Shown here: positions 1-64,000 of the stretch, piece after piece
How positions within the stretch are numbered: the stretch's first letter is position 1
How the letters are laid out: each line of letters starts with the position of its first letter
Assembly: GCA_947085295.1 (NCBI GenBank)
Contig: CAMTVX010000005.1
Span: 2,149 to 66,148 of the forward strand
Length of the DNA stretch: 64,000 nt
Source of the DNA: an uncultured Alphaproteobacteria bacterium
Lineage (GTDB): Bacteria > Pseudomonadota > Alphaproteobacteria > UBA11222
Direction of reading: 5' to 3'
Program-made: the position numbers and the translations under genes
Notes under the pieces: generated by a model
What the model was told of the DNA's origin: nothing
What the model saw: only the letters and a program-made list of their open reading frames with translations
The model's database searches: none

Positions 1-270
1 GCCCGCCTTGCGTTCCTTGATGCCGCCAGGATGCCCGGTGTGCCAGTAAAAGGTTTTATCCTCCAGCTTGTTGCCGGTCAGGCGCACCTTTTCCGCATTG
101 ATGACGACAATATTGTCGCCACAATCCATATGCGGTGTAAACGTAACTTTATGCTTGCCGCGCAGACGTACGGCAATAAAGCTGGCGAGACGGCCCAGCA
201 CTGCGCCCTCAGCGTCAATGACCAGCCACTTTTTTTCGATTTCCGACGCTTTCGCCGAATAGGTTCTCAT
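1..270 (-). CDS. rplM: 50S ribosomal protein L13, 5' part only (the gene runs off the window start; ATG at complement of 268-270)
   Basis: My reverse-complement translation from 270 gives [49 protein letters not shown]..., which matches the L13 N-terminal consensus. The ORF is open to the window edge, which is why it is absent from the complete-ORF track. Confidence 0.85.
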
Positions 271-586
271 ATACTTTCTCCAAAATCCTGTGCCCGCATT
301 TTCTGGGGCCGGAACTGGGCGCAGTATGCGTAGATTTTAGCGCAAGTCAATACGCAAAATAAGAATAAATTTCATATATATCAATGACTTAAATATACGG
401 TATTATATTACCACACATATCGTCCGAAATTTTCAACTAACACAACTGTCAAAAATGCCTAATAATTAAGCAGCCGTTAATAACTTAATTTTAACTAATA
501 ATCTTTTACCATGATTGTAGATAGTGCCAATCAAGCGCAGAAAAACAAACCTTCACAACCGCTAGTGAATATAGGGGAGAAATCAC

Positions 587-2767
587 ATGTTGAGTTCATC
601 AGTGACACAATCATGGAAGAATTTATCGATTATCAGAAAAATTCCTATTCTGGTTGTGGCCTCGGTTCTGTTTGCGCTGCTAGGCTCAATGGGCACGAGT
701 GAGTTTGTGAATGGCAAGGCGCTTGATGCGTCGGCAGAAAATAAACTATCCGCATTGAGCGAAACCCGCGCCGAAGCGATTACAGATTATCTCAACAGCA
801 TTCGCGCTGATATTGAATTTCAGGCGGAAAATCCCCTGGTGGTGCAGGCGCTGAAAGATTACACGACAACCTGGCCGCAAATCGGTGCCAATCCGCTTGA
901 ACAATTACAAAAGCTCTATATTCACGATAATCCGAACCCGCTTGGGCAAAAGGAAAATCTGGATTTTGCGCCGGACGGTTCTGCATACAGTAATATGCAT
1001 GCCAAATATCATCCCTGGTTTCGCACTTTCCTGCGCAAACGTGGCTATTATGATATTTTCCTGTTCGATAATGATGGCAACATTGTCTACACAGTATTCA
1101 AGGAGCTGGATTTTTCCACCAATGTAATGAAGGGCAAATGGAAAGATACCGATATTGGTAATGTGTTTCGTGGCGCAACGGCCAGCGCGAACACCATCGA
1201 GAATGGCGTAACCTTTGCCGACTTCAAACCTTACGCGCCCAGTTATGATGTGCCGGCAAGTTTTATTTCCGCCCCCGTATTTGATCAGGATGGCAAAAGA
1301 ATTGGCGCCATCGCCTTCCAGATGCCAATCGCCAATATCAATCGCATCATGCAAAGCACAGCGGGCATGGGAGAGACCGGTGAAAGCTTTATCGCCGGTT
1401 CAGATTTCCTGATGCGCAGCGATACCCGCTTCAGCAAGGAAGGCACCATCCTGAAGCGTAAAATCGAAACTGATCAGGTAAAGGCCGCGTTGGCGGGTGA
1501 AACCGGAGTCACTCTGGGTACAAATTATAATGGCACAGAGGTTCTGGCCGCCTATCGCGGTATTGAATTTCTTGGCGCGCAATTTGCCATTGTTACTGAA
1601 ATGACCGGCGATGAAGTATTTGCCGCCAGCAATTCAGCGCGCAATACGATGATGATCGTTGGCGCTGTTATGTTATTGGTCATGGGTTTTATGGGTCGAA
1701 TTTTGGCGCGCGGTGTTGCGCTTCCTATCGCGCATATGACCAATGGCATGCGACAGCTTGCCGCCGGGAACAGCAATATCGAAATTAAGGGGCTAGATCG
1801 CAAGGATGAAATTGGTGCGATGGCCAACGCCATGACTGTGTTCAAGGAAAACGCCGCCAAGGCCGCCAGTCTGGAGCAGGTAGAGGCGATGGCCGCTGAA
1901 CAGGCCCGTCAGGCCGAGCGTGGCAAGCGAATTGAACAATTATCAGCCAGTTTCCGCACAGACATACGCGTCGTGCTTGATCAGGTTGGTGATGCCGTAA
2001 GTCAGATGCAGGCGGCCGCTCAAAGTATGCATGCATCAACTTCTATCACCCAGGACAAGGCAAACGCGGCCGCCCATGCTGCGGAAGAAGCCTCTAGCAA
2101 TGTTGGTACCGTCGCCACAGCGGCCGAAGAGCTTTCCGCATCCATCTCGGAAATCGCGCGACACATTGCTGTTTCCTCGCAAACATCCGGCCAGGCGATT
2201 GAACAGGCCGGGCATACTTCCGCCACTGTTGGATCTCTTACCTCGATGGCCGAAAAAATTGGCGATGTGGTCAATATGATCCGGGACGTGGCGGAACAGA
2301 CCAACCTGCTAGCGCTCAACGCAACCATCGAGGCGGCGCGCGCGGGTGATGCAGGTAAGGGCTTTGCCGTTGTGGCGTCAGAAGTAAAAAATCTGGCCAA
2401 CCAGACCGCCAAGGCGACAGAAGAAATTGCGCAGCAGATCAGCGCGATGCAGGCCGAAACAGTACGCACCAGCACGTCCATTCAGGATATCACCAGCATC
2501 ATCAACGCCATCAATACGGCGGTAACCACCGTTGCAGCGGCAGTAGAAGAACAGGACGCCGCGACGCGGGAAATTTCGTCGAATGCCCAAAACGTATCGC
2601 AAGGCACTCAGGATGCATCCGCGAACATCGCGCTGGTCACAAGCGCAGCAGCCGAAACTTCTGCTGCTGCAACCCAGACCCTCAGCTCGGTTAAATCCCT
2701 GTCCGAGCAATCCACGCAACTACGCGGCAGCATCGAACAGTTCCTCGATGAACTTGCTGCCGCATAG
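587..2767 (+). CDS. Methyl-accepting chemotaxis protein: periplasmic dCache-like sensor domain, HAMP domain and MCP signalling domain
   Basis: 726-aa ORF with GGGGAG 8 nt upstream of the ATG. An N-terminal TM helix is followed by an approximately 270-aa periplasmic domain, a second TM helix, a HAMP domain, and the highly conserved MCP signalling hairpin motif [31 protein letters not shown]. Confidence 0.85.
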
Positions 2768-2783
2768 CTGACTTTGTGCGTTG

Positions 2784-3383
2784 CTATTTTGCGCCGCGCG
2801 CCGCTGCAAAGCCTGGCCGTTCCAAACAACGGCCAAGCCAGGCAGCGACGTTCGAAACTCCAGACAGATCAAATTTCGCCATCTGCAACCAGGCCAGCAC
2901 ACCCGCGACATTCAGATCCGCAACGCTAAAGCCTGAACCCAGCAGATAGTCCTTGCCCGCCAGTGCGCCGTCCAGCACCTTCAGTGCCGCGCCCAGTTTT
3001 TCAGTGGCCGCCGCTACATCGGCATCCGACGTGCCGGCGGGGTTCATGCGCTTCATCAGAATGGTCAGGGCATGCCCTTCCGCCTCGGTCATCGCCCAGA
3101 AGCTCCATTGCAGGGCGCGTCCCTCATCGGCAATATTTTTGGGTTGCAGCTCGCCGCCGTGTTTTTTTACCAGATAGAGATTACAGGCCAGTGATTCCCA
3201 CAAAATCACACCACCATCATCAATGGCCGGTATATGGCCATTCGGGTTGATTTTCAGAAATTCCGGTGTCCGTGTGCCGGCGGGTGTAATCGGCTCAATT
3301 TTGAAATCAAGTCCCAGCTCCTTTGCGGCCCATATGATGCGCAACGCGCGTGACTGGGCGACCCCGTAAATAGTAAGTGCCAT
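2784..3383 (-). CDS. Glutathione S-transferase family protein
   Basis: 199 aa with a GST N-terminal thioredoxin-like fold (AQSRALRIIWAAKELGLDF...INPNGHIPAIDDGGVILWESLAC) followed by a helical C-terminal domain. Confidence 0.8.
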   Translation of the reverse strand: MALTIYGVAQSRALRIIWAAKELGLDFKIEPITPAGTRTPEFLKINPNGHIPAIDDGGVILWESLACNLYLVKKHGGELQPKNIADEGRALQWSFWAMTEAEGHALTILMKRMNPAGTSDADVAAATEKLGAALKVLDGALAGKDYLLGSGFSVADLNVAGVLAWLQMAKFDLSGVSNVAAWLGRCLERPGFAAARGAK

Positions 3384-3489
3384 GCTACTCTCCCTGCGTT
3401 ATGGACATTCCGTGGCCGGAAGCCCTATTATTCCAGTCCTGCTATTTGATCAGAAAAACACCTATGACACAATGCACAGGCTAGCCCGC

Positions 3490-3972
3490 ATGGAAAATGA
3501 AAATTATCGCGACGAAGATATCGCCCGCATCCTGAAAGCCACCAGGACCATTGCGGTTGTCGGTGCCAGCCCGGAACGCAACCGGCCCAGCTATAGTGTG
3601 ATGCAGTTTCTGCAAAAACGTGGTTTTCGTATTGTGCCTGTAAATCCGCGCGCCAGCGGTGAAATGATTTTGGGCGAAAAAGTCTATGCAAGCCTCGCAG
3701 ACATCCCCTTTCCCATTGACATGGTGGATATTTTTCGCACGTCCGACGCCGCCGGGCAGGTCAGCGACGAGGCGATCGCGATAAAAGCAAAATGCGTCTG
3801 GATGCAATTGGGTGTGCGCAACCCCGCCGCCGCCGAACGCGCCCGCGCCGCCGGACTGCAAGTCGTCATGGATCGTTGCAGCAAAATTGAATATGGACGC
3901 CTGTCCGGACAGATCGGTTTTATGGGCGTGGACACCGGCATCATCAATAATTCACGCCGCCGCCGCGTATAA
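3490..3972 (+). CDS. CoA-binding domain protein (YccU-like)
   Basis: The motif ILKATRTIAVVGASPERNRPSYSVMQFLQKRGFRIVPVNP is typical of CoA-binding Rossmann-fold proteins. The start is uncertain (ATG at 3472 or 3490; the track ORF begins at 3382), and there is no strong SD. Confidence 0.6.
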   Translation: MENENYRDEDIARILKATRTIAVVGASPERNRPSYSVMQFLQKRGFRIVPVNPRASGEMILGEKVYASLADIPFPIDMVDIFRTSDAAGQVSDEAIAIKAKCVWMQLGVRNPAAAERARAAGLQVVMDRCSKIEYGRLSGQIGFMGVDTGIINNSRRRRV

Positions 3973-3982
3973 GGAGAATACA

Positions 3983-5257
3983 ATGACCACTTATGGCTTT
4001 GACACTTTATCCATTCATGCAGGCGCCGCACCCGATCCCACCACCGGCGCGCGTATTACACCTATTTATCAGACCGCATCCTATGTGTTTGATGACGTCG
4101 ATCATGCGGCCGCATTATTCAACCTCCAGGAATTTGGGAATATTTATTCGCGCATCACCAATCCAACTAATTCGGTATTGGAAGCGCGCATCGCAGCCCT
4201 GGAAGGCGGCAGCGCAGCCCTGGCTGTATCGTCCGGGCATGCCGCGCAATTCATTGTTTTTCATACTCTGATGGAAAATGGCGATGAGTTTGTGGCGGCC
4301 AACAAACTCTATGGCGGATCAATGAACCAGTTTTCCCACGCCTTCGCCAAAATGGGCTGGCACGTGAAATGGGCCGAGGCAACCGAGCCGGAAAGTTTCC
4401 GCCGCGCCATCACCCCAAAAACCAAAGCGATTTTCATCGAAAGCCTGGCCAATCCGGGCGGCATTGTGATGGACATTGCCGCCATCGCCAAAATCGCCAA
4501 CGAAGCTGACATTCCACTGATCGTCGATAATACACTGGCCACGCCTTATCTGTGCCGACCGCTGGAACATGGCGCGGATATTGTCGTGCATTCGGCCACC
4601 AAATTTCTGGGCGGACACGGTAATTCCATCGCTGGTTTGATCGTTGATGGTGGAAAGTTCAACTGGTCTAACGGAAAATATCCATCACTTTCGGAACCAT
4701 CTCCCAGCTATCACGGTATGAAGCTGCACGAAACCTTTGGCAATCTTGGTTTTGCCATTGCCTGCCGTGTACTTGGGTTGCGCGATCTTGGCCCTGCCCT
4801 TGCGCCGATGAATGCATTTCTGGTGCTGACCGGGATGGAAACGCTGGCGCTTCGCATGCAACGCCATTGTGAAAACACGCTGGCCGTCGCCAAATATCTG
4901 CAAAATCATATACAGGTTGAATGGGTGTCCTATGCCGGACTGGCCGATAGCCCGTTTCATAAACTTGCAGCGCGCTATCTGCCAAAGGGCGCAGGCGCGG
5001 TTTTAACCTTCGGCGTCAGGGGCGGATATGATTCGGGTGTAAAACTGGTCAGCGAAGTAAAACTGTTCAGCCACCTAGCCAATATTGGCGACACACGCAG
5101 CCTGATCATTCATCCATCATCAACCACCCACCGCCAGCTTGATCCAGCGTCCGCAAAAACCGCCGGTGCCGGGCCAGACGTGGTGCGCCTTTCCGTCGGT
5201 ATCGAGGATGTGGCCGATATTATCGCCGACCTGGATCAGGCGCTGGCGACGCTTTAA
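3983..5257 (+). CDS. metY: O-acetylhomoserine aminocarboxypropyltransferase / sulfhydrylase (PLP-dependent)
   Basis: [62 protein letters not shown]... belongs to the Cys/Met metabolism PLP enzyme family. The preceding AAGGAG (3970-3975) places the start at 3983, not at the track's 3812. Confidence 0.85.
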
Positions 5258-6322
5258 TTATTTTCCAGAAAAGTTGAAATTGGCGCTGGCCTCCCCCTGT
5301 GCCGCTTTCCATAAATCAGCCATCAGAATATCCGCCGCCGCCACGGAATAATGTATTGGATCCCAATAATTGGTGTCCGTCGTCGTAAGTGGACTTTCAA
5401 TTAAAAAATCAGCAACAACCGCGTTTGGAATTTGCGCTGCGATCGCGCCAATACGCTTTTTGCATTCAGCCCACTCGATGGCACTCTGGCTTCCTGGAAC
5501 GGATTGCCGCGCAAAATGATATGGCGCTATGAATAATATTTTTTGGGTTGCAGCGGGAAGCCCTGTCAACATCTCTTGCAGAAGTGGCAATGCAGGATAA
5601 TTTAATGTCGCCGGATCAATCACCGGATCGGCTTTTGCTTCGGCAATTCCGTTTTTGCGTGAAATTGCCAATGCCGCCTGTACCTTGCCAAGATCATATG
5701 CCGCAATATCCGGTAGAAAATTGGTATACCCATCGCGGCCATATTTTAATCGCCGCACGCCCAGCATGGTTCCTGCCTGCCGTCCCGCCTGTTCTATCGT
5801 ATGCAAATCAAACTGATGCAGAAAATCATTATACGGATTATCGTCATACATCCATTCCGGGAACGGTCGTGGCGTGTATTTCTCCAACTCTTCGCCGACC
5901 TTGCACCAGACCAGATCAACGCCCAGTATCACTGCCTTTGCATCGAGATGATGACGGGAAAAAACCTCAAGCAACCGGTATTGCTCATACGCAGTGGCGC
6001 TGTTCATGGACAGATTGACAAAACGCGCGGAAAAAAGTGAATTCAGCGCTTCCGGCCGCAGCAAACGCCCGATGGATGTGCTGATCACCACACTGTCATA
6101 TTCCGTCTTGCGCGCCAGCGCCGGGAATGAAAAGCGCGCGTTGGATGCAATCGGCACGCGATCCAGTGGCGGCGAAAATGGCAGCGTATCAAATGGATCA
6201 ATGATAAAGATCAACAGGTATAAAAATACGCCCAGCCCAATGCCGCCGCCAAAAAACCAGCGGGCAAACCGCGACCAGGCCCCTGCCCCGGCGCCCTCAG
6301 AACTGGAAGTAGATAAATTCAC
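5258..6322 (-). CDS. Single-pass periplasmic protein, probable partner of the upstream MBOAT acyltransferase (AlgJ/AlgX/DltD-like role; family unassigned)
   Basis: 359-aa ORF with one N-terminal TM helix (FFGGGIGLGVFLYLLIFII) and then a soluble domain. It overlaps the MBOAT stop, so the two are likely translationally coupled. A likely GTG start at 6322 is preceded by GGGGGG; the track start at 6337 is also GTG. Confidence 0.45.
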   Translation of the reverse strand: MNLSTSSSEGAGAGAWSRFARWFFGGGIGLGVFLYLLIFIIDPFDTLPFSPPLDRVPIASNARFSFPALARKTEYDSVVISTSIGRLLRPEALNSLFSARFVNLSMNSATAYEQYRLLEVFSRHHLDAKAVILGVDLVWCKVGEELEKYTPRPFPEWMYDDNPYNDFLHQFDLHTIEQAGRQAGTMLGVRRLKYGRDGYTNFLPDIAAYDLGKVQAALAISRKNGIAEAKADPVIDPATLNYPALPLLQEMLTGLPAATQKILFIAPYHFARQSVPGSQSAIEWAECKKRIGAIAAQIPNAVVADFLIESPLTTTDTNYWDPIHYSVAAADILMADLWKAAQGEASANFNFSGK

Positions 6323-7700
6323 TTTGTAACCCCCCACCGATCAGCAGGATTAGAAAAACTGCCGCACCGCCCGCCAGCAATCCCATCGGCCGCCACGGGC
6401 GCAACTGTTGCAGAATGGCCGCCTGGCTGGATGGCCCGCTTAACGCCGCCAGCGTTCCCACCGCCAGCACAACATAATTCAACGTCGTACCGATAACCGC
6501 ACCGCCAAATCCGTTCTGCCCAATCAATGATCCATATATCGACCATGTTGCCGAAAAACTCTCGGTACGGAACAATATCCAGGTCGCGCCGACAAACAGC
6601 GTCATGCACAGCCAACCCAGCAAGGGCGGCATGGAAAACCCGGCGCGGCGCCAAAATATATTTGCCGCAACCCCTGCCCCATGCATCGCACCCCAAACCA
6701 CATAGGTCCAGTTCGCGCCATGCCACAGCCCGCCAACCAGCATGGTCAAAAACATATTGCGCGCCTGATACCATACGCCGCCGCGATTGCCGCCAAGTGG
6801 AATATACACATAGTCACGCAGAAACCGGCTAAGCGTCATATGCCAGCGCCGCCAGAAATCCTGAATACTTGTCGCCATATGTGGGCGATCAAAATTAAAC
6901 GGAATGAAAAATCCAAACATCAGCGCCATGCCAATCGCCATATCCGTATAACCGGAAAAATCAAAATATAGTTGCAACATATAGGCAAGCATTGCCAGCC
7001 ATGCTTCGCCCAGATTCAGCGTGCCCCCCTCAAGCACCCGCTTGAAAAGCGGCGAGCACATGCGCGCAGCGCTATCCGCAATTAAAACTTTTTTCGACAG
7101 GCCCACCAGAAACATAATGCCACCGCGCGACATCCGCTCGCTTAATCCCGCACGCATCGGGTTCAGGTGAAACTGTCCGATAATTTCATTATGCCGTACA
7201 ATCGGCCCGGAAATCAGATGCGGAAAAAATGCCACGAACAAAATATAATCGCGCAGGCCGTGCACGATCACTTCCTCCCCCCTTGCAGCGGCGCGCCGCA
7301 TATCCATCAGATAAGAAATATGCTGAAACGTAAAAAAACTGATCCCAAGCGGCAGGATGATTCCAACCGGTTCATGGCTCCAACCACCAATGGCCGCCAG
7401 ACTGCTGGTCAAAAAATCTGCATATTTGAAAAGCGCGATAACGCCAACATTGAACAGTACACCCGCCAACAGCAACCACTCAAATTGCCGCATGCGCGCA
7501 AAGGCCTGCGCAATCAGCCAATTGCCAAACGTGGAGGCAAGCAGGATCGGCAAAAACCGTATATCCCAATAGCTGTAAAAAATCAGTGACGCGATAACCA
7601 GCGCCCAAAGGCGTAAGGCAACACGCTCCGACAACGCATAATAAATCCCCAGCGAGAGGGGTAAAAACAACAGAATAAAAACTTCTGAATTAAATAACAT
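6297..7700 (-). CDS. MBOAT family membrane-bound O-acyltransferase (AlgI/DltB-like)
   Basis: 467 aa and polytopic, with the conserved MBOAT histidine region ...LVGGLWHGANWTYVVWGAMHG.... The start overlaps the stop of the upstream SDR-like gene. Confidence 0.8.
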   Translation of the reverse strand: MLFNSEVFILLFLPLSLGIYYALSERVALRLWALVIASLIFYSYWDIRFLPILLASTFGNWLIAQAFARMRQFEWLLLAGVLFNVGVIALFKYADFLTSSLAAIGGWSHEPVGIILPLGISFFTFQHISYLMDMRRAAARGEEVIVHGLRDYILFVAFFPHLISGPIVRHNEIIGQFHLNPMRAGLSERMSRGGIMFLVGLSKKVLIADSAARMCSPLFKRVLEGGTLNLGEAWLAMLAYMLQLYFDFSGYTDMAIGMALMFGFFIPFNFDRPHMATSIQDFWRRWHMTLSRFLRDYVYIPLGGNRGGVWYQARNMFLTMLVGGLWHGANWTYVVWGAMHGAGVAANIFWRRAGFSMPPLLGWLCMTLFVGATWILFRTESFSATWSIYGSLIGQNGFGGAVIGTTLNYVVLAVGTLAALSGPSSQAAILQQLRPWRPMGLLAGGAAVFLILLIGGGLQSEFIYFQF

Positions 7701-8565
7701 GTCGTCCCGCTATTTCGTCCGCCATCCGCATTCGCGCCAACCCTTCCTCAAATGTGCAGGGCGTTACCCCAAGCCGCGCCTGCATAGGGCCAATATCAAA
7801 TGCCTTGTCTTCTAGCAAGCGGCGCACTTCGTCCTGCGCAATTGATGGCAGTCCGGGAACAAATCGCGTCACCCAGGCCAGCATCAGCATGCCCCATAAC
7901 GGGATGGAAATCACGCGCACCCGACGCCCCGCCACACGGCCACAAACCCCAATAATTTCGGCATATGTCAGTGGCTGTGGGCCCGCGATAATGATGGGAT
8001 CATTTCCCGTTTCCGGTTTGATCGCGGCCAGTAAACACTGCACCACATCATCGCGGTGAATGGGCTGTAACAGCGCCCTGCCCTGTTGCGGCAGCGGCAC
8101 GAGCGGCGTCCACCGCACAATTTTCAGAATACGGCTGATATTATTATCCGCCCCGCCATAGATCATTGTGGGATGTAGAATAAGCCCATTCAGACACTGT
8201 CCATGCACCGCTTCCGCATCCAGCATCTCGGCGGCTTTCTGGTCCGGGAACCGGGTGAATTTACGGGTCGATCCCAGCGTAATCAAGCGCACTTCACCAC
8301 GCGGCAGCGCTGTCATAATCCGTCGCGTATGTCGGGCATGCGCCACATTGATCACGCACACCGCATCGCCCAATATTTTGCGCAGTACAGAGGCATCGCC
8401 TTCAAGATCAGCAGCGCGCGGATGAACGGCGTCGCCCAGTTCTTGCAGGCGCGACACGTTGCGTGCAATGGCGACGACCTCAATGCCCTGGGCAAGCAGC
8501 CTCGCCACCAGTGCGCGACCTACATTCCCTGTCGCACCAATAACCGCTATACGCAGTCCTTTCAT
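7690..8565 (-). CDS. NAD(P)-binding epimerase/dehydratase-like (atypical SDR) protein
   Basis: The N-terminal Rossmann motif IAVIGATGNVGRALVARLLAQG defines it. It is 291 aa, and the 11-bp overlap with the MBOAT start and the 4-bp overlap with the upstream MscS stop suggest an operon. Confidence 0.7.
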   Translation of the reverse strand: MKGLRIAVIGATGNVGRALVARLLAQGIEVVAIARNVSRLQELGDAVHPRAADLEGDASVLRKILGDAVCVINVAHARHTRRIMTALPRGEVRLITLGSTRKFTRFPDQKAAEMLDAEAVHGQCLNGLILHPTMIYGGADNNISRILKIVRWTPLVPLPQQGRALLQPIHRDDVVQCLLAAIKPETGNDPIIIAGPQPLTYAEIIGVCGRVAGRRVRVISIPLWGMLMLAWVTRFVPGLPSIAQDEVRRLLEDKAFDIGPMQARLGVTPCTFEEGLARMRMADEIAGRHVI

Positions 8566-9513
8566 ACAGCCTTGGCAGCTTCGCGTTTTGGCGCCACCAT
8601 CTCGATGCCATTTTCCTTAAACGCCCGCACGATGGCCAGCATCACCTCGCTGCGCGGCCTGACCCGCCCATCGCAAACAATATCATCTATCCAGAAGCTC
8701 AGTACAAAACTGATGCCTTCTCCGACAAAATCCTGCAAATAACAGTGTACAGGATTGTGTTTTGAACAGGATGGATGCGCGCTGGCGGCCGCCACCATTA
8801 ATTTTTGCGCCAGATCAATATCCGCGCCATAAGCGACATGAATTCGAATTTCGATCTGCACGCCACTGTTCGAATGGGTCCAGTTGGTGACCCTGCTGGA
8901 AATAAAATCATCATTCGGCACCATGATTTCGCGCCCGTCGCCCGTATCGATCAGCGTGTATCGTGTGCCGGTATGGCGCACGATCCCGGAAATGCCACCG
9001 CCCAAATCCACCAGATCGCCATTCTTGACCGATTTTTCGACCAGCAGAATAATCCCGCTGATGAAATTCGCAGTGACCTTCTGCAACCCCAGGCCAAGCC
9101 CAACACCCAGTGCGCCGCCAAACACCGCAAACGCCGTCAGATCAATGCCCAGCAGATCCAGCGTGACCATGAACAGAATGAAATACAGCACAACCTGCAA
9201 CGCCTTGGTCAGCAGCGCGCGATTATTGGCCTCAAGCCAGATCAGCCGTCCGATGGATTTTTCGACAATGCCCGATATCAGGCTGGCCGTCCAAAGCAGG
9301 AAGATGATCCCGAACAAGCCGCTTAGAATGCTGTAAAACGAGATTTCCGCCGCGCCAACCTTGAACGTCAGCCGGTCCGACTCCAGCACCTTACGGATAG
9401 GCTCCAGCAGATCAAAATAGCCAAGCAGCGCGACGCCAACCGCAATAACGCCGATCAGCGCCAGCGAGGTGCGCCTGCCCGGCTTCAGGATGGCAAGGAT
9501 TGTATCTTTCATG
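8562..9513 (-). CDS. Mechanosensitive ion channel, MscS family
   Basis: TM helices followed by the MscS beta domain (...VTANFISGIILLVEKSVKNGDLVDLGGGISGIVRHTGTRYTLIDTGDGREIMVPN). I chose the start at ATG 9513 (MKDTIL, GGGGGA SD) over the track's 9563. Confidence 0.75.
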
Positions 9514-9543
9514 CGATGATGATTATCCCCCAACAGCACCTGG

Positions 9544-9930
9544 CTACCACAGCATCTTGACATCGTAAGCAGCGAACGCAGTATCGGGACTGATCAGCGT
9601 CAACCCCTCAATTTCAGCCTGCGCAATAAGTAATCGGTCAAAGGGATCCTTGTGATGCAATGGCAATTCACCCGCAAAAATCCCGTGCGCCATGCTTACT
9701 GGCAAAACTGCTACGTTCAAGCGTCCAAGCGCATCCCTTACCAGGGCCGAAGGTTGCCTATCCAGTGTGAGTTTTCCCAAGCGATGTTTTAAGGCTATCT
9801 CCCATCCCGACACGGCACTCAACACGACATCATTCGTTTGATCGACCAACAGCAGGCGTACTTCTGGTGACAACTTATCGGGTTCAGCCATCCACCACAA
9901 AAAAACACATGTATCCAGCAATAGGTTCAT
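9544..9930 (-). CDS. vapC: Type II toxin, PIN-domain ribonuclease (VapC-like)
   Basis: 128 aa with the PIN signature (MNLLLDTCVFLWW... D6 ... SAVSGWEIALK). It overlaps the upstream antitoxin gene by 4 bp. Confidence 0.8.
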   Translation of the reverse strand: MNLLLDTCVFLWWMAEPDKLSPEVRLLLVDQTNDVVLSAVSGWEIALKHRLGKLTLDRQPSALVRDALGRLNVAVLPVSMAHGIFAGELPLHHKDPFDRLLIAQAEIEGLTLISPDTAFAAYDVKMLW

Positions 9931-10157
9931 CCAGTAGTGCCGCCAAATTCCTCGGGCAGCGGATCATTAAAATCATCAGGGACAGAAAATTTACCGGCAT
10001 ATAATCCCATAGGCCTATCTCCTAACTGACGTATCGGCACTAATCGCGCCACCGGGGTGCCATCCCTTGCAATGACGACCTCCTCACCCCGGCATGCCCG
10101 CTCAATCAGTTTGGACAACTGTGTTTTGGCTTCATGCATATTTATCGTGATGGTCAT
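9927..10157 (-). CDS. Type II antitoxin, Phd/YefM family
   Basis: 76 aa (MTITINMHEAKTQLSKLIERACRGEEVVIARDGTPVARLVPI), a typical Phd/YefM N-terminal region, and it is coupled to the PIN toxin gene. Confidence 0.75.
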   Translation of the reverse strand: MTITINMHEAKTQLSKLIERACRGEEVVIARDGTPVARLVPIRQLGDRPMGLYAGKFSVPDDFNDPLPEEFGGTTG

Positions 10158-10168
10158 CTGAACAAAAT

Positions 10169-10192
10169 CCTTAGCTAAGAGATTAGCTAAGG
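10169..10192. promoter_or_regulatory. Perfect 9-bp inverted repeat CCTTAGCTA-agagat-TAGCTAAGG, probable autoregulatory operator of the antitoxin-toxin operon
   Basis: Seen directly in the sequence, 12 bp upstream of the antitoxin start codon, in the position typical for type II TA operators. Confidence 0.45.
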
Positions 10193-10232
10193 ATGCCCAA
10201 ATCCGGCGTCGAAGTCAATAATAAAGCCCATC

Positions 10233-10556
10233 TCAGCCTTCTTTCTGGACCTGTTCCCTGGCCTTGGCCAATAATTCGTCCATTTCGCGACGAATCTGGT
10301 GGTCTGACTGGCTGACCCCCTTGGAGTCCAGATCGCCTTTTACCTTGCGCAGCACATCGTCATCACCGGCTTCCTGAAAGTCCGATTTCACGACCTCTTT
10401 GGCATAGGCATCCGCGTCAGCCCCGGAAAGCCCCATCTTTTCAGCAGCCCACAGGCCCAGAAGCTTGTTGCGTCGCGCCATTGCCTTGAATTCCAGTTCG
10501 GAATCATGGACAAATTTACGTTCAAAACCCTTTTCGCGTTCGTCAAATGTACTCAT
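10233..10556 (-). CDS. DUF1476 protein, F1Fo-ATPase inhibitor zeta-subunit-like
   Basis: 107 aa (MSTFDEREKGFERKFVHDSELEFKAMARRNKLLGLWAAEKMGL...DFQEAGDDDVLRKV) that closely matches my recollection of the Paracoccus zeta subunit (MTTFDDRERAHEAKFAHDAELNFKAEARRN...). Confidence 0.7.
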   Translation of the reverse strand: MSTFDEREKGFERKFVHDSELEFKAMARRNKLLGLWAAEKMGLSGADADAYAKEVVKSDFQEAGDDDVLRKVKGDLDSKGVSQSDHQIRREMDELLAKAREQVQKEG

Positions 10557-10760
10557 GGCTACTGCAAACTCCTCTTAAATCAACATTATGGCTTAGCATT
10601 AACGCGGTAACGGGGCGGGGGCAACGAATTCCCCGCCGATGGCGCCATCCAACCCTATATATAGAATGTTATGCGCATTGTGCGAAGCGGAGCTTTGGTT
10701 TAGGTTCCAACTTTACTTACCCAGTCCCGGATTCTCCCGGGAACATCCTCAAGGACGATT

Positions 10761-11525
10761 ATGAGCCGCCGTAGAAAAGTGTATGAAGGCAAGGCCAAAA
10801 TTCTTTATGAAGGGCCGGAGCCAGGTACGCTCATCCAGTATTTCAAGGATGACGCGACCGCAAACAATGGTAAAAAACACACCACCATTGTAGGCAAGGG
10901 TATCCTGAATAATCGCATCTGCGAGCATATCATGGTGCAGTTGGCGACCATTGGCGTGCCAACCCACTTCATTCGCCGCTTGAATATGCGTGAGCAACTC
11001 ATTCGTGCTGTTGAAATAATTCCACTTGAGGTTGTTGTGCGCAATGTTGCCGCCGGCTCCATCGCATCGCGTCTTGGCATTGAGGAGGGAACGCAGCTCC
11101 CCCGTTCGATCATCGAGTTTTATTACAAAAACGACGCGCTGAACGATCCGCTGGTGTCCGAAGAACATGTCACCGCCTTTGGCTGGGCCACGCCGCATGA
11201 AATTGACGACATCATGGCCATTGCCCTGCGGATCAATGATTTTATGAGCGGACTTTTTGCCGGTGTCGGCATCAAGCTGGTGGATTTCAAAATCGAATTT
11301 GGCCGCATGTATGAAAATGACATGATGCGCATCGTACTGGCCGATGAGATCAGCCCGGATTCGTGTCGGCTGTGGGATATGACGACCAACGAAAAACTGG
11401 ACAAGGACCGTTTCCGCCGCGATATGGGCGGTGTATCGGAAGCCTATCAGGAAGTTGCGCGGCGTCTGGGCATTGCCCCCGATCTGGAAAGCCGCCTGCA
11501 TGCGGTTCCCAAAGTTGTAAATTAA
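10761..11525 (+). CDS. purC: Phosphoribosylaminoimidazole-succinocarboxamide synthase
   Basis: 254 aa ([35 protein letters not shown]...) belonging to the SAICAR synthetase family. Confidence 0.9.
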
Positions 11526-11546
11526 ATATCGGCTATCGGTGATTAT

Positions 11547-11789
11547 ATGAAGGCGCGTATCCATATTACCCTGAAAAAAGGCGTCCTGGACCCGCAGGGC
11601 AAAGCGATCGCCAATGCCCTTTCCCATCTGGGCTTTGACGGCGTGGAAGAAGTCCGCCAGGGCAAATATATCGAAATTGACCTCACCGGCAGCGACAGCA
11701 CCCAGGCCCGCGCCAAAGTGGATGCCATGTGCGCGCAATTGCTGGCTAATACCGTTATCGAAAACTATGCCGTTGAGCTGGAAGCGTGA
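11547..11789 (+). CDS. purS: Phosphoribosylformylglycinamidine synthase subunit PurS
   Basis: 80 aa ([30 protein letters not shown]), and it overlaps the purQ start by 4 bp. Confidence 0.85.
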
Positions 11790-12481
11790 AAAGCTGCGTC
11801 ATCGTATTTCCCGGATCGAACTGCGACCGTGATGTGGCCGTGGCGCTTGCCGCCAGTAGCGGCACAGCCCCACAAATGGTCTGGCATGGCGAAACCGATT
11901 TGCCCAAATGTGATCTGATCGTTCTGCCTGGCGGCTTTTCTCACGGCGATTATCTGCGATCCGGTGCGATGGCTGCGCGCGCCCCAATCATGCGCGCGGT
12001 GATTGCCAGGGCGAACGCGGGCACCCCGGTGCTGGGCCTGTGCAATGGTTTTCAGATCATGACAGAAGCCGGACTATTACCCGGCGCGCTGATGCGCAAT
12101 GCGGGCCTGAAATTCATCTGCCGCGACGTGTTTCTAAAAGTCGAAAATACCGGCAACATCTTCAACCGCCGTTACACACAGGGACAAGTGGTGCGCATCC
12201 CCATTTCGCACCATGACGGCAATTATTTTGCCGATGCCGCCACACTGGACCGGCTGGAATCCACCGGCCGCGTCGCGTTTCGCTATTGCACAGCCGATGG
12301 TGTGGTGAATGCCGCCGCCAATCCCAATGGCTCGCTCAATAACATTGCCGGCATTCTGAACGAGGCAGGAAACGTACTGGGCATGATGCCACACCCCGAA
12401 CGCCTGATTGCGCCGGAACTTGGCGGCAGCGACGGCCGCGCCATGTTTGACGCCCTTGCTGGACTGCTGCAATGCGCATGA
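11786..12481 (+). CDS. purQ: Phosphoribosylformylglycinamidine synthase glutamine amidotransferase subunit
   Basis: 231 aa with the class I glutamine amidotransferase motif ([10 protein letters not shown]). It overlaps the purL start. Confidence 0.9.
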
Positions 12482-14667
12482 AAATCACACCGGAAATCGT
12501 CGCCGAACACGGCCTGAAGCCGGATGAATATGCGCATATTCTGCGCGTGCTGAACCGCGAACCCAATATCACAGAGTTGGGAATATTCTCGGCGATGTGG
12601 AACGAGCATTGCTCGTACAAAAGCTCGCGCGTATGGCTGCGCACCATGCCCACTACCGGCCCACAGGTCGTATGCGGCCCCGGCGAAAACGCCGGCGTCG
12701 TCGATATTGGCGACGGTCAGGTGGCGATCTTCAAGATGGAAAGCCACAACCATCCCAGTTTTATCGAACCCTATCAGGGTGCGGCCACCGGCGTTGGCGG
12801 CATCATGCGCGATGTGTTCACGATGGGCGCGCGCCCCATCGCCAATCTGAACGCCCTGCGTTTTGGCGCACCCGATAATGCCAAAACCCGGCATCTGGTG
12901 TCCGGCGTTGTGGCGGGCATTGGCGGCTATGGCAATTGCATTGGCGTCCCCACGGTTGGCGGCGAAGTAAATTTCGACCCCGGCTATAATGGCAATATTC
13001 TGGTCAACGCCATGTGCATCGGCATCGCCGATGCGGACAAGGTGTTTTATTCCACCGCCAGCGGCATTGGAAATCCTGTCGTTTATGTCGGATCAAAAAC
13101 CGGCCGCGACGGCATTCACGGGGCCAGCATGGCGTCGGCGGAATTTGACGAAAACTCCGAAGAAAAACGCCCCACCGTACAGGTCGGTGATCCGTTCACG
13201 GAGAAATTGCTGCTGGAAGCCTGCCTGGAACTGATGGCGGGCGATGCGGTGATCGCCATTCAGGATATGGGTGCGGCTGGCCTTACCTGTTCAGCCGTCG
13301 AGATGGCGTCCAAAGGCAGGCTAGGCCTGGCGCTCGATCTCGACAAGGTGCCGTGCCGCGAAGCGGGCATGACCGCCTATGAAATGATGCTGTCCGAAAG
13401 CCAGGAACGCATGCTGATGGTGCTGCACCCGGACCGCGTTGATGCGGCGCGCGCCATTTTCAACCGCTGGGAACTGGATTTCGCCATTGTCGGTAAAACC
13501 ACCGATACGGGCCGTTTTATCATCCACCACAAAGGTGAACAGGTTGCCGATCTACCCGTCGATGTATTGGCCGAACAGGCCCCTGTCTATCAGCGCCCCT
13601 GGACGCCCACGCCACCCGCGCCATATTTATCTGCAACAGATATTCCCGATACGGATGATCTGGGCGCAACCCTTGCCCGGTTGATGGGCGGCCCGCATCT
13701 GGCCAGCCGCCGCTGGATATGGGAACAATATGATCACATGGTCATGGGCGACACCGTACAACGTCCGGGCGGCGACGCCGCCGTGGTGCGCGTGCATAAC
13801 AGCCGCAAGGGTATTGCCGCCACCACCGATGTCACGCCGCGCTATTGCGCCGCGTCGCCCGTCGAGGGTGGCAAACAGGCCATCGCCGAAGCCTTCCGCA
13901 ATCTGTCCGCCGTCGGCGCAAAACCATTGGCCACCACCGACTGCCTGAATTTCGGAAATCCAGAACGCCCCGAAATCATGGGGCAGTTTGTCGGTTGTGT
14001 TCAGGGCATCAGCGAAGCCTGTATCGCACTGGACATGCCCATCGTGTCCGGCAATGTGTCGCTATATAATGAAACCATGGGTGCGGCGATACCGCCCACG
14101 CCTGCCATTGGCGCCATTGGCCTGCTGGAAGATATTGATCGCATGGCGACCATTGCCTTCAAACAGGATGGCGATGTGATTTTGCTTATCGGTGACAGCA
14201 ATGGTCATCTGGGGCAATCCATCTATGCCCGTGAAATTTCCGGACGCACCGATGGCGCGCCTCCGCCCGTTGATCTGGTGGCCGAACGCCGTAATGGCGA
14301 TTTTATCCGTGAACAGATCATTTCGGGAAATGTCACCGCTGCGCATGATATTTCGGATGGCGGCCTTCTGGTAGCGCTTGCCGAAATGGCGTTGGCCGGG
14401 GATCGGGGCTGTACGCTGAACCTGCCAAAAAAATCTGTTCTGCGTCATGCATATCTGTTCGGCGAAGATCAGGCGCGCTATGTGTTGAGCGCATCGCCCA
14501 TAAAGGCCGATGTCCTGATCGCGGCCGCAAACGCGCAAAATATTCCCGTAACAAAACTGGGTGCGGTAGGTGGACGCGATATCGTGCTGGACGGCAAGCC
14601 GGTGCATGCCGTTTCAGCCCTTCGCCATGCCCATGAAAACTGGTTTCCCCACTATATGGAGGGCTGA
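12472..14667 (+). CDS. purL: Phosphoribosylformylglycinamidine synthase subunit PurL
   Basis: 731 aa with the AIR-synthase-related domain architecture of FGAM synthase II ([13 protein letters not shown]...). Confidence 0.9.
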
Positions 14668-14669
14668 AA

Positions 14670-14903
14670 ATGGCCATGCAGGCTTCGGAAATAGAACGCT
14701 TGATCAAGGAAGGCCTGCCCGGCGCAGAAGTCCGCATCGAGGATTTGCGCGGCGACGGCGATCATTACGCCGCCTTCGTTAAATCCGCCGCCTTCAAGGG
14801 AAAATCCCGGGTGCAACAGCACCAGATGGTCTATGCTGCCCTGAAAGGCAATATGGGCGATGCCCTGCACGCCCTTGCGCTGCAAACTTCAGTGCCGGAA
14901 TAG
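14670..14903 (+). CDS. BolA-family protein (IbaG/YrbA-like)
   Basis: 77 aa (SEIERLIKEGLPGAEVRIEDLRGDGDHYAAFVKSAAF), a BolA-like fold with a GGAGGG SD, lying immediately upstream of grxD. Confidence 0.7.
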   Translation: MAMQASEIERLIKEGLPGAEVRIEDLRGDGDHYAAFVKSAAFKGKSRVQQHQMVYAALKGNMGDALHALALQTSVPE

Positions 14904-14974
14904 GCCCTTACCCTTGAACTTGTCGTACACACGCATTACTTGAAAATTATCTCTATCCTTCAGGAACCCATGCC

Positions 14975-15310
14975 ATGAGCGAAATTACCATCCTTGATGA
15001 AATCAAAAACGCCGTTGATAGTACGGATGTCCTGCTGTTCATGAAAGGCTCGCCGCAATTTCCGCAGTGCGGCTTTTCATCGACCGTCTGTCAGATCCTC
15101 AATCAACTGGGTATCGAATTCAAAAGCGTCGATGTGCTGGCAAATGCAGAAGTGCGCGACGGGATCAAACAATTTTCAAGCTGGCCAACCATTCCACAAC
15201 TCTATGTAAAGGGTGAATTTCTTGGCGGCTGCGACATTGTGCGTGAAATGTATGAAAGTGGCGAACTGGCCGATTTCCTGACTGAGAAAGGCGTCGCCAC
15301 TTTATCATAA
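14975..15310 (+). CDS. grxD: Monothiol glutaredoxin (Grx4 family)
   Basis: Carries the CGFS active site in ...[22 protein letters not shown]...[18 protein letters not shown]. Confidence 0.85.
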
Positions 15311-15329
15311 TTGGCGAAATCTCACACCC

Positions 15330-15890
15330 ATGATCCAGCTTCGCGCCGCCCGTCCAACCGACGCCGCCGCCATTGCCGCCATCCATGCGGACACGTGGCA
15401 GGAGACTTATGCCGGAATTCTACCGCCCGAGGCGATGGCGGCGAATAATTATGACGCCTGCCTGAAATTCTGGAAGCAGGAGCTTGTGCATTCACCGCAA
15501 GGCGTATTCCTCGCCGAAGATGATAAAATGGGCCCGATGGGTTTTGTCAGTGGCGGCCCCGCAACAGACCCAATTCGCATTGACACCGGCAATTTTCGCG
15601 GTGAAGTCCAAAAACTTTATGTCCGCCCGGTCTGTCAGGGCATGGGGCTTGGCGCGCAATTGCTGGAATCCGCCCTTGCCAATATGAGCCGCGCAGGTTA
15701 CAGCGCCGTAATGCTATGGGTTTTTGAGGATAACCCCGCCTGCAAATTTTACGACCGCATGGGCGGTCAGCCCATCGGCGAACGCACCACCGACTACAGC
15801 GGAAAAACCATGCGCGAAGTGGCCTATGGCTGGGGCGGTAAATTGCCCGCCCCAAAACCGCCTGAGCGCAAATCGCCAGCGCGGCGTTAG
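15330..15890 (+). CDS. GNAT family N-acetyltransferase
   Basis: 186 aa with acetyl-CoA binding motif A/B regions (...LYVRPVCQGMGLGAQLLESAL...). Confidence 0.65.
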   Translation: MIQLRAARPTDAAAIAAIHADTWQETYAGILPPEAMAANNYDACLKFWKQELVHSPQGVFLAEDDKMGPMGFVSGGPATDPIRIDTGNFRGEVQKLYVRPVCQGMGLGAQLLESALANMSRAGYSAVMLWVFEDNPACKFYDRMGGQPIGERTTDYSGKTMREVAYGWGGKLPAPKPPERKSPARR

Positions 15891-15926
15891 ATCGTTTCAT
15901 TATTTGACCGAATCGTCCCACTCCGG

Positions 15927-16061
15927 CGTCATTACGAGGAGCGAAGCGACGTGGCAATCCACCAAGCCTTCGCCAGAAGGCTACGGCTGGCAAAGGAGTC
16001 ACAAACTCAGGTCTTTGCGCGAGACTCTGGATTGCCACGCCTTCGGCTCGCAATGACAACG
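15927..16061. repeat. Nested palindromic intergenic repeat, family 1, copy 1 (135 bp, carries a 43-bp internal insert)
   Basis: Terminal inverted repeats CGTCATTACGAGGAGCGAAGCGACGTGGCAATCC ... GGATTGCCACGCCTTCGGCTCGCAATGACA. The internal module ACCAAGCCTTCGCCAGAAGGCTACGGCTGGCAAAGGAGTCACA is shared with copy 2. Confidence 0.8.
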
Positions 16062-16096
16062 CAGAGAGGGGTGATTCAATCTAATAATAAAACAGC

Positions 16097-16864
16097 CTAA
16101 AAATTGTCCTTGCGCTTGCGGGTTTCGGCAAACACTGACACCGCATCCGCACCGACCATGCCCAGGCTGCGTTGCAGGCTTTCACTCATCGGCCGCAAAA
16201 ACGGATTAGTCGCCAGTTCCAGGCCGATGCTGCTGGGCACTGTGGGAATGCCCTTGGCGCGGAGCGCGTCAATTTCTTTGGCGCGCGCAACCAGCGCTGC
16301 ATTTTCCGGATCCACACTCAACGCAAATCGCGCATTGGATTGGGTATATTCATGGGCGCAATAAACCTTGGTTTCGGGCGGCAGCGCCATCAGCTTTTGC
16401 AGGGATGTCCACATTTGCTGCGCGGTGCCCTCAAACAGCCGCCCGCAGCCCAGCGCGAACAATGTGTCGCCGACAAACGCCACCTTGTCCTGCGCAAACC
16501 AGTAGGCGATATGGCCTGCCGTATGCCCCGGCACATCAAATACCTTGGCGGTGGCGTTGCCGAATTTCACTTCGTCGCCATCGCCAACCTGGCGTTCGAT
16601 GGCAGGTATGCGTGCGGCCTCTGCGCGCGGGCCGATAATCTGGCAACCGGTTCTGGCCTTCAGTTCCTCATTGCCGCCCGCATGATCCGGGTGCCAGTGG
16701 GTATTCAGAATATGGGTAAGCCGCCAGCCCGTTTCATCCAGCGCCTTGAGAATGGCCGAAACCTCCGGCGTATCCACCACGGCCGTGACATTGGCCTCTG
16801 GTTCATGCACCAGCCAGGAATAATTATCATTCAGACAGGGGAATTGATGAATCTGCAATGGCAT
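16097..16864 (-). CDS. gloB: Hydroxyacylglutathione hydrolase (glyoxalase II)
   Basis: 255 aa with the metallo-beta-lactamase fold motif THWHPDHAGG. Confidence 0.85.
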   Translation of the reverse strand: MPLQIHQFPCLNDNYSWLVHEPEANVTAVVDTPEVSAILKALDETGWRLTHILNTHWHPDHAGGNEELKARTGCQIIGPRAEAARIPAIERQVGDGDEVKFGNATAKVFDVPGHTAGHIAYWFAQDKVAFVGDTLFALGCGRLFEGTAQQMWTSLQKLMALPPETKVYCAHEYTQSNARFALSVDPENAALVARAKEIDALRAKGIPTVPSSIGLELATNPFLRPMSESLQRSLGMVGADAVSVFAETRKRKDNF

Positions 16865-16929
16865 GGCGGCCTCCTCTGCAACTATATTTTGTTCATCCTA
16901 TCACAGGAATGCCGTTCTATAGTAGTGCC

Positions 16930-17652
16930 ATGCATCTTGATGTCATTGATCTTCACGCCTTTTACAGCAGCCCCCTGGGGGAGGCCGCCAGGAACGCTAT
17001 TAGCCAGAAAATCCGGCAGATCTGGCCAAATCTATTGGGCCAGTCCCTGCTCGGTCTCGGTTATGCAACCCCCTATATGCTGCCCTTCCAGGGGGAGGCG
17101 TTGCGCACGCTGGCGCTGATGCCGGCCAGTCAGGGCGTCATGCGCTGGCCCGGTGATGGCCCAAGCCTGACCGGGCTGGTCGACGAAACCCAGCTACCGC
17201 TGGCCGATGCGTCTATTGATCGCATCTTGCTGGTGCACAGTCTGGAAACCAGCGAACAAATCCGCCCCAGCTTACGCGAATTATGGCGCGTTCTGGCGCC
17301 AGGCGGAAAACTGCTTATCATCGCGCCCAACCGCATCGGCCTGTGGGCGCGCAGCGAAGCGACCCCATTTGGCCATGGCCGCCCGTTTTCGCGCAGCCAG
17401 CTAACGCACCTGATGCGCGATTGCCTGTTCTCGCCCGAACAATGGTCAGCCTCGCTATACATGCCGCCACTGGGGCGCATGATGATGCTGCGCAATCCCG
17501 ATGCGTGGGAACGCGTGGGAAAATTACTGTGGCCACGCTTTGCCGGTGTCTGGATGGTTGAGGCCAGCAAACAGATCTACGTCCCCATCCCGGAACAATC
17601 CACCGCCCGCATCCGGCAATTAATCACGGCGCAGTTGCAGCCCCGCGCCTGA
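16930..17652 (+). CDS. Class I SAM-dependent methyltransferase (type 11 domain)
   Basis: The methyltransferase region ...VLAPGGKLLIIAPN... identifies it, and it lies in conserved synteny next to gloB. The start is uncertain (ATG 16930 versus the track's 16858). Confidence 0.55.
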   Translation: MHLDVIDLHAFYSSPLGEAARNAISQKIRQIWPNLLGQSLLGLGYATPYMLPFQGEALRTLALMPASQGVMRWPGDGPSLTGLVDETQLPLADASIDRILLVHSLETSEQIRPSLRELWRVLAPGGKLLIIAPNRIGLWARSEATPFGHGRPFSRSQLTHLMRDCLFSPEQWSASLYMPPLGRMMMLRNPDAWERVGKLLWPRFAGVWMVEASKQIYVPIPEQSTARIRQLITAQLQPRA

Positions 17653-18282
17653 TTAATCCGCCCGCAACATAAACAGTGACTGCGCGGCCAGCAAATTGGC
17701 CAATGGCCGATATTTGTTGGCCAGACTGACCTTGCCTTCCTTGTCCAGGGCGATAAAGCGTTCAATCTTAACGCCCATGCTATTTGTCATATCCACAAAA
17801 TCATCGATTGAACACAGATGAATATTCGGCGTTTCATACCATAAATACGGCAAGGACTGCGTTACCGGCATTTGTCCGCTGAACAAAAAATGCAGGCGCA
17901 CCCGCCAATGGCCGAAATTTGGAAATGAAATAATCGCGCGCTTGCCAATGCGCACCATTTCCCGCACGACTTTTTGGGGCTCCCGCGTAGCCTGAAGGGT
18001 CTGGCTGAGAATCACATAATCAAACCCCCTGGTCGGATAATTTACCAGATCCGTATCCGCATCACCCTGCACCACCGAAAGACCCTGTGCCACCCCGGCA
18101 TTCACGCCCTTCTGGCTTAATTCAATCCCACGACAATCCACATCGCGCGTAGTATTCAGTAGACGGAGTAATTCGCCATCCCCACAGCCCACGTCCAGCA
18201 CGCGGCTGCCGGGTTCGATCATCCTGGCGATCAGTTGCAGATCAACACGACCACCATTTTGCAGCGCTGGATCAATCGCCAT
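17653..18282 (-). CDS. metW: Methionine biosynthesis protein MetW
   Basis: 209 aa ([15 protein letters not shown]...). It overlaps the metX stop. Confidence 0.8.
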
Positions 18283-19453
18283 TTTTTAACCCGCGCTTTT
18301 GGGCTGCCGCATTCAGAAACCCGGTCAGTGTCGCAAACAGTTCCGGTTCATCCAGCAAAAATGCGTCATGGCCCTTTTGTGTTTCAATTTCCACAAAACT
18401 GACATTGGCGGCGGATGCGTTCAACGCCTGCACAATATCGCGGCTTTCCGATGTCGGAAACAGCCAGTCGCTGGTGAATGAGACCACACAAAACCGCGTT
18501 GGCGTACCCCGGAAGGCTTCCGCCAGCACATCGCCATATTCCGCCGCCAGATCAAAATAATCCATCGCCCGCGTCAGATATAAATAAGAATTCGCGTCGA
18601 ACCGGTCAACAAAGGCCGATCCCTGATAACGCAAATAGCTTTCCACCTGAAAATCCGCTTCAAAGCCAAAACCAATTTTTTCACGGTCCTGCAGGTTGCG
18701 GCCAAATTTCTCGTGCAGCGCGGATTCCGAAAGATAAGTAATGTGCGCTGCCATGCGCGCCACTGCCAGGCCCTTTTCTGGCCGTTTATCCTGCGCCAGA
18801 TAATCGCCCCCGCACCAGTCCGGGTCCGCCATAATCGCCTGACGCCCGACCTCATGAAAGGCAATGTTTTGCGCCGAATGCCACGCCGCCGTCGCAATCG
18901 GGATCGCACAAAAAACTTTTTCCGGATAATCATAGGCCCATTGCAACACCTGCATGCCGCCCATCGATCCGCCAATGACACAGAACAATTGCTCAATGCC
19001 CAATGCTTCCACGAGGCGCGCCTGCGCATTTACCATATCGCCGATGGTGATCACAGGAAATGACAATCCATAAGGCTTGCCGGTCGACGGATTGATACTG
19101 GTTGGTCCCGTGCTGCCGATACATCCGCCAATGACATTGGCGCAGATCACGAAATACCGGTTCGTATCCACCGGCCGCCCCGGTCCGACAATCGTGCTCC
19201 ACCATCCCGGCCGCCCGGTAATCGGATGATTGCTCGCAACATATTGATCGAGCGTCAGCGCGTGGCATACCAGTATCGCGTTGGACCGATCCGCGTTCAG
19301 CGTACCATAGGTCTGATAGGCAATTTCCAGCGGGGCCAAGCTTACGCCACAATCCAGCAATAGCGGCGCATCCATGCCAAAGCGCATCACCGGCTCAAAG
19401 CGGGGCGCCGCCTGCCGTCCGTCAGAATTTTGATTTTCCGTGGCCGAATTCAT
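18272..19453 (-). CDS. metX: Homoserine O-acetyltransferase
   Basis: Alpha/beta hydrolase with the MetX N-terminal motif ([35 protein letters not shown]). I chose the start at ATG 19453 (MNSATE) over the track's 19525. Confidence 0.8.
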
Positions 19454-19537
19454 GGCGCTACCTGTCCCATAAGGTACATCCGTGTCAAGTCCTGCCTGTT
19501 TATGGCTGAACAAGCCCCGACCCACCCCGAATTTTTC

Positions 19538-19963
19538 CTATAACAACCCCAGCGCCATCAGTTCGGCGCGCATTTCCAGAGGCATGGCGTTTTTGCCGCT
19601 GGTTTTACTGATATCCCTGGGCGCGTCCTCAGGCTTAAGATAGCGCCAGCCCTGAAACGGGCGGCGGGGGTGCGGTTGGGTGCGGACCAGTTTTGGGTCC
19701 AGGATCAGCGCGCAATGCGCCACCCCCTCGCGGTCTGTGTATGGGCGCAATTCCAGCAGCTTTTGCCGCGCCTGAATATGCCCCTTGATCACCCAGTAAA
19801 TCGATCCACCGCTCAGCAATTCATCACCCCGGCGCGGCGTCATGCGGGTGATATGTTGCAACACGCCGTCCTTGCGCTGACGAAGCTGCTGCCACGCCAC
19901 TAGTTCCTCGAACTGCGCAATACCGACGCACAATTTGATCAGATGCAAAGTCATTTTATGCAA
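19538..19963 (-). CDS. Conserved hypothetical protein (possibly the DUF1489 family; not verified)
   Basis: 141-aa ORF with good coding appearance but no recognisable catalytic motif. Confidence 0.35.
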   Translation of the reverse strand: MHKMTLHLIKLCVGIAQFEELVAWQQLRQRKDGVLQHITRMTPRRGDELLSGGSIYWVIKGHIQARQKLLELRPYTDREGVAHCALILDPKLVRTQPHPRRPFQGWRYLKPEDAPRDISKTSGKNAMPLEMRAELMALGLL

Positions 19964-19983
19964 AAGCCCCTAAATCTCGACTT

Positions 19984-20047
19984 GTCATTCTGAGCAAAGC
20001 GAAGAATCCCCCGCCACGGCGAGATTCTTCGCTTTGCTCAGAATGAC
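19984..20047. repeat. Perfect 25-bp-stem hairpin GTCATTCTGAGCAAAGCGAAGAATC...GATTCTTCGCTTTGCTCAGAATGAC; mini-member of repeat family 1 and possible terminator downstream of mccA
   Basis: Seen directly in the sequence. The stem termini (GTCATT..GCGAAG) resemble the family 1 termini, and it lies between the mccA stop and the next gene. Confidence 0.6.
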
Positions 20048-20066
20048 AATGAGTCGAAGAGAATAC

Positions 20067-22097
20067 CTACTCCGGCTGTTTAAACGACACCACCACAGCG
20101 CCTTCATCCACCTGTTCGCCCGCCGCATAATTCACCTCGGCGACAACGCCGTCGGCGGGGGCTGTCAGTGTGTTTTCCATCTTCATGGCCTCAAGCACCG
20201 CCAGCGGATCGCCCTTCTTCACCGTGTCACCCGCCTTGACATGAACCGAAATCAGCTTGCCAGACATGGGTGCCACGATATCGCCACTGCCACCCTCTTC
20301 CTGTTCCGCATCATGCACCGGATCATACACATCCACGACATGCGCATGGCCCATCAACATCACCGAAATGCGCGCCCCATCTATATTCACCCCGGCAGAA
20401 ATTTTGCGTCCGTCCAGTTCCGCCGTTAATTGACCATCAGCAAGCACTGCCCGCGTATGAAGCTGACTACCCGGTAAATTCAAAATTACGCAGTCTGTCG
20501 CATATTCAACTGTGATGCTGACGTCCGCGCCATTGGACATGAACCGCAAAATCTCGCGCCCCGCCGCATTGGCGCGCCACCCATCGGTGCGGAACCAGGG
20601 CGAATAAGGATCGCCCGATCCGGCCGCCGCCCGGCATGCCCGCTGCCCGCGCACTTGCAGTACGGCCAGACTTGCCAGCGCCAGCACCGTATCGTTCGCC
20701 GCAACGCCATCACTGGCCGGAACCAGTATCGCCAGATGCCGCTCGATAAATCCCGTATCCACATCACCATCGGCAAACGCAGGGTGCACCGCAATGGCGC
20801 GCAAAAAGCTGGCATTGCCCGCCGGGCCTGCGATCTGCACCGCCTCCAGCGCCGCGCATAAGCGCTTGCGCGCCTGGGTGCGATCCACGCCATGCACAAT
20901 CAGTTTGGCGATCATCGGATCATAAAACATCGAAACTTCGTCACCTTCGCGCACGCCGGTATCAATGCGTACGCCATTTTCAGATTCAGGAAAACGCAAA
21001 TGACGCAACTTTCCGGTTGATGGCAAAAACCCGGTCGCCGGATTTTCCGCATACAGACGAACTTCAAACGCATGGCCATTCAATGGAATTTGCGACTGCA
21101 CCAATGGCAGGGTTTCCCCCATCGCCACCCGTAACTGCCACTCCACTAAATCCTGGCCTGTAATCATTTCGGTGACCGGATGCTCCACCTGCAAGCGCGT
21201 GTTCATTTCGATGAAATAGAAACTGTCCTCGCGCAAACCATTCGACGCATCGGCGATAAACTCAACCGTTCCCGCCCCCAGATAACCGATGGCCTTTGCC
21301 GCCTGCACCGCCGCCGCGCCCATTTTCTCGCGCATGGCCAGCGGCATACCGGGGGCCGGGGCTTCCTCGATCACCTTTTGATGGCGGCGCTGAATGGAAC
21401 AATCGCGCTCATATAAATGCACAGCATTGCCGTGGCTGTCGGCGAAAACCTGAATTTCAATATGGCGCGGCTTGGCCATGTAACGTTCGATCAGAACCTT
21501 GTCATCACCAAATGCCGCCTTGGATTCGCGCATGGCAGATTCAAGCGCGCCCGCAAATTCCCCCGCATGATCGACCCGGCGCATGCCGCGCCCACCGCCG
21601 CCCGCAACCGCCTTGATCAAAACCGGAAAGCCGATTTTAACGGCCTGCTCTGCCAGAAACGCCGCATCCTGATTATCACCATGATAGCCCGGCACCACCG
21701 GCACATTGGCTTTTTCCATCAGGCGTTTGGCGGCATCCTTCGCGCCCATCGCGCGCATGGCCGATGCCGGCGGCCCGACAAAGATAATTCCGGCATTCGC
21801 GCAGGCTTCCGCAAACAGTGGATTTTCTGACAGAAATCCATAGCCCGGATGAATAGCCGACGCCCCTGTGCGTTTGGCCGCCGCGATAATCACCGGAATA
21901 TTCAGATAGCTTTCCGCAGCGGGCGACGGGCCAATATGCACCGCGTCATCGGCCATCGTTACATGCAGCGCGCCCGCATCCGCATCCGAATAAACCGCTA
22001 TCGTGCGAATGCCCATGGCGCGCGCTGTACGGATTACACGGCAGGCAATCTCACCGCGATTGGCAATCAGCAGGCTGTCCAGCATCAGCTTTGCCAC
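20067..22097 (-). CDS. Methylcrotonyl-CoA-type acyl-CoA carboxylase alpha subunit (biotin carboxylase + BCCP)
   Basis: 676 aa. The N-terminal biotin carboxylase region (LIANRGEIACRVIRTARAMGIRTIAVYSD) and the C-terminal biotinyl motif EAMKME are both present. Confidence 0.85.
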   Translation of the reverse strand: MAKLMLDSLLIANRGEIACRVIRTARAMGIRTIAVYSDADAGALHVTMADDAVHIGPSPAAESYLNIPVIIAAAKRTGASAIHPGYGFLSENPLFAEACANAGIIFVGPPASAMRAMGAKDAAKRLMEKANVPVVPGYHGDNQDAAFLAEQAVKIGFPVLIKAVAGGGGRGMRRVDHAGEFAGALESAMRESKAAFGDDKVLIERYMAKPRHIEIQVFADSHGNAVHLYERDCSIQRRHQKVIEEAPAPGMPLAMREKMGAAAVQAAKAIGYLGAGTVEFIADASNGLREDSFYFIEMNTRLQVEHPVTEMITGQDLVEWQLRVAMGETLPLVQSQIPLNGHAFEVRLYAENPATGFLPSTGKLRHLRFPESENGVRIDTGVREGDEVSMFYDPMIAKLIVHGVDRTQARKRLCAALEAVQIAGPAGNASFLRAIAVHPAFADGDVDTGFIERHLAILVPASDGVAANDTVLALASLAVLQVRGQRACRAAAGSGDPYSPWFRTDGWRANAAGREILRFMSNGADVSITVEYATDCVILNLPGSQLHTRAVLADGQLTAELDGRKISAGVNIDGARISVMLMGHAHVVDVYDPVHDAEQEEGGSGDIVAPMSGKLISVHVKAGDTVKKGDPLAVLEAMKMENTLTAPADGVVAEVNYAAGEQVDEGAVVVSFKQPE

Positions 22098-22879
22098 CAG
22101 GGTTTGCGTTTGGCCAGAAACGCGCTGGTGCCTTCGCGGCCTTCATCGGTCTGGCGGATTTCGGCAATCATGTTGGCGGTATAATCGATCAACCCCTGAT
22201 CAATTTCGGCATGCGTTACACGGCGCACCAGTTCCTTGGTAATGCGCACCGCGTCCGGCGCCGTCTGGAAAAACTGCGTCACCAGACGTTCTGTTTCATC
22301 AGCCAGCGCATTGCGGTCTTTCACCACCGCATGCAGATAGCCCATGCGATAGGCCTCCTGTGCCGTAAAGCGTTCCCCGCTCAGAAAATAGCGGTGCGCC
22401 ATACGCGCGCCCATGGCTCGAACTACATAAGGCGAGATGGTGGCGGGCGTCAGCCCGATGCGCACTTCCGTCAGTGCAAAGAATACATTCTCACTGGCAA
22501 TCGCCACGTCACAGGCCGACACCAGCCCCATGCCACCCGCAAGTGCCGGACCATGAACAACAGCAATCGTCGGCTTGGGCAACGTGTACAGACGATTTAA
22601 CATCTTGCCCAGTTCCGCCGCTTCGGCCTGATTGGTCGCCTTGTCATATTCCGCCGCCGCGCGCATCCAGGATAAATCGGCGCCCGCTGAAAAACTTGGT
22701 CCATTGCCTTCCAGCAACACCACCCGCACCCCATCGGCCCCGCGCAGGGTTTCAAAAATATCCGACAGGCGCTCAATCACATCAGGGTTAAAGGCATTAT
22801 GCACATCGGGACGGTTTAGCGTCACCACCGCCACGCCTTCACGGGTGGTGTTTAGCAATACGACATCTTCTTCGGACAT
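22085..22879 (-). CDS. Enoyl-CoA hydratase/isomerase family (methylglutaconyl-CoA hydratase-like)
   Basis: 264 aa with the crotonase fold (VVTLNRPDVHNAFN...). Confidence 0.8.
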   Translation of the reverse strand: MSEEDVVLLNTTREGVAVVTLNRPDVHNAFNPDVIERLSDIFETLRGADGVRVVLLEGNGPSFSAGADLSWMRAAAEYDKATNQAEAAELGKMLNRLYTLPKPTIAVVHGPALAGGMGLVSACDVAIASENVFFALTEVRIGLTPATISPYVVRAMGARMAHRYFLSGERFTAQEAYRMGYLHAVVKDRNALADETERLVTQFFQTAPDAVRITKELVRRVTHAEIDQGLIDYTANMIAEIRQTDEGREGTSAFLAKRKPWWQS

Positions 22880-22937
22880 TTTATTCTCTCCTGGAGGGCG
22901 TTGCGTTTTTATCGAACCCTAAAAAATCATTTTCCCG

Positions 22938-23032
22938 TCACCCCACCCCAACCCCTCCCCATAAAGGGGAGGGGCTTACCGCCGGGATATAATCTTCTCC
23001 CTCCCCCTCGTGGGGAGGGCCGGGGTGGGGGG
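22938..23032. repeat. G/C-rich nested palindromic repeat, family 2, copy A (intercistronic between the mccB and hydratase genes)
   Basis: CCCCACCCCAACCCCTCCCCATAAAGGGGAGGGGCTTACC...CTCCCTCCCCCTCGTGGGGAGGGCCGGGGTGGGGGG. A second copy lies at 55074-55206. Confidence 0.75.
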
Positions 23033-23089
23033 CAAAGAATAAAAAGCTTCCTTCACTAAAACCCCACCCTCATATTCTATTCTTCCGCG

Positions 23090-24697
23090 TTACATCCGGA
23101 ATATGCCGAATTTCGTGTCGCGCTGCGGCGCATTTTGCGTAATCGACAGGCTTAGTCCCAGCACCATACGTGTATCCTGCGGCGCAATAATGCCATCATC
23201 CCACAATCGCGCGGTGGCGTAATAGGGATGTCCTTCTTCTTCATAACGCGCGCGCACCGGCGCCTTGAATTCGGCCTCTTCCTCCGCGCTCCAGCTTTGT
23301 CCGGCGGCTTCCATACCCTCACGCCGCACTGTCGCCAGCACGCTTGCCGCCTGCTCGCCGCCCATTACCGAGATGCGCGCATTGGGCCACATATACAAAA
23401 AGCGCGGGCGATAGGCGCGACCACACATGCCATAATTCCCCGCACCGTACGATCCGCCAATCACCACCGTAAATTTTGGCACGGCGGCGGTGGCAACAGC
23501 CGTCACCAGTTTCGCGCCATCCTTGGCGATGCCGCCTGCTTCATATTTGCGGCCCACCATGAAGCCGGAAATATTCTGCAAAAATACCAGCGGAATATTT
23601 CTCTGTGCGCACAGTTCAATAAAATGCGCGCCCTTCACTGCGGATTCCGAAAACAGAATGCCGTTATTGGCCAGAATGCCCACCGGATAGCCATGAATAT
23701 GCGCAAAGCCGGTAATCAAAGTCGTGCCGTACAGCTTTTTGAATTCGTCAAACTCGCTGCCATCCACAATGCGCGCAATCACTTCGCGCACATCATATTG
23801 CGCCTGTGCATTGGCGGGAATAACACCGTTCAGTTCCGCTGGATCAAAAGCCGGTTCGCGCGGCGGCTGCACCGCCAGCCTCGCCTGTTTGTGGCGATTG
23901 AGATTGCCGACAATCCGACGCGCCAGCGACAGCGCATGCATGTCATTCATGGCGTAATGATCGGTCACGCCGCTGATGCGCGAATGCACATCCGCGCCGC
24001 CCAGATCTTCTGCCGAAACAATTTCACCGGTCGCCGCCTTCACCAGCGGCGGCCCACCCAGAAAAATCGTGCCCTGATTGCGCACGATAATGCTTTCATC
24101 GCTCATTGCCGGGACATAGGCGCCGCCCGCCGTGCACGACCCCATCACCACGGCAATCTGTGGAATGCCGATCGCCGACATATTGGCCTGATTATAAAAT
24201 ATCTGCCCGAAATGATTGCGGTCAGGAAAAATTTCCGCCTGATTGGGCAGGTTCGCCCCACCGCTATCCACCAGATAAATGCACGGCAGATGGTTTTCCA
24301 TCGCCACTTCCTGGGCGCGCAAATGTTTCTTCACCGTGATCGGATAATAGGTGCCGCCCTTGATCGTGGCGTCATTGCAGACAATCACGCATTCCTGCCC
24401 GGCCACGCGGCCAACACCGGTTAGAATGCCCGCGCCGTGAATATCGTCGTCATACATGCCATAGGCGGCAAGCTGGCTGAATTCCAGAAATGGCGCACCC
24501 GGATCAATCAGATTTTCAATCCGGTCACGCGGCAGCAGCTTGCCGCGCGCCACATGGCGTTCACGCGATTTCGCATTGCCGCCAAGCGACGTGACCGCCA
24601 CCTTGGTGCGCAAATCCGCCACCAGCGCCTCCATATGCGCGGCGTTTTTCTTGAACGCTTCGCCGCGCGTATTAATAATACTGGAAAGCACGGCCAT
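23090..24697 (-). CDS. Methylcrotonyl-CoA-type carboxylase beta subunit (carboxyltransferase)
   Basis: 535 aa. The N-terminal region ([30 protein letters not shown]...[27 protein letters not shown]) has the pattern of MccB/LiuB-type carboxyltransferases. Confidence 0.85.
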
Positions 24698-24700
24698 CGG

Positions 24701-25906
24701 TTAATTCAAACGCTCGATCGCCACCGCAGTCGCTTCGCCACCGCCAATGCACAGCGCCGCAACACCGCGCGTTTTGTTATATTGCTTCAACGCCGACAGC
24801 AACGTGATGATGATGCGCGAACCGCTCGATCCCACCGGATGGCCCAACGCACACGCCCCGCCATGCACATTGACTTTCGAATGCGGAATATCCAGCTCTC
24901 GCATTGCCGCCAGTGGCACTACGGCAAAGGCCTCGTTAATCTCGAACAGATCAACATCGTCAATCTTCCAGCCGGTGCGCTTCATCAATTCTTCAATCGC
25001 ACCGATAGGCGCGGTGGTGAACCATTCCGGCGCGCGCGCATGGCTGGCATGCCCGACAATCCGCGCCAGCGGTTTCAGGCCGCGCGCCTCTGCCGTCGAT
25101 TGCCGCATCAGCACAAGCGCCGACGCGCCATCGGAAATGGAACTGGAATTCGCCGCCGTCACCGATCCATTCGCTGCAAAAGCCGGTTTCAGACCCGGAA
25201 TTTTCGACACATCCGCCTTGCCCGGCTGTTCGTCAGTGTCGATCACCCGTGCGCCACCACGGCCCTTTATCGTTACCGGCACGATCTCACTCTTGAAACT
25301 GCCATCATTAATCGCCTTGTTGGCGCGTTTCAGGCTTTCAATCGCATAGGCGTCCATCACCTCGCGGGTGAACTGCAATTCGCGCGCGGTGTCCTCGGCG
25401 AAGGCACCCATCAGCCGCCCGTCATCGGCATTTTCCAGCCCGTCATAAAACATCGAATCTTTCACTTCGCCGTGGCCCATGCGCATCCCGGCCCGTACTT
25501 TCGGTAGAATATACGGCACATTGGTCATGCTCTCCATGCCGCCCGCAACCGCAATACCATCGTCACCCAGGCCGCCAGACAGCAACCCGTCATAGGCCTG
25601 CATCACCGTCTTCATGCCGGAGCCGCACATTTTATTGACCGTGGTGCACGGGGCCGAATCCGGAATACCCGCGCCGCGCGACGCCTGCCGCGCCGGGGCC
25701 TGTTTCAGCCCATGTGGCAACACGCAGCCCATCAGCACTTCGTTAACATCGGCACCGGTAACGCCCGCGCGTTCCAGCGCCGCCCGGATCGCCGTGCTGC
25801 CCAGTTCCGGCGCGGTGGCGTCCGACAGATCGCCCTGAAAGCCCCCCATCGGGGTGCGGGCCATGCCGACAATAACGATAGGATCTGTGGTGCTGGTGCT
25901 GGGCAT
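24701..25906 (-). CDS. Acetyl-CoA C-acyltransferase (thiolase)
   Basis: The thiolase N-terminal motif PIVIVGMARTPMGGFQG and the active-site cysteine region NKMCGSGMK are both present. I chose the start at ATG 25906 (GGGAGA SD) over the track's 26125. Confidence 0.8.
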   Translation of the reverse strand: MPSTSTTDPIVIVGMARTPMGGFQGDLSDATAPELGSTAIRAALERAGVTGADVNEVLMGCVLPHGLKQAPARQASRGAGIPDSAPCTTVNKMCGSGMKTVMQAYDGLLSGGLGDDGIAVAGGMESMTNVPYILPKVRAGMRMGHGEVKDSMFYDGLENADDGRLMGAFAEDTARELQFTREVMDAYAIESLKRANKAINDGSFKSEIVPVTIKGRGGARVIDTDEQPGKADVSKIPGLKPAFAANGSVTAANSSSISDGASALVLMRQSTAEARGLKPLARIVGHASHARAPEWFTTAPIGAIEELMKRTGWKIDDVDLFEINEAFAVVPLAAMRELDIPHSKVNVHGGACALGHPVGSSGSRIIITLLSALKQYNKTRGVAALCIGGGEATAVAIERLN

Positions 25907-26042
25907 GGGTGTCTCCCTGAAAAAGGTTTCTTGGTCTGCCGCCATAATAGCGCAACCTTGCGGCTTGTGCGAGCCGACTTTATCGGGATAGTCATGGCGC
26001 AATGATAATAATTTATATGAATAACCCCCCCGGCCCCAGCCC

Positions 26043-26933
26043 ATGCCCATAAACCGCCCGCTCAGCGACTGGATGATGCTGTTCACCCTGGTAGTGACCT
26101 GGGGATCGGCGTTCGCCCTCAACAAGATCGCCCTTCAGTCGATGCCGCCCCTGATCATGGTGGCGGGCCGTCTCGTTGTGGCCGCACTGGTCCTGCTGGC
26201 AGTCAGTGGCTGGCAAAGGCATTCCCTATGGCTGCCCTGGCGGCGATGGGGGTTTTTTATCCTGCTTGCTGTGGTTGGGAATTGCATCCCGTTCTTTTTA
26301 ATTAGCTGGGGGCAACTCAGTGTGGACAGCGCGCTTGCGGGCATCCTCATGGCGGTAATCCCGCTGCTAACATTGCTGTTGGCGCATCTGGCGCATCACA
26401 CCGAGCGCATCACACTCTATAAACTTACTGGATTCGTAATCGGCTTTGGCGGCATTGTGCTGCTGGTCGGACCAGAGGCCCTGCGCAATCTTGGCGGCGC
26501 AAGCTTTATCGCGCAACTCGCCATACTTGGCGGGGCCACCTGCTACGCCATCAATGTGGTGATCACGCCATTTAATCGCGTCAGCAACACGATGGTCACC
26601 ACAACCGCCACCATTCTGATCGCCGCAATCATCATGCTGCCTCTGGCGCTGTCGCAACACCCGCCCGCCAGCCTAAGCCTTACCCTTGAGTCTGTTCTCG
26701 TGGTGAGTGTGCTTGGGGTGTTTGGCACAGCATTGCCGACACTGATTTTCTTTCGCCTGGTCGCCAGCGCCGGGCCAACCTTTTACGCCCTGATCAATTA
26801 CATGATCCCTGTCTGGGCGGTCATCATCGGCGCACTGTTCCTGCACGAACGCCCGGAATGGAACGCCTACGCCGCACTTGCGCTAATCCTATGCGGAATC
26901 GGCGTCAGCCAGATGATGCGCAGGGCGGATTAA
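26043..26933 (+). CDS. DMT superfamily transporter (EamA-like, two EamA repeats)
   Basis: 296 aa with 10 predicted TM helices. Confidence 0.7.
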   Translation: MPINRPLSDWMMLFTLVVTWGSAFALNKIALQSMPPLIMVAGRLVVAALVLLAVSGWQRHSLWLPWRRWGFFILLAVVGNCIPFFLISWGQLSVDSALAGILMAVIPLLTLLLAHLAHHTERITLYKLTGFVIGFGGIVLLVGPEALRNLGGASFIAQLAILGGATCYAINVVITPFNRVSNTMVTTTATILIAAIIMLPLALSQHPPASLSLTLESVLVVSVLGVFGTALPTLIFFRLVASAGPTFYALINYMIPVWAVIIGALFLHERPEWNAYAALALILCGIGVSQMMRRAD

Positions 26934-26959
26934 AGCGGGATTGTTTACACTCTCTCAGT

Positions 26960-27082
26960 GTCATTGCGCGCGAAGCGTGGCAATCCACCAAGCCTTCGCC
27001 AGAAGGCTACGGCTGGCAAAGGAGTCACACGGATAGGCCTTCGCGTACGGCTCTGGATCGCCACGCTTCGCTCGCGATGACG
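26960..27082. repeat. Nested palindromic intergenic repeat, family 1, copy 2 (123 bp, with the 43-bp insert)
   Basis: GTCATTGCGCGCGAAGCGTGGCAATCC + shared insert ... GGATCGCCACGCTTCGCTCGCGATGACG. Confidence 0.8.
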
Positions 27083-27125
27083 ATAAAGGATATGACTGCA
27101 TCTAAAAAAACACCACGCCATAAAC

Positions 27126-27941
27126 TTATAAAAATATTTTCCCCTGCATATACAATGCACAATCGCCGCGCAAAATAACCCGCTCTCCCGCATCGGTACA
27201 GTACAGCCACCCGCCGCGCGACGATGCCTGATAGGCCGTAATATCCGCCCGCCCCAGCCGCTTGGCCCAGTATGGAATGAGCTGCGAATGCGCGCTGCCC
27301 GTTACAGGATCCTCGGGAACGCCAATTGCAGGCGCAAAAAACCTGGAAATTACATCATAGTCAGTACGCGCATTAGCGGGCGCGGTTACAACAAGCCCAT
27401 CACAAAGTTTGGCAACAGCCGCCAGGTCCGGTGTCAGATGGCGAACCACATCCTCGCGATCAAACACCGCCATCAGATAGGGACCATTAAAATTCGCGCT
27501 CAGAAATTCCGCTGGTTGCGCACCCAGCGCTTCAACTAATCCCGCAGGGGCCGCACACGCAACACTTCTCGCGGCCGGTAATGACATCGCCAGGCGCGCG
27601 GGAACCGTATCCCGCCATACTTCCAATGGGCCACTCAACGTATGAAACACCACACGGTCATCTGTTGGCTTTAGCAGATTCAGCACAACATATCCTGAAG
27701 CCAGCGTCGCATGGCCGCAAAGTTTTACCTCGACCTTTGGTGTAAACCACCGCAGACGATAGCCATCGCCTTCCGGTACAAAAAAAGCGGTCTCCGCAAG
27801 ATTGTTTTCGGCCGCAATGGATTGCATCACCGCATCATCCAGCCATTCTGTCAGCGGACAGACCGCCGCCGGATTACCCGCGAACAGATCGCTTGTAAAA
27901 GCGTCAAGCTGATAAATCGGAATTTCAATCTGCGTCATCAT
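27126..27941 (-). CDS. PhzF family phenazine-biosynthesis-like isomerase
   Basis: 271 aa (IPIYQLDAFTSDLFAGNPAAVCPL...), PhzF/DAP-epimerase-like fold. Confidence 0.75.
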   Translation of the reverse strand: MMTQIEIPIYQLDAFTSDLFAGNPAAVCPLTEWLDDAVMQSIAAENNLAETAFFVPEGDGYRLRWFTPKVEVKLCGHATLASGYVVLNLLKPTDDRVVFHTLSGPLEVWRDTVPARLAMSLPAARSVACAAPAGLVEALGAQPAEFLSANFNGPYLMAVFDREDVVRHLTPDLAAVAKLCDGLVVTAPANARTDYDVISRFFAPAIGVPEDPVTGSAHSQLIPYWAKRLGRADITAYQASSRGGWLYCTDAGERVILRGDCALYMQGKIFL

Positions 27942-28740
27942 CTCTCACCGTGTGTCCATGATTTAGCGGCCCCTGCCCCGCGCCAAATCCCGGCGCGGTG
28001 CGTATCGCCTCATGCACATAGGCCCGCGCACGGCGCACGGCATCCGTCAGCCCTATGCCCTGCGCCAGACCCGTGGCAATCGCTGACGCCAGCGTGCAGC
28101 CCGTGCCATGCGTGTGTTTTGTATCAATCCGTACACTGCTCATTATCTCAACACCCCGCGCTGTAAACAGAATGTCCTGCACCTGCGGGCCTGTCATATG
28201 CCCCCCCTTGAGCAACACCGCCTTCGCGCCCAGCGTCAGCAGCGCCAGCCCTGCCCGTTGCATAGTCTCAATATCCGAAATAATCATGCCTGATAAAACT
28301 TCGGCTTCGGGAATATTCGGCGTCAGCAGCACAGCGCCCGGGATCAGCCGCGTCTTTAGCGCCGCTACCGCGTCTTCATCCATCAGCTTTGCTCCGCTCG
28401 TCGCCACCATTACCGGATCAACCACGCGCGGAATATGCGGCCCCAAAGCCGTTAGCCGGTCAAACACAGTCTCGATAATATCGCTACTGGCCAGCATGCC
28501 GGTCTTGATGCAATCCGCGCCAATATCTTCCAGCACCGCATTCATCTGATCGCGGATTATATCAACCGGAACAGCATGAATAGCCCGCACCCCAAGCGTG
28601 TTTTGCGCCGTGACCGCAGTAATCACCGTCGCGGCATACCCGCCCAATGCCGTAATCGTCTTGATGTCCGCCTGAATGCCCGCGCCACCACCAGAGTCTG
28701 ATCCGGCAATGCTCAGTACACGTCCTTTATATACGGTCAT
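27925..28740 (-). CDS. thiD: Hydroxymethylpyrimidine/phosphomethylpyrimidine kinase
   Basis: Carries the ribokinase-like ThiD motifs (VLSIAGSDSGGGAGIQADIKT). I chose the start at ATG 28740 (MTVYKG); the track ORF's extra 19 N-terminal codons are read through repeat copy 3. Confidence 0.8.
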   Translation of the reverse strand: MTVYKGRVLSIAGSDSGGGAGIQADIKTITALGGYAATVITAVTAQNTLGVRAIHAVPVDIIRDQMNAVLEDIGADCIKTGMLASSDIIETVFDRLTALGPHIPRVVDPVMVATSGAKLMDEDAVAALKTRLIPGAVLLTPNIPEAEVLSGMIISDIETMQRAGLALLTLGAKAVLLKGGHMTGPQVQDILFTARGVEIMSSVRIDTKHTHGTGCTLASAIATGLAQGIGLTDAVRRARAYVHEAIRTAPGFGAGQGPLNHGHTVRDDDAD

Positions 28741-28766
28741 AATATAATGGACCCATTTTCCTCCGA

Positions 28767-28862
28767 CGTCATTGCGAGGAGCGAAGCGACGCGGCAATCC
28801 AGAGTCTCACGCAAAGGCCTGAGTTTGTGACTCTGGATTGCCGCGCTTCGCTCGCAATGACG
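28767..28862. repeat. Nested palindromic intergenic repeat, family 1, copy 3 (96 bp, no insert, core in inverted orientation)
   Basis: CGTCATTGCGAGGAGCGAAGCGACGCGGCAATCCAGAGTC...GACTCTGGATTGCCGCGCTTCGCTCGCAATGACG. Confidence 0.8.
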
Positions 28863-28911
28863 ATTAAGGATATGAACAGACCTATAATCACCATGCGCTA
28901 GTATAACATCT

Positions 28912-30255
28912 TCAGATCACGGCTTCGAGTGCTACGACAATCTGCCCGACCACCGCGTGCACCAGCGCTTCGTCTTCACCCTCGGCCATAACGCGGATCA
29001 GCGGCTCGGTGCCGGATTTGCGGATCACCACCCGGCCCTTTTTGCCAAGCTGCGCCTCGCCATCGGAGATCGCCTGTTTGACATCCTTATGCGCCAGCGG
29101 TTCACCGCTTTTATACCGCACATTTTTCAGCAGTTGCGGCGCGGGATCAAACAACCGCAACGCCTCACTGACCGGTTTATTCATTTCACGCAACACCGAC
29201 AGTACCTGCAACGCGCTGATCAACCCATCACCCGTCGTTGAATAATCACTCATAATAATATGGCCGGATTGCTCACCGCCAAGATTGTACCCGTCGCTGC
29301 GCATTTTCTCGACCACATACCGATCGCCTACCTGCGTGCGCAACAATTCAAGTCCGCGATCCTGGAAAAACCGCTCCAGCCCCAGATTGGCCATGATGGT
29401 GCCGACCACGCCCTTGGCGCTCAACCGTCCCGTTCGATGCCAGTAATCACCGATCAGCGCCATGATCTGATCGCCGTCCACCACCTGCCCCTTTTCATCG
29501 CAGATCAGCACACGGTCCGCATCGCCATCCAGCGCGATGCCAATATCGGCGCGCACTTCCAAAACTTTCTTTGACAGTTTGGTTAAATCGGTTGAGCCGC
29601 ATTCACGGTTGATATTAAACCCGTCCGGCTCCACGCCCACCGTAATCACGTCTGCGCCCAGTTCCCACAGCACGGTCGGCGCAACCTTATAGGCGGCGCC
29701 ATTGGCGCAATCGATAACCACCCGCATGCCATCAAAATGCATGGTGCGCGGAATGGTGCTTTTGGCAAATTCAATATAGCGCGCCCCCGCATCTTCAAGG
29801 CGCAACGCGCGGCCAAGTTTTGCCGGTTCCGCCAGATGCTGGTCAATGCCATTTTCCATCATCGCTTCGATTTCCAGCTCGGTCTCATCGCTCAGCTTGT
29901 ATCCGTCCGGGCCGAATATCTTGATGCCATTATCCTGATACGCATTATGGCTGGCGGAAATCATCACGCCAATATCCGCGCGCATCGAACGGGTCAGCAT
30001 CGCCACCGCCGGGGTCGGCACCGGGCCAAGCAGCACCACATCCATGCCGGCCGAAATAAATCCCGCCGTCAGTGCAGGCTCCACCATATAACCCGACAGG
30101 CGCGTATCCTTGCCGATGATAACCTTGTGGCGGTGCGCGCCGCGCGTAAAAATGCTGCCCGCCGCAATACCAACGCGCAATGCAATATCGGCGGTCATGG
30201 GTGGACGATTGGCAGTACCGCGAATACCATCCGTGCCAAAATATTTTCTGCTCAT
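28912..30255 (-). CDS. glmM: Phosphoglucosamine mutase
   Basis: 447 aa; the N-terminal motif [12 protein letters not shown] matches the phosphohexomutase family. Confidence 0.9.
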
Positions 30256-30310
30256 AGGCCCTCACAATTCATGATCCAGCGAAGCATAGCCGTAAACTGC
30301 TAACACCGCT

Positions 30311-31117
30311 TTAACTATTCTGTTCCTGAAGCACAGACCAGATTTTCAATCCATCCCGCAAACTGCCCGCGTCATGGGTGCGAATATAATCCACTCCCTG
30401 CGCCGCTGCAAAAAGCTCCGCCGCCAATGTCGCTGCGCCCGCCTGCGCCACCCCTCGCCCGGTCAAGGCCCGCAAAAAAGATTTGCGCGACACCGACACC
30501 AGAACAGGCAATCCAAACAGTTCGCGCAGCGCCCTCAGCCCACGCAGCATGTTAAGCGATGCCTCTGGCTGATCACCCAGAAAAAACCCCATGCCGGGGT
30601 CCAAAATGAGGCGTTCCCGCCCAATGCCTGCCTGTTCCAGCGCATTGATACGCCGTTGAAAAAAATGCCCGACACGCTCCAGTATTGTGCCTGGATCGCT
30701 CTGTGTCCGCGTGGCAATTCCGCGCCCCTGAATGGCATGCATGACGATCAGACGGCACGTATTACTGGCCAGATCGGGATAGATTTCCGCATTCGGAAAG
30801 CCCTGAATATCATTGAGATAGGCCACCCCCGCCGCCATCGCATAACGCTGCGTCTCGGGTAAAAAACTGTCCACTGAAACCGCAATACCGCGCGCCGCCA
30901 GCGCATCCATTACCGGGGCAAGACGGCGGATTTCCTCGTCCGCCGTAACGGGTTTGGCATCCGGGTGACTGCTGGCTGGTCCCAGATCAATGATATCTGC
31001 GCCACCCTCAATCAAGGCAAGCGCCTGCGCGATGGCCCGCTCAGGGACCAGAAAACGGCCGCCGTCAGAAAACGAATCCTCGGTAATATTAACGATGCCG
31101 AGAATTTGCGGCGGCAC
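30311..31117 (-). CDS. folP: Dihydropteroate synthase
   Basis: 268 aa with the pterin-binding domain (ILGIVNITEDSFSDGG...GADIIDLG). Confidence 0.85.
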   Translation of the reverse strand: MPPQILGIVNITEDSFSDGGRFLVPERAIAQALALIEGGADIIDLGPASSHPDAKPVTADEEIRRLAPVMDALAARGIAVSVDSFLPETQRYAMAAGVAYLNDIQGFPNAEIYPDLASNTCRLIVMHAIQGRGIATRTQSDPGTILERVGHFFQRRINALEQAGIGRERLILDPGMGFFLGDQPEASLNMLRGLRALRELFGLPVLVSVSRKSFLRALTGRGVAQAGAATLAAELFAAAQGVDYIRTHDAGSLRDGLKIWSVLQEQNS

Positions 31118-31124
31118 GTTTGCC

Positions 31125-33053
31125 TTACGAGCCTTGTGGTTGCGGTGTCATCGGGCCGTCCGCAGCGCCGCTGGTACGCGGGCGCCCGCTGGATGGAACC
31201 GCCGTCACCGGGCCTAGAGGATGCGGCCGATCCTTGTCATCGCGGCGCAGTGTTTCACCGCGCAGGATTGCCTTGATCTCTTCGCCGGTCAGCGTTTCAT
31301 ATTCCAGCAGCGCGTTGGCAACCGCATGCAGACCCTCAATTTTTTCCTCTAAAATCTTTTTGGCCCGGTCATAGCATTTCTCAACAATTTGCCGGATTTC
31401 CTGATCGATGATCCGCGCTGTTTCCTCAGAAACATTTTTCTGACGCGTCACCGAATGGCCAAGAAATACTTCTTCCTCATTTTCACCATAGGCAAGCGGT
31501 CCCAGCTTATCACTGAGGCCATAGCGCGTGACCATGGCGCGCGCCATCTTGGTCGCCATATCAATGTCAGACGACGCGCCCGATGTTACCTTGTCATATC
31601 CAAAGACCAGTTCTTCAGCCAGTCGTCCGCCCATAAACACAGCAATATCGCCCAGCATTTTTTCACGCGAGATTGAAAGCTGATCGCGCTCCGGCAGACG
31701 CATCACCATACCCAGCGCACGGCCGCGCGGAATGATTGTCGCTTTATGTACCGGATCACTCGATGGGATGTTCAGCGAAACCAGCGCGTGACCGCCTTCG
31801 TGAAACGCCGTCAAGCGGCGTTCATCCTCGGACATCACCATGGAGCGGCGCTCGGCGCCCATCATCACTTTATCTTTGGCGGATTCAAACTCGACCATGC
31901 CAACCAGCCGCTTGCCAACCCTTGCCGCCAGCAGCGCCGCTTCATTGACCAGATTGGCCAGATCCGCGCCTGAAAAACCAGGTGTGCCGCGCGCCAAAAT
32001 TTTCGCTTCCACGTCCGGGGCCAGCGGCACCTTGCGCATATGAACCTTGAGAATTTTTTCGCGTCCCAGAATATCCGGGTTTGGCACCACCACCTGACGG
32101 TCAAAACGACCCGCGCGCAACAAAGCAGGGTCCAGCACATCCGGCCGGTTCGTCGCCGCGATCAGGATGACGCCTTCATTGGATTCAAAACCGTCCATCT
32201 CCACCAGCAACTGGTTCAACGTCTGCTCGCGTTCGTCATTGCCGCCACCGAGACCCGCGCCACGATGCCGCCCGACCGCGTCAATTTCGTCCATGAAGAT
32301 GATACAAGGCGCGTTCTTTTTGGCCTGCTCGAACATATCGCGCACCCGCGATGCGCCCACGCCAACAAACATTTCCACGAAATCCGATCCGGAAATGGTG
32401 AAGAACGGCACATTGGCCTCGCCCGCCACGGCACGCGCGATCAGTGTTTTACCCGTACCCGGAGGTCCAACCAGCAACACGCCCTTGGGGATATGCCCAC
32501 CCAGACGCTGATATTTCTGTGGGTCACGCAGAAAGTCGACAACCTCCTGCAATTCTTCCTTGGCTTCGTCTACGCCGGCGACATCCTCGAACGTCACCCG
32601 ATTGGTATCCTGGGTCAGCAGTTTAGCGCGTGACTTGCCAAAGCCCATGGCGCCGCCACGACCACCGCCCTGCATCTGACGCATAAAGAAAATATACACT
32701 GCCACCAGCAACAACATGGGGAACCAGGAAATCAGCAGACTGAAGAAGGAACCTTCTTCATTCGCTGCCGGCGTTGCCGTAATATTTACCCCGCGCGCGT
32801 CCAGACGCTGCACCATGTCCGGATCATATGGCGCATATGTCGTAAAGCTGCGTCCATCCCCGAAATGACCAAAAATCGACTCGCCGCTAATGGTGACGTC
32901 GCGCACTGTGCCCGCTTCGGTCTCTGACAGGAACTGGGAATAGGAAATATTATTCGTCGCCTGCCGTTCTGTCGGCCCCTGAAACAGATAAAACAGGAAC
33001 ACCAGCAAGATTGCGATGACCAGCCATGGAACAATATTACGATACGGTTTCAA
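31125..33053 (-). CDS. ftsH: ATP-dependent zinc metalloprotease FtsH
   Basis: 642 aa with the Walker A motif GPPGTGKT, the SRH region, and the HEGGH zinc-binding motif. Confidence 0.9.
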
Positions 33054-33233
33054 TGCGTTAACTTCCTTATTTGAGGCCGCCCTAAAAGCGCCAGAACCCC
33101 TGCCCGTACAGTCTAGACCAAAACAGTGTCCGGGACGATTAGAATATCAGGCAGGTAGGTTAAGACATAATGTGTATCGTGCGCTGGGCAAGCATGAAAT
33201 TGAAATTAAATCATACCAATGCACATTTCATTT

Positions 33234-34565
33234 TCAGATCATGTTATCCGGCAACTGCATATTTACCGGCGCGAATCGCGCATGGAAGGCCGTTTCCTGT
33301 GTCTTGTATGCCGGATCGACAAATTCCAGATAGGGGGCCGCCAGCAAATGCTGGCCAAGCCATAATCCCGGCGTGGCCTGACAGATAATTTTAGGTGGCA
33401 GTTTTTTGGGCAACGCGCCCCGTAACTGCTTCAGGCCCGCACTGCCCACCTCGCGCACCGTGCAGGACGAAAAATCACGCATGTTCCCGATCCCGGAAAG
33501 CCGAACCTGGAACCGGTTATCCCACACAATATCATCACCAGGCGACAGGGCGATTTCAGGCCCGATTGCCGCCAGCTCCCGCGCAACCAGAATTTTATCA
33601 CCTTTCAACAGGATCCGGCACCCTGACAGGGTGCGTCCGCCGGTCTTCGGGCGCTGCCGCAACCAGTCATAAAGCCTTTCCAGTCGCACCAGACGCGGCG
33701 GATATTCCTGCCCGCCCACGGCCATCAGCACGCGCGCCAGCAACCGCAAACCAATCTCTTCCGGCGCCTCGAAAATTGCGTCAGGACGCAACCCCGCAAA
33801 CCCCGCCCGCTCCCATCGCACCGTGTCGCGCATAAGCTGCGCCGTCGCATGTTCCAGCGCGCTGCGTACCCGCTGCATGCGATGCGCCGTTGCCACAATC
33901 CGTGCCGCGCCAACGCCCGCTTCGGACAGATTTTCAAGCACATTGCGCGCCCGCACACGTCCAAAACGCTGGTCATTATTGCTGGAGTCTTCAATCCAGG
34001 ACTGCCCGCACGACAGCAGGGTCGCCCGCAGGCGCTGCCTGGTAAAGCCCAGTAGCGGCCGCAACAGGCGCACCCCGCCCCATTGCCGTTCGGCGGCCAT
34101 CGCCGCCAGTCCGTCTACGCCACTGCCACGGCCCAGCCGCATCAGGAATGTTTCGGCCTGATCGTCAAACTGATGCCCCAGCAGCAGACAGGGAATACCC
34201 ATCTTCCGGCATGTTTGCGTCAGCAAGGCATAGCGCGCCTGACGCGCCGCCGCCTGAATATCGCTATGCGGCTTGTCACCCTGCCAGTGCAAAATCTGAT
34301 GTGAAACACCCATCGCCCGACACCAGTCGGCAACCTGCTGCGCTTCCACCAGCGAGGCATCGCGCAAACCATGATCAACCGTCAGCGCCAATAGCTGCCC
34401 CTGATTGCCGCATGCGTTCAGCCAGCGGTGTGTCAGATGCAACAGCGCCATACTGTCAGCGCCGCCCGAAACCGCCACAGCAACAGGTGTTTGGGGAGAA
34501 AGCGCCCACAGCGCGCCGGCAAATTCCAGATCACTCACAGGCGCTGCATTAAAGATGTCAGCCAT
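33234..34565 (-). CDS. tilS: tRNA(Ile)-lysidine synthetase
   Basis: The PP-loop motif VAVSGGADSMAL identifies it (443 aa). Confidence 0.8.
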   Translation of the reverse strand: MADIFNAAPVSDLEFAGALWALSPQTPVAVAVSGGADSMALLHLTHRWLNACGNQGQLLALTVDHGLRDASLVEAQQVADWCRAMGVSHQILHWQGDKPHSDIQAAARQARYALLTQTCRKMGIPCLLLGHQFDDQAETFLMRLGRGSGVDGLAAMAAERQWGGVRLLRPLLGFTRQRLRATLLSCGQSWIEDSSNNDQRFGRVRARNVLENLSEAGVGAARIVATAHRMQRVRSALEHATAQLMRDTVRWERAGFAGLRPDAIFEAPEEIGLRLLARVLMAVGGQEYPPRLVRLERLYDWLRQRPKTGGRTLSGCRILLKGDKILVARELAAIGPEIALSPGDDIVWDNRFQVRLSGIGNMRDFSSCTVREVGSAGLKQLRGALPKKLPPKIICQATPGLWLGQHLLAAPYLEFVDPAYKTQETAFHARFAPVNMQLPDNMI

Positions 34566-34598
34566 CCCGGAAAGCCTTTAATGGCGTGGAAGATAAAC

Positions 34599-35630
34599 TT
34601 ACGAACAGTTCAGACGTTTGATTTCTTCACTCGCATTTTGCGTAATCTTTTCAGGTGCTTTTGGATATTTCTTCTTAACCTGATTTAATGCCTGGCACGC
34701 CTCTGTCTTGTGCTCCAGCGCCGCAAGAGTCATGCCCAGCTTCAACAGATTATCCGGCCCTTTGCGGCTTTGCGGATATTTCTGAAACCCGTCCAGAAAA
34801 TGTGTGGCGGCTTTCGCATAATCCTTGCGCACATAATAGGTCTCGCCAAGCCAGTAAACCGCATTTCCCGCCAGTTCATGGTCAGGATTATTTTTTATAA
34901 ATTGCTCCATCCCTGTGGCGGCGGCCGCGTAATCGCCCGAACGCAGCAACCCGAACGCCGCTGCATATTGCTCATCGGGTGAACCTTTGGGCGATGCGGC
35001 GGCAAGACCCGGCGGTGGTGGCGGAGTACGCGATCCCTGCAACGTAGAAGACAATGCGGCAGGCGGTGGCGGCGGAAGCTCACTTAGACCTGCATCAATA
35101 TCCTGTACACTCCCAGACATCGGAGCGCCCGGCTGTAAACTGCTCTGTGGCCTTGGTGGTGCAGCCCCTCCCAATGGGGCAGGCGCGCCGCCGCCTCCAC
35201 CACCGCCGCGCTCCAGTGCTGTCAGACGGAAATCTATATCCTGGATCAGTTTCTCAAGCCGTGAATTTACCTGATTGACCTGAAAAGTAAGCTGTTCGAT
35301 CTGCCCGACCATGCCGCGCAGTTCTGTGTCCATTTGATCAACCTGGACCTTTACCTGCGCCGCTGCCGTCTCGCCACCCATCGGGGTAATGCGGCCATTG
35401 GCGGCGCCCGTCGTAGCGCCACGTCCGCCCGCCGCGATCTGGCGTTGTAAATCCGCAACATCCTGCCGCAGCCGATTTACCTCGTTCTGCATGGATCGCA
35501 TGTCTTGCGCAGCGAGCGGGCCAGTCAAAAGCACAAGCAGACAAAAAACAAAACCTGCTGGCAACAACACCCGATTGCGGGATCGCCCCACATTTGAGTT
35601 GGAACCCGAAAAGATAAATTTGGAAATCAT
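34599..35630 (-). CDS. cpoB: Tol-Pal system protein CpoB/YbgF (coiled-coil + TPR)
   Basis: Signal/TM region, then a coiled coil (EVNRLRQDVADLQRQ), a Pro-rich linker and a C-terminal TPR domain. I chose the start at ATG 35630 (MISKF) over the track's 35759. Confidence 0.7.
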   Translation of the reverse strand: MISKFIFSGSNSNVGRSRNRVLLPAGFVFCLLVLLTGPLAAQDMRSMQNEVNRLRQDVADLQRQIAAGGRGATTGAANGRITPMGGETAAAQVKVQVDQMDTELRGMVGQIEQLTFQVNQVNSRLEKLIQDIDFRLTALERGGGGGGGAPAPLGGAAPPRPQSSLQPGAPMSGSVQDIDAGLSELPPPPPAALSSTLQGSRTPPPPPGLAAASPKGSPDEQYAAAFGLLRSGDYAAAATGMEQFIKNNPDHELAGNAVYWLGETYYVRKDYAKAATHFLDGFQKYPQSRKGPDNLLKLGMTLAALEHKTEACQALNQVKKKYPKAPEKITQNASEEIKRLNCS

Positions 35631-35852
35631 ATCAGTACATACCCCGTAAATGGGGCTGCAATATGGCTGTACCCCACCAAAAAATCGCCTGCACTTAACA
35701 TCTTGCCTGTCCTGGGTAAGACCCTTTGGCAAAGACTGGCCGACAAAAAGCCGAAACAACGAATTTCGTCAAAAACGGCAGATAGGGTGAAAGCCATTCA
35801 GAATGTGCGCCCCAAAAAGGGGCGCACATTCTGGGCAATCCAGTAGACTGTA

Positions 35853-36356
35853 TTAGTTGACAGTCGTGGTGCCATTCCGGTTCTGCGACCAGCTGGCTTC
35901 ATCAGAACCCAAAGCAATCGGGCGCTCTTTGCCATAGCTGATCGTGGTCAAGCGGGCTGAATCAATGCCCTGGCTCACGAGATAATCCTTGGCTGAATTG
36001 GCGCGACGTTCGCCAAGGGCCAGGTTGTACTCGCGTGTGCCGCGTTCATCGCAATTACCGGCGACAGTAACAGTGACAGCCGGATTTTTCGTCAGCCAGG
36101 CAGCCTGCGCCTGTAATGTCGCACGCCCTTCTTCGGTCAGATCATGACGATCAAACCCAAAGAACACGCGGTTGGAAGTTGTTGCTTCCAGATCCGCCTG
36201 CGAACCAGAAACGATAGCACCGCTGCCGGCACCGCCGGCACCACCGCCTGCGCCTGCGCCTGCGCCGCCACCTTCAGGTGTAGACGAACAGGCGGCAAGC
36301 AAAAAGACCGCAGCTGCCATGCTAGCCAGCTTTAGTCCCATAGAAACTTTGCGCAT
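35853..36356 (-). CDS. pal: Peptidoglycan-associated lipoprotein Pal (OmpA-like)
   Basis: Lipobox LLAAC followed by the OmpA C-terminal domain (NLALGERRANSAKDYL). The start at ATG 36356 (GGGGAG SD) is preferred over the track's 36422. Confidence 0.85.
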   Translation of the reverse strand: MRKVSMGLKLASMAAAVFLLAACSSTPEGGGAGAGAGGGAGGAGSGAIVSGSQADLEATTSNRVFFGFDRHDLTEEGRATLQAQAAWLTKNPAVTVTVAGNCDERGTREYNLALGERRANSAKDYLVSQGIDSARLTTISYGKERPIALGSDEASWSQNRNGTTTVN

Positions 36357-36530
36357 CAAAAGATACTCCCCGTGATAGTTCTCGAGTAAAAATGCTCGAC
36401 AAAAGTGAAGAAATCGCACCACCCTTCAGTACAACAAACGATTAAAAAATTATTCGCCGTGCACTGACTTGTATTACGACTTCAGATGAGTGACGACTCG
36501 GTCGATCAACCCTCCGAATCTGGCGCAACT

Positions 36531-37901
36531 CTAACCACCTTCTGGCAAAGGAATCAAGGGAGACCATGCCGGATCAGAAGCGTCGCCTAAGGTTGGAACC
36601 TCCCTTTCATTGTAGCCTGTAAGGTCAATAGAGTGTAGCCGGCTTCCGCCACCCAACCCTCTCGAGTCAGATGGACGCTCCCGGAAGAACATCAGCACGC
36701 GACCATTTGGTGACCAGGTTGGCCCCTCGTCGAGGAAGCTCTCGGTCAATAGTCTCTCACCGCTGCCATCAGGGCGCATGACACCTATATAGAAGCGTCC
36801 CTTATAAATTTTAGTAAACGCGATCAGGTCTCCGCGCGGTGACCAGACAGGTGTTGCATATCTGCCATCCCCGAAACTGATGCGTTTTACGTCTGCTCCA
36901 CTGGCCCGCATGACATAGATTTGCTGCGTCCCGCCACGGTCAGAATTGAACGTAACATATTGAGAATCCGGGGAAAATGACGGTGACGTGTCAATCGACG
37001 GGCTATCTGTCAGGCGCGCTACCGCCCGGCTGCGCAGGTTCATGACATAGATATCCGAGTTGCCATTTTTGGCCATGCTCATCACCACCGAATCACCTGA
37101 TGGCGAAAAACGCGGGGCGAAGGTCATACCGGGAAAGTCACCCAACACCTCCTGCTGACCCGTATTGATGTCGTAAATATAGACCCTTGGCTTGTCGTTG
37201 AAGTAGGAAAGGTAAGTAATCTGGTGGGTCGCCGGACTAAAGCGCGGGGTCAGAACCAGGTGCCGACCGCTGGTCAGAAAACGCTGGTTGGCACCATCCT
37301 GATCCATGATACCCAGCCGTTTTACACGTGCGGCTTTTGTGCCACTCTCTGAAACAAAAACGATGCGCGTGTCGAAATATCCCGTTTCGCCGGTCAGCCG
37401 TTCGTAAATTTTGTCTGAAATCAGATGCGCGACCCGACGCCAGTTATCGGACCGGGTAAAGAACACCCGCCCCTCCATCTGCTGCTCACCGAACACATCC
37501 CACAGACGAAATTCAACCCGCAGCCTGCCATCTGGCTCTGTGGTGACGACCCCCGTCACCAATGCCTGCGCATTGATCAGACGCCAGTCGCCGAATCGCG
37601 GCATTGCCCCGATGGCATCGGTCTTCTGGATAAAGCTTTTTGGGTCGAGCGGTCGAAACAGCCCGGATCGGGAAAGGTTCCCGCTAATGACCCCCACCAT
37701 CTCGGAACCAACCGTGGCTTCCTTGGGGGTAGCCCCAAGAAAGTCCGGTATGGCGATCGGCATCGGATCGACATTCCCCTGGGTTATGTCGATGCGTAAT
37801 TGCGCGTGCGCCCCCTGCAGGCCTATTGCCGACAACAGCGCCAGCGCGCCAATAACAAACCGGATTACAGATCGCTTAATATTCATGGTCATTTCGGTCA
37901 T
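36531..37901 (-). CDS. tolB: Tol-Pal system beta-propeller protein TolB
   Basis: 456 aa with a signal peptide, the TolB N-terminal domain and WD40-like propeller repeats. Confidence 0.9.
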
Positions 37902-38797
37902 CCGCCTAGCATGCTTCGTGGGTCGAAATTGAGTTCGATATCCTGCCAGCGATCATATTTGTCCACCGGCAAATTCTTGAAGGGTTCGCATTTCAAAATC
38001 GCGCGCACGGCAGATTCCGCAGCCGTACGATAGGCTTCCTGCCCCGCTACACCCATGCGCGATGAATCCACCACTTGTGGCGGCTGCGCCAGCCCGCCAT
38101 CGGGGCGCAGGAATATGCGCACGCGCACGATCAGGTTCTCCGCATACTGGGCCCCGGCCGGCACGATCCAGCACTGCTCGATCTGGGCGCGAATAGAATC
38201 GATCTCGCTCAGTGTCATTTGCGCGGACGTCGTTGGCCGGGTTGCCTGTGTTGGCGGCAGGTCCTGGGTGGCATCCTCCGGCTTTTCGTCGGTCTCTTCG
38301 GTTTTCTGCGCCGGATCGTCCAGTTCCTTGTCCAGCAAGGCTGCAATCTTGTTGAGATCCAGCTTTTCTTCCGGCTTCTCCTCGGGCGGACGCTTTGGCT
38401 TTACCTTCGGGCGCGGTCCATCCAGTTTGACCACACGCTCGGGCGCGGCTTCGGGCTTGGGCTCGGGTTTTTCCTCGACCTTGTCTTTGGGCAACGGCAC
38501 CGCATCTTCGGGTAACGGCTCCGGCTCCGGGGCGGGCGGTGGTGGCGGTGGCGGCGCAGGTGTTGGCTTCGGCGGTTCGGGCTTGGGCTCCGGTTTCGGC
38601 TTGTCCTCTTGCACCGGTTTTTTCGGTTCCGGCCGCATGGGAATATTGGTCATCTCGGCAACGGTCGCCAGTTCCACCGGAATAGACTCCACCGGCGGTT
38701 CCCACTCGTTGCTGAACATCGGCAAGCCAAAGATCGCTATCAAAATAACGATAAGATGTAATCCCGCCGAAAGAAGCGATCCCTTGCCCATCGCCAA
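37898..38797 (-). CDS. tolA: Tol-Pal system protein TolA (TM anchor, Pro/Glu/Lys-rich linker, C-terminal domain)
   Basis: An N-terminal TM helix and a long [20 protein letters not shown]-type linker, plus its position between tolR and tolB, identify it. Confidence 0.7.
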
Positions 38798-39253
38798 TCA
38801 TTTCTTATCCGGTTTAGCTGCACCTGGCGTCTCGGTAATCAGGGCGACCTTGGTAAAACCCGCTGATGTAATCAAGCCCATCACCTCCATCACCCGGCCA
38901 TAATCAAGACTGTGATCACCGCGCACATAAATGCGGGTATCGGGTTTGTTTTCCGTAATTGCCTGTAGACGCGCGGCAAGCTCTTCAACCGCGACAGCCG
39001 TATCCTGGATAAAGACCTGACCATCCGCCTTAATGGTAATCGCCAGCGGTTCGATCTTTTCATTGAGCGGGGCCGCTTTGCTCTGCGGCAGATTTACCGG
39101 CACACCCGCCGTCAATAACGGGGCCGCCACCATGAAGATGATCAGCAGCACCAGCATCACATCGACCATCGGCGTGACGTTAATTTCGCTCATCGGCGAC
39201 TGGCGGCGCGAGCTTCCCCTGCGCTTCCGGGACGACTGGGTGCCCATGCCCAT
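38798..39253 (-). CDS. tolR: Biopolymer transport protein TolR (ExbD/TolR family)
   Basis: The ExbD/TolR-family motif SEINVTPMVDVMLVLLIIFMV identifies it. Confidence 0.8.
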   Translation of the reverse strand: MGMGTQSSRKRRGSSRRQSPMSEINVTPMVDVMLVLLIIFMVAAPLLTAGVPVNLPQSKAAPLNEKIEPLAITIKADGQVFIQDTAVAVEELAARLQAITENKPDTRIYVRGDHSLDYGRVMEVMGLITSAGFTKVALITETPGAAKPDKK

Positions 39254-39975
39254 TAATCCATTTCCTCTTCGATACGCCGTGATAGCACTGCGGAAAATTC
39301 CTCGGAAAAGCCTTCCAGCCTGTCGCCATAGCGCCCGACCTGATTGTTAAATCGGTTATAGGCAATCACCGCCGGAATGGCCGCGAACAGGCCCAGCGCC
39401 GTGGCAAACAGCGCCTCTGCAATGCCCGGCGCCACGACTGCCAGCGATGTGTTATGGCTTTGGGCAATGGCCTGAAAGCTGTTCATAATGCCCCAAACGG
39501 TGCCGAACAGACCGATAAAGGGGGCCGTGGAGCCAACCGTCGCCAGAAAATCCAGATAGCGTTCCAGACCCGCCATTTCGCGCGATAATGTGACCGACAT
39601 GATTTTATCAATACGTTCGCGCAGACCACCGCTTAACCCGACATCTCGTGTCGATCGCCCATTGGCGCGCATCCATTCGCGCATCGCAGCGACAAACAAC
39701 AGCGCCATCGGGTGGCTGGCGCGTGGCGCAACCCGTTCATATAATTCCTCCAGCGAATTGCCGGACCAGAACACTTCTTCGAACCGGTCCGCCAGCGCGA
39801 TCACCCGGCGAAAGCGCAGGAACTTGTCAAAGATAATGGCCCAGGACCAGAAAGACGCCAGTAACAGGGCAATCATAACCCCCTTGACCACAATGTCGGC
39901 CCGCATAAACAGGCCCCACATAGAAAAATCGACGACCGAAACACCGGCGGCCTGCGATATTATTTCTTGCTCCAT
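39253..39975 (-). CDS. tolQ: Tol-Pal proton channel protein TolQ (MotA/TolQ/ExbB family)
   Basis: 240 aa with three TM helices and an AAGGAAGGG SD. Confidence 0.85.
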   Translation of the reverse strand: MEQEIISQAAGVSVVDFSMWGLFMRADIVVKGVMIALLLASFWSWAIIFDKFLRFRRVIALADRFEEVFWSGNSLEELYERVAPRASHPMALLFVAAMREWMRANGRSTRDVGLSGGLRERIDKIMSVTLSREMAGLERYLDFLATVGSTAPFIGLFGTVWGIMNSFQAIAQSHNTSLAVVAPGIAEALFATALGLFAAIPAVIAYNRFNNQVGRYGDRLEGFSEEFSAVLSRRIEEEMD

Positions 39976-40007
39976 ATACCCTTCCTTTACCAGAGGGCAG
40001 GAAACAG

Positions 40008-40065
40008 GGGGCAGAAGACAGACACCTGAAGTTCATCTGCCCGCCGTCTTCTGCCCTCAGTTTTC
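40008..40065. repeat. Imperfect inverted repeat (GGGCAGAAGAC...GTCTTCTGCCC, 11-bp stem, roughly 26-nt loop) between ruvB and tolQ
   Basis: Seen directly in the sequence. The T-run follows only on the + strand, so it may be an attenuator or terminator between ruvB and the tol operon promoter. Confidence 0.4.
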
Positions 40066-40157
40066 TGCACTCTGTCTTCTGATATCCGTGCTTTGTCCCG
40101 CTGTAGTCCGAGAACGTGGCGCAAATGAGGCGATTCGTGAACCCTCATATAGTCTGA

Positions 40158-41231
40158 TTATTCACCCTGGTCATCTTCATCCGTGGCCAGCAGATCAAAT
40201 TGGGTCCCGGATCGCCTGGGACTAAGGCCAATATGACGGAATGCAGCTTCGCTCATTACGCGCCCTCGCGGGGTGCGCTGTAGCAATCCCTGCTGGATCA
40301 GATAGGGTTCCACAATGTCTTCCAGCGCATCTCGCGGCTCGCTCAAGGCCGCCGCCAGGGTTTCGATGCCGACTGGCCCGCCATCAAAACTGGCCGCGAT
40401 CAGATTCAGATAGCGTCTGTCCATCGCGTCCAGCCCGCGCTTATCCACCTCCAGACGGGTTAGCGCGGCATCCGCCTCAATAGCGCCAATCGCCGTATCG
40501 CCTGCAACGGCGGCAAAATCCCGAACCCTGCGCAGCAACCTGCCCGCCACGCGCGGCGTGCCACGGCTGCGCCGCGCAATTTCCTGGGCGCCTTCTGGTG
40601 TCAGCGTCATGCCAAGCAACCGTGCGCCACGCGATACGATTTCGACCAGCTCATCTATCTCGTAAAAATTCAGCCGGACCGGAATGCCGAACCGGTCGCG
40701 CAGCGGTGTCGTCAGCAGGCCGGACCGTGTGGTCGCGCCAATCAGCGTGAATGGCGGAAGATCAATACGCAGGCTGCGCGCCGATGGTCCCTCGCCGATA
40801 ATCAGATCCAGTTGAAAATCCTCCATCGCGGGATAGAGAATTTCCTCGACCGCCGGATTAAGCCGGTGAATTTCGTCTATAAACAGGATATCGCGCGCTT
40901 GCAGATTGGTCAAAAGCGCCGCCAGATCGCCAGCCTTTGCGATTACCGGACCAGAAGTGGTTTTGAAGTTTACCCCCAGTTCGCGCGCCAGAATTTGCGC
41001 CAGCGTGGTTTTACCAAGACCTGGCGGGCCAAACAGCAGGACATGATCCAGCGCCTCGCTGCGCCCCCGCGCGGCTTCGATAAACACCTGTAGATTTTCG
41101 CGCGCCTGTCGCTGACCAATAAATTCGCCCAATGTGCGTGGCCGCAGATTATTGCCTGCCGCGTCATCGCCATGGGCATTCGGTGCCACAAGTCTGTCTT
41201 CCTCGCCGTCCTGATGGGCGGTTTCATTCAT
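40158..41231 (-). CDS. ruvB: Holliday junction branch migration helicase RuvB
   Basis: AAA+ Walker A motif ([14 protein letters not shown]) with RuvB-specific domains. Confidence 0.9.
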
Positions 41232-41860
41232 GCCGAAAGCTCCCGCAGGCCGCTACGAATCAACTCGGTCACCAAAGTCGCAGGTGAAACGGTCACACCA
41301 AGGCCATGCTGTGCGCGGCTCAGCGCGGCGGCGGCGTCTGCTTCCTTGTAGCCCAAATTCATCAAAGCGGACAGCGCATCTGAAAGCGCAAGCTGAAGTT
41401 CATCGCGAGGGGGCGAACTGGCCGACATTGGCGCCTGCCGCAGCATGCCCGCACCCAGCGCCGGGGCCTTGTCCTTCAGATCATTGGCGATACGCCCAGC
41501 CAGTTTCGGCCCAACGCCGGAGGTTCGGGCAAAGGCATTCTTGTCCTGAAGGGCCGCCGCGCGCGCCACCCCTTCAACGCCCAGCGATCCCAGAATTGCC
41601 AGCGCCAGCTTGGCCCCCACCCCCTGCACCGTGGTCAGCAGGCGAAACCATTCGCGTTCCACCTCCTGCTCAAAACCGAACAGCGTAATGGCGTCCTCGC
41701 GCACCTGTGTCTCTATATGCAGGCTCAGCGGACTGCCTATTGACGGAAGCCTTCCCAGAAAATTGCTTGCACAATAAACCAGATAGCCAACACCGTTAAC
41801 ATCCAGAATTAAGCTGTCGGCGCGGATCGCCGCCAGCTGGCCTTTCAACCACGCGATCAT
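41228..41860 (-). CDS. ruvA: Holliday junction DNA helicase RuvA
   Basis: The start MIAWLKGQL at 41860 makes the characteristic ATGA overlap with the ruvC stop; the track ORF's extra 38 codons are a spurious extension. Confidence 0.85.
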
Positions 41861-42372
41861 GGATGCGCCCCCGCCCTGCGCATGGCTATCATTATCCCCA
41901 GCGACGGGGCCGAATGCGCATGACAGATCGCCACACCCAGGGCATCCGCTGCATCTGCACCCGCAATGCTGCATCCGGGCATTAAACGCCCCACCATCGC
42001 GCGCATCTGGGTTTTATCTGCATGCCCCACACCTACCAGCGCCTTTTTGACCTGATTGGGCGCATATTCGGCAACAGGAATACCCCGCAGCGCGGGCGCC
42101 AGCAGCACAACTCCGCGCGCCTGTCCCAGTTTCAGGCTGGACCCCTGATCCTTGTTCACAAAAACACTTTCAACTGCCGCCTCTGTAGGGTTCCAGTCTT
42201 CCAGCACCTGCACCAGCCCCTCGAACAATTGCCGCAGCCGGGACGCCATTTCACCATCCGTGTCCGCCTTCACCACGCCATTGGCGACGTGACGCAACTG
42301 ATTGCCGACCACATCAACGATGCCCCACCCGGTCGCCCGCAAACCCGGATCAAGTCCGATCAATCGGCGCAT
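41857..42372 (-). CDS. ruvC: Crossover junction endodeoxyribonuclease RuvC
   Basis: The RNase H-like motif MRRLIGLDPGLRATGWGIV is present. I chose the start at ATG 42372 over the track's 42408. Confidence 0.85.
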   Translation of the reverse strand: MRRLIGLDPGLRATGWGIVDVVGNQLRHVANGVVKADTDGEMASRLRQLFEGLVQVLEDWNPTEAAVESVFVNKDQGSSLKLGQARGVVLLAPALRGIPVAEYAPNQVKKALVGVGHADKTQMRAMVGRLMPGCSIAGADAADALGVAICHAHSAPSLGIMIAMRRAGAHP

Positions 42373-42397
42373 ACCGTCATGCTCTCCCCAGGTTTGT

Positions 42398-43144
42398 TCA
42401 AACCGCAAGTTGCTCCATTACTGCATCATCGATTTCATAATTGGCATAGATGTTCTGTACATCATCGCTTTCATCAATTGCGCTGAGCATTTTCAACAGG
42501 CCCGGCGCATCTTCAGCCCCTACGGGCACGGTGAGATTTGGCTTCCAGATCAGCGCGGTTGACTGGGCTGTGCCGAATCGCTTTTCCAGCGCCGCCGCCA
42601 CCTCATGCAGTGCCGCAGGTTCGCAGGTAATCTGATGTCCGTCCGGACCACTGACACAGTCATCTGCGCCCGCGTCAATCACCGCCTCCAGCATGGTGTC
42701 GGCATCAGCCACGCCAGCCGGATACTGAATGCTGCCAACGCGGTCAAACTGATAGGAAACACTACCGGTCTCGCCCAGATTACCGCCATTTTTCAGAAAC
42801 GCAGAACGCACCTCGCCGGCCGTGCGGTTGCGGTTATCCGTCATGGCCTCGACAATGACCGACACACCACCGGGGCCAAACCCCTCATAGCGTATTTCTT
42901 CAAGGCTGGCGGCATCCGCCCCCTGAGATTTCTGGATGGCACGTTCTATATTATCTTTGGGCATGTTTTCGGCGCGTGCCGCCGCGATCGCCGTACGCAG
43001 ACGCGGATTGGCGTCTGGATCAGGCAGCCCGGACTTGGCCGCAACCGTAATTTCGCGCCCCAGACGCGAGAAAATCCGCGCGCGCTTCTTATCCTGTGCG
43101 CCTTTGCGGAACATGATGTTCTTAAATTGGGAATGGCCTGCCAT
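42398..43144 (-). CDS. yebC: YebC/PmpR family DNA-binding transcriptional regulator
   Basis: 248 aa beginning [32 protein letters not shown], the conserved N-terminus of this family. Confidence 0.85.
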
Positions 43145-43319
43145 TTCCTGCTTCCACTTACCTTTATTGTCAGTTTTTTACGGCACATTAACCAGCCGCT
43201 AAGATTTATCTTGTATCAAATAACACAGGGGAAAAATACTGCATCCGTGAAGCAAGAATATCTGGAAAAACACGTATGCATATACGTCCGTAGTGTGCAC
43301 AACTCAATCAGAGGGCGAA

Positions 43320-44579
43320 ATGCTTAAATTTGGCAATAAAAAATCTACCGCTCAACAAGCCGCAGCAGCAGAGGCCGCTACAGACAGGGTAAACCTCGAA
43401 CATTTTACGGCGGTAGTGAATGCCCTACCCGTAAGTGTCATGGTTCTGAACCTGCAGGATGCGACGATTAAATATGTAAACCCCTATGGCCTCGAGGCAA
43501 TGCGCCTTGTGCGCGCGGGCCTTCCGGCTAATTTCAGTACGGAACAGATGGTTGGGCAGAAAATTGATTTCTTGCAGACCAAACCTGCCTTGACAGCCTC
43601 TTTCCTGTCCGATCCGTCAAACTTCCCTGTCGAAGTGGAAAGCAAGGTAGGCACCGATGTCGTTAGGCTAAAGCTGGCGTCGATGCGCGATGCCGCCGGA
43701 AAACATAACGGTGTCATCCTTACCTGGCGTATTGTCAGCCGCAATCTTCAGGCCATAGCTGATTTTCGTAAGAAACTGCATGACTCTCTGGCTGAAGTAT
43801 CCGACGCCACACTGGACATTATGACAGCGGCAGGCCAGGTCAGTGGGCTGTCTCAGAAGTCCAACACCCAGGTCGAGCATGCCCGCCACAGCGCCATTGA
43901 AACATCGACCAATGTGCAGACCGTGGCCAGCGCCGCTGAAGAGCTGTCCAGTTCCATCATTGAAATTTCACGGCAGGTTGCAGAATCCTCGCGCATTTCC
44001 CAGGAAGCCGTGCTTGAAGCTGATCGTACCAATGCGACCGTGCAGGGCCTGGCGCAAAGCTCTGACAAGATCGGTGAAGTGGTCAATCTCATTCAGGATA
44101 TTGCCAGCCAGACCAATCTGCTGGCGCTGAACGCCACCATTGAAGCGGCCCGCGCAGGCGAAGCCGGCAAAGGCTTTGCCGTGGTTGCCTCGGAAGTAAA
44201 AAATCTGGCCAACCAGACCGCCAAGGCGACCGAAGAAATCGCTGCCCAGATCAATGAAATCCAGGCCAGCACGAGCGGCGCCGTAAAAGCCATTCAGGGT
44301 ATCGGCAAAACCATTCACCAGATCAGTGAAATTACCTCCGCAATCGCTGCCGCCGTCGAAGAGCAGGGGGCCGCAACAAGCGAGATCAGCCGCAGCGCCC
44401 AACAGGCCGCAGGTGGCACCGAAGCGCTGACCGGTGATGTGGAAACCCTATCCTCCGCAGCCATTGAAACAGGCAAAGCAGCGACCGGCGTTTCTGACGC
44501 TGGTGAGGCGCTGAAAACCAGCACACAAAAGACACGCGATGAAATCGAAAAGCTGTTGAGCGAAATCGCCAAAGCCTAG
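43320..44579 (+). CDS. Soluble (no TM helix) chemoreceptor: PAS-like sensor domain + MCP signalling domain
   Basis: A GAGGG SD lies before ATG 43320 (MLKFGNKK). The signalling hairpin [42 protein letters not shown] is almost identical to that of the 587-2767 MCP. Confidence 0.8.
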
Positions 44580-44599
44580 GTCGTCGCGCGCCCCTACCA

Positions 44600-44640
44600 G
44601 ACCGATCAGGCGATGCCGCCTGATCGGCTGCCTTTTTCCA
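44600..44640 (+). terminator. Rho-independent terminator of the soluble MCP gene
   Basis: An 11-bp GC-rich stem CCGATCAGGCG/CGCCTGATCGG with loop ATGC is followed by CCTTTTTCC. Confidence 0.65.
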
Positions 44641-44865
44641 AATAACAGTGAAGCCGCCACCGCGGTTGGAGTGTACAAACCCCCGGGCGCCTGTTGCTAC
44701 AGGTGGGCGCCATATATCCCAGACCACGATCCGGGACAGGGACAGCTCCCTTCGGGTGGTTTAAGGCCCCTGGGTATGTGGTCTCCTGACCAACGGGGCA
44801 GCCTCATTAATGAGTATACCACAGATCGACCTTAAATGGCCGGTTTTTTCCTAAACCAGCCTGAT

Positions 44866-44961
44866 GACTTTCTTTCGTCATTGCGAGCGAAGCGCGGCAA
44901 TCCAGAGTCCCACGCGAAGACCTGAGTTTGTGACTCTGGATTGCCGCGTCGCTACGCTCCT
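44866..44961. repeat. Nested palindromic intergenic repeat, family 1, copy 4 (96 bp)
   Basis: CGTCATTGCGAGCGAAGCGCGGCAATCCAGAGTC...GACTCTGGATTGCCGCGTCGCTACGCTCCTCGCAATGACG. Confidence 0.8.
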
Positions 44962-45007
44962 CGCAATGACGGCGGAGAGGCTGTGCTTCAATCAAATCTG
45001 AAATGCC

Positions 45008-46900
45008 CTAACGCCCTGCCCGCCCGCGCCGCCTGACGGGTTCCTGCACATTGCGGGCGAATTTTTTGGCGGCTTCCTCGTCAAACAGTTCCGCCAGCTT
45101 TTCCGTCATGGCGCCGCCCAACTGTTCCACATCAACGATGGTGACGGCGCGTTTGTAATAGCGCGTCACATCATGGCCGATGCCGATGGCCAGCAGTTCC
45201 ACGCTGGAACGCTTTTCGATCCAGCCGATAACTTCGCGCAGATGGCGTTCCAGATAATTACCGGGATTGACCGACAGGGTAGAATCATCCACGGGCGCAC
45301 CGTCTGAAATCACCATCAGAATTTTGCGCTGTTCGCGCCGCGCCATCAGCCGGTCATGCGCCCAGGTCAGCGCTTCGCCGTCGATATTTTCCTTGAGCAA
45401 CCCCTCGCGCATCATCAGGCCGAGATTTTTACGCACCCGGCGCCACGGCGCTTCTGCGCTTTTGTAAATGATGTGACGCAGATCATTCAGACGGCCGGGA
45501 CTTGGCGTCTTACCATCCGCCAGCCATTTTTCGCGCGCCTGACCACCCTTCCAGGCCCGTGTGGTAAAGCCAAGAATTTCCACCTTCACCGAACAACGCT
45601 CCAGCGTGCGCGCCAGAATATCCGCGCACATCGCCGCCACCATAATCGGGCGGCCGCGCATCGAACCGGAATTATCCAGCAGCAATGTCACCACCGTATC
45701 GCGGAACTCCATATCCAGTTCCTGCTTGAACGACAGCGCATGATAGGGATCGATAATCACGCGGGTCAGCCTTGCTGCATCCAGCATGCCTTCTTCCAGA
45801 TCGAATTCCCAGGTGCGTTCCTGCTGCGCCATCAGTTTGCGTTGCAGCCGATTGGCCAGCCGTCCAACGACACTTTGATATTGCTGCAATTGCTGATCCA
45901 GATAGGCCCGCAGGCGCGTCAATTCCTCGGCGTCACACAGTTCTTCTGCCGCGATGATCTCATCAAACGTTTCCGTATACACACGATAGCTGGGAAAACG
46001 CCGGTCGCCGCTGATTTCGGGCCGCCAGGGGCGGTTGCCATCGGGGCTTTCCTCGCTGTCCTGACCTTCGAGTTCCTCATCGGACTCCATCATCACGGTC
46101 TGGCCTTCGCCCTCTTCGCCTTCACCTTCGACATACTCTACGTCGTCGGAACTGCCTTCGGAGGAATCGCCGCTATCACCATCCTCATCATCATTCTGAT
46201 TCTGGTTATCGGAATCTTCGCCGTCTTCGTCATTGTCTTCGTTTTCGGGGCTTTCCTCGCCCAGCTCTTCGCCCAGATCAAGATCGGTGATGATCTTGCG
46301 GGTCATGCGTGCAAAACGTGCCTGATCGCCGATCATGCCATCCAGTTGCGCCAGATCCTCGCCTGCTTTTTCTTCGATGAACGGACGCCACAGCTCAACG
46401 ATGTTTGCAGCCGACGCAGGTGGTTTGATACCGGTCAGTCTTTCGCGCACGATCAGCGCCACCGCGTCCGCCAGTGGCACCTCGGACCGTTCCAGAACAT
46501 TGTTGAAACCCATTTCGGCATAGCGATGTTCCAGCGCGGCATTCAGATTTTTTGCCATGCCGCGCATTTGCCGCGCGCCGATGGATTCAACCCGCGCCTG
46601 TTCGGACGCTTCATAAATATCACGGGCCATTTCACCCATCGGTGAAAAATTCTGGTGCGTCACGCCATCATGGTGGCGCAGGCGCAGCGAATAGGCGTCG
46701 GAAAGCCCACGCAGGCGCGATACTTCGCCTGCTTGCATATCGCGCGATGGCTGTGGCAGGCGAATGGTGTCGCCCCGCACCCCCGGTGCTTCCGCCCCGA
46801 ACGTTACCTGCAATTCCGGATCTTCGGCGATGGTGCGCGCGGCAAAGGTCAAGGCCCGTTTGAATGGCTCAACCGGACTTTCCTTTGCCCCGTTACTCAT
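45008..46900 (-). CDS. cobT: CobT-family protein (aerobic cobaltochelatase subunit-like; acidic linker + C-terminal vWA domain)
   Basis: 630 aa with a poly-acidic stretch ([30 protein letters not shown]) and the vWA MIDAS motif region [11 protein letters not shown]. Confidence 0.8.
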
Positions 46901-47892
46901 TACTGAATCGCTATATTCGCTGCGGATTCGGGCAATTCCTCGCCGAAGCAGCGTTGATAGAACTCGGCAACACTGGCGCGTTCCAGCTCATCGCATTTGT
47001 TCAGAAAGGTCAGCCGGAACGCAAAGCCGACATCGTTGAAGATGCGCGCATTCTCTGCCCAGGTCAGCACGGTACGCGGGCTCATCACCGTAGACAGATC
47101 GCCGTTCATGAATGCCGAGCGGGTCATGTCCGCCACCCGCACCATATCGGAAAGCGTCTTACGGCCTTCGGCTGACTGATAGGACGGCGACTTCGACATC
47201 ACGATGGATGTTTCCATATCATGCGGCAGATAATTGAGCGTGGTCACAATATTCCAGCGGTCCATCTGCCCCTGATTGATCTGCTGCGTGCCGTGATACA
47301 GCCCCGACGTATCGCCCAGACCGATCGTATTGGTGGTCGAAAACAGCCGGAAATAGGGATGCGGGCGAATGACCCGGCTTTGATCCAGCAGCGTCAGCTT
47401 GCCATCCACTTCCAGAACGCGCTGAATAACAAACATCACATCGGGACGACCGGCATCATATTCATCGAACACCAGCGCGCAGGGGCGTTGCAGCGTCCAG
47501 GGCAGAATACCCTCGCGAAATTCGGTGACCTGTTTGCCGTCACGCAGCACGATGGCGTCCTTGCCGACCAGATCAATACGGCTGATATGGCTATCCAGAT
47601 TGACACGGATACAGGCCCAGTTGAGCCGTGCCGCCACCTGTTCGATATGTGTGGATTTGCCCGTACCGTGATAGCCCTGCACCATCACCCGGCGATTGAA
47701 CGCAAATCCGGCCAAAATCGCCAGCGTGGTTTCGCGGTCAAACACATAGGTCTTGTCAAGATCGGGCACATATTCGTTGGATGTTGAAAATGCCGGTACT
47801 TTCATATCGCTGTCGATGCCAAAAACATCGCGCACTGAAACCGTGGTGTCAGGGGCGTCAAGGGCCATTTTGCCGGTTGAGTCTACCGTCAT
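46900..47892 (-). CDS. cobS: CobS-family AAA+ ATPase (MoxR-like; aerobic cobaltochelatase subunit-like)
   Basis: The Walker A region [13 protein letters not shown] identifies it; 330 aa, adjacent to and overlapping cobT. Confidence 0.85.
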
Positions 47893-47933
47893 GATTATCT
47901 TCCATACGTTAATAATGGAGCTATGGGGGCGGG

Positions 47934-48554
47934 TTACTTGATGCCGCTAGCCTTTAGCCGGGTATAGGCCTGAATGACCTGTTTTAACTGACCTTCTGTT
48001 GCCCTGTCCCCACCGTGGGCGTCGGGATGATACCGTTTCACCAATTCCTTATACCGCAGCTTGATTTCTTTCAAGGTAGCGGTTTCCTCAAGATCCATGC
48101 AAGTAAAGGCTTCACGCACCAAAGGTGGCCATTTTCGTGCCGGAGCCTGCGAGTTTCGCGCATTTCCCGGATCAGACGGATCACCTAAAAGACCAAATTT
48201 GTCACCCCGGCTCAATGCAGATTTGCCCCGCCCGGTCATACTGGTGTTGTGCAGACTGGGGTTGCCCTGTTTGGCCGACCATGTTGGCCGATGTCCGGTT
48301 ATATTGCCCTTGATGTAATGCTCAACCTCTTCAGTGCTCATGCCGGAAAAAAAGTTCCAGGTGCGGTTGTATTCCCGCACGTGATCCCCGCAAAACCAGT
48401 AATATTCGCGCAATGCCTCTGGTGATTTAGGGGCGCGATGGGGGGCGGGATCCCTGCAGCCATCCCAGTTGCAGGCATGGGTAACCGGCGCCGCCTGCCG
48501 TTCCGAACGGGGACGTATTCTGATTTTGTCGATGTCGCGTGTAAATTTCATCAA
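47934..48554 (-). CDS. J-domain protein with an N-terminal Cys/His-rich region
   Basis: A C-terminal J domain ([22 protein letters not shown]..., HPD motif) is preceded by CNWDGC...FCGDH upstream. Confidence 0.7.
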
Positions 48555-48635
48555 TTTTCTATGTGTAATCCTGTACTGCTTCTTCTGAAAAAAGCCTGTA
48601 AATATACATTTTTTTCCAGGGAGACGGAAACCTAA

Positions 48636-48914
48636 ATGCGCGTTTCAGAAATAATTCGTACAAAGCTCGAACAGGGCCTTGCGCCGACATCACTTGAAAT
48701 TATTGACGAATCACACCGTCACGAAGGCCATAGCGGATCAAAACCATCGGGCGAAACGCATTTTAATGTGACAATTGTGTCGGCAGTATTCACAGGCAAA
48801 ACCCGCGTTGCGCGACACCGGATGGTATTTGATCTGCTGAAAGAGCAAATGGACAATCCGGTGCATGCGCTGGCGCTCAGTACGCTTACGCCAGAAGAGG
48901 CTGCTTCACGGTAA
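48636..48914 (+). CDS. bolA: BolA family transcriptional regulator
   Basis: 92 aa (LEIIDESHRHEGHSGS...HFNVTIVSAVFTGKTRVARHRMV), the BolA signature. Confidence 0.75.
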   Translation: MRVSEIIRTKLEQGLAPTSLEIIDESHRHEGHSGSKPSGETHFNVTIVSAVFTGKTRVARHRMVFDLLKEQMDNPVHALALSTLTPEEAASR

Positions 48915-49784
48915 TATCGCGGCAAGCAACAGTGGCAATACAACAATAGACATCAAGGTTGATTGCATGACGATGCCAGCGACTGTTTCAGGGTCTGTCT
49001 CATAACGCACCGCGAAGACATAGTTGATCACGGCGGCCGGCATTGCCGCCTGAAGCAGTAATACGCCGCGAACTGTATCGGAAAGTCCAAGCAGACCTGC
49101 AACGCCCAGACCAACGCCCAGACCCATCAGAATGCGCAGCGCGGCCAGGGCGCCACTGCGCCGTGCCGTGCCCCAGGCAATCCGCGACAGGCTGACGCCA
49201 AGCATCAACAGCATCAGTGGGATCGTAATCCCGCCCACCAGCTTCGTGGTGTTTCCAAGCCATTCCGGCACATCATAACCGCCAAACCGAAACAGTAGCG
49301 CCAGCGGTATTGCGTAGATTACCGGAGTGCGCAACATCTCGGTGGGTGAAAACTTGCCACTGTTTATCCACACACCCAGTGTCGGTTGCGCTACCGCATT
49401 GACCAGAAAAAAACCCGTGCCCAGCGCCAGCCCCTCTTCGCCAAACGCAAACAGGCAAATCGGCAGCCCCATATTTCCGCCATTGGAAAAACTCAAGGAC
49501 GGCAAATAGTGGCTTATCTTCATCCCGGACCCGCGCAGAATCACGCTGCCAATAACCAGATACATGCAAATTGACAGAATTGCGGCCTGTACGATCTGAG
49601 CCAGCGCCGCCAGTTCAACCTGCAATGTACTGAGCGTCGCAAACACCATGCACGGCATGCCGATATTCATTACCAGGCGGCTGACCATTTCAGAATCAAA
49701 ATTATAGCCGACCTTCGCCCAGGCATACCCTATGCCTGCGGTGAGAAATACGGGCGCTACAATCCCAAGCAGCTCCCCTATCAC
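48906..49784 (-). CDS. AEC (auxin efflux carrier) family transporter
   Basis: 292-aa polytopic membrane protein. It overlaps the upstream gene's stop. Confidence 0.7.
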   Translation of the reverse strand: MIGELLGIVAPVFLTAGIGYAWAKVGYNFDSEMVSRLVMNIGMPCMVFATLSTLQVELAALAQIVQAAILSICMYLVIGSVILRGSGMKISHYLPSLSFSNGGNMGLPICLFAFGEEGLALGTGFFLVNAVAQPTLGVWINSGKFSPTEMLRTPVIYAIPLALLFRFGGYDVPEWLGNTTKLVGGITIPLMLLMLGVSLSRIAWGTARRSGALAALRILMGLGVGLGVAGLLGLSDTVRGVLLLQAAMPAAVINYVFAVRYETDPETVAGIVMQSTLMSIVVLPLLLAAILP

Positions 49785-51121
49785 GAATGACTGGCCGGCT
49801 TTTGCGGGCTGTTTTCTGCGGGCGGAGTTATACGGATCGAGCTGATTGCATTTCGGCTTCGACGTAAAATCTGAAATTTGAAACCATAATAGGTGAAAAC
49901 CTGACCGGCATCGGGAATGGCCTGGGCCTCGTGAATGACCAGCCCCGCTATGGTAGTGGCCTCATCATCTGGAAGGTTCCAGTAAAACTGGCGGTTCAGA
50001 TCACGGATCGCAACTGTGCCGTCTATAATATAACTGCCATCGGATTGCACACGCACACCGCGCACCGGCGCATCATGTTCATCAGAAATTTCGCCGACGA
50101 TTTCTTCCAGAATATCCTCGAGTGTCACCAGCCCCATCAACACGCCATATTCATCCACCACCAATGCAAAATGGCTTCGCCGCGACAGAAACGCCACCAG
50201 TTGCGCCCGCAAGGTTGTGCCTTCGGGAACAAACCACGGCGCTGTCGCCAGCGACACCACATCAATGGTCTGATCGCCGGGAATATTATCGCGATGGCGC
50301 GCAGTCATTAGCCGCAGCAGATCCTTGGCATGCACGACCCCGACAATATTTTCCGGATCGCCTGACCAGAGTGGAACCCGCGTATGCGGGCTTGAAATCA
50401 CCTGCCCGATAATCTCATCCGCAGGCAGGGCGGCATCAATCATATAAATATTCTTGCGATGCACCATGATGTCATCCACCACAACCTCATCCAGATCAAG
50501 GATACCGCCGATCATATCGCGCTCGCGTTTTTTGACGGCGCCTTCGCGATGATGCAGATCAACCGCGCCACGCAATTCCTCATGCGCGGAAATCACGTCG
50601 AACGGTCGGTCGGGATCATAGCCGAACACGCGAAAAATCCCGCGCACCGTAAAGCGCACCATTGCAACCAGCGGCCGCAAAACCCAGATCACCCCCTGCA
50701 TGATCAATGAAACCGCGAGCGCCGTACGTTCCGGCTGGGTTATGGCATAGGTTTTTGGCAAAACTTCTGTGAACACCACCACCAACACCGTCATCAGAAT
50801 GGTGGCATAGGCAACACCCGCATCACCAAACAGGCCGATCAGCAGACTGGTCGCCAGCGCCGAAGCCAGAATATTGACCAGATTATTTCCCAGCAGCACG
50901 GTGCCAAGCACGCTTTCGCGATCAACCATCAGGGCCTCTGTCGCCTCTGCGCGGCGCGAACCATGTTCCGCCATCCGGTGAATGCGCGCGCGCTGCGCCG
51001 CAGTCAGCGCGGTTTCCGACGCAGAAAAGAATGCTGATAAAACCAAGAGGATCAGAATCGCGCCGATCAGAATTTCCAGCGGCAGATCGATGTCAACCTG
51101 CATCTCCATTATGGGGTTCAT
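49781..51121 (-). CDS. HlyC/CorC (CNNM) family transporter: DUF21 + CBS pair + CorC_HlyC domain
   Basis: 446 aa with an N-terminal 4-TM DUF21 domain, then CBS domains and the C-terminal transporter-associated domain. Confidence 0.8.
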   Translation of the reverse strand: MNPIMEMQVDIDLPLEILIGAILILLVLSAFFSASETALTAAQRARIHRMAEHGSRRAEATEALMVDRESVLGTVLLGNNLVNILASALATSLLIGLFGDAGVAYATILMTVLVVVFTEVLPKTYAITQPERTALAVSLIMQGVIWVLRPLVAMVRFTVRGIFRVFGYDPDRPFDVISAHEELRGAVDLHHREGAVKKRERDMIGGILDLDEVVVDDIMVHRKNIYMIDAALPADEIIGQVISSPHTRVPLWSGDPENIVGVVHAKDLLRLMTARHRDNIPGDQTIDVVSLATAPWFVPEGTTLRAQLVAFLSRRSHFALVVDEYGVLMGLVTLEDILEEIVGEISDEHDAPVRGVRVQSDGSYIIDGTVAIRDLNRQFYWNLPDDEATTIAGLVIHEAQAIPDAGQVFTYYGFKFQILRRSRNAISSIRITPPAENSPQKPASHS

Positions 51122-51148
51122 CTCCTCGTTAAACTATTCAGCGTTAAA

Positions 51149-52267
51149 TTATTCAGCCGATGCCTTCAACACCTGCAACACGATTTGCCTGTCCACGTCA
51201 CTGGTCATAAAGCATGCGCCGATATGCCGGGGCAGGATAAAATTTATCCGGCCACCGGCCACTTTTTTATCCTGCGCCATGTGCCCCAGCAACTTTTCCG
51301 TATTCAGCGCGCCTCCGGCAATATCTTTTATGCGGGTTGGCATGCCCATGTCTGACAGATGCCGTGCAACGCGCACCGCATCCTGCCCCGGTGCCAGACC
51401 GGTTTTTGCCGCCAGTTCAAATGCCAGGCACATGCCAATTGCCACACCTTCGCCATGCAGCAGCCTGTCGCTGTAACCCGTTTCCGCCTCCAGCGCATGC
51501 CCGAATGTATGTCCAAGATTTAACAATGCACGCGGTCCTGATTCGCGTTCATCCTGCACCACCAGCGCGGCCTTTGCGGCGCAACTGGTCATCACTGCGC
51601 GCGTGCGCGCCGTCTGATCCCCGTCGCGGATGCTGGCCCCTGCCGCTTCCAGCCAGTTGAAAAATTCGGCATCGCCGATCAGCCCATATTTAACAACTTC
51701 GGCATAGCCAGCCAGCAATTCGCGTTTGGGCAGTGTATCGAGCAGTGCCACATCGGCGATCACCATGCGCGGCTGATGGAACGCGCCAATCAGATTTTTG
51801 CCATAGCGATTATTGATGCCGGTTTTTCCGCCCACGGATGAATCCACCTGCGCCAGCAATGTTGTCGGAATTTGCGCAAAATCCACGCCCCGGCGCAACA
51901 CCGCCGCTGCAAAGCCTGTCAGATCACCAATGACCCCGCCACCAAATGCCAGCAGCAAATCGCCACGCTCAATTTTTTCCTGCAGCATCCAGTCAAGCAG
52001 CGCTTCCAGCTCATGGAAATTTTTGCTGTGTTCGCCTGCTGCAACAATGCGGTGGCAATGAGAAATTCCGGCACTATCGAGCCCCGCTAAAAGCGCTGGC
52101 AGGTGTTGCTGCGCGACATTGCTGTCGGTCACAATGCCCACCCGCTTACGCCGCAGCATAGGTCCAATAAGGACACCGATCTGTCCAAGCAGCCCAACAC
52201 CGACGTGAATGTCATAGGCACGCTCGCCCAGGGCGACATGCACCAATTGCGCGACAGGCGCGCTCAT
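51149..52267 (-). CDS. aroB: 3-dehydroquinate synthase
   Basis: 372 aa with NAD and metal-binding motifs of the DHQS family. Confidence 0.85.
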   Translation of the reverse strand: MSAPVAQLVHVALGERAYDIHVGVGLLGQIGVLIGPMLRRKRVGIVTDSNVAQQHLPALLAGLDSAGISHCHRIVAAGEHSKNFHELEALLDWMLQEKIERGDLLLAFGGGVIGDLTGFAAAVLRRGVDFAQIPTTLLAQVDSSVGGKTGINNRYGKNLIGAFHQPRMVIADVALLDTLPKRELLAGYAEVVKYGLIGDAEFFNWLEAAGASIRDGDQTARTRAVMTSCAAKAALVVQDERESGPRALLNLGHTFGHALEAETGYSDRLLHGEGVAIGMCLAFELAAKTGLAPGQDAVRVARHLSDMGMPTRIKDIAGGALNTEKLLGHMAQDKKVAGGRINFILPRHIGACFMTSDVDRQIVLQVLKASAE

Positions 52268-52881
52268 GGCGCTGCCTCATGCGGATGCCCGAAATAAACG
52301 CAAAGTTTTTCTACAATCATATCCACAACTTCTTCATGCGGCGCTTCCACGCTGTCCACGACGATATCGGCCAGCGCATACACCGGATAGCGTTCATCGC
52401 GCAGCCGCAACATTGTCTCACGCGCGTCGCCCTGTTTGAGCAGCGGACGGTTATTGCGCCGCGCCACGCGCTTTAGCAACAGTTCCACGTCTGCACGCAG
52501 CCATATAGAAACACCGTAATGCGCAATATTTTCCCGCGTCTGTGGATCCATATAGGCACCGCCGCCGGTCGCCAGAACACCGCCCGGCGGGGTTCCCTTG
52601 CTCATATCCTGTAACAAACGCTCAATCACCTTGTTTTCGCCCCTGCGAAATGCCGGCTCGCCATGTTTTTCGAATATTTCAGGAATCGTCATGCCCGAAG
52701 CCGTTTCGATTTCCGTGTCTGTGTCCAGAAAATTCACACCCAGGCGCGCCGCAAGCCGCCGTCCAACAGTGCTTTTTCCCGCCCCCATCAAGCCGATAAG
52801 GACAATAACCCTGTCTCCTGCCGGGTTATCTATCTGGGCCGTGACGGGGGGGGCTGCGCCCTCTTCTGATTCATCTTCCAT
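52264..52881 (-). CDS. aroK: Shikimate kinase
   Basis: P-loop motif GLMGAGKSTVGRRLA. It overlaps the aroB start. Confidence 0.85.
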   Translation of the reverse strand: MEDESEEGAAPPVTAQIDNPAGDRVIVLIGLMGAGKSTVGRRLAARLGVNFLDTDTEIETASGMTIPEIFEKHGEPAFRRGENKVIERLLQDMSKGTPPGGVLATGGGAYMDPQTRENIAHYGVSIWLRADVELLLKRVARRNNRPLLKQGDARETMLRLRDERYPVYALADIVVDSVEAPHEEVVDMIVEKLCVYFGHPHEAAP

Positions 52882-53020
52882 GTCGCCAGACTATCCGAAA
52901 ATAGCCTTATTTTCTAAGCCCGATTTTCTGCCCCTGTTTTAGCGCCATTGAAAGGCCGCAATGCACCGGATAATGTCCCAATAAAGGGAGTCTCTCCTGA
53001 ATAGGGATTCGCCAGCCCAT

Positions 53021-53096
53021 TAGACCGACAAATGTCCCTTAGACCTACAAATGCCCCTTAGACCTACAAATGCCCCTTAGACCTACAAATGAAAGG
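53021..53096. repeat. Tandem direct repeat array, 19-bp unit TAGACCTACAAATGCCCCT x about 4
   Basis: The units are 53021-53039 (TAGACCGACAAATGTCCCT), 53040-53058, 53059-77 (the middle two identical) and 53078-53096 (degenerate at its 3' end). Confidence 0.85.
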
Positions 53097-53110
53097 CACA
53101 GTGCCGAACG

Positions 53111-53251
53111 ATGTCAAAGCTGCTTGGTTCCATACTGGTTTTGCTCGTCGCCATATTTATCGGCGGAGCGATTTATATTTCAATCTGGGACGTGCCACCA
53201 CCGGTGCGCACTGTCGAGAAAGTCTTGCCGGATGAAATGCTGGGCAAGTAA
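53111..53251 (+). CDS. Candidate small membrane protein (46 aa), not in the ORF track
   Basis: ATG 53111 to TAA 53249-53251 encodes MSKLLGSILVLLVAIFIGGAIYISIWDVPPPVRTVEKVLPDEMLGK, one clean TM helix. It starts 14 bp after the tandem repeat array and overlaps the start of the next gene by 20 nt. Confidence 0.3.
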   Translation: MSKLLGSILVLLVAIFIGGAIYISIWDVPPPVRTVEKVLPDEMLGK

Positions 53252-55016
53252 CCGCAGTCGGCATATCGCATTTTTCTCCGGTTTTCTTGGTGTTGCGGTT
53301 GTTGCTCTTGCGCATGGCATCGCACAGGCACAGGCCCCGATACCGCTTCGTCCACCATCTGAACTGGCGCCTGCCACACCTCTGCCCCCTGTCACTGAGG
53401 AATATCCCGCCGAAACTGAAAATGACGGCATCAGCACGGGTGCGCTTGGGCAACTGGATTTTGCTTCTGTCGGGATACTGACGGCTGACAGTGGCGGCTT
53501 TGGGCCACAGACATGGCAAGGTGCGGATCGCGCCCTGGTGGAGCGTCTGCTGCCAAAATTACCGGTTACGACACACTCCCCCACCCTGCAAAAGCTGATG
53601 CGGCGACTATTGCTCAGCACCGCCGAACCGCCACAGGGAACCAGTACCGGCGCATCCTTCATTGGTTTGCGTCTTGAGCGGCTGATAAAGGCCGGACACT
53701 TTGAACAGGCTGCACAGATGTCCGCACTGGCGGGTGGCCCCACCAGGGACGAAGCCCTGTTACAGGCACGTGCCGAAATTGCGCTGGCATCTAACGAATT
53801 CAAACAGGCCTGTGATATGGCCGCAGCACAGGTTCGCGCCAGCGAGGCTGTCTTCTGGCTGAAACTCACCGGGTTTTGCCAGATCATCAATGGCGATGAG
53901 GCCGCAACGCAATTGACCGCATCCCTGGTCGCCGAACAGGAACCGGACGATACCGGATATCAACGTCTGCTGGCTGCGCTGATCAGCAAATCCGGCAGGC
54001 TGCCAGAAAATCTGCCGCATCTGGACATCCTGCAATTAGCGATGATCCGATTTGCATCACTACCACTGCCAGAAAAAATTGACGATCATGCTGCACCCGC
54101 TGTTTTGAAATTGATGGCGCGCATGCCCGGCGCATCGGTGCAACAACGCCTGCCCGCCGCCGAACGCGCCGAGGCCGCAGGCGCAATAGGCCCGCAAGAG
54201 GTGGCCCAGCTTTACTCTGAAATGCCCTTCACCGTGGAAGATCGCGCCGGGGCCGCTGAACTGGCGACAACACTGCCCCCCGCCCAGGCCAACGCCTTGC
54301 TGTTCCAGTCCGTGCGCGGACAGGATTCCACCGCCGGCCTGACACTTGCGCTATCCGCTGCATGGCGGCTTGCCCGCGCCAGCAACAGTTTTGCAACCGT
54401 TTCCCGTGTCAATCTGACCCCCATACGCGATCTGGTTCCCGCGCCGGAAATGATCGAAATTGCCGCTGAAGCCGGTCGCGCATTGCTGCTGGCGGGCGAT
54501 CCTTTGGCCGCGACTCGCTGGTATGATCTGGCCCGCGCATTAAGCATTCCCGGCAACAATCCCGCCGCAACGCGCGCCAAAAATGACCTGTGGCCGTTGT
54601 TGCGGCTGGCGCAACCTGTTGCGGGCATACCAGAGGATCCTCTCGAAATCACCGCCTGGCTGGCGCAATTATCGCCAGAGGATAAAACCCGCAAGGGGCC
54701 TATCCTGCTCTCCGCCATGTCGGCGCTGGATATGGCCACACCGGAGTCCGAATGGGTCGCCATGGCGCAGGATACCAAAAAAACCGATGCGGCTGCGATG
54801 CCGCCAGCGGCGTTGCTGCATCTGCTGATGGAAGCCAGCCAGAGCGGGCGCGTCGGGCAAACCGTTTTGTTAAGCCTTGCCTGTCTGGGCGAAAATGGCG
54901 CGGGCCTGACGGACCCGTTATTGCTGGGAATTACCGTGCGCGCGCTCAACACCGTTGGTTTGCAGACAGAAGCCCGCGCACTAGCGCTGGAGGCGGCGTT
55001 GCAGGCTGGGATTTAG
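53232..55016 (+). CDS. Secreted Ala/Leu-rich helical protein of unknown function (signal peptide; about 594 aa)
   Basis: An internal ATG at 53232 gives the signal peptide MKCWASNRSRHIAFFSGFLGVAVVALAHGIAQAQA; the track's 54 upstream codons are probably not translated. The rest is predicted largely alpha-helical and repeat-like. It lies between aroK and xerD. Confidence 0.5.
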   Translation: MKCWASNRSRHIAFFSGFLGVAVVALAHGIAQAQAPIPLRPPSELAPATPLPPVTEEYPAETENDGISTGALGQLDFASVGILTADSGGFGPQTWQGADRALVERLLPKLPVTTHSPTLQKLMRRLLLSTAEPPQGTSTGASFIGLRLERLIKAGHFEQAAQMSALAGGPTRDEALLQARAEIALASNEFKQACDMAAAQVRASEAVFWLKLTGFCQIINGDEAATQLTASLVAEQEPDDTGYQRLLAALISKSGRLPENLPHLDILQLAMIRFASLPLPEKIDDHAAPAVLKLMARMPGASVQQRLPAAERAEAAGAIGPQEVAQLYSEMPFTVEDRAGAAELATTLPPAQANALLFQSVRGQDSTAGLTLALSAAWRLARASNSFATVSRVNLTPIRDLVPAPEMIEIAAEAGRALLLAGDPLAATRWYDLARALSIPGNNPAATRAKNDLWPLLRLAQPVAGIPEDPLEITAWLAQLSPEDKTRKGPILLSAMSALDMATPESEWVAMAQDTKKTDAAAMPPAALLHLLMEASQSGRVGQTVLLSLACLGENGAGLTDPLLLGITVRALNTVGLQTEARALALEAALQAGI

Positions 55017-55073
55017 AATATGTTTTTCCCGGATTTAATGGAGTGCGATATTTTTCCCACTCTGCTCTTATTT

Positions 55074-55206
55074 CTCCACCCCACCCCAACCCCTCCCCAT
55101 CAGAGGGGAGGGGCTTTACCACCGCGTTCTGATCTTCTTCTCCCTCCCCCTCTCGCCAAGCGAAGCTTTGGCGTAGCTTTGTGCGGGGAGGGCCGGGGTG
55201 GGGGGA
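55074..55206. repeat. G/C-rich nested palindromic repeat, family 2, copy B (with a 32-bp insert)
   Basis: CTCCACCCCACCCCAACCCCTCCCCATCAGAGGGGAGGGGCTTTACC...CTCCCTCCCCCTC[TCGCCAAGCGAAGCTTTGGCGTAGCTTTGTGC]GGGGAGGGCCGGGGTGGGGGG. It ends 10 bp before the xerD start. Confidence 0.75.
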
Positions 55207-55216
55207 GAATGAGCAC

Positions 55217-56134
55217 ATGACCAAGGCGCATTTTGATCCGCTGATCGAGGCATTTCTGGAAATGCTTTCGGCGGAGCGTGGGGCTGCCGCCAACACGCTT
55301 GCCGCCTATGGCCGCGATCTGACCGGGTTCAGGGATTTTCTGACGCGCCGGAATATCACTCTCAAAGACGCCGACGCGGAAATTATTCGCCGCTATCTGG
55401 ATGGACTATCCTCAGCGGGGTTAAGTGCGGCAACCGCCGCGCGGCAATTATCCGCCATCCGGCAATTTTACCGCTTTCTGCTTTCCGATGGCATGCGCCA
55501 GGAAGACCCATCCAGCAATTTAGACGGCCCGCGCCGCCGCCGTCCCCTGCCCAGGATAATGGGCGAGAGCGATGTTGACCGGCTGATTGCCAGCGCACAG
55601 GCGCGCAATGAGACACCGCAGGCGGCACGACTATGCTGTCTGCTGGAAATTCTCTATGCCACCGGTTTGCGGGTCAGCGAACTGGTCAGCCTGCCACTGG
55701 GCGCCGTGCGCAATGATCCGCATCTGTTGCTGGTGCGCGGCAAAGGTGGCCGCGAACGTCTGGTGCCGCTGGGCGATCCGGCGCGCGCGGCGATTGAAAA
55801 ATATCTTGCCGTGCGCGCGTATTTTCTGGGCGAGGGGCAGCAGTCAAAATTCCTGTTTCCCTCTCGCGGCGGCAGCGGCCATCTGACCCGCCACCGCTTC
55901 GCGCAATTGCTGGGAGAACTGGCGGCAGAAGCCGGATTACCTGCGCACAGTATTTCACCCCACACCCTGCGTCACGCCTTCGCCACGCACCTGCTGGCGC
56001 ACGGCGCCGATCTGCGCGCCGTGCAGCAAATGCTGGGCCATGCCGATATTTCCACCACCGAAATCTACACCCACGTCCTGACCGCCCGCATGCAGGCGCT
56101 GGTCAAACAGCACCATCCGCTGGCGAAAAACTAA
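55217..56134 (+). CDS. xerD: Site-specific tyrosine recombinase XerD
   Basis: The start MTKAHFDPLIEAFLEMLSAERGAA at 55217 and the C-terminal catalytic R...HxxR...Y region (LRHAFATHLLAHGADLRAVQQMLGHADISTTEIYTHV) identify it. The track's 12 extra N-terminal codons are read through repeat family 2 copy B. Confidence 0.85.
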   Translation: MTKAHFDPLIEAFLEMLSAERGAAANTLAAYGRDLTGFRDFLTRRNITLKDADAEIIRRYLDGLSSAGLSAATAARQLSAIRQFYRFLLSDGMRQEDPSSNLDGPRRRRPLPRIMGESDVDRLIASAQARNETPQAARLCCLLEILYATGLRVSELVSLPLGAVRNDPHLLLVRGKGGRERLVPLGDPARAAIEKYLAVRAYFLGEGQQSKFLFPSRGGSGHLTRHRFAQLLGELAAEAGLPAHSISPHTLRHAFATHLLAHGADLRAVQQMLGHADISTTEIYTHVLTARMQALVKQHHPLAKN

Positions 56135-56158
56135 TGTAACAGCCCCCTTGTTTTAACT

Positions 56159-56171
56159 ACCCTTATAGGGT
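56159..56171. promoter_or_regulatory. Palindrome ACCCT-TAT-AGGGT, candidate MqsA operator
   Basis: Seen directly in the sequence 13 bp upstream of the mqsR start. It resembles the E. coli MqsA-binding motif ACCT-(N)n-AGGT. Confidence 0.4.
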
Positions 56172-56183
56172 AATATTCTCCCC

Positions 56184-56486
56184 GTGGAAAAACGCACAGC
56201 CCATTATGATCTTGCGAGCGTCCAGTTGGCTGCTGCGCAACTGGGGGCGGCGGCATTCACAAAGACTGCTCTTGATGGCGGCCGGAATATGGGCCTGACC
56301 TTGAGCGAAATGCTTACGGTGATCGCTTCACTGACACGGCGCGATTTCTATAAGTCTATGACAGCTTTCGCCGATCATCGGGTGTGGTAGGACGTGTACC
56401 ATGCAACAACACCCGTCAGGAAAGACGCCTATATCAAGATTACGATGCGCGATTCAGCACCAGTGATTCAGTTCAAGGAGAAGTGA
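56184..56486 (+). pseudogene. mqsR: mqsR toxin (MqsR/YgiU family ribonuclease) inactivated by an in-frame TAG at 56388-56390
   Basis: From GTG 56184 the translation is MEKRTAHYDLASVQLAAAQLGAAAFTKTALDGGRNMGLTLSEMLTVIASLTRRDFYKSMTAFADHRVW*DVYHATTPVRKDAYIKITMRDSAPVIQFKEK*. It is collinear with E. coli MqsR (MEKRTPHT...DFYKSMTTYSDHTIWQDVYRP...YLKIT...FKEK); the stop replaces the Gln in the WQDVY motif, and the frame is otherwise intact through the normal stop at 56484-56486. Confidence 0.7.
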
Positions 56487-56488
56487 AC

Positions 56489-56890
56489 ATGGCCCGGAAA
56501 TGTCTAAATTGTGAAACCCGCAAGGGCATGAAGCGTTTTGAGGATGAGACCTTCAGTATCACACATGCCGGGTTATCAACGGATGTCGAAGGGCTTTCGG
56601 GCTGGCGCTGCGCAAACTGTGATGAAGCAGAGTTTGATGCCGCCAGCGCCCGGCGTTATGCGGTGGCAGGCGACAAGTTGGTGTTGCGCAGTCGCGCACA
56701 GCAGAGCAAAGAAATTCGCCGTATCCGCCGCAAGCTGGGTTTAAGCCAGGTGGCGGCCGCACGTCTCACCGGCGGTGGCCATAACGCATTCTCCCGCTAT
56801 GAACGCGGAGAAGCGGCCCCGTTGCCCGCCGTAATCAATTTGTTCCGACTTCTGGACAGGCATCCGGAGCTGCTGAAAGACCTGGTGTGA
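56489..56890 (+). CDS. mqsA: MqsA antitoxin / HTH-XRE transcriptional regulator with an N-terminal zinc-ribbon
   Basis: An AAGGAG SD precedes ATG 56489. The product MARKCLNCETRKGM...WRCANCDEAEF carries the Cys4 zinc site, and the C-terminal region IRRIRRKLGLSQVAAARLTGGGHNAFSRYERGEAAPLPAVINLFRLLDRHPELL matches E. coli MqsA (...GGGVNAFSRYEKGNAQPHPSTIKLLRVLDKHPELL). Confidence 0.8.
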   Translation: MARKCLNCETRKGMKRFEDETFSITHAGLSTDVEGLSGWRCANCDEAEFDAASARRYAVAGDKLVLRSRAQQSKEIRRIRRKLGLSQVAAARLTGGGHNAFSRYERGEAAPLPAVINLFRLLDRHPELLKDLV

Positions 56891-57012
56891 GGGTGCAGGC
56901 ATCGGCAAAACGCTAATGCCGGGGCGGGAGTAAAATCGCCACCCCACCCCGGCTTGACAGCGCCCGGTGTCCGGGCCACAAAGCGGGTCGTTGTCACAAT
57001 GGTCAGGGGCCA

Positions 57013-57972
57013 ATGCGGACCTATCTGGATTTTGAAAAGCCGGTCGCGGAACTCGAAGATAAAATCGAGGAATTGCGCCAATTAGCCGCCAAAGACGCCT
57101 CAATGACCATCAGCGATGAGGTGGCCCGGCTGGAAACCAAGGCGGCCACCTTGCTGCGCCAAAGCTATACGCGGCTGACCCCCTGGCAAAAAACCCTGGT
57201 GGCGCGCCATCCGAACCGGCCGCATTGCCTTGATTATGTGGGCCAGCTTTTGACCGAATTTACCCCGCTGGCCGGGGATCGCGGTTTTGCTGAGGATAGC
57301 GCTATTATCGGCGGCCTAGGGCGGTTGAACGGTCGGCCCATCATGCTGATCGGACAGGAAAAAGGCGCCGATACGGATGGCCGGGTGCGGCATAATTTCG
57401 GCATGGCGCGGCCCGAAGGCTATCGCAAGGCCATGCGCCTGATGGATTTGGCGGAAAAATTCAAATTGCCGGTCGTCACCCTGATTGACACGCCTGGGGC
57501 CTATCCCGGTGTCGGGGCCGAAGAACGCGGCCAGGCCGAAGCTATTGCGCGCTCAACCGATCGCTGCCTGTCATTGCAGGTGCCATTAATTGCGATCATC
57601 ATCGGTGAAGGCATGTCCGGCGGCGCCATCGCGCTGGCAGCGGGCAACCGGGTGATCATGCTGGAACATGCAATTTATTCAGTGATCAGCCCTGAAGGTT
57701 GCTCGTCAATTTTATGGCGCGCTGCCGACAAGGCCAAAGACGCCGCCGCCGCCATGAAACTGACGGCGCAGGAATTACTGGCGCTGGGAATTATCGACAC
57801 GATCATCCCCGAACCCATCGGCGGCGCACACCGCGAGCCAATGCAGACCATCCGTCAAACCGGGCTGGTCATTGAAAATGCCCTGACGGAATTAGATGGC
57901 TGGGACGCAAACGAGGTTCGCAAGACCCGCCGCGAGAAGTTCCTGAACATAGGACGCCAGGGGCTGCTTTAG
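57013..57972 (+). CDS. accA: Acetyl-CoA carboxylase carboxyltransferase subunit alpha
   Basis: 319 aa ([22 protein letters not shown]...[16 protein letters not shown]...), matching the AccA carboxyltransferase alpha-subunit family. Confidence 0.9.
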
Positions 57973-59132
57973 CAGCACCCCTCTGGCCCACACACACCCG
58001 CACCGGCATCGGTGGTGGCCACATAATCCTCGCCCTTGGTTTCTTTTGGATGGCGAGAAACTGAACGCATACAGTCGAATAGACCAGCTTCTTCCAGTGG
58101 AATATCAATCAATGGCGGCACCGGAATGATCTGCGCGCTATAAGGGTCGCGGTTATACAGCCGGTAGGTTTTATCGCACACCGCAACCGGCACACCACGT
58201 TCCAGCACATGGCCGTCATCATCTTCGACCTTGCGCCAGGGGCCTGCATAGATCACCGCCTGTTTGCGTTCCAGACATATGCCCTGTTTGCCCTTGTGCG
58301 CGGTGATGGTGATCGAACGGAACTCGATGCCTTCGACCGTGCGCCAGGGGGCGGCATCGCGCTTGGCTATGGCGATGCCGTAAAAACCCGCATCTTCGAA
58401 GGCGCGCAGAAATTCGCGTTCCTGAAACGCGCCGGAAATGCAGCCGGACCATAATTCGGGATCATTGCGCATATGCTGCGGCACCGCCTCATCCGACACA
58501 ATGTCGGAGATGGCAACCCGGCCACCCACTTTCAGAACCCGGAACATTTCGGCGAACATTGCCGCCTTGTCTTCGGCGGCCACCAGATTCAACACGCAGT
58601 TGGAAACGATCACATCCACACTGGCGTCGGCGATCAGCGGCGTGTTCAATGCCTGATGTTTTTTGAACGCGTCCAGCGCCTCTAAATCCGCATAGGACGA
58701 TACCGGATGCGCCGCCAGCCAGGCTTCGACGGCCGTTATGTCGGTGCGCAAATCCTGAATTTTGCCGCGTTTGAACTGCACATTGTCAAAGCCGGTGCTG
58801 TGCGCCATTTGCTGGCGGTATTTTTCGGCCAGCTCCAGCATCGGCGGGTTAAAATCCACCCCGATGACCTTTCCGGCTGCGCCAACAATCTGCGAGATGA
58901 TGTAACAGATCTTGCCGCCGCCACTGCCCAGATCCAGCACGCTTTCACCCTCCCGGACAAATTGCGATGGATCGCCGCAGCCATAATCGCGATCAATTAT
59001 TTCCTGCGGAATGATTTTCAGATATTGCGGATCATAATCCACCGGACAACACAGCGCATCCTCGCGTTCCTGCGACGCCGCGCCGTAACGCTGCAACACT
59101 TCTTTTTCCGTATCCAGCGGCATCATGTCCAT
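57969..59132 (-). CDS. ArsM-like class I SAM-dependent methyltransferase (arsenite methyltransferase family; substrate uncertain)
   Basis: YGCGDP...[10 protein letters not shown]...GKVIGVDFN...[12 protein letters not shown]...LWSGCISGA is collinear with the ArsM motifs YGCGS/VLDLGCGTG/GKVIGVDM/VDIVISNCVCNL/LYGECLGGA. I chose the start at ATG 59132 (GGGAGA SD); the track start at 59318 would overlap rne. Confidence 0.55.
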
Positions 59133-59193
59133 GCAGTGTCTCCCGTGTTTACACAAATGGTCTATATATTGTTCGTTGGAAGACGCGCGCCGG

Positions 59194-62082
59194 TTACGCC
59201 TTGTTCCCAAACTGGCGTTGCCACCAGCCACCGCGTTTTGGTCCGGCGGGCGATTCTGGCAGCGCGGATTGGGGCAGGGGTTCAGGTTCAGATACCGCAA
59301 CATGAACCGGTTCAGCAACCTGCGCCACGGCGATTGTTTGGTTATCCGGTGTTGGCTGCACGACTGCCATCGGAACCGTTTCCGCGATAACGGCTTCGTC
59401 CTGCGTCACGGCCTCTGGCTGCCGTGATTCCCAGGCTGGCGCATCCGCTGTTGCTTCATCGCCCATGTGGATTGGAATGATGAGAATATTGCCGGATTGC
59501 CCGGAATCATAAGCCCCGGCGTCAGAAACCATGTCGGCAGCATCGTCGGCCCCCTGCAAGGGTTGCGTGCCGGCATCGCGTTCACGATTACGGCCCCGGC
59601 CACGCCGACGGCGGCGCGATTTACGGCGCACGGCTTCTTCTTCCGCCGTTTCACCTTCCAGTCTTACAATAGGTTCTTCGCTTAACTCGCTGATATCATC
59701 TGATATTTGAACATCTGAATCGCCTTCGGTGCGTGGTTTGCGCGCCACATCACCGCGCCCTCCCCGTCCGCGTTTGCGCCTGCGCTCTGGATCCCGCTTT
59801 TCTCCGGCTTCCTGCACGACGGGTTCATTGGCTGCTTCTTCTGCGGCTTCTTCGGCTTCTTCGGCTTCATCCACTTCGTCTTCTTCCACAATCTCCGGCG
59901 CAATTGGCGCGGTGATCAGGGACGGCGGAATAATGGCAATGCGATCTGACTGTTTGATTTCAAAATTTGGCGACTGAATGGCGTCCGACGCAATGATGAA
60001 AATCGAGCTGGCCGTGCGGGCCTCAATCTGGTGCAGCCAGTGGCGTTTCTGATTGAGAATATAAATCGCCACGTCGCTGGGCACATACACGTCCAGTATC
60101 GGGGTCTGGCGACGCAGACATTCCTCTTCGATGCCGCGCAGAACACGTAGCGCCAGCGAGTCGACCGAACGCACCAGGCCAGTGCCATGACAGTTCGAAC
60201 AGGGGCGCGTTGTGGTTTCCACCACGCCCTGACGCAACCGCTGGCGCGACATTTCCAGCAATCCAAACGGGCTGATACGCCCGATCTGGATATTGGCGCG
60301 ATCTGAAGCCAGACACTCCTTGATCTTGCGCTCTACTGCCTTGTTGTTGCGCATATTTTCCATGTCGATAAAATCGATCACGATCAGGCCAGCCAGATCA
60401 CGCAGGCGCAGTTGGCGCGAGACTTCTTCAGCGGCTTCAAGGTTTGTTCGTAACGCCGTCGCCTCAATATTGGCTTCACGGGTGGACTTGCCGGAATTCA
60501 CGTCAATCGAGACCAGCGCCTCGGTTGGATTAATGACGATATAGCCGCCGGATTTTAACCGGACCGTCGGATCAAACATCGAATCCAGCTGCGCTTCTAC
60601 CTGATAGCGCTGAAACAGCGGCACCGGTTCACGATAGAGCTGCACCCGCCGGGCATGGCTGGGCATCAGCATACGCATAAAATCCTTGGCTTCGCGGTAG
60701 CTGGCCTCGCCTTCGACCTGAATGCTTTCAATGTCCTTGTCGTACAGATCACGTACGGCGCGTTTGACGATGCTGCCTTCCTCATTGATCAGGCAGGGAG
60801 CAGTGGAACGCAGGGTCAATTCGCGAATGGTTTCCCATTGCCGCAGCAGATAATCAAAATCGCGCTTGATTTCCGTCTTGGTCCGGTTGGCCCCCGCCGT
60901 GCGGATAATCAACCCCATGCCTTCGGGCACTTCAAGCTCCGCCGCGACGGCCTTCAGACGCTTGCGATCCACCGCATTGGTAATCTTGCGCGAAATCCCG
61001 CCGCCACGCGCCGTATTGGGCATCAAAACGCAATACCGGCCCGGGATTGACAGATAGGTGGTGAGCGCGGCGCCTTTGGAGCCGCGTTCATCTTTCAGAA
61101 TCTGCACCAGCATGATCTGGCGTTTCTTGATGACTTCCTGAATTTTATATTGCCGCCTGCGGGCGCGCGGGCGCGACACTTCGTCCAGCGCGTCTTCACC
61201 GCCCACGGATTCGATGCGCTTGCGCGGACCTTCTTCCCAATCGCCGTCCTGACGGGCTTCGGTCGTGCCATCCTGACGGGCTTCAGATGCGCCATCCGGG
61301 CGTTCATTGCGCCGCCGCCGACCCGAACGCCGGACACGTTGCGGCGTGTCGGTTTGTTCGCCTTCGGTTTGTTCGCCGGTCGGTTGATCGCCAGCGTCTG
61401 TGTGCGCTGGACCGTCGTCAGTTTCGGCAGAAATAACCGCTTCAGCATAGGCTGTTTCGGGCGCATCGCCGGTTACATGAACGGGCGGGACATCCTGGTT
61501 TTCGGGAGCGGCCTCAGATGAGTGCCTGGCAATCTCACCTTTATCTTCCAGCTCACCTGGATCCTCCAGCGGTTCGGAGCTGATGGAATCCCGCTCATTC
61601 CCGGCCATCAACATGGGACCGGAACTGGAGTTGCCGTCTTCTACATCTGAACTGTCCGGATCATCATCCTCTGAATGCGAAACATCGTCAGCATCGCGAT
61701 CCTCGGATTCATGATCTTCTGAATCAGTTTCCTCGGAATCAGCTTCTTCGATCTTGAAATCGACATCTTCATCGGCTTCTTCGGCGCGCTGTTCTTCCGC
61801 AGCGTCGGCTTCCAGCAGGGCCTGCCGGTCGGCCACGGGAATTTGGTAATAATCCGGGTGAATTTCACTGAAGGCCAGAAACCCATGCCGGTTTCCGCCA
61901 TAATCAACGAAGGCCGCCTGTAAGGACGGCTCGATCCGGGTAACCTTGGCCAGATAGATATTGCCGATTAACTGTTTGCGTGCGGCCGATTCAAAATCAA
62001 AATCTTCAAGCCGGGTACCCTGCACGACAACGACCCGGGTTTCTTCCGGGTGGGTCGCGTCTACTAACATTTTCTTGGTCAT
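59194..62082 (-). CDS. rne: Ribonuclease E
   Basis: An N-terminal S1/RNase E catalytic domain (MTKKMLVDATHPEETRVVVVQGTRLEDFDFES, compare E. coli MKRMLINATQQEELRVALV) is followed by a long acidic/Arg-rich low-complexity scaffold region. ATG 62082 has a GGAGA SD. Confidence 0.85.
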   Translation of the reverse strand: MTKKMLVDATHPEETRVVVVQGTRLEDFDFESAARKQLIGNIYLAKVTRIEPSLQAAFVDYGGNRHGFLAFSEIHPDYYQIPVADRQALLEADAAEEQRAEEADEDVDFKIEEADSEETDSEDHESEDRDADDVSHSEDDDPDSSDVEDGNSSSGPMLMAGNERDSISSEPLEDPGELEDKGEIARHSSEAAPENQDVPPVHVTGDAPETAYAEAVISAETDDGPAHTDAGDQPTGEQTEGEQTDTPQRVRRSGRRRRNERPDGASEARQDGTTEARQDGDWEEGPRKRIESVGGEDALDEVSRPRARRRQYKIQEVIKKRQIMLVQILKDERGSKGAALTTYLSIPGRYCVLMPNTARGGGISRKITNAVDRKRLKAVAAELEVPEGMGLIIRTAGANRTKTEIKRDFDYLLRQWETIRELTLRSTAPCLINEEGSIVKRAVRDLYDKDIESIQVEGEASYREAKDFMRMLMPSHARRVQLYREPVPLFQRYQVEAQLDSMFDPTVRLKSGGYIVINPTEALVSIDVNSGKSTREANIEATALRTNLEAAEEVSRQLRLRDLAGLIVIDFIDMENMRNNKAVERKIKECLASDRANIQIGRISPFGLLEMSRQRLRQGVVETTTRPCSNCHGTGLVRSVDSLALRVLRGIEEECLRRQTPILDVYVPSDVAIYILNQKRHWLHQIEARTASSIFIIASDAIQSPNFEIKQSDRIAIIPPSLITAPIAPEIVEEDEVDEAEEAEEAAEEAANEPVVQEAGEKRDPERRRKRGRGGRGDVARKPRTEGDSDVQISDDISELSEEPIVRLEGETAEEEAVRRKSRRRRRGRGRNRERDAGTQPLQGADDAADMVSDAGAYDSGQSGNILIIPIHMGDEATADAPAWESRQPEAVTQDEAVIAETVPMAVVQPTPDNQTIAVAQVAEPVHVAVSEPEPLPQSALPESPAGPKRGGWWQRQFGNKA

Positions 62083-62480
62083 CAATTGTGTCTCCAAGCC
62101 ATAGGGCGCAAAGGCGCACCATCATGCGGGCGCTGGCCAGTATGGCTGATGTTTGGTAAGCACTGACGGGGGATCGGCTCATCCGCCCCCCGCCAGACAC
62201 AGCAGGAAGCCTGCGCTCCGCCAACCGATTTCGGTTGACGCGCATTACCCGCCATAACTGGCTGGGCCGGTTCTTACTGGTTTTACTACCGGGTTTCATG
62301 TCTCATCGGACCAGCCATAGGCCGCCCGCCATAATTTTTCACAATAGCTATTGCGTAACAAGCACTTAGCTTTAACGGCATGGCTTTCAACGCACAGCCG
62401 ATTTTCTCGATTACGATTCTCGAAAACGGGCGCTACCACGCCACCTTAAACGCCTGACGGGGCGAGAGCAAGAAAACATA
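62083..62480 (-). promoter_or_regulatory. Long structured 5' leader of rne (candidate autoregulatory 5'UTR)
   Basis: About 400 nt upstream of the rne start carry no ORF and have many local inverted repeats. RNase E genes are classically autoregulated through long 5' UTR hairpins. Confidence 0.35.
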
Positions 62481-62630
62481 CAGATCACAGGTTCACAGCT
62501 ATAAATCTGAAAAAACTCAGGATTCTTGATATTTTGGGCTGCTGCGCGGAAACTGCATGTTCAACTGATTCGAAGGCTGGCGCCATTGCGTTTGTCAGAA
62601 GACAAAAATCACACCTATTGGTCGCGGCGT

Positions 62631-64000
62631 TTGATCCCTGCATCACGCAAGTTGACGCTGTGGGTGCTTGGCTTATGCCTGCTGTTACTAAGCGGCGCGG
62701 CACAGGCCGGGGAAAGCATCCAGGGGCTGCGGCTTGACGATAATTCCAATAAGACCCGCATCGTGCTCGATCTTTCGGACCGGCTTCCTTACTCATTTTT
62801 TACGCTCGCAGACCCCTACCGTGTTGTTATTGATCTGCCTGAGGTGGAATGGTCCGCCAGGTCGCGAAGCGCCAATTCAAATGCCGGTCTGGTATCGGGC
62901 TACCGTTTCGGTCTGTTTCAATCGGGTAATTCGCGTTTCGTACTGGATTTGCAGCAGCCGGCAAAGATTACCAACGCTTTCTATCGGGACACGGTAACGG
63001 GTACCGGCAGGACCAAATCGCGTACCAGCCAACTGGTCATTGATCTGGTGCGAACAGAACGCGAGAGTTTTTTGAAGACGGCCGGTTTCAAAGGCAGAAC
63101 CACCCCGTCCGTTACCGCGAAATTACCCGCTTCGTCGTCAGTGGCGGCGCCATCCATGCCCGGGGTAAAACCTCCCGCATCGACGACCATGCCGAAGGCG
63201 CCCTATATCGGCGCAGAGACCAACGCTAAAACCAATATTGCCGCATTTCTTCCGCCGCCAAATCCTCGTCGCGCGCATCCGCCGATGACAGAAGACGTCC
63301 TGCCCAGCCCTCCCGCTGTAAAACCTGCGTCACCTGCGGGCGTAACTTTAAAACCTGTGCGCGTCATTGTGATTGATGCGGGGCATGGCGGGGTGGACCC
63401 CGGGGCGATCACAGCCAAAGGGGTTTATGAAAAAACCATCGTACTGGATACCGCCCGACGGTTGCAGGCGCTGTTAAGCCGTGACGGGCGCTATAAAGTG
63501 TTGATGACGCGCGACAGTGATGTCTTTGTACGCTTGGGAGACAGGGTGCAGATCGCCCGCAATTCCGAGGCCGACCTGTTCATCTCCGTCCACGCCGATG
63601 CCCTGCTGACCCGCAAGGTGCGCGGGGCTTCGGTATACACCCTATCCGAACAGGCGTCCGACAAAGAGGCCGAACTACTCGCGGCAAAAGAAAATAACTC
63701 CGACATGATTGCCGGTATTGGCATTGGCGATGAAACCGATGAACTGGTAAAAACCATTCTGATCGATCTGGCGCAGCGCGAAACCACAAATAAATCCGTG
63801 TATTTCGCCAAATTATTATTACCTGAACTCAGTGATGCCGGCGCCCTGCTGAAAAATTCGCATCGCTATGCTGGATTCAGGGTGTTAAAGGCACCCGATG
63901 TGCCATCCGTTCTGGTGGAGTTGGGACTATTGTCGAACAACACAGATGCACGGGTACTTACCTCTTCTGCCGGACGCCAGCGGCTTGCCGAGGCGCTAAA
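62631..64000 (+). CDS. amiC: N-acetylmuramoyl-L-alanine amidase, AmiC-like (AMIN domain + amidase_3), 3'-truncated by the window end
   Basis: In the frame with codon starts divisible by 3: a signal peptide (...LTLWVLGLCLLLLSGAAQA), the AMIN domain LRLDDNSNKTRIVLDLSDRLPYSFFTLADPYRVVIDLPEVEW, a Pro-rich linker, and then the catalytic region RVIVIDAGHGGVDPGAI...DLFISVHADA. The start is ambiguous (TTG 62631 or GTG 62664), and the ORF is open to the window edge. Confidence 0.7.
   Translation, partial: MIPASRKLTLWVLGLCLLLLSGAAQAGESIQGLRLDDNSNKTRIVLDLSDRLPYSFFTLADPYRVVIDLPEVEWSARSRSANSNAGLVSGYRFGLFQSGNSRFVLDLQQPAKITNAFYRDTVTGTGRTKSRTSQLVIDLVRTERESFLKTAGFKGRTTPSVTAKLPASSSVAAPSMPGVKPPASTTMPKAPYIGAETNAKTNIAAFLPPPNPRRAHPPMTEDVLPSPPAVKPASPAGVTLKPVRVIVIDAGHGGVDPGAITAKGVYEKTIVLDTARRLQALLSRDGRYKVLMTRDSDVFVRLGDRVQIARNSEADLFISVHADALLTRKVRGASVYTLSEQASDKEAELLAAKENNSDMIAGIGIGDETDELVKTILIDLAQRETTNKSVYFAKLLLPELSDAGALLKNSHRYAGFRVLKAPDVPSVLVELGLLSNNTDARVLTSSAGRQRLAEAL

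Follow-up and report, generated by a model that had tools for sequence, protein, structure and literature searches.

We put at roughly three in four the probability that the five intergenic repeat elements in a 64-kb stretch of DNA from an uncultured freshwater alphaproteobacterium (the whole stretch is called the window here) are inverted doublets of an NTS/SRM-type hairpin, which would be the target of a cognate Ssn nuclease encoded elsewhere in the genome and would be copied in a REPIN-like manner. Hairpin repeats of the dRS3 kind went two decades without an explanation until they were linked in 2025 to Ssn nucleases: in Neisseria, dRS3 lies within the NTS, an oriented hairpin of 28 nt (CGTCATTCCCGCGMAVGCGGGAATCYRG) (Chenal et al. 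2025, Nat Commun, PMC11893778). The Ssn family consists of site-specific single-stranded DNA (ssDNA) nucleases of the GIY-YIG type (cd10448). Its member SsnA, a 94-aa single-domain GIY-YIG protein, binds the NTS solely as ssDNA and cleaves a few nucleotides upstream; binding depends most on the C directly after the palindrome, and cleavage depends most on the three nucleotides upstream (GTC); in Neisseria, the system reduces transformation by NTS-bearing DNA, and related motifs (SRM) bracket ssnA homologues across many phyla (PMC11893778). Here we describe a motif class of this kind that has a two-tier hairpin, is linked to Ssn-like genes in other organisms and escapes the published search pattern.

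The window contains four full repeat copies (c1–c4) and one mini hairpin, all five of them intergenic, in a housekeeping region with purL, grx, GNAT, gloB, metW/X, methylcrotonyl-CoA carboxylase genes, thiD, glmM, folP, ftsH and cobT. That they form a real repeat family, as the first-pass annotation had proposed, goes beyond chance, since the arm pattern matches three times against 0.13 expected, a count reached by none of 100 shuffles, and a repeat finder run on the window recovered all relationships among the copies. The copies were also found where that annotation had placed them, except that its interval for c4 (44866–44961) lies about 10 nt too far left. Its placement near gene 3' ends fits c1 and c2, which sit between convergent genes; for c3 and c4 the setting is a stop codon on one side and, on the other, a start codon for c3 and, for c4, the stretch upstream of a 6S RNA gene (44647–44807, minus strand). 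The copies and their parts are as follows, with scores in bits from a covariance model.

15928–16057: c1, between a GNAT gene and gloB, a convergent pair; built of long arm, 36-nt insert, core and short arm
15928..15960, + strand: c1 left unit, long, GTCATTACGAGGAGCGAAGCGACGTGGCAATCC; one basal-stem mismatch; 43.3 bits, E 6e-8
15961..15996, + strand: c1 insert module, 36 nt, ACCAAGCCTTCGCCAGAAGGCTACGGCTGGCAAAGG; equal to the c2 insert and 89% identical to positions 17898–17933 of the related-MAG locus L134
15997..16028, + strand: c1 linker/core, AGTCACAAACTCAGG...GAGACTCT; its + strand orientation is opposite to that of the c3 and c4 cores
16029..16057, − strand: c1 right unit, short-type variant, GTCATTGCGAGCCGAAGGCGTGGCAATCC; 40.4 bits
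19984–20047: mini doublet, between a DUF1489-like ORF and a biotin carboxylase gene
19984..20047, no strand: two inverted second-class units (GTCATTCTGAGCAAAGCGAAGAATC) of the mini doublet with a 12-nt loop
19982–20008 and 20023–20049: perfect 27-nt arms of the mini doublet
26960–27081: c2, between an EamA-type exporter gene and a PhzF-family gene, a convergent pair; built of short arm, 36-nt insert 100% identical to that of c1, diverged core and short arm
26960..26986, + strand: c2 left unit, short, GTCATTGCGCGCGAAGCGTGGCAATCC; 29.6 bits
26987..27022, + strand: c2 insert module, 36 nt, 100% identical to the c1 insert
27023..27054, + strand: c2 linker/core, diverged from the c1 core (repeat match to c1 87% over 91 nt)
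27055..27081, − strand: c2 right unit, short, GTCATCGCGAGCGAAGCGTGGCGATCC; 36.9 bits
28768–28861: c3, between the glmM stop and the thiD start; built of long arm, core and short arm
28768..28800, + strand: c3 left unit, long, GTCATTGCGAGGAGCGAAGCGACGCGGCAATCC; 53.9 bits
28801..28834, + strand: c3 linker/core, AGAGTC-N22-GACTCT
28835..28861, − strand: c3 right unit, short, GTCATTGCGAGCGAAGCGCGGCAATCC; 40.5 bits
44877–44970: c4, flanked by the cobT stop and by the upstream region of the 6S RNA gene; built of short arm, core and long arm
44877..44903, + strand: c4 left unit, short, identical to the c3 right unit; 40.5 bits
44904..44937, + strand: c4 linker/core, 95% identical to the c3 core and in the same + strand orientation
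44938..44970, − strand: c4 right unit, long, GTCATTGCGAGGAGCGTAGCGACGCGGCAATCC; 54.5 bits

What had been described as terminal inverted repeats are in each case autonomous units of 27–33 nt with sharp borders and the form Y-GTC-ATTGC-GAG-(variable small hairpin)-CG-NN-GCAAT-C. The long arm (33 nt) reads GTCATTGCGAG-GAGCGAAGCGA-CGCG-GCAATCC, and the short arm (27 nt, with short forms spanning 27–29 nt) reads GTCATTGCGAG-CGAAG-CGCG-GCAATCC. All ten units of the window carry GTC, a pyrimidine at position −1, a C directly 3' of the palindrome and the hairpin form itself, i.e. a basal stem topped by an apical hairpin. When the 64 kb were searched with a covariance model built solely from foreign units, the eight arm units came first, at E values from 1e-10 to 9e-5; the two mini units followed at about 0.1, and there was no further unit. 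Folded as DNA, a whole doublet forms a long hairpin of −42 to −44 kcal/mol (z about −9 to −11) and the mini doublet one of −33.2 kcal/mol (z −11.7); the nearest-neighbour energy of the commonest 33-mer folded alone is unremarkable. Beyond their short unit, c2 and c3 agree at 13 of 14 nt.

Several details of the modular build had to be redrawn. The insert common to c1 and c2 is indeed identical (15961–15996 equals 26987–27022), yet it is 36 rather than 43 nt long and palindromic only in part, and the inner palindrome is degenerate in its c2 version. Core orientation does differ among the copies; with respect to arm polarity, however, c1 goes together with c4, and c3 is the inverted one. The mini-copy exists, but it represents a different motif class, GTCATTCTGAG...GAAGAATC.

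The unit is spread across phyla. In a BLAST search of plasmids and phages, the 33-mer turned up at 94–97% identity in Halomonas, Methylosinus, Methylocystis, Novosphingobium and human-faecal phage contigs, a scan of IMG/VR found GTCATTGCGAGGAGCGNAGCGACG in at least 120 contigs, and the short form was met by chance in an Aminicenantes MAG; Methylosinus trichosporium OB3b is a carrier available in culture. According to the metagenome and IMG/VR scans, the motif class abounds in metagenomes from soil, freshwater and gut and also in viral contigs. Across 120 non-redundant external instances among the matches listed, conservation extends from position −1 to +32 with random sequence beyond, the inner border of the arm being as sharp as the outer one. 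In the same 120 instances among the matches listed, position −1 is a pyrimidine 112 times, G eight times and never A, and a C follows the palindrome in 114, although the search pattern did not fix this base. Outside the window, units occur solo, as inverted doublets and as same-strand tandem arrays, e.g. of five consecutive units.

The unit hairpin is under selection, as is apparent from compensated stem switches, apical self-complementarity and covariation. In its general form, GTC-ATTSC-GAG-(apical hairpin)-CG-NN-GSAAT-C, the basal stem switches from ATTGC/GCAAT to ATTCC/GGAAT (23 cases) or to ATCGC/GCGAT, and the right unit of c2 in the window carries just such a compensated change of its own stem (ATCGC/GCGAT), by which it mismatches the left arm. 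Among 232 distinct apical segments, the mean DNA folding energy is −2.11 kcal/mol versus −0.68 kcal/mol in shuffles, and 77 of the 232 fold better than all 30 of their own shuffles. Counted over 50 units, pair cells in which both sides have changed number 31 versus 9.2 in shuffles, with a covariation score of 0.106 versus 0.031; none of 500 shuffles reaches the observed value, and slid controls lie far lower. Most apical loops are triloops, GAA or GCA, with C-G as the closing pair. GNA triloops closed in this way are a class known from stable DNA mini-hairpins, which fits a hairpin acting at the DNA level.

These units are linked to Ssn-like genes. With a GIY-YIG sequence as the tblastn query (60–67% identical to genes annotated as 'GIY-YIG nuclease family'), units of the form GTCAY-hairpin-RATC were found to flank Ssn-like genes in Azospirillum, Rhizobium, N. 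gonorrhoeae, Planktothrix, Sphingobium, Photobacterium and Spirosoma. The flanking units in N. gonorrhoeae are the canonical NTS, and the one in Planktothrix (L209), GTCATTCTGAG...GAAGAATC, is of the class of the window's mini copy. PF01541 is matched by all eight aligned proteins, and it is the sole domain match in the proteins linked to window-class units. A scan of IMG/VR by protein only yielded two genes (L272 and L274) bracketed by GTCATTGCGAG...GCAATC units and one (L269) bracketed by mini-class units. A Subdoligranulum match (H53) was a GIY-YIG protein of the YhbQ/UPF0213 type without units nearby and is irrelevant here.

A metagenome scan for a GTCATTGCGAG unit 27–57 nt beyond the coding motif NPxWxD matched at least 120 loci, and a full Ssn-like ORF, mostly of 80–100 aa, is present in 115 of 120 loci among the matches listed, a yield enriched by design because the scan pattern held a short piece of the Ssn C-terminus. 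This enrichment does not touch the full-length homology, the upstream units or the two finds made by protein only. Units stand on both sides of the gene in 82 loci among the matches listed. In 72 of 95 loci, again among the matches listed, the closest unit upstream belongs to the GCGAG class; an upstream unit was no part of the scan pattern. The commonest apical types among the matches listed are the window's short form CGNAG (93) and its long form GAGCGNAGCGA (32). The usual layout, e.g. at L309, is short(+)–spacer–long(−), ssn, short(+)–spacer–long(−), i.e. the doublet of the window on either side of the gene. Scanning viral contigs for a unit together with the Ssn C-terminus gave two matches, one of which (L295) was false. 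Within the 64-kb window itself there is no ssn or other GIY-YIG gene.

Protein motif and DNA unit class vary together, which points to a dedicated nuclease subclade for the GCGAG class. Ssn-like proteins flanked by GCGAG units carry EKxIK(A/G)GSRxKK in 91 of 101 cases, whereas 70 genes fetched by protein similarity alone comprise 68 of the KKW.R.WK type and two of the GSR type, and these two are the only ones of that set flanked by GCGAG units. Comparison of the sequences thus supports the view that the K(A/G)GSR proteins form a distinct Ssn-like subclade dedicated to this motif class.

How closely, then, do the window units resemble the published motifs? Like NTS and SRM, they share an oriented (C)GTCAT head, a semi-palindrome ATT..AAT followed by C and often a CAG tail; they are present in many intergenic copies, frequently as inverted pairs; and, elsewhere, units of the window's class stand on both sides of a GIY-YIG gene (single-domain, about 95 aa), as in the NTS-ssnA-NTS arrangement. 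They differ in that their two-tier hairpin leads from a basal stem of 5 bp through an asymmetric internal loop (GAG / CGNN) to an apical mini-hairpin that is exchangeable, and in that the proteins linked to them carry K(A/G)GSRxKK rather than the KKWNRxWK of NTS-type Ssn. The published SRM string, HGTCWYN(0-2)YYVSBRHN(0-5)WNVSBRGN(0-2)RNCYNB, has no match on either strand of the window: long, short and mini units fail it because they have TTGCGAG or TTCTGAG where the pattern demands YYVS, while NTS and the Azospirillum units pass. This string is an operational search string and no biochemical criterion; the traits that are critical according to the Ssn paper, i.e. the three bases that lie upstream of the palindrome and the C after it, are invariant in this class. 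The Ssn logic thus appears to extend to a motif class that is invisible to the published search string and seems to have a nuclease subclade of its own. New in this class are the two-tier hairpin, the distinct nuclease subclade and the escape from the published pattern; the kind of system itself was described in 2025. A similar likeness exists to the NIME arrangement of Neisseria, where dRS3 hairpins (ATTCCC-N8-GGGAAT, inside the NTS) flank variable intergenic modules of 50–150 bp in a mosaic fashion, and the arms, core and insert modules of the window act alike. Stem sequence and organism group differ, however, copies are far fewer in the window (five doublets in 64 kb), and dRS3 in Neisseria is additionally a phage integration target.

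Much of this is also reminiscent of REP, BIME and REPIN sequences, i.e. imperfect palindromes with an oriented 5' tetranucleotide, two inverted arm types and defined or variable linkers, in intergenic positions, where a hairpin acts as ssDNA and a single partner gene is bracketed by the repeats; the GNA triloops would suit such a DNA-level hairpin, and the parallel between Ssn with its motif and RAYT with REP was drawn by the Ssn authors themselves (PMC11893778). That the elements are classical REPs or REPINs, with a RAYT (a domesticated HUH tyrosine transposase) encoded elsewhere that recognizes the ssDNA hairpin and copies the doublets, is nevertheless improbable. REPs are defined by a GTAG or GTGG tetranucleotide 5' of the palindrome, the GTAG criterion reportedly going back to Nunvar in 2010 and Ton-Hoang in 2012, whereas the head is GTCA in every unit here; moreover, REPs are species- or genus-specific, whereas the 33-mer is nearly identical across phyla. 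The bracketed gene is a GIY-YIG gene, without a covalent DNA intermediate, in the 115 of 120 loci among the matches listed, and no HUH Y1 transposase was noticed at these loci, so that the RAYT/IS200-like transposase which the first-pass annotation had considered as a partner is the less probable candidate. By sequence comparison, an Ssn-type GIY-YIG ssDNA nuclease is the likely partner instead. The same annotation had entertained a MITE, in which the 27–33-bp arms would be the terminal inverted repeats (TIRs) of a DDE-type insertion sequence mobilized in trans by its transposase. Size (94–130 bp), inverted termini, intergenic multicopy occurrence and presence or absence between relatives would all suit a MITE such as the Correia elements of Neisseria, yet this origin is hardly probable at all: the flanks of the five copies hold no direct repeat that could be a target-site duplication, and a parent insertion sequence is likewise lacking; the supposed TIR stands alone as a unit, is found solo and in same-strand tandems of up to five, unlike transposon TIRs, has an inner border as sharp as the outer one and is itself a covarying hairpin; and no fetched locus has a transposase between the arms, the gene there being the GIY-YIG gene of about 95 aa.

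A role at the RNA level, with the elements acting as terminators or as 3' hairpins that shield upstream mRNAs from exonucleases, is quite improbable as well. E. coli REPs are known to stabilize upstream mRNA, the whole doublet as RNA has a folding energy near −64 kcal/mol (z roughly −9 to −11), and the position of c1 and c2 between convergent genes and of c3 and c4 directly after glmM and cobT would be suitable. However, none of the elements has a T-tail on either strand and a terminator scan flags none of the five, which speaks against the terminators proposed in the first pass; solo units show no orientation bias to neighbouring ORFs (with crude gene calls), and at one locus (L011) all 15 units lie on one strand, antisense to the genes. 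In addition, the apex consists of C-G-closed triloops and not of RNA-type tetraloops, Rfam returned no family either for the whole window at the gathering threshold or for c1 at E<=10, and the RNA form of the NTS is not bound by SsnA (PMC11893778). A secondary mRNA-stabilizing effect of the copies may exist. Readings of the 33-mer as a K-turn, ribozyme, sigma-54 or sigma-70 promoter, CRISPR-like solitary repeat, integron attC, Xer/dif or shufflon site were dropped because of misfits in spacing or consensus, an orientation not tied to gene direction and irregular multi-copy spacing. A literature search with the arm sequence as a text string returned unrelated primers only.

On the preferred reading, that of a hairpin cut by a cognate Ssn nuclease, the working parts of the motif would be the oriented Y-GTC head, the 5-bp basal stem ATTGC/GCAAT, the GAG / CGNN loop, the variable apical mini-hairpin (mostly a C-GNA-G triloop) and the C that follows. 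By analogy to SsnA of N. meningitidis (PMC11893778), the unit would fold once the DNA becomes single-stranded, e.g. when it is replicated, taken up, transferred by conjugation or repaired. The folded unit would then be bound strand-specifically by a cognate GIY-YIG nuclease that has a single domain, belongs to the K(A/G)GSR subclade and is presumably encoded elsewhere in the genome; this enzyme would nick the pyrimidine-rich flank a few nucleotides 5' of GTC. The inverted doublet offers one correctly oriented motif per strand, and doublets together with their linker modules would be copied between intergenic sites in the fashion of REPINs.

The sites are polymorphic between relatives. Closest to the window are MAGs of uncultured alphaproteobacteria, mostly from freshwater and including JBBQCS01 and JBMOMY01 (enoyl-CoA hydratase with up to 96% amino acid identity over the set), and synteny with related MAGs is good. 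The c3 site has a doublet in L129 and L134 and none in L126 and L128; in L134, its long arm has become short by a 6-nt indel. The c1 and mini sites are empty in L126–L128. With sites occupied or empty across relatives and a long arm turned short at an orthologous site, the early description of REP-like, modular, recombining intergenic palindromes is a fair one, the elements being inverted doublets with variable linkers like REPINs, BIMEs and NIMEs. At another L134 locus, there is an arm–insert–core composite like that of c1 and c2, so that the doublet with its linker modules appears to be the unit that is copied. When filled sites were aligned with empty ones, neither a clean insertion boundary nor a target duplication emerged, the lack of a clean boundary being due to about 90 extra nt besides the element in the filled lineage. 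For the source genome, the elements are ordinary intergenic passengers.

A further-reaching possibility, which we regard as tentative and rather doubtful, is that the GTCATTGCGAG...GCAATC hairpin and the K(A/G)GSR Ssn constitute a distinct, horizontally moving pair that travels across phyla and phages, as an ssDNA restriction or anti-invasion system or as a homing-type selfish element. If so, the motif would have remained almost unchanged over 33 nt across phyla and phage genomes, and its fixed basal stem and loop with an exchangeable apical stem would represent a naturally modular ssDNA cleavage site; Ssn motifs would then be more numerous than published surveys, one of them of 17,718 genomes, have counted, since this class falls outside the search pattern they used. 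The motif class also widens the catalogue of candidate site-specific ssDNA nucleases, enzymes which the Ssn authors propose as tools for ssDNA manipulation, and the difference between KKWNRxWK and K(A/G)GSRxKK marks a protein segment that may vary with motif specificity.

Two minor observations concern other features of the window. At one intergenic site where L128 and L134 have a doublet of the CTGAG class, the window holds an unrelated C/G-rich palindrome. The repeats also generate spurious ORFs, e.g. at 26858–27178 and 44807–44995, and annotators thus gain a means to recognize both these repeats and the false genes arising from them.

Two features of the window bear on its comparison with the syntenic loci of related alphaproteobacterial MAGs:

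26987-27941, c2 (a full inverted-doublet copy of the repeat) and PhzF-family gene region, compared with L129 and L134
22939-23032 and 55077-55205, copies of a second palindromic family

None of the related MAG loci has an equivalent of the PhzF-family gene adjoining c2, as the right flank of c2 is without a match there; the surroundings of c2 are therefore a variable spot amid otherwise conserved synteny. The window also holds a second palindromic repeat family, unrelated to the main hairpin repeat, with C-rich and G-rich arms (CACCCCACCCCAACCCCTCCCC ... GGGGAGGGCCGGGGTGGGGGG) that enclose a hairpin, CCCCTCCCC-N5-GGGGAGGGG. Its copy at 22939-23032 lies in the intergenic gap that separates the enoyl-CoA hydratase gene from the carboxyltransferase gene; the corresponding gap in the related loci L128 and L134 carries a GTCATTCTGAG-class doublet instead, and thus one gap takes different hairpin elements.

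Several features of the window lie close to the repeat copies or run through them:

44647-44807, minus strand, 6S RNA (SsrS) gene (Rfam RF00013, 76.5 bits)
26858-27178, plus strand, ORF reading through a repeat
44807-44995, minus strand, ORF reading through a repeat
15724-16056, plus strand, ORF reading through a repeat

The full copy c4 lies approximately 70-160 nt upstream of the 5' end of the 6S RNA gene, i.e. where the promoter of this gene would be expected. The read-through ORFs contain peptides translated from the repeats, e.g. VIAREAWQS and HCEERSDAAIQ, and are a likely source of spurious annotated 'hypothetical proteins'.

Hairpin units also occur outside this DNA, in other arrangements and settings:

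L011 2670-2856 and 11850-12781, and L073, same-strand tandem unit arrays (IMG/VR contigs, GC 54%)
L209 1492-1776, Ssn-like GIY-YIG gene and the hairpin units beside it (Planktothrix agardhii plasmid p1)

The arrays in L011 and L073 comprise at most five units with pyrimidine-rich spacers of 11-19 nt, and the 15 units of L011, in 13 kb, lie on a single strand, every one antisense to the genes; same-strand tandem arrays of this kind are absent from the 64-kb window. In L209, the Ssn-like gene and its units have an MmeI-type restriction-modification gene on one side and the DISARM gene drmA on the other, and thus lie within a defence-gene neighbourhood.

Two further features of the window were recorded:

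9544-10157, minus strand, small gene pair
53015-53090, four tandem copies of the 19-bp unit GCCCCTTAGACCTACAAAT

Judged by translated N-termini only, the gene pair resembles a toxin-antitoxin module with a VapC (PIN) toxin. The tandem copies, which overlap the start of a long ORF (53070-55016), could be iterons or operator repeats.

Follow-up and report, generated by a model that had tools for sequence, protein, structure and literature searches.

We suggest that two G/C-rich nested palindromes in the DNA of an uncultured alphaproteobacterium are dispersed, small and non-coding extragenic palindromic repeats of the REP/REPIN or MITE kind, and that they probably came to their present places by insertion rather than as regulators of an operon. 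The DNA that we analysed is a stretch of 64,000 nt (the window). One palindrome (copy A) lies in a carboxylase operon between the mccB-like gene and a hydratase gene, and the other (copy B) upstream of xerD. Copy A was probably inserted recently, and any effect of it on the mRNA would probably be a by-product. As judged from the sequence, the layout is that of REP singlets and REPIN doublets, or a MITE-like one, and the recurrent entity is a unit of about 38 nt, not the element of 95 nt. Overall it is an ordinary kind of element with an unusually broad distribution. Two oversized intergenic gaps in the window are thereby accounted for as small-palindrome insertions.

The two copies in the window

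The operon lies on the minus strand. A thiolase gene precedes the carboxyltransferase gene (mccB-like, 23090..24697), which is upstream of copy A; downstream of it are a crotonase-type enoyl-CoA hydratase gene (22085..22879) and a biotin carboxylase/BCCP gene (mccA-like, 20067..22097) that overlaps the end of the hydratase gene. The family matches of the three genes are consistent with the names mccB, hydratase and mccA given in the original prediction, and they fit a catabolic operon of the methylcrotonyl-CoA carboxylase type, which is how we read it; a BT_MCC_alpha domain is recorded for the protein of the relatives. The carboxyltransferase is 100% identical to a protein of one NCBI contig of 67 kb and 86-97% identical to MAG and metagenome proteins; proteins of named organisms (Pyruvatibacter, Sneathiella and others) come no closer than ~77%. 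The hydratase gene retains its own Shine-Dalgarno sequence (AGGAGAG) and start codon, and a sequence scan found no promoter-like site in the insert between mccB and the hydratase gene. Considering these two features and the overlap with mccA, the element is most probably co-transcribed with the operon.

A gap of 210 nt separates the stop codon of the carboxyltransferase gene (23090-23092, minus strand) from the ATG of the hydratase gene (22877-22879). A nested palindromic element of ~95 bp had been described there from the letters alone, and we found it with the sequence as described at 22939..23032 (92-95 nt; the repeats are listed without a strand). Copy A is an inverted doublet. Its C-run lead CCCCACCCC (22941-22949) is followed by AA and by hairpin 1, CCCCTCCCC-ATAAA-GGGGAGGGG (22952-22974); after a spacer of 22 nt (22975-22996) come hairpin 2, CTCCCTCCCCC-TCGT-GGGGAGGG (22997-23019), the dinucleotide CC and a G-run tail, GGGGTGGGGGG (23022-23032). 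The ends are terminal inverted repeats, the 5' end CCCCACCCCAACCCCTCCCC agreeing with the reverse-complemented 3' end, CCCCACCCCGGCCCTCCCC, and the loops of the two halves have diverged in both doublets of the window. Adjoining the core is a pyrimidine/T-rich stretch, AATCATTTTCCCGTCA (22925..22940, located by eye). Alignment by eye found this stretch to be common to copy A, copy B, L003a and L224, and it is probably part of the unit. On the lead side, the copies of this lineage remain similar for ~12-15 nt (ATCATTTTYCYC.CA) beyond the start that was first assigned. A lead-like remnant without a hairpin, CCCCACCCTCA, stands alone in the gap at 23062..23072; it may be a relic of another unit, and the same lead variant stands before a hairpin in L021.

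Strong hairpins had been expected, and fold prediction agreed: both copies fold very stably on both strands. Compared to shuffled controls, both strands do far better, with predicted RNA folds of -69.9 and -67.7 kcal/mol (z = -4.1 and -4.5), matched by none of 200 shuffles, and DNA folds of -30 to -36 kcal/mol (z = -3.2 to -3.7). The element could fold in two ways, either as a long interrupted hairpin, in which the lead pairs with the tail and the C-arm of hairpin 1 with the G-arm of hairpin 2, or as an outer stem that closes two local hairpins.

Copy B has the same termini as copy A. It had been placed at 55074-55206 as a 133-bp copy with a 32-bp insert; the copy was recovered, with a repeated core of 127 nt at 55079..55205. 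Its C-lead (55079-55087), hairpin 1 (55090-55113) and spacer (55114-55139) are followed by a hairpin 2 whose arms (55140-55150 and 55185-55192) enclose a loop of 34 nt (55151-55184), where copy A has a loop of 4 nt, and by the G-tail (55195-55205). Within the long loop is a small hairpin, CGCCAA..TTGGCG (55154-55173). The xerD gene (55217..56134, plus strand) lies directly downstream, with its ATG (55217) 11 nt from the end of the copy. The terminal G-run of copy B contains GGAGA (55204-55208), 8 nt before this ATG, which is probably the Shine-Dalgarno sequence for xerD. Because the G-run of the copy supplies it, the outer stem would sequester the ribosome-binding site. The GTG start that the ORF finder gave to xerD (55181) falls inside copy B and is probably spurious. 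This is of consequence for annotation, as is the calling of related units elsewhere as protein.

The resemblance of the two copies might be thought to come from chance in low-complexity G/C-rich sequence or from an assembly artefact, since the sequence is indeed of low complexity and the contig was assembled from a metagenome. We regard the probability of this as close to nil. Shuffles predict 0.03-0.04 occurrences of each terminal 19-20-mer where the window has exactly two, and the architecture is collinear over at least 92 nt. The same architecture recurs in assemblies made independently and in the finished genomes of cultured bacteria, which refutes such an origin.

The 38-nt unit, its hosts and its placement

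The unit consists of a C-run lead, CCCC[A/T]CCCC, then 2-3 nt and a hairpin, CCCCTCCCC-loop(4-8)-GGGG(G)AGGGG. Read on the other strand, it is a hairpin followed by CC-GGGGTGGGGG, the G-run tail. In copies A and B two such units are joined in inverted orientation, their leads outward, and as a result the element can fold as a long interrupted hairpin or as a three-way junction. A scan of one genome per species with the 5' terminus (CCCCACCCC-N2-3-CCCCTCCCC) returned at least 120 loci, and a metagenome scan with the 3' terminus again at least 120; two scans of viral contigs gave at least 120 and 41 loci, respectively. The many further copies in the genome, metagenome and viral-contig scans confirm that this is a real repeat family, as the original prediction held.

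Among the matches listed, which were selected by the terminal motif, 113 of 149 leads were followed by a hairpin. Singlets, which have no closing arm, outnumbered doublets by 102 to 11 among these matches, a ratio that describes a terminal-motif sample and not a genome census. With those of the window included, 15 non-redundant inverted doublets were recovered among the matches listed, and they fold stably. The loops of several rhizobial doublets are exact reverse complements of each other (ACAA/TTGT, GCAA/TTGC, TCAA/TTGA), which indicates true inverted duplications of one unit. Since the scan patterns demanded a lead or a tail, we also checked 43 hairpins at these loci, none of them picked out by the patterns. 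Under the strict pattern, 11 of these had only a lead, 13 had only a tail and none had both; about 8 of the 19 that were classed with neither carry a near-miss. Lead and tail are thus one-sided in the unselected hairpins, and the asymmetric lead is intrinsic to the unit. The window holds two copies, both doublets, in its 64 kb, and L003 holds three in 21.6 kb. The element of L224 is closely related to copy B.

The named hosts among the matches listed were mostly Alphaproteobacteria, namely Sphingomonas, Novosphingobium, Mesorhizobium, Bradyrhizobium and Rhodopseudomonas, together with Hyphomicrobium, Methylobacterium, Devosia, Hoeflea and Phenylobacterium. The form with lead and hairpin was also found, among these matches, in Chloroflexota, Cyanobacteria, Bacteroidota and Clostridia, and the GC content of the contigs that carry the listed loci ranged from 0.38 to 0.76. 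In a collection of annotated plasmids and chromids, the window element matched 83 replicons and an S. meliloti singlet 145, mainly from Sinorhizobium and Rhizobium and also from Sphingomonas, Shinella and Azospirillum; none of these matches lay under an annotated gene. The number of places per replicon was 29 in a 3.7-Mb S. meliloti replicon, 8-13 in S. fredii and Shinella, and 2-4 in replicons of the size of pSymB. A doublet with the same architecture lies between two co-directional genes in S. meliloti, and Rhizobium sp. BG4 has a near-full doublet. The unit is present, yet unannotated, in model rhizobia and sphingomonads. The identical 19-20-mers across phyla and viral contigs could result from horizontal spread or from convergence of a low-complexity design, two origins that pattern-selected samples cannot separate.

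Placement was measured with a GC3-based gene call at loci with a GC content of at least 0.58. Only 61 of 213 units overlapped predicted genes, compared to 78% coding sequence (P = 2e-52). The gaps bearing an element were co-directional in 48 of 75 cases and convergent in 24; divergent gaps made up the remaining 3 of 75, compared to 23-26% of the other gaps at the same loci (P 7e-6 to 7e-7). In co-directional gaps the mRNA carried one strand of the unit 24 times and the other 19 times, with 50:50 expected (P = 0.54), and there was no strand bias. All five copies of the lineage of the window are intergenic. This is the classic placement of REP-type elements, which sit downstream of genes, are tolerated in operons and are kept out of promoters.

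Insertion into short gaps and the possible consequences for the operon mRNA

The relatives of the window show what the gap between mccB and the hydratase gene looks like without the element. It measures 31 nt in the sequences whose mccB protein is 96-97% identical to that of the window (L001, L002, L127-L131), and again 31 nt at 93% (L132) and at 90% identity (L133, L134). In the relatives at 94% identity (L003-L006), the gap has 176 nt and is identical in four contigs from different samples. It carries a different element with the same architecture as copy A, GACCCCCTCCCAACCTCCCCC-TTTCA-GGGGGAGGAGGG...CCTCCCTCTCCC-TGAAA-GGGAGAGGGA-T-GGGGAGAGGGTC. Compared to the empty sites, the 210-nt gap of the window has kept 10 nt after the stop codon and 13 nt with the hydratase Shine-Dalgarno sequence, and a segment of 187 nt (22893..23079) has replaced ~8 nt between them. 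Upstream of xerD the situation is similar: L256/257 and L260/261 (xerD identity of 93% and 87%, respectively) have 15 nt there and the window has 200 nt, of which the inserted DNA has an approximate extent of ~177 nt (55040..55216). In a lineage with 91% identity this gap has 124 nt and contains an unrelated small palindrome. These two short gaps evidently serve as repeated landing sites for small palindromic elements.

Because the corresponding gaps are so short in the sampled relatives (31 nt and 15 nt), we consider both copies to be insertions. Copy A is missing from the gap in the relatives with 31 nt, which marks it as an insertion specific to the lineage, not as a conserved operon feature. 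The suggestion that the position within the operon reflects a regulatory design is not supported, as the element is not in the same gap of these close relatives, and the copy should not be taken for an ancestral regulator.

At 187 nt and ~177 nt, the insertions far exceed the repeated cores of copies A and B (92 and 127 nt), with about twice the length in the case of copy A, and their extra A/T-rich flanks have no significant similarity between the copies. If the core had simply been cut and pasted, this would not be accounted for. Comparison of the target sites with the empty sites gave imprecise boundaries and no clear direct repeat; TA flanks two of the rhizobial doublets and not the other doublets. 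A longer mobile unit with the ends TGGAG.GCG...TTTTT, 40-50 nt outside the core, was considered and dropped since 325 of 2000 shuffled controls were as good, and an outer inverted repeat in copy A was dropped for the same reason (88 of 2000).

Whether the element was gained once or twice in this gap could not be chosen by parsimony. On the neighbour-joining tree of mccB, (L133/134, (L132, (L003/4, ((L001, L002, L127), window)))), two gains tie in the number of events with one gain followed by one precise loss, and this approach was dropped. The inserts of the window and of L003 align equally well in both relative orientations. Only the C/G-run arms and the T-runs match, and the spacers and loops differ. 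The inserts thus resemble each other at the level of the family and not as orthologs, which argues for independent gains. We favour two independent gains in the gap on this sequence evidence, without claiming proof.

The units would spread at the DNA level, by means of an enzyme that probably recognises a folded single strand, and the copies would persist at places where they do no damage. The element in the carboxylase operon would be transcribed together with its neighbours, and the hydratase gene would use its own ribosome-binding site. The polycistronic mRNA would then contain a very stable stem-loop, which could hold up 3'-to-5' exonucleases or, alternatively, could offer a site to a double-strand-specific RNase. 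The outcome may be a modest uncoupling of mccB levels from those of the hydratase gene and mccA. REP elements reportedly affect relative expression within operons, and by analogy with them the differential mRNA stability that was first proposed for copy A would be a reasonable by-product. We regard it as a by-product because close relatives run the same operon without the element.

It is also conceivable that the element is an evolved cis-regulatory RNA, perhaps a partial terminator, an attenuator or an mRNA stabiliser, that sets the ratio of mccB to the hydratase gene and mccA. The location inside a co-directional and otherwise tightly packed operon is in line with this, as are the RNA fold of about -67 to -70 kcal/mol and the fixation of a similar element in the same gap by a second lineage (L003-L006), identical in four contigs. 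The L003 copy is followed after 2 nt by TTTTTT, and effects of REP elements on relative expression within operons are cited in PMC2873474. Nevertheless, we think such a function unlikely. In most close relatives the same operon has a gap of 31 nt without the element. Scans of the window and of L003 for intrinsic terminators gave nothing at the element on either strand, and the T6 run of the window is 16 nt past the stem; identification as an intrinsic terminator was rejected on this ground, and the attenuation that the original prediction proposed between mccB and the downstream genes lacks a terminator signature on both strands. Neither strand of the family is preferred with respect to transcription, and the same element stands upstream of xerD in an unrelated context. 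No Rfam family was matched by the element: at gathering thresholds the only match in the window was 6S RNA, located elsewhere, and sub-threshold hits to miRNA-precursor hairpins (at most 29 bits against thresholds of at least 65) were rejected as an identity.

G-quadruplexes (G4) and i-motifs had been proposed as well. Canonical G4 motifs (four G-tracts of at least 3, loops of 1-7 nt) are indeed present, GGGGAGGGGTTGGGGTGGGG on the minus strand and GGGGAGGGCCGGGGTGGGGGG on the plus strand. Each strand closes at its 3' end with four G-tracts that have loops of 1-2 nt, and G4Hunter peaks at ~2.4-2.5. With the G4 energies of ViennaRNA, an approximate model, a four-tetrad G4 in GGGGAGGGGUUGGGGUGGGG was predicted on the mRNA (minus) strand of copy A (-71.6 vs -66.6 kcal/mol; -45.7 for the isolated arm GGGGAGGGGUUGGGGUGGGG), and a G4 was also favoured on the minus strand of copy B (-85.3 vs -76.4). 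The hairpin still won on the plus strand of copy A and on the xerD-mRNA strand of copy B. Among the mRNA strands, the G4 is thus predicted to be thermodynamically plausible only on that of copy A, and only under this energy model.

The element could in principle act through such a structure, by way of a G-quadruplex, an i-motif or a hairpin-to-G4 switch in RNA or single-stranded DNA, for example as a cation-dependent block to ribosomes, RNases or polymerases. In addition to the four closing G-tracts and the predictions for copy A mRNA and the copy B minus strand, the singlets retain an unpaired G-tail that completes four G-tracts. We find this quite improbable. Two of the four strands prefer the hairpin under an energy model that is itself approximate, and the family lacks the strand bias relative to transcription that a function of RNA G4 would predict. 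On both strands, moreover, the complementary C-arm is made first and adjoins the G-arm, which would favour the hairpin kinetically.

Likeness to known repeats and the search for a mobiliser

The REP elements and REPINs of Enterobacteria and Pseudomonas are mobilised by RAYT (TnpA_REP) transposases, and a GTAG or CGTC tetranucleotide is reportedly conserved at the 5' end of their palindromes. We searched the ORFs of 1.79 Mb around the units with E. coli RayT (phmmer) and found one strong homolog, in L045 (E = 8e-52). It is flanked by a GTAG-tagged REP (GTAGGGCGCGCAAAATCGCCC), not by the unit with lead and hairpin, and an association of the unit with RAYT was rejected because this only strong RAYT carries GTAG REPs at its flanks. 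A weak match to RayT was found in L229, 3.9 kb from a unit. The same search found no RAYT in a further 1.35 Mb of viral loci, and thus none flanked by lead-plus-hairpin units in the sampled loci (1.79 + 1.35 Mb). At the unit boundary the GTAG or CGTC tag is absent, and the asymmetric part is the C-run lead CCCC[A/T]CCCC. For these two reasons we liken the element to REP/REPIN or MITE and do not file it as a RAYT-REP. Inspection of L107 and L116, where inward-facing units are 0.9 kb apart, revealed no transposase-like ORF between the units, and this candidate was rejected; the units of L107 lie instead inside a CobQ-like ORF.

REPINs are defined as REP doublets that form hairpins (PMC3116915). 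The present element resembles REPs and REPINs in several respects. It has a short unit with an imperfect palindrome (~38 nt here) and an asymmetric non-palindromic part, and it is found singly, in clusters and as inverted doublets with long hairpin folds. It is strongly extragenic, being found downstream of genes and in operons with few copies in divergent promoter gaps; it is probably transcribed with the neighbouring genes; and its insertion is polymorphic between close lineages. On the other hand, no RAYT lies next to the units, the C-run lead takes the place of the GTAG/CGTC tag, and singlets far outnumber doublets, although in a biased sample. REPs are usually lineage-specific, whereas the 19-20-mers here span several phyla and viral contigs, and REPs number hundreds of copies where we found tens in finished rhizobial replicons.

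These differences leave room for a REP-like superfamily that is independent of RAYT, spread by an unrecognised enzyme or by phage carriage across Alphaproteobacteria, Chloroflexota, Cyanobacteria and Bacteroidota, landing in frame in genes and switching between hairpin and G-quadruplex. This appears rather unlikely to us. If it were true, the element would be a structured mobile element crossing phyla, possibly a nucleic-acid switch, beyond the lineage-specific REP. Should a RAYT partner be lacking and the cross-phylum ancestry be true, what is known of the spread of REP-like DNA would be extended.

Returning to small palindromes of the REP/REPIN or MITE kind, we compared the element with other families. 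The Correia elements of Neisseria and the ERIC/IRU of Enterobacteria are MITE-like sequences of ~100-150 nt with terminal inverted repeats, located between co-transcribed genes, and they form long mRNA stem-loops with reported effects on processing or stability. The element shares with them its size, the terminal inverted repeats, the insertion between co-transcribed genes and the long stem-loop. It differs in that there is no sequence relationship and neither a target-site duplication nor a parental IS sharing its ends was found for it, and in that it consists of two copies of a smaller, autonomous-looking unit that is also found alone.

Intergenic repeats of S. meliloti (RIMEs, Sm-repeats and the A/B/C palindromic motifs) have been catalogued, and its REP elements are reported to be transcribed with an obscure function (PMC2573895, PMC2873474). 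Our unit occurs in the same hosts, between genes in replicons of S. meliloti, S. fredii and Rhizobium. If it should correspond to a RIME, an Sm-repeat or an A/B/C motif, then the family has already been catalogued in S. meliloti under another name. Identity with the Bru-RS of Brucella was rejected, as the window belongs to an uncultured alphaproteobacterial lineage whose nearest named relatives reach only ~77% in mccB. Looking up the exact hydratase and mccB proteins of the window gave no record. Searching the literature for the motif string matched only unrelated eukaryotic papers and papers on G4.

The GGGNATC repeats of Xanthomonas and Nostoc are tandem heptamer microsatellites that form G-quadruplexes without a complementary C-arm (PMC4692102). 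Like our element, they prefer four tracts, are enriched between co-directional genes or near gene ends and are transcribed. Our element is a palindrome with paired G-tracts, and the G4 repeats of Rehm 2015 were rejected as its identity because tandem GGGNATC heptamers are another kind of element.

The Rickettsia palindromic elements (RPEs) come to mind because related units lie in frame inside ORFs at L107 and L229. The copies of the window are intergenic and without sequence similarity to RPEs, and occurrence in frame is exceptional here. At L107 the unit is read through in a CobQ-like ORF and at L229 in a methyltransferase-like ORF of a contig with 38% GC. The genes holding these units are likely real, and at other loci related units are translated as stretches rich in proline and glycine.

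Units within coding sequences and in clusters

The C/G-run unit of ~38 nt, a C-run lead with its hairpin, was also found inside coding sequences. In L107, an ORF of 579 aa on the plus strand (276-2015) that resembles cobyric acid synthase contains two units, near 1092 and 1637; the reading frame stays open across both, giving PPLPAPLPPPVGEGAGVGG and SPNPSPTGGGRGTGRG, a behaviour resembling that of the Rickettsia palindromic elements. In another locus, L229, a unit of ~85% GC (6303-6324) lies within a contig of 38% GC and is read in frame as EISPSLSGRAGVGLTPK directly ahead of the DPACGSGSF methyltransferase motif. This difference in composition, together with the position of the unit in the reading frame, argues for foreign DNA having been put into a coding gene. 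Besides singlets and doublets, the unit forms clusters too, because in L200 it is repeated head to tail with a period of ~44 nt (1926-2010, 9995-10125 and 10932-11020).

Distribution among lineages and possible vehicles

Sister lineages appear to differ strongly in the number of copies of the family that they carry. No copy was present in ~80 kb sampled from the clade with the 31-nt mccB-hydratase gap (L001, L002, L127 and L256), compared to three in 21.6 kb of L003 and two in the 64 kb of the window. Both terminal motifs of the element were common in viral or proviral contigs of IMG/VR (more than 120 and 41 loci); the G-arm followed in 122 of the 194 leads there, and the GC content of these loci (L264-L424) ranged from 0.32 to 0.73. 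It may be that phages are a vehicle for the spread of the unit, or that these loci are host-derived regions. L045, from a Xanthobacteraceae MAG, encodes a homologue of E. coli RayT (E = 8e-52) on the minus strand at 2960-3493. This RAYT gene is accompanied on each side by GTAG-tagged REPs (GTAGGGCGCGCAAAATCGCCC), and together they make a textbook RAYT-REP pair (2800-3720); the C/G-run unit occurs in the MAG as well, at a distance of 1.9 kb.

The two copies in the window and their surroundings

Within the insertion that carries copy A, between mccB and the hydratase gene, a lone lead-like motif, CCCCACCCTCA, occurs at 23062-23072 without a hairpin. The same lead variant stands before a complete hairpin in L021, and the lone motif may be the relic of a further unit.

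Mechanical ORF calling placed the start of xerD at a GTG (55181) inside copy B, while comparison with orthologs points to the ATG at 55217. The GGAGA at the end of copy B (55204-55208) lies in the right position for the Shine-Dalgarno sequence of xerD and, in the predicted fold, would form part of the element's outer stem. In the lineage with 91% xerD identity (L258/L259), the gap upstream of xerD (5877-6000) holds an unrelated palindrome, CGTCATTGTCACGGCGCG..CGCGCCTCACAATGAGG. Different elements have landed in this short gap in different lineages.

Other repeats and RNA in the window

A distinct palindromic family, whose motifs include CGYGGCAATCCAGAGTC...GACTCTGGATTGCCRCG and GTCATTGCGAGGAGCGAAGCGACG, is found at 15921-16040, 26976-27095, 28761-28875 and 44893-44948, with several copies intergenic and within one gene neighbourhood; this is presumably the 'first' repeat family that the original prediction implied. 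A tandem array of four 19-nt units (GYCCMTTAGACCKACAAAT; 53015-53090) overlaps the start of an ORF of 648 aa (53070-55016), the orthologs of which had no match in Pfam. A 6S RNA (SsrS; Rfam RF00013, 76.5 bits) is encoded on the minus strand at 44647-44807, and a direct repeat of 204 nt (family D1) occurs at 2252-2455 and 44064-44267, the two copies being 78% identical and 41.8 kb apart.

Follow-up and report, generated by a model that had tools for sequence, protein, structure and literature searches.

The window, i.e., the whole 64-kb stretch of DNA that was analysed, carries a tandem array of four 19-bp units between the divergent gene aroK and a 46-codon ORF, which is the location claimed for it in the earlier note. 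The neighbouring genes encode a CNNM/CorC transporter, AroB, AroK, two hypothetical proteins and XerD, with the CNNM/CorC gene lying beyond aroB and xerD following the 594-aa gene. The features of the locus are as follows.

51149-52267, minus strand: aroB (Pfam DHQ_synthase), beyond aroK
52264-52881, minus strand: aroK, shikimate kinase (Pfam SKI)
52890-52916, minus strand: putative aroK promoter, TAGAAA, 15-nt spacer, GATAGT (relaxed scan, 8/12 matches; block conserved in alignment A3)
52948-52974, plus strand: putative promoter of the small-ORF operon, TTGAAA (52948-52953), 15-nt spacer, GATAAT (52969-52974)
53005-53013, plus strand: conserved box GGATTCGCC, with GATTCG (53006-53011) invariant (A3 columns G137-G142), directly 5' of the linker
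53016-53091, plus strand: tandem array of four 19-bp units (TRF, repeat search, pattern searches, alignment A3)
53016-53034, plus strand: unit U1, CCCATTAGACCGACAAATG
53035-53053, plus strand: unit U2, TCCCTTAGACCTACAAATG
53054-53072 and 53073-53091, plus strand: units U3 and U4, identical, both CCCCTTAGACCTACAAATG
53091-53097, plus strand: conserved box GAAAGGC (A3 columns G222-C228 invariant), adjoining unit U4, 14 nt before the ATG
53111-53251, plus strand: small membrane-protein ORF, 46 aa, MSKLLGSILVLLVAIFIGGAIYISIWDVPPPVRTVEKVLPDEMLGK (ORF list, conservation)
53232-55016, plus strand: 594-aa ORF with a signal-peptide-like N-terminal segment (identical NCBI protein record P0114)

The 46-codon ORF has been kept adjoining aroK in at least 10 related lineages (L001-L010 and metagenome loci), and synonymous codon differences exceeded non-synonymous ones in all seven pairwise comparisons (e.g., 18 vs 4 and 22 vs 7). 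Because of this conservation and the synonymous excess, it is judged to be a genuine gene. It overlaps the 594-aa ORF by 20 nt, as it also does in orthologues (L101), and the two ORFs are therefore probably co-transcribed and translationally coupled. Neither the small protein nor the 594-aa protein had a Pfam, NCBIfam or PDB sequence match, and the homologues of the latter are all named 'hypothetical'. The gene pair itself (53111-55016) is conserved as a single-pass membrane protein of 46 aa, in which the motif WDVP.P..VE is invariant, and a secreted protein of ~560-600 aa; throughout this alphaproteobacterial clade (L001-L010, L081-L130) the pair sits between aroK and xerD. The best AroK matches were from metagenome-assembled genomes, at no more than 93-94% identity, and an identical AroK protein is on record as P0113.

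The presence of a 6S/SsrS RNA gene (44647-44807, minus strand; 76.5 bits vs a gathering score of 46.4) and the even GC content of ~0.56 indicate that the window is ordinary chromosome; tRNA and tmRNA genes were searched for and none was found. Several other repeats were observed in the window. A dispersed intergenic element, CACCCCACCCCAACCCCTCCCCAT..AGGGGAGGGGCTT, occurs at 22939-23009 and 55077-55152, with 95% identity over 40 bp plus a 17-bp block. It contains the hairpin CCCCTCCCC/GGGGAGGGG and looks like a REP-type palindromic element, and one of its copies lies between the 594-aa gene and xerD. At 39991-40081, the adjacent arrays CAGAGGGCAGAAAA (2.3 copies) and then TCTGCCCTCAGTCT (3.3 copies) have mutually reverse complementary units and form a long imperfect inverted repeat, GGGGGCAGAAGAC ... 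GTCTTCTGCCC, possibly acting as a bidirectional terminator or folding into a large stem-loop. A 15-bp tandem duplication of 2.1 copies (CGTTAAACTATTCAG) is located at 51127-51157, in the spacer between the start of the CNNM/CorC gene and the stop of aroB.

When TRF was run on the whole window, the array was reported at 53015-53091 with a period of 19, 4.1 copies, 93% matches and a score of 133, the highest among the 44 TRF rows of the 64-kb window. The repeat search on the window returned four copies with successive spacings of 19, 19 and 19 bp. In the pattern searches of the window, the 19-mer with up to three mismatches occurred three times vs 0.01 expected by chance, and the 14-bp core TAGACCKACAAATG occurred four times in the 64 kb vs 0.33 expected, all inside the array; no further copies of the array core were found elsewhere in the 64-kb window. 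The four tandem direct repeats of 19 bp are thus real.

The region 53015-53096 reads GCCCAT TAGACCGACAAATG TCCCT TAGACCTACAAATG CCCCT TAGACCTACAAATG CCCCT TAGACCTACAAATG AAAGG. The register adopted in this study is CCCNT+TAGACCNACAAATG, which gives four full units and a total of 76 bp (53016-53091). The units are diverged by three substitutions, and a perfect repeat tract of 52 bp (53040-53091) is included in the array. The array is enclosed by the flank pair GGATTCGCC...GAAAGGCACAGTGCC, and its GC content of ~56% equals that of the flanks (0.56). The copy number of four was read from one assembled contig, in which the 76-bp array has distinguishable units. In some details the earlier description has to be amended. 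Where one copy was said to have three substitutions, copy 1 (TAGACCGACAAATGTCCCT) has two relative to the consensus, and the alleged degeneration of the fourth unit at its 3' end is an effect of the register, the AAAGG concerned being part of the GAAAGGC box next to the array, a box found unchanged in every relative. Similarly, a distance of 14 bp between array and ATG is correct from the end assumed there (53096), but in the adopted register the 3' end (53091) lies 19 nt before the ATG at 53111. A 648-aa ORF starting within unit 3 (53070) was considered as a coding repeat and rejected, since it is a read-through of the 594-aa frame, whose annotated product starts at 53232.

The standard promoter scan called no promoter in 52500-53600, and the TTGAAA/GATAAT pair was missed owing to its 15-nt spacer. 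In a relaxed hexamer scan (spacer of 15-19 nt, at least 8/12 matches), TTGAAA-N15-GATAAT was the best sigma-70-like pair of the intergenic region, with 10/12 matches; TAATGT after a 17-nt spacer is an alternative reading. TTGAAA and GATAAT do not vary among the 12 aligned lineages, whereas the sequence of the spacer does (A3 columns T79-G85 and G100-T107). Invariant hexamers combined with a variable spacer sequence are a classic promoter signature. This pattern points to TTGAAA-N15-GATAAT as the promoter of the small-ORF operon, with a predicted transcription start near 52981, and the array, located 41 bp downstream of the conserved -10 candidate, would most likely be in the transcribed 5' leader. 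Within or across the units, no promoter-like hexamer pair with at least 8/12 matches was detected by the standard and relaxed scans. One pair found by eye across adjacent units, TAGACC-N19-TACAAA, was rejected because its spacer is overlong and its -10 element lacks the T at position 6.

On the other strand, the candidate aroK promoter ends 8 nt before the ATG, which suggests that the aroK mRNA may be almost leaderless. The expression 'divergent promoter region', used earlier for the location of the array, needs qualifying, since conservation puts both candidate promoters upstream of the array. The block upstream of aroK (52890-52930) also contains a 14-bp direct repeat (AGCCTTATTTTCTA followed by AGCCCGATTTTCTG) and, by eye, the inverted repeat GAAAATA-GCCT-TATTTTC, of which the arms GAAAA...TTTTC recur in relatives.

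The GAAAGG of the box 3' of the array may be a Shine-Dalgarno sequence with long spacing because it is complementary to CCUUUC, a sequence that many bacteria have at the 3' terminus of their 16S rRNA. Two other candidates in the leader were tried and rejected. An upstream ORF at ATGAAAGG has an ATG that is not conserved (GAGG, GCG, TAG or ACG in L003, L006, L007 and L087), and the palindrome GGCACAGTGCC, located between the GAAAGG box and the ATG, is not kept as a palindrome in relatives. The segment from the -10 candidate to GGATTCG (52977-53013) is itself an old 16-bp tandem duplication, which appears as CCCTGCAAAGAGATTC followed by CCCTGAACAGGGATTC in L001, L052 and L084 and was seen by TRF in relatives (L001, 3875-3906; L084, 1425-1456); the leader therefore has a history of tandem duplication.

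At the RNA level, the array (76 nt) had a minimum free energy of -1.6 kcal/mol (z = +0.56), and each 19-nt unit contains only two G. The array RNA is thus predicted to be essentially unstructured, G-poor and C/A-rich. Folding of the leader as a whole is poorer than that of shuffled sequences (z = +1.74), and no Rfam family was found in it at the gathering score or at E-values up to 10. Covariation-supported structure was likewise not found; RNAalifold with 11 leaders gave just four pairs, an invariant helix, at -2.1 kcal/mol and no compensatory changes. A hairpin before GGAUUCG and a GUCC:GGAU pairing, both suggested by single-sequence folds, were rejected because they were inconsistent between lineages and lacked covariation. 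GUCC and GGAU are invariant in the leader and could pair, with no covariation support. The stretch from GAAAGG to the ATG was predicted to be unpaired at 0.36-0.40, and this value was unchanged for one, two, three or four units.

Orthologous aroK/small-ORF intergenic regions of related uncultured alphaproteobacteria, comprising ~20 distinct haplotypes, were obtained from genome bins, from metagenome contigs found by a search with the small-ORF alignment (A1), and from contigs with close variants of AroK or of the downstream protein. The 19-bp array was absent from all of these ~20 regions, and 15 haplotypes were single-copy (L107, L001, L084, L085, L087, L101, L102, L104, L108, L002, L003, L006, L007, L081 and L116). 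Against eight single-copy relatives in alignment A3, the window is longer by 57 bp, an excess made up of three further 19-bp units that lie between GATTCG and GAAAGGC. All single-copy lineages measure 116-119 nt from the -35-like element to ATG+12, and the window measures 177 nt. The invariant blocks of A3 are the aroK start with its upstream block, CATTGAAAG ... GATAnTGT, GATTCG, GAAAGGC and the ATG (53111), and the variable segments between them are of near-constant length. The GATTCG-GAAAGGC linker (22 nt) is the least conserved stretch of A3, whereas the boxes flanking it are invariant.

Examples of the single-copy state are GCCCATTAGCGCGACGAATG followed by AAAGGCACAGTGCC in L107, GCCCATCAGACTGACAAATG followed by AAAGG in L001, and GCCCATTAAACCGACCTACG followed by AAAGG in L087. 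U1 retains the ancestral CCCAT and GAC of the relatives, while U2-U4 share the derived CCCCT or TCCCT together with TAC. The comparison of copy number (four vs one) is one between species-level lineages (AroK identity of at most 94%), and exact-protein look-ups with the small ORF of the window, AroK (including the identical P0113) and AroB matched no other indexed contig.

Other insertions were found in the same linker. L052 and many near-identical contigs have a 13-bp duplication (CATCAGACTCACA followed by CACCAGACTCACA), and L005 has a 13-bp duplication of unrelated sequence (TAAATACTGTTCC followed by TAATTACTGTTCC). In L008 and L090 the linker is ~190 nt long, corresponding to an insertion of ~170 nt, and the promoter-like element, GGATTCG and AAAGG are retained; the long linker of L008, which is a more distant lineage, lies at about 3640-3840 in minus-strand orientation. 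The L052-type allele (2x13 bp) was identical in ~29 contigs from many sequencing runs, and no allele with three or more copies was present among the ~29 contigs of this sister lineage. The close relatives L084, L085, L101, L102 and L104 are single-copy. L116 encodes a downstream 563-aa protein identical to that of the L052 type but is single-copy as well. From these alleles, the linker site is taken to be duplication-prone and polymorphic, stable once an allele exists, and not hypervariable.

Small tandem duplications are common, this genome and its relatives having 36 arrays with periods of 10 bp or more in 157 kb. Nevertheless, insertions at one 22-nt linker in four lineages are more than a uniform distribution would predict, and by a rough base-rate estimate two insertions reached TRF detection vs ~0.15 expected over 12 lineages. 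This excess is suggestive of a tolerant or favoured site and is not significant once the tolerance of the linker is allowed for; it could also reflect selection rather than mere tolerance.

Based on these results, the array can be classed with the known bacterial intergenic minisatellites or VNTRs, as a lineage-specific case. The explanation preferred here, which we consider probable, is that of a minisatellite generated by slippage in an insertion-tolerant linker of the leader, with a neutral or mildly modulatory role. An ancestral 19-bp segment, approximately CCCAT-TAGAYYGACNAATG and present once in each relative, would have been tandemly duplicated, and one daughter copy would then have acquired substitutions (G to T and A to C). 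The derived copy would have been amplified again and one more substitution added, giving four units in total and a gain of 57 bp. Growth by such steps is implied, since U1 keeps the ancestral bases while U2-U4 share the derived ones. Replication slippage or unequal sister-strand exchange would be the most likely mechanism. The insertion lies in the variable linker, past the conserved promoter-like element, and ends 19 nt short of the small-ORF start codon. The array probably has no influence on expression or a modest one; any such influence would come from leader length or from a single-stranded standby region for the ribosome immediately before its binding site. Given the otherwise tight leader length (116-119 nt), the insertion of 57 nt might not be neutral.

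The last point leads to the possibility that the tandem duplications 5' of the ribosome-binding site were selected, a longer CA-rich standby or enhancer tract or an altered leader stability tuning the translation of the operon. In favour of this, four lineages have insertions of independent origin in the linker, and the three tandem duplications among these (in the window, L052 and L005) abut the GAAAGG box within 0-4 nt. The array is unstructured, with two G per 19 nt, and the ribosome-binding region is predicted to be just 36-40% unpaired, a situation in which standby sites help. There are also precedents: unstructured CA-repeat 5' tails strongly raise translation (PMC5934652), and the AGAT repeats in the 5' UTR of uspA2 in Moraxella catarrhalis set its expression level (PMC4679880). 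However, the published standby effect (PMC5934652) saturates at 16-18 nt, so that 57 extra nt would add little. Moreover, most lineages have a short linker of fixed length, and the predicted accessibility of the ribosome-binding site is the same whatever the copy number. Selected tuning of this kind is therefore considered rather unlikely. A more far-reaching version, in which the 22-nt linker is a recurrent target of tandem duplication (4x19, 2x13 and 2x13 bp, plus ~170 nt) and leader length is selected as a translational 'volume control', seems distinctly unlikely. If it were true, the translation of the small membrane protein and its coupled secreted partner would be tuned by the length of the CA-rich leader tract.

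The earlier note offered as one possibility a hypervariable VNTR that could phase-vary the downstream genes. Such a contingency locus, at which frequent gain and loss of units would switch the downstream operon within a population, appears quite improbable. The perfect tract of 52 bp (53040-53091) would be a substrate for slippage, and the promoter repeats of 54-58 bp in Mycobacterium tuberculosis vary at 1e-2 to 1e-3 per chromosome (PMC12817950). The proposal holds in so far as the copy number differs between lineages (four vs one) and the sister lineage has alleles with one and two copies of the 13-bp duplication, with an identical downstream protein. The word 'hypervariable' does not hold, because the 2x13 allele was the same in ~29 contigs from many runs and no allele of three or more copies occurred there. 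The three substitutions between the units of the array also indicate a turnover too slow to homogenise them. As for phase-varying expression, the claim lacks support: the array neither contains nor splits a promoter, lying outside the annotated ORFs and not between the -35 and -10 hexamers, and an on/off mechanism is not apparent; its period, 19, is not divisible by 3. Furthermore, the host is a free-living, freshwater-type alphaproteobacterium represented by metagenome bins only, and the operon is syntenic with housekeeping genes.

It is very improbable that the units are bound as an array by a multimeric regulator or that they act as replication-origin iterons. Four direct repeats of 19 bp, a typical iteron length, in a divergent intergenic region would be compatible with such a role. 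However, orthologous regions in which every other regulatory block is retained have one copy of the segment, and its sequence is poorly conserved there. The operator reading was rejected because this is the least conserved segment of the region, because it does not recur in the 64 kb, and because the head-to-tail period of 19 bp is off the helical phase and would put successive sites on different faces of the helix (a rotation of ~0.8 turn). The iteron reading fails for the reasons that no Rep (replication-initiator) gene is nearby, that the neighbours are chromosomal housekeeping genes, and that the GC content (~56%) is the same as in the surroundings. Searches of plasmid and viral-contig collections also returned no array-like sequence, and a mobile-element or plasmid origin of the array was rejected on the same ground. 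Finally, a copy number raised or created during assembly is extremely unlikely, since, even though the source is evidently a metagenome-assembled contig and tandem repeats can mis-assemble, the 76-bp array is shorter than ordinary reads and k = 141 and its units are told apart by substitutions, which assemblers do not invent.

Under the preferred reading of a slippage-generated minisatellite, the array matters little beyond its locus. It would be a clean natural example of the stepwise growth of a minisatellite in a bacterial leader, and it marks the portion of a conserved regulatory region where insertions are tolerated. Should the copy number vary within the population, the array could serve as a strain marker for this uncultured alphaproteobacterium of freshwater type. 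It could likewise help in understanding the expression of the uncharacterised two-gene operon beside aroK.

Several known systems can be compared with the array. Plasmid iterons are Rep-binding direct repeats of 17-22 bp; the array shares with them the 19-bp unit and the direct orientation but is without a Rep gene, origin context or conservation. In M. tuberculosis, tandem repeats with units of 54-58 bp are located in the promoters upstream of lpdA, cysG and dop (PMC12817950). These units contain the promoter, so that copy number amounts to promoter dosage, and they vary within populations (PMC12817950), whereas the 19-bp units studied here are without promoter hexamers, lie downstream of the candidate promoter and are known from one contig. 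On the other hand, both kinds of repeat have units of tens of bp arranged head-to-tail, at a distance of a few to tens of bp upstream of a start codon, differ in copy number between related genomes and presumably arose by slippage or unequal exchange. Single-stranded ribosome standby sites and CA-rich translational enhancers (PMC5934652) offer a further parallel, since the C/A-rich array is predicted to be unstructured and immediately precedes a ribosome-binding site with some predicted structure; a standby role is hypothetical here. Lastly, the uspA2 repeats and the TAACTGA arrays of Beggiatoaceae (PMC4679880) have units of 4-7 nt in 6-23 or more copies and an expression effect that has been shown or argued, in contrast to the 4 x 19 nt of the array. 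Like them, however, the array appears to occupy a leader position shortly before the ribosome-binding site, and it is G-poor and predicted to be similarly unstructured.

Follow-up and report, generated by a model that had tools for sequence, protein, structure and literature searches.

We consider it very likely that the 64,000-nucleotide stretch of DNA analysed here (the window) holds a chromosomal type II MqsR/MqsA module, located between xerD and accA, in which the toxin gene has been newly pseudogenised by a CAG-to-TAG change and the antitoxin is still working. The features of the locus are given below in window positions; related loci are designated by L numbers.

55217 to 56134, forward strand: xerD, tyrosine recombinase (Pfam Phage_integrase and Phage_int_SAM_1), upstream boundary of the locus
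56148 to 56176, forward strand: putative mqsRA promoter, with -35-like TTGTTT (56148-56153), a 17-nt spacer and -10-like TAATAT (56171-56176)
56158 to 56172, strandless: operator-like palindrome TACCCT-TAT-AGGGTA, an exact match in the promoter spacer, overlapping the -10
56184 to 56486, forward strand: mqsR toxin pseudogene, 100 codons plus TGA stop, GTG start, single nonsense codon
56388 to 56390, forward strand: TAG nonsense codon, codon 69, equivalent of E. coli MqsR Gln68; ancestral CAG
56475 to 56480, forward strand: mqsA Shine-Dalgarno AAGGAG as read from the sequence, inside the mqsR FKEK codons and 8 nt 5' of the ATG
56489 to 56890, forward strand: mqsA antitoxin/HTH repressor, intact, 133 aa, with N-terminal Zn-ribbon and C-terminal HTH
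57013 to 57972, forward strand: accA, acetyl-CoA carboxylase carboxyltransferase alpha (Pfam ACCA, E 1e-139), TAG stop, downstream boundary of the locus

Translation of positions 56184-56486 yielded VEKRTAHY...HRVW*DVYHATTPVRKDAYIKITMRDSAPVIQFKEK*, with a lone in-frame stop. When codon 69 was read as Gln, the product matched Pfam MqsR_toxin (PF15723) over positions 1-95 of the 95-position profile (E 3.8e-33, 114 bits; cut-off 26.2 bits) and aligned full-length to E. coli MqsR (PDB 3HI2 chain B, phmmer E 4e-17). The 68-aa fragment by itself still scored 66 bits against PF15723. The second reading frame matched Pfam MqsA_antitoxin (PF15731; E 1.1e-27, 97 bits, cut-off 30 bits) over positions 2-130 of 131, and its product aligned to E. 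coli MqsA (3GN5/3O9X, E 2e-19). These profile matches and the alignments to solved E. coli structures confirm the assignment of the two frames to MqsR and MqsA, which an earlier sequence-only reading had proposed. The mqsR TGA occupies 56484-56486 and the mqsA ATG begins at 56489, placing the toxin gene first and directly 5' of mqsA; the same order was found in 113 intact related loci. In place of an uninterrupted ORF of about 98-100 codons, the window mqsR carries the in-frame TAG; it is a member of the MqsR family by descent, yet a pseudogene.

In the alignment to 3HI2 chain B, the TAG takes the place of the Q of the WQDVY motif, which is Gln68 once the 3-residue tag of the PDB chain and a single gap are taken into account. 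The position of the stop had thus been read correctly. The equivalents of Y81 (YIKIT) and K96 (FKEK) follow the TAG in frame, as had also been noted. In window numbering, the codons for K57, Y83 and K98 are present and Q69 is the stop; Y83 and K98 are therefore untranslated. Toxicity of E. coli MqsR requires K56, Q68, Y81 and K96, Q68 having been identified by alanine scanning, and Q68 is also part of the secondary MqsA interface (PMC2791442). The earlier description of this residue as catalytic is slightly stronger than the published evidence. Each of the 17 close homologues compared (78-85% identity) has Gln in the stop column. In the nucleotide alignment L083, L082 and L001 read TGG CAG GA where the window reads TGG TAG GA, a single C-to-T difference, in agreement with the proposal that CAG is ancestral.

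The antitoxin gene is intact, as had been suggested, according to the Pfam match, the 3GN5 alignment and the conserved residues. HTH_31 and HTH_3 profiles also matched, and the Zn cysteines C5, C8, C41 and C44 (CLNC, CANC) are kept and correspond to CPVC and CVHC in E. coli MqsA. The HTH segment GGGHNAFSRYE pairs with GGGVNAFSRYE of E. coli; the Asn and Arg of this segment reportedly contact bases in the 3O9X complex. Compared with its relatives, mqsA has a dN/dS of 0.07-0.13. The block TCAAGGAGAAGTGAACATG is kept in all orthologous loci, including those from which mqsR has been deleted.

The palindrome has the core ACCCT-TAT-AGGGT (ACCCTTATAGGGT, 56159-56171) and the extended form TACCCTTATAGGGTA (56158-56172). 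Its reading as an operator was strengthened by conservation: in 79 of 93 related loci, exactly one copy of the ACCCT-N3-AGGGT core lies about 25 nt 5' of the mqsR start, and between orthologous loci the arms are invariant and the spacer differs (TAT, TGC, TAC). The experimentally defined MqsA site of E. coli and P. putida is ACCT-N3-AGGT (PMC4894380, PMC5422877). The window palindrome is a variant of this type within the putative mqsRA promoter, and binding of MqsA to it is predicted from the sequence. MqsR is not a co-repressor in these systems (PMC4894380, PMC5422877). Two further exact ACCCT-N3-AGGGT cores occur in the window against 0.04 expected; lying inside the coding sequences of purL (EPYQG motif) and tilS, they were rejected as MqsA operators.

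The promoter model was derived by manual reading and conservation. The putative -35 fits the consensus at 3 of 6 positions, and TTG and TAAT(A/T)T elements are equally spaced in L001, L002 and L082; a consensus promoter and terminator scan of 55900-57100 called nothing. The mqsR GTG lies 8 nt 3' of the putative -10 and has no Shine-Dalgarno sequence, so that under this promoter the mqsRA mRNA would be leaderless or nearly so. Initiation in such a context would be unusual, and the promoter may therefore have been modelled incorrectly.

With respect to the neighbourhood, the sequence-only reading had placed the locus immediately after xerD and a repeat element. The position after xerD is correct, whereas the repeat (55077-55112, second copy 22939-22974) lies 5' of xerD and does not adjoin mqsRA. 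It is a REP-like hairpin with no connection to mqsRA and was rejected as part of the module. The true xerD start is likely ATG 55217 (MTKAHFDP), as in the L002 ortholog; the window XerD is 92% identical to that of L002 and 96% to that of L084. On the other side, accA is syntenic in L001, L002, L082 and L084. The gene 3' of mqsA in L083 was considered as a counterpart of that in L001 and found to be unrelated. Folding of the mqsA-accA spacer gave no structure beyond shuffled controls (z = -0.9).

The TAG is the sole lesion in the window mqsR, and the codons behind it have a dN/dS of 0.05-0.10. Over the last 55 codons, 13 synonymous and 2 non-synonymous differences to L083 were counted. With no other lesion and such low post-stop dN/dS, the inactivation looks recent, as had been supposed. 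The same xerD-mqsRA-accA locus could be followed through several lineages. Both genes are intact in L001 and L082. In L002 an in-frame deletion has shrunk mqsR to a 17-codon stub, VEKRTPHYDLKGIFKEK*, with operator, Shine-Dalgarno and mqsA intact. L084-L093, whose flanking genes make them the nearest lineage, are represented by at least 17 contigs from many samples. Here the deletion of mqsR starts just past the operator and stops just short of the KEK*/Shine-Dalgarno stretch, which is kept, and mqsA is a pseudogene with E46 changed to a stop and a truncation at residue 113. We see here a type II module in genuine toxin-first decay, an ordinary and recurrent route for toxin-antitoxin pairs.

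For the window, we propose that translation from the GTG would end after 68 residues, giving a product that lacks the Gln68, Tyr81 and Lys96 equivalents as well as the last three strands (beta4-beta6) of the central beta-sheet. Judging from the E. coli structure and mutagenesis, such a truncated MqsR would be expected to have no mRNA-cleaving activity and would probably be unstable. Antitoxin would still be made from the strong Shine-Dalgarno and ATG that mqsA itself possesses, and hence independently of ribosomes arriving from mqsR. Its intact sequence, conserved contacts and conserved operator suggest that MqsA would continue to repress the operon through the ACCCT-N3-AGGGT site overlapping the -10. 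Because MqsR destabilises MqsA on DNA in E. coli and P. putida and the toxin is absent here, repression would be expected to be constant. The TAG allele would then mark the beginning of toxin-first decay in its usual course. What comes later can be seen at the orthologous locus in relatives, where mqsR is deleted while mqsA stays and mqsA then becomes a pseudogene. Loss has to start at the toxin, since a cell that lost the antitoxin first would be poisoned.

The TAG is not an assembly error: the separately assembled Logan contig L081 (run ERR3478703) carries the same TAG yet differs from the window at 8 other bases in 1,234 bp. It is also a true stop elsewhere in the window, where it terminates 7 of 43 long ORFs, among them accA at the canonical 319 aa. 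The TAG is thus real. That it nevertheless reflects an artefact or a minority variant, with CAG as the true population base and an intact toxin, is extremely unlikely. The source contig is metagenome-assembled and the exact 68-aa product is not on record in the protein collection searched, but it is improbable that a substitution error created an in-frame stop in both assemblies. No intact allele of at least 90% identity was found among 5.8 billion protein clusters or in JGI metagenomes, where an exact 35-mer that allowed either allele (Y at the variable position, CAG or TAG) had no match. The population may still be polymorphic for the TAG. Reassignment of the stop, or its use for pyrrolysine, was rejected, as TAG ends the 7 of 43 long ORFs and the position is Gln in all homologues. 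Occasional read-through of the UAG, by a near-cognate tRNA-Gln or by a suppressor encoded elsewhere, would be a different matter, as it would leave a strongly down-tuned module producing wild-type MqsR. The stop stands at a Gln codon, where insertion of Gln restores the ancestral protein; Gln is the residue usually inserted at UAG in suppressor-free E. coli, and all downstream sequence is intact and in frame. A recent mutation explains the intact downstream frame equally well, however. The base after the TAG is G, which is not a notably leaky context, TAG is the normal terminator of the ORFs mentioned, and no tRNA gene, suppressor tRNA included, was found within the 64-kb window. Moreover, relatives have deleted mqsR outright, which suggests that its loss is tolerated or favoured. 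Read-through is thus very unlikely to matter; if it did occur, the locus would encode a naturally attenuated, read-through-dependent toxin, its dose depending on translational fidelity or stress. Elsewhere in the genome, beyond the 64-kb window, there may be an amber suppressor or a further mqsR copy. Hardly any probability is given to a functional 68-aa fragment, acting alone or with a 30-aa C-terminal restart piece, for example as a non-toxic modulator releasing MqsA from DNA. The fragment keeps the beta2 region with most primary-interface positions (Thr24, Thr25, Arg26, Leu29, Asp33, Phe39 and Asp40; PMC2791442), and a GTG 3 nt past the TAG (56394) opens a 30-codon frame to the normal stop. 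However, the E. coli sheet has the order beta1-3-4-5-6-2 (PMC2791442), and beta6, the sheet partner of the MqsA-binding beta2, is lost together with beta4-beta5 and Ile92 (PMC2791442), so that the fragment is unlikely to fold. A truncated fragment had been raised as an alternative before; that it works is unlikely, as the truncation removes beta4-beta6. In addition, the AGGA 1 nt from the GTG is too near to serve as a Shine-Dalgarno, and the truncation point is not conserved, the lesions of relatives lying elsewhere.

A broader alternative starts from the antitoxin. MqsA might have been domesticated as an orphan, an idea that had been put forward earlier as a possibility. Selection would then keep it either as an autoregulated transcription factor that also acts on other targets, or because it protects against MqsR toxins arriving on mobile elements, and the locus would be a functional one-gene system. 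We regard this as possible, if somewhat doubtful. A disrupted mqsR beside a full-length mqsA was found in 17 of 80 genome loci and in 10 of 66 assessable metagenome loci (about 18% of the 146 related loci). Some of the frameshifted cases come from long-read MAGs, in which a homopolymer error may pass for a lesion. In all 28 loci with a dead mqsR (L002 and 27 others), mqsA is open and has lost neither the four Zn cysteines nor the Asn/Arg DNA contacts, and the similarity of these MqsA proteins to the consensus is no lower than in paired loci. The loci were collected by similarity to full-length MqsA and are therefore biased toward intact mqsA. The mqsA of L002 still has a dN/dS of 0.08-0.14, a pairwise value that cannot separate out the period after toxin loss. 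Among the 14 deletion-type orphans, the operator was spared in 8 and the Shine-Dalgarno stretch in 13, and several neat in-frame deletions leave a mini-ORF (17 codons in L002, MEKEK* in L037); the other 6 have lost operator and promoter. Other promoters are under the control of MqsA in E. coli and P. putida (PMC4894380, PMC5422877), whereas the only two extra palindromes of the window are those inside purL and tilS. Against a retained role, the L084-L093 lineage lost mqsR and mqsA then gained a nonsense codon and a 3' truncation. An anti-addiction role has little support, and a plasmid origin or partner was rejected, since full-length identity to plasmid-borne MqsR relatives does not exceed about 46% and no close mobile counterpart was found. 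As a separate observation, there are three relatives in which the sole frame-breaking mqsR change, counting stops and frameshifts, is a nonsense codon, and it lies at the Q68, K56 or Y81 equivalent.

Toxin-first decay at the window locus is of modest importance as a clean, datable first step, with later steps at the same site in sister lineages. For annotation, mqsR is best treated as a pseudogene, and counts of active toxin-antitoxin systems should leave this locus out. In about one sixth of the loci of this MqsRA subfamily the toxin is dead while mqsA is intact and still has its operator, and the subfamily thus offers a natural test set for whether antitoxins are kept for regulatory or protective roles of their own after toxin loss.

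The best characterised counterpart is MqsR/MqsA (YgiU/YgiT; 3HI2, 3GN5, 3O9X) of E. coli K-12, with which the window proteins share moderate sequence identity (phmmer E 4e-17 for MqsR, 2e-19 for MqsA). Both are toxin-first operons with a stop-to-start gap of a few bp. The window toxin frame follows the RelE-like MqsR fold collinearly and includes WQDVY, YxKIT, FKEK and the equivalents of K56, Y81 and K96. Likewise, the antitoxin has an N-terminal Zn-ribbon, a C-terminal HTH and the GGGxNAFSRYE segment, and a palindromic operator lies within the promoter. The window departs from E. coli in having a toxin gene broken at the Gln68 codon, an uncultured alphaproteobacterium as host and a position between xerD and accA. 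The half-site also differs, with ACCCT in a single palindrome in the window and (A)ACCT in two palindromes in E. coli. With its single palindrome the window resembles Pseudomonas putida KT2440 (PP_4205/PP_4204), where one palindrome directly 5' of mqsR overlaps the translation or transcription signals (PMC5422877). There, MqsA represses by itself and does not bind DNA when in complex with MqsR (PMC5422877); the palindrome is TTAACCT-GGA-AGGTTAA, and in contrast to the window both genes are intact and toxicity has been demonstrated. Orphan antitoxins are reported to be abundant in E. coli lineages and have been discussed there as possible anti-addiction modules or regulators (PMC10790755). The window locus resembles these and other degenerate toxin-antitoxin loci in that the toxin is inactivated and the antitoxin retained. 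Unlike orphan antitoxins generally, it is caught at the earliest stage, with one nonsense codon and no further decay, and the later stages are found at the orthologous locus in sister lineages.

Translation of the forward-strand frame between xerD and accA yields VEKRTAHYDLASVQLAAAQLGAAAFTKTALDGGRNMGLTLSEMLTVIASLTRRDFYKSMTAFADHRVW, a stop, DVYHATTPVRKDAYIKITMRDSAPVIQFKEK and a terminal stop. The features of the locus are:

ends at 56134: xerD, upstream flank
56148-56153 and 56171-56176: TTGTTT and TAATAT, putative mqsRA promoter, read by eye
56158-56172: operator-like palindrome TACCCT-TAT-AGGGTA, 12 nt before the mqsR GTG start
56184-56486, plus strand: mqsR frame
56388-56390: TAG, the sole internal stop in that frame
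56475-56480: AAGGAG, Shine-Dalgarno of mqsA, followed by an ATG start
56489-56890: mqsA, intact (Pfam PF15731, E 1.1e-27; PDB 3GN5, E 2e-19)
57013-57972: accA, downstream flank

With the TAG read as Gln, the MqsR product covers the whole Pfam MqsR_toxin profile (1-95 of 95, 114 bits, E 3.8e-33) and can be aligned over its entire length with E. coli MqsR (PDB 3HI2). In this alignment the TAG takes the place of Gln68, the Q of WQDVY, as the sequence-only reading had proposed. MqsR toxicity requires K56, Q68, Y81 and K96 according to alanine scanning, and the secondary MqsA interface also buries Q68 (PMC2791442). All four Zn cysteines of MqsA are retained, as is its HTH segment GGGxNAFSRYE. Profiles and alignments to 3HI2 and 3GN5 thus confirmed the proposed identities, including an intact MqsA with Zn-ribbon and HTH, and both genes can be assigned to the MqsR and MqsA families by descent. 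Lacking both an uninterrupted ORF and the full set of toxicity residues, the toxin gene is an mqsR pseudogene. mqsA, its translation signals and the operator are all intact.

The same TAG, in an identical mqsR frame, was present in a separate Logan assembly (L081, run ERR3478703, 1,234 bp). This assembly has eight further differences from the window, of which one is a synonymous site within mqsA and the other seven fall in accA. The TAG is therefore not the product of one assembler and recurs in two or more haplotypes or consensus sequences that differ slightly; a sequencing artefact is highly unlikely. TAG also ends 7 of the 43 long ORFs in the window, including accA at its canonical 319 aa, and is an ordinary terminator in this genome. 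A search for tRNA genes within the window found none. A leaky amber allele, in which the wild-type Gln is restored, is unsupported and very unlikely.

CAG is the ancestral codon: the nearest DNA relatives (L083, L082 and L001) read TGG CAG GA against TGG TAG GA in the window, and Gln occupies the stop column in 17/17 close homologues aligned (78-85% identity). Besides the TAG, mqsR has no further lesion. Post-stop codons gave a dN/dS of 0.05-0.10 against L082 and L001 (Nei-Gojobori), and the last 55 codons show 13 synonymous and only 2 non-synonymous differences from L083. The single lesion and the low post-stop dN/dS therefore indicate that purifying selection held mqsR until very recently, in agreement with the recent inactivation suggested earlier. 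CAG to TAG is one of a mere 6 routes to a stop by transition in this gene, and one of ~30 by any single-base change, and no special explanation is needed for the stop falling on the Q68 codon. A stop is the sole frame-breaking lesion (stop or frameshift) of mqsR in three loci, the window (56388-56390, Q68), L127:454-765 (K56 equivalent) and L016:3696-3998 (Y81 equivalent). All three stops fall on toxicity residues, and the four toxicity codons hold only 5 of the ~30 single-base routes. mqsR of L127 and L016 carries other non-conservative changes as well, and the pattern, spotted post hoc, may be coincidence.

The palindrome reported in the promoter region is indeed intact. Of the 93 loci fetched, 79 contain its ACCCT-N3-AGGGT core exactly once, ~25 nt upstream of mqsR; these come from Alpha-, Beta- and Gammaproteobacteria, Acidobacteriota and Planctomycetota. 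Orthologous loci have invariant arms and a changing spacer (TAT, TGC, TAC), which is the pattern expected for a dimeric repressor site. By manual reading, TTGTTT and TAATAT are 17 nt apart, with the palindrome filling this spacer. The promoter model, near-leaderless GTG start included, is one we infer, since it was read by eye and the automatic scan did not call an mqsRA promoter. The GTG lacks a Shine-Dalgarno and follows the -10-like TAATAT at a distance of 8 nt (56171-56186); relatives have GTG, TTG or ATG at the equivalent place. These features suggest that the toxin mRNA is leaderless or translated very poorly, whereas mqsA has a strong AAGGAG plus ATG. Further exact cores lie at 12768-12780 and 33620-33632, so that the 64 kb contain three where shuffles predict 0.04. 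One is within purL, encoding the conserved EPYQG motif, and the other within tilS; each is probably codon-driven rather than an MqsA operator.

Related MAGs and contigs have the same xerD, mqsRA, accA arrangement, with the two genes in different states:

L001, L082: mqsR intact; mqsA intact
L083: mqsR 3' part with CAG, contig-end fragment; mqsA intact
window, L081: mqsR with amber codon at the Q68 equivalent; mqsA intact
L002: mqsR shortened in frame by an internal deletion to a stub of 17 codons, VEKRTPHYDLKGIFKEK and a stop; mqsA intact
L084-L093: mqsR wholly deleted; mqsA pseudogene, E46 to stop, truncated at residue 113

In L002 (identity to the window 92% for XerD, 94% for AccA, 88% for MqsA) the operator, stop/SD block and mqsA start are unchanged. 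The L084-L093 lineage is represented by 17 or more contigs, drawn from many samples (XerD 96%, AccA 94-97%); here the operator AACTACCCTTACAGGGTAATA lies ~10 nt before TCAAGGAGAAGTGAACATG, and the mqsA pseudogene adjoins an inserted Na+/H+ exchanger gene. The L002 and L084-type deletions have different end points and are therefore independent events. The nonsense mutation of the window represents either a third event or, possibly, a precursor of the L084-type deletion. Independent mqsR deletions in different lineages (L002:3920-4003, L084:321-364 and the Planctomycetota locus L037:3957-4003, which keeps only MEKEK and a stop) spare the operator, the stop/SD block and the start of mqsA, and leave at most a tiny ORF of the toxin gene; in L084 the operator is fused ~10 nt before the SD. 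Between mqsA and accA, relatives carry an unannotated 234-aa ORF (L001:4399-5103), an unrelated 164-aa ORF (L083:576-1067) or the exchanger on the minus strand (L084:823-2013), so the xerD-accA gap acts as a small variable insertion spot.

The locus had been placed immediately after xerD and a repeat element. The xerD flank (end 56134) is confirmed, whereas the repeat does not adjoin mqsRA: the element is a short hairpin-forming repeat, CACCCCACCCCAACCCCTCCCCAT..GGGGAGGGG, at 55077-55112 (also at 22939-22974), within a ~185-bp insert between an upstream 648-aa gene and xerD. L002 lacks this insert, and only 16 bp separate its counterparts of the two genes. The 648-aa ORF (53070-55016) had no Pfam match; directly before it and overlapping its start, ~4 head-to-tail copies of the 19-nt unit GCCC(A/C)TTAGACC(G/T)ACAAAT occupy 53015-53090. 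Another, REP/MITE-like palindromic family (..GCAATCCAGAGTC.CACG....CCTGAGTTTGTGACTCTGGATTGC..) occurs at least four times in the window, at 15921-16040, 26976-27095, 28761-28875 and 44875-44977. In L084-L093 a related copy (L084:125-320) lies between xerD and the mqsRA operator, adjoining the deletion that took out mqsR.

The state of mqsR beside full-length mqsA was scored by profile HMM. The toxin gene was disrupted in 17/80 genome loci (8 by large deletion) and 10/66 assessable JGI metagenome loci (5 by large deletion), ~18% overall; some frameshifted mqsR from long-read MAGs are possible sequencing errors, which deletions cannot be. With ascertainment biased by retrieval through MqsA similarity, all 28 orphan mqsA (beside disrupted or deleted mqsR) were open with four cysteines and Asn/Arg contacts and were no less similar to the consensus than paired mqsA, and the 14 deletion-type orphans kept the palindrome in 8 cases and the FKEK/SD stretch in 13.

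The toxin ORF of the window ends at codon 68. Judged from the E. coli structure (sheet order beta1-3-4-5-6-2), the 68-residue product would lack Gln68, Tyr81, Lys96 and strands beta4-beta6 and should be non-toxic and unstable; a functional fragment is thus highly unlikely. Translation of mqsA would start from the gene's own AAGGAG (56475-56480) and ATG, and MqsA would bind the palindrome and hold the operon in steady autorepression, because no toxin would dislodge it. For such a pair, decay is viable only if the toxin goes before the antitoxin. The sister lineages show the next steps: the toxin remnant is deleted and then, in one of them at least, the antitoxin is lost too. That orphan MqsA is instead maintained by selection, as regulator or anti-toxin immunity, is a plausible if doubtful reading, to which L002 and the 28 intact orphans lend support; the mqsA pseudogene of L084-L093, the missing operator in 6/14 deletion-type orphans and a search that found no close plasmid-borne MqsR relatives weigh against it.

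The disabled mqsR observed earlier is real and was accurately described. The main value of the locus is a well-resolved decay series, and it offers an entry point for testing if MqsA is kept for its own sake. Orphan antitoxins and degenerate toxin-antitoxin loci are well documented (e.g. PMC10790755). The experimentally defined MqsA site is ACCT-N3-AGGT, with irrelevant spacer sequence, and MqsR destabilises MqsA binding and is no co-repressor (PMC4894380, PMC5422877). Compared with this site, the ACCCT-N3-AGGGT core of the window is a variant one base longer.
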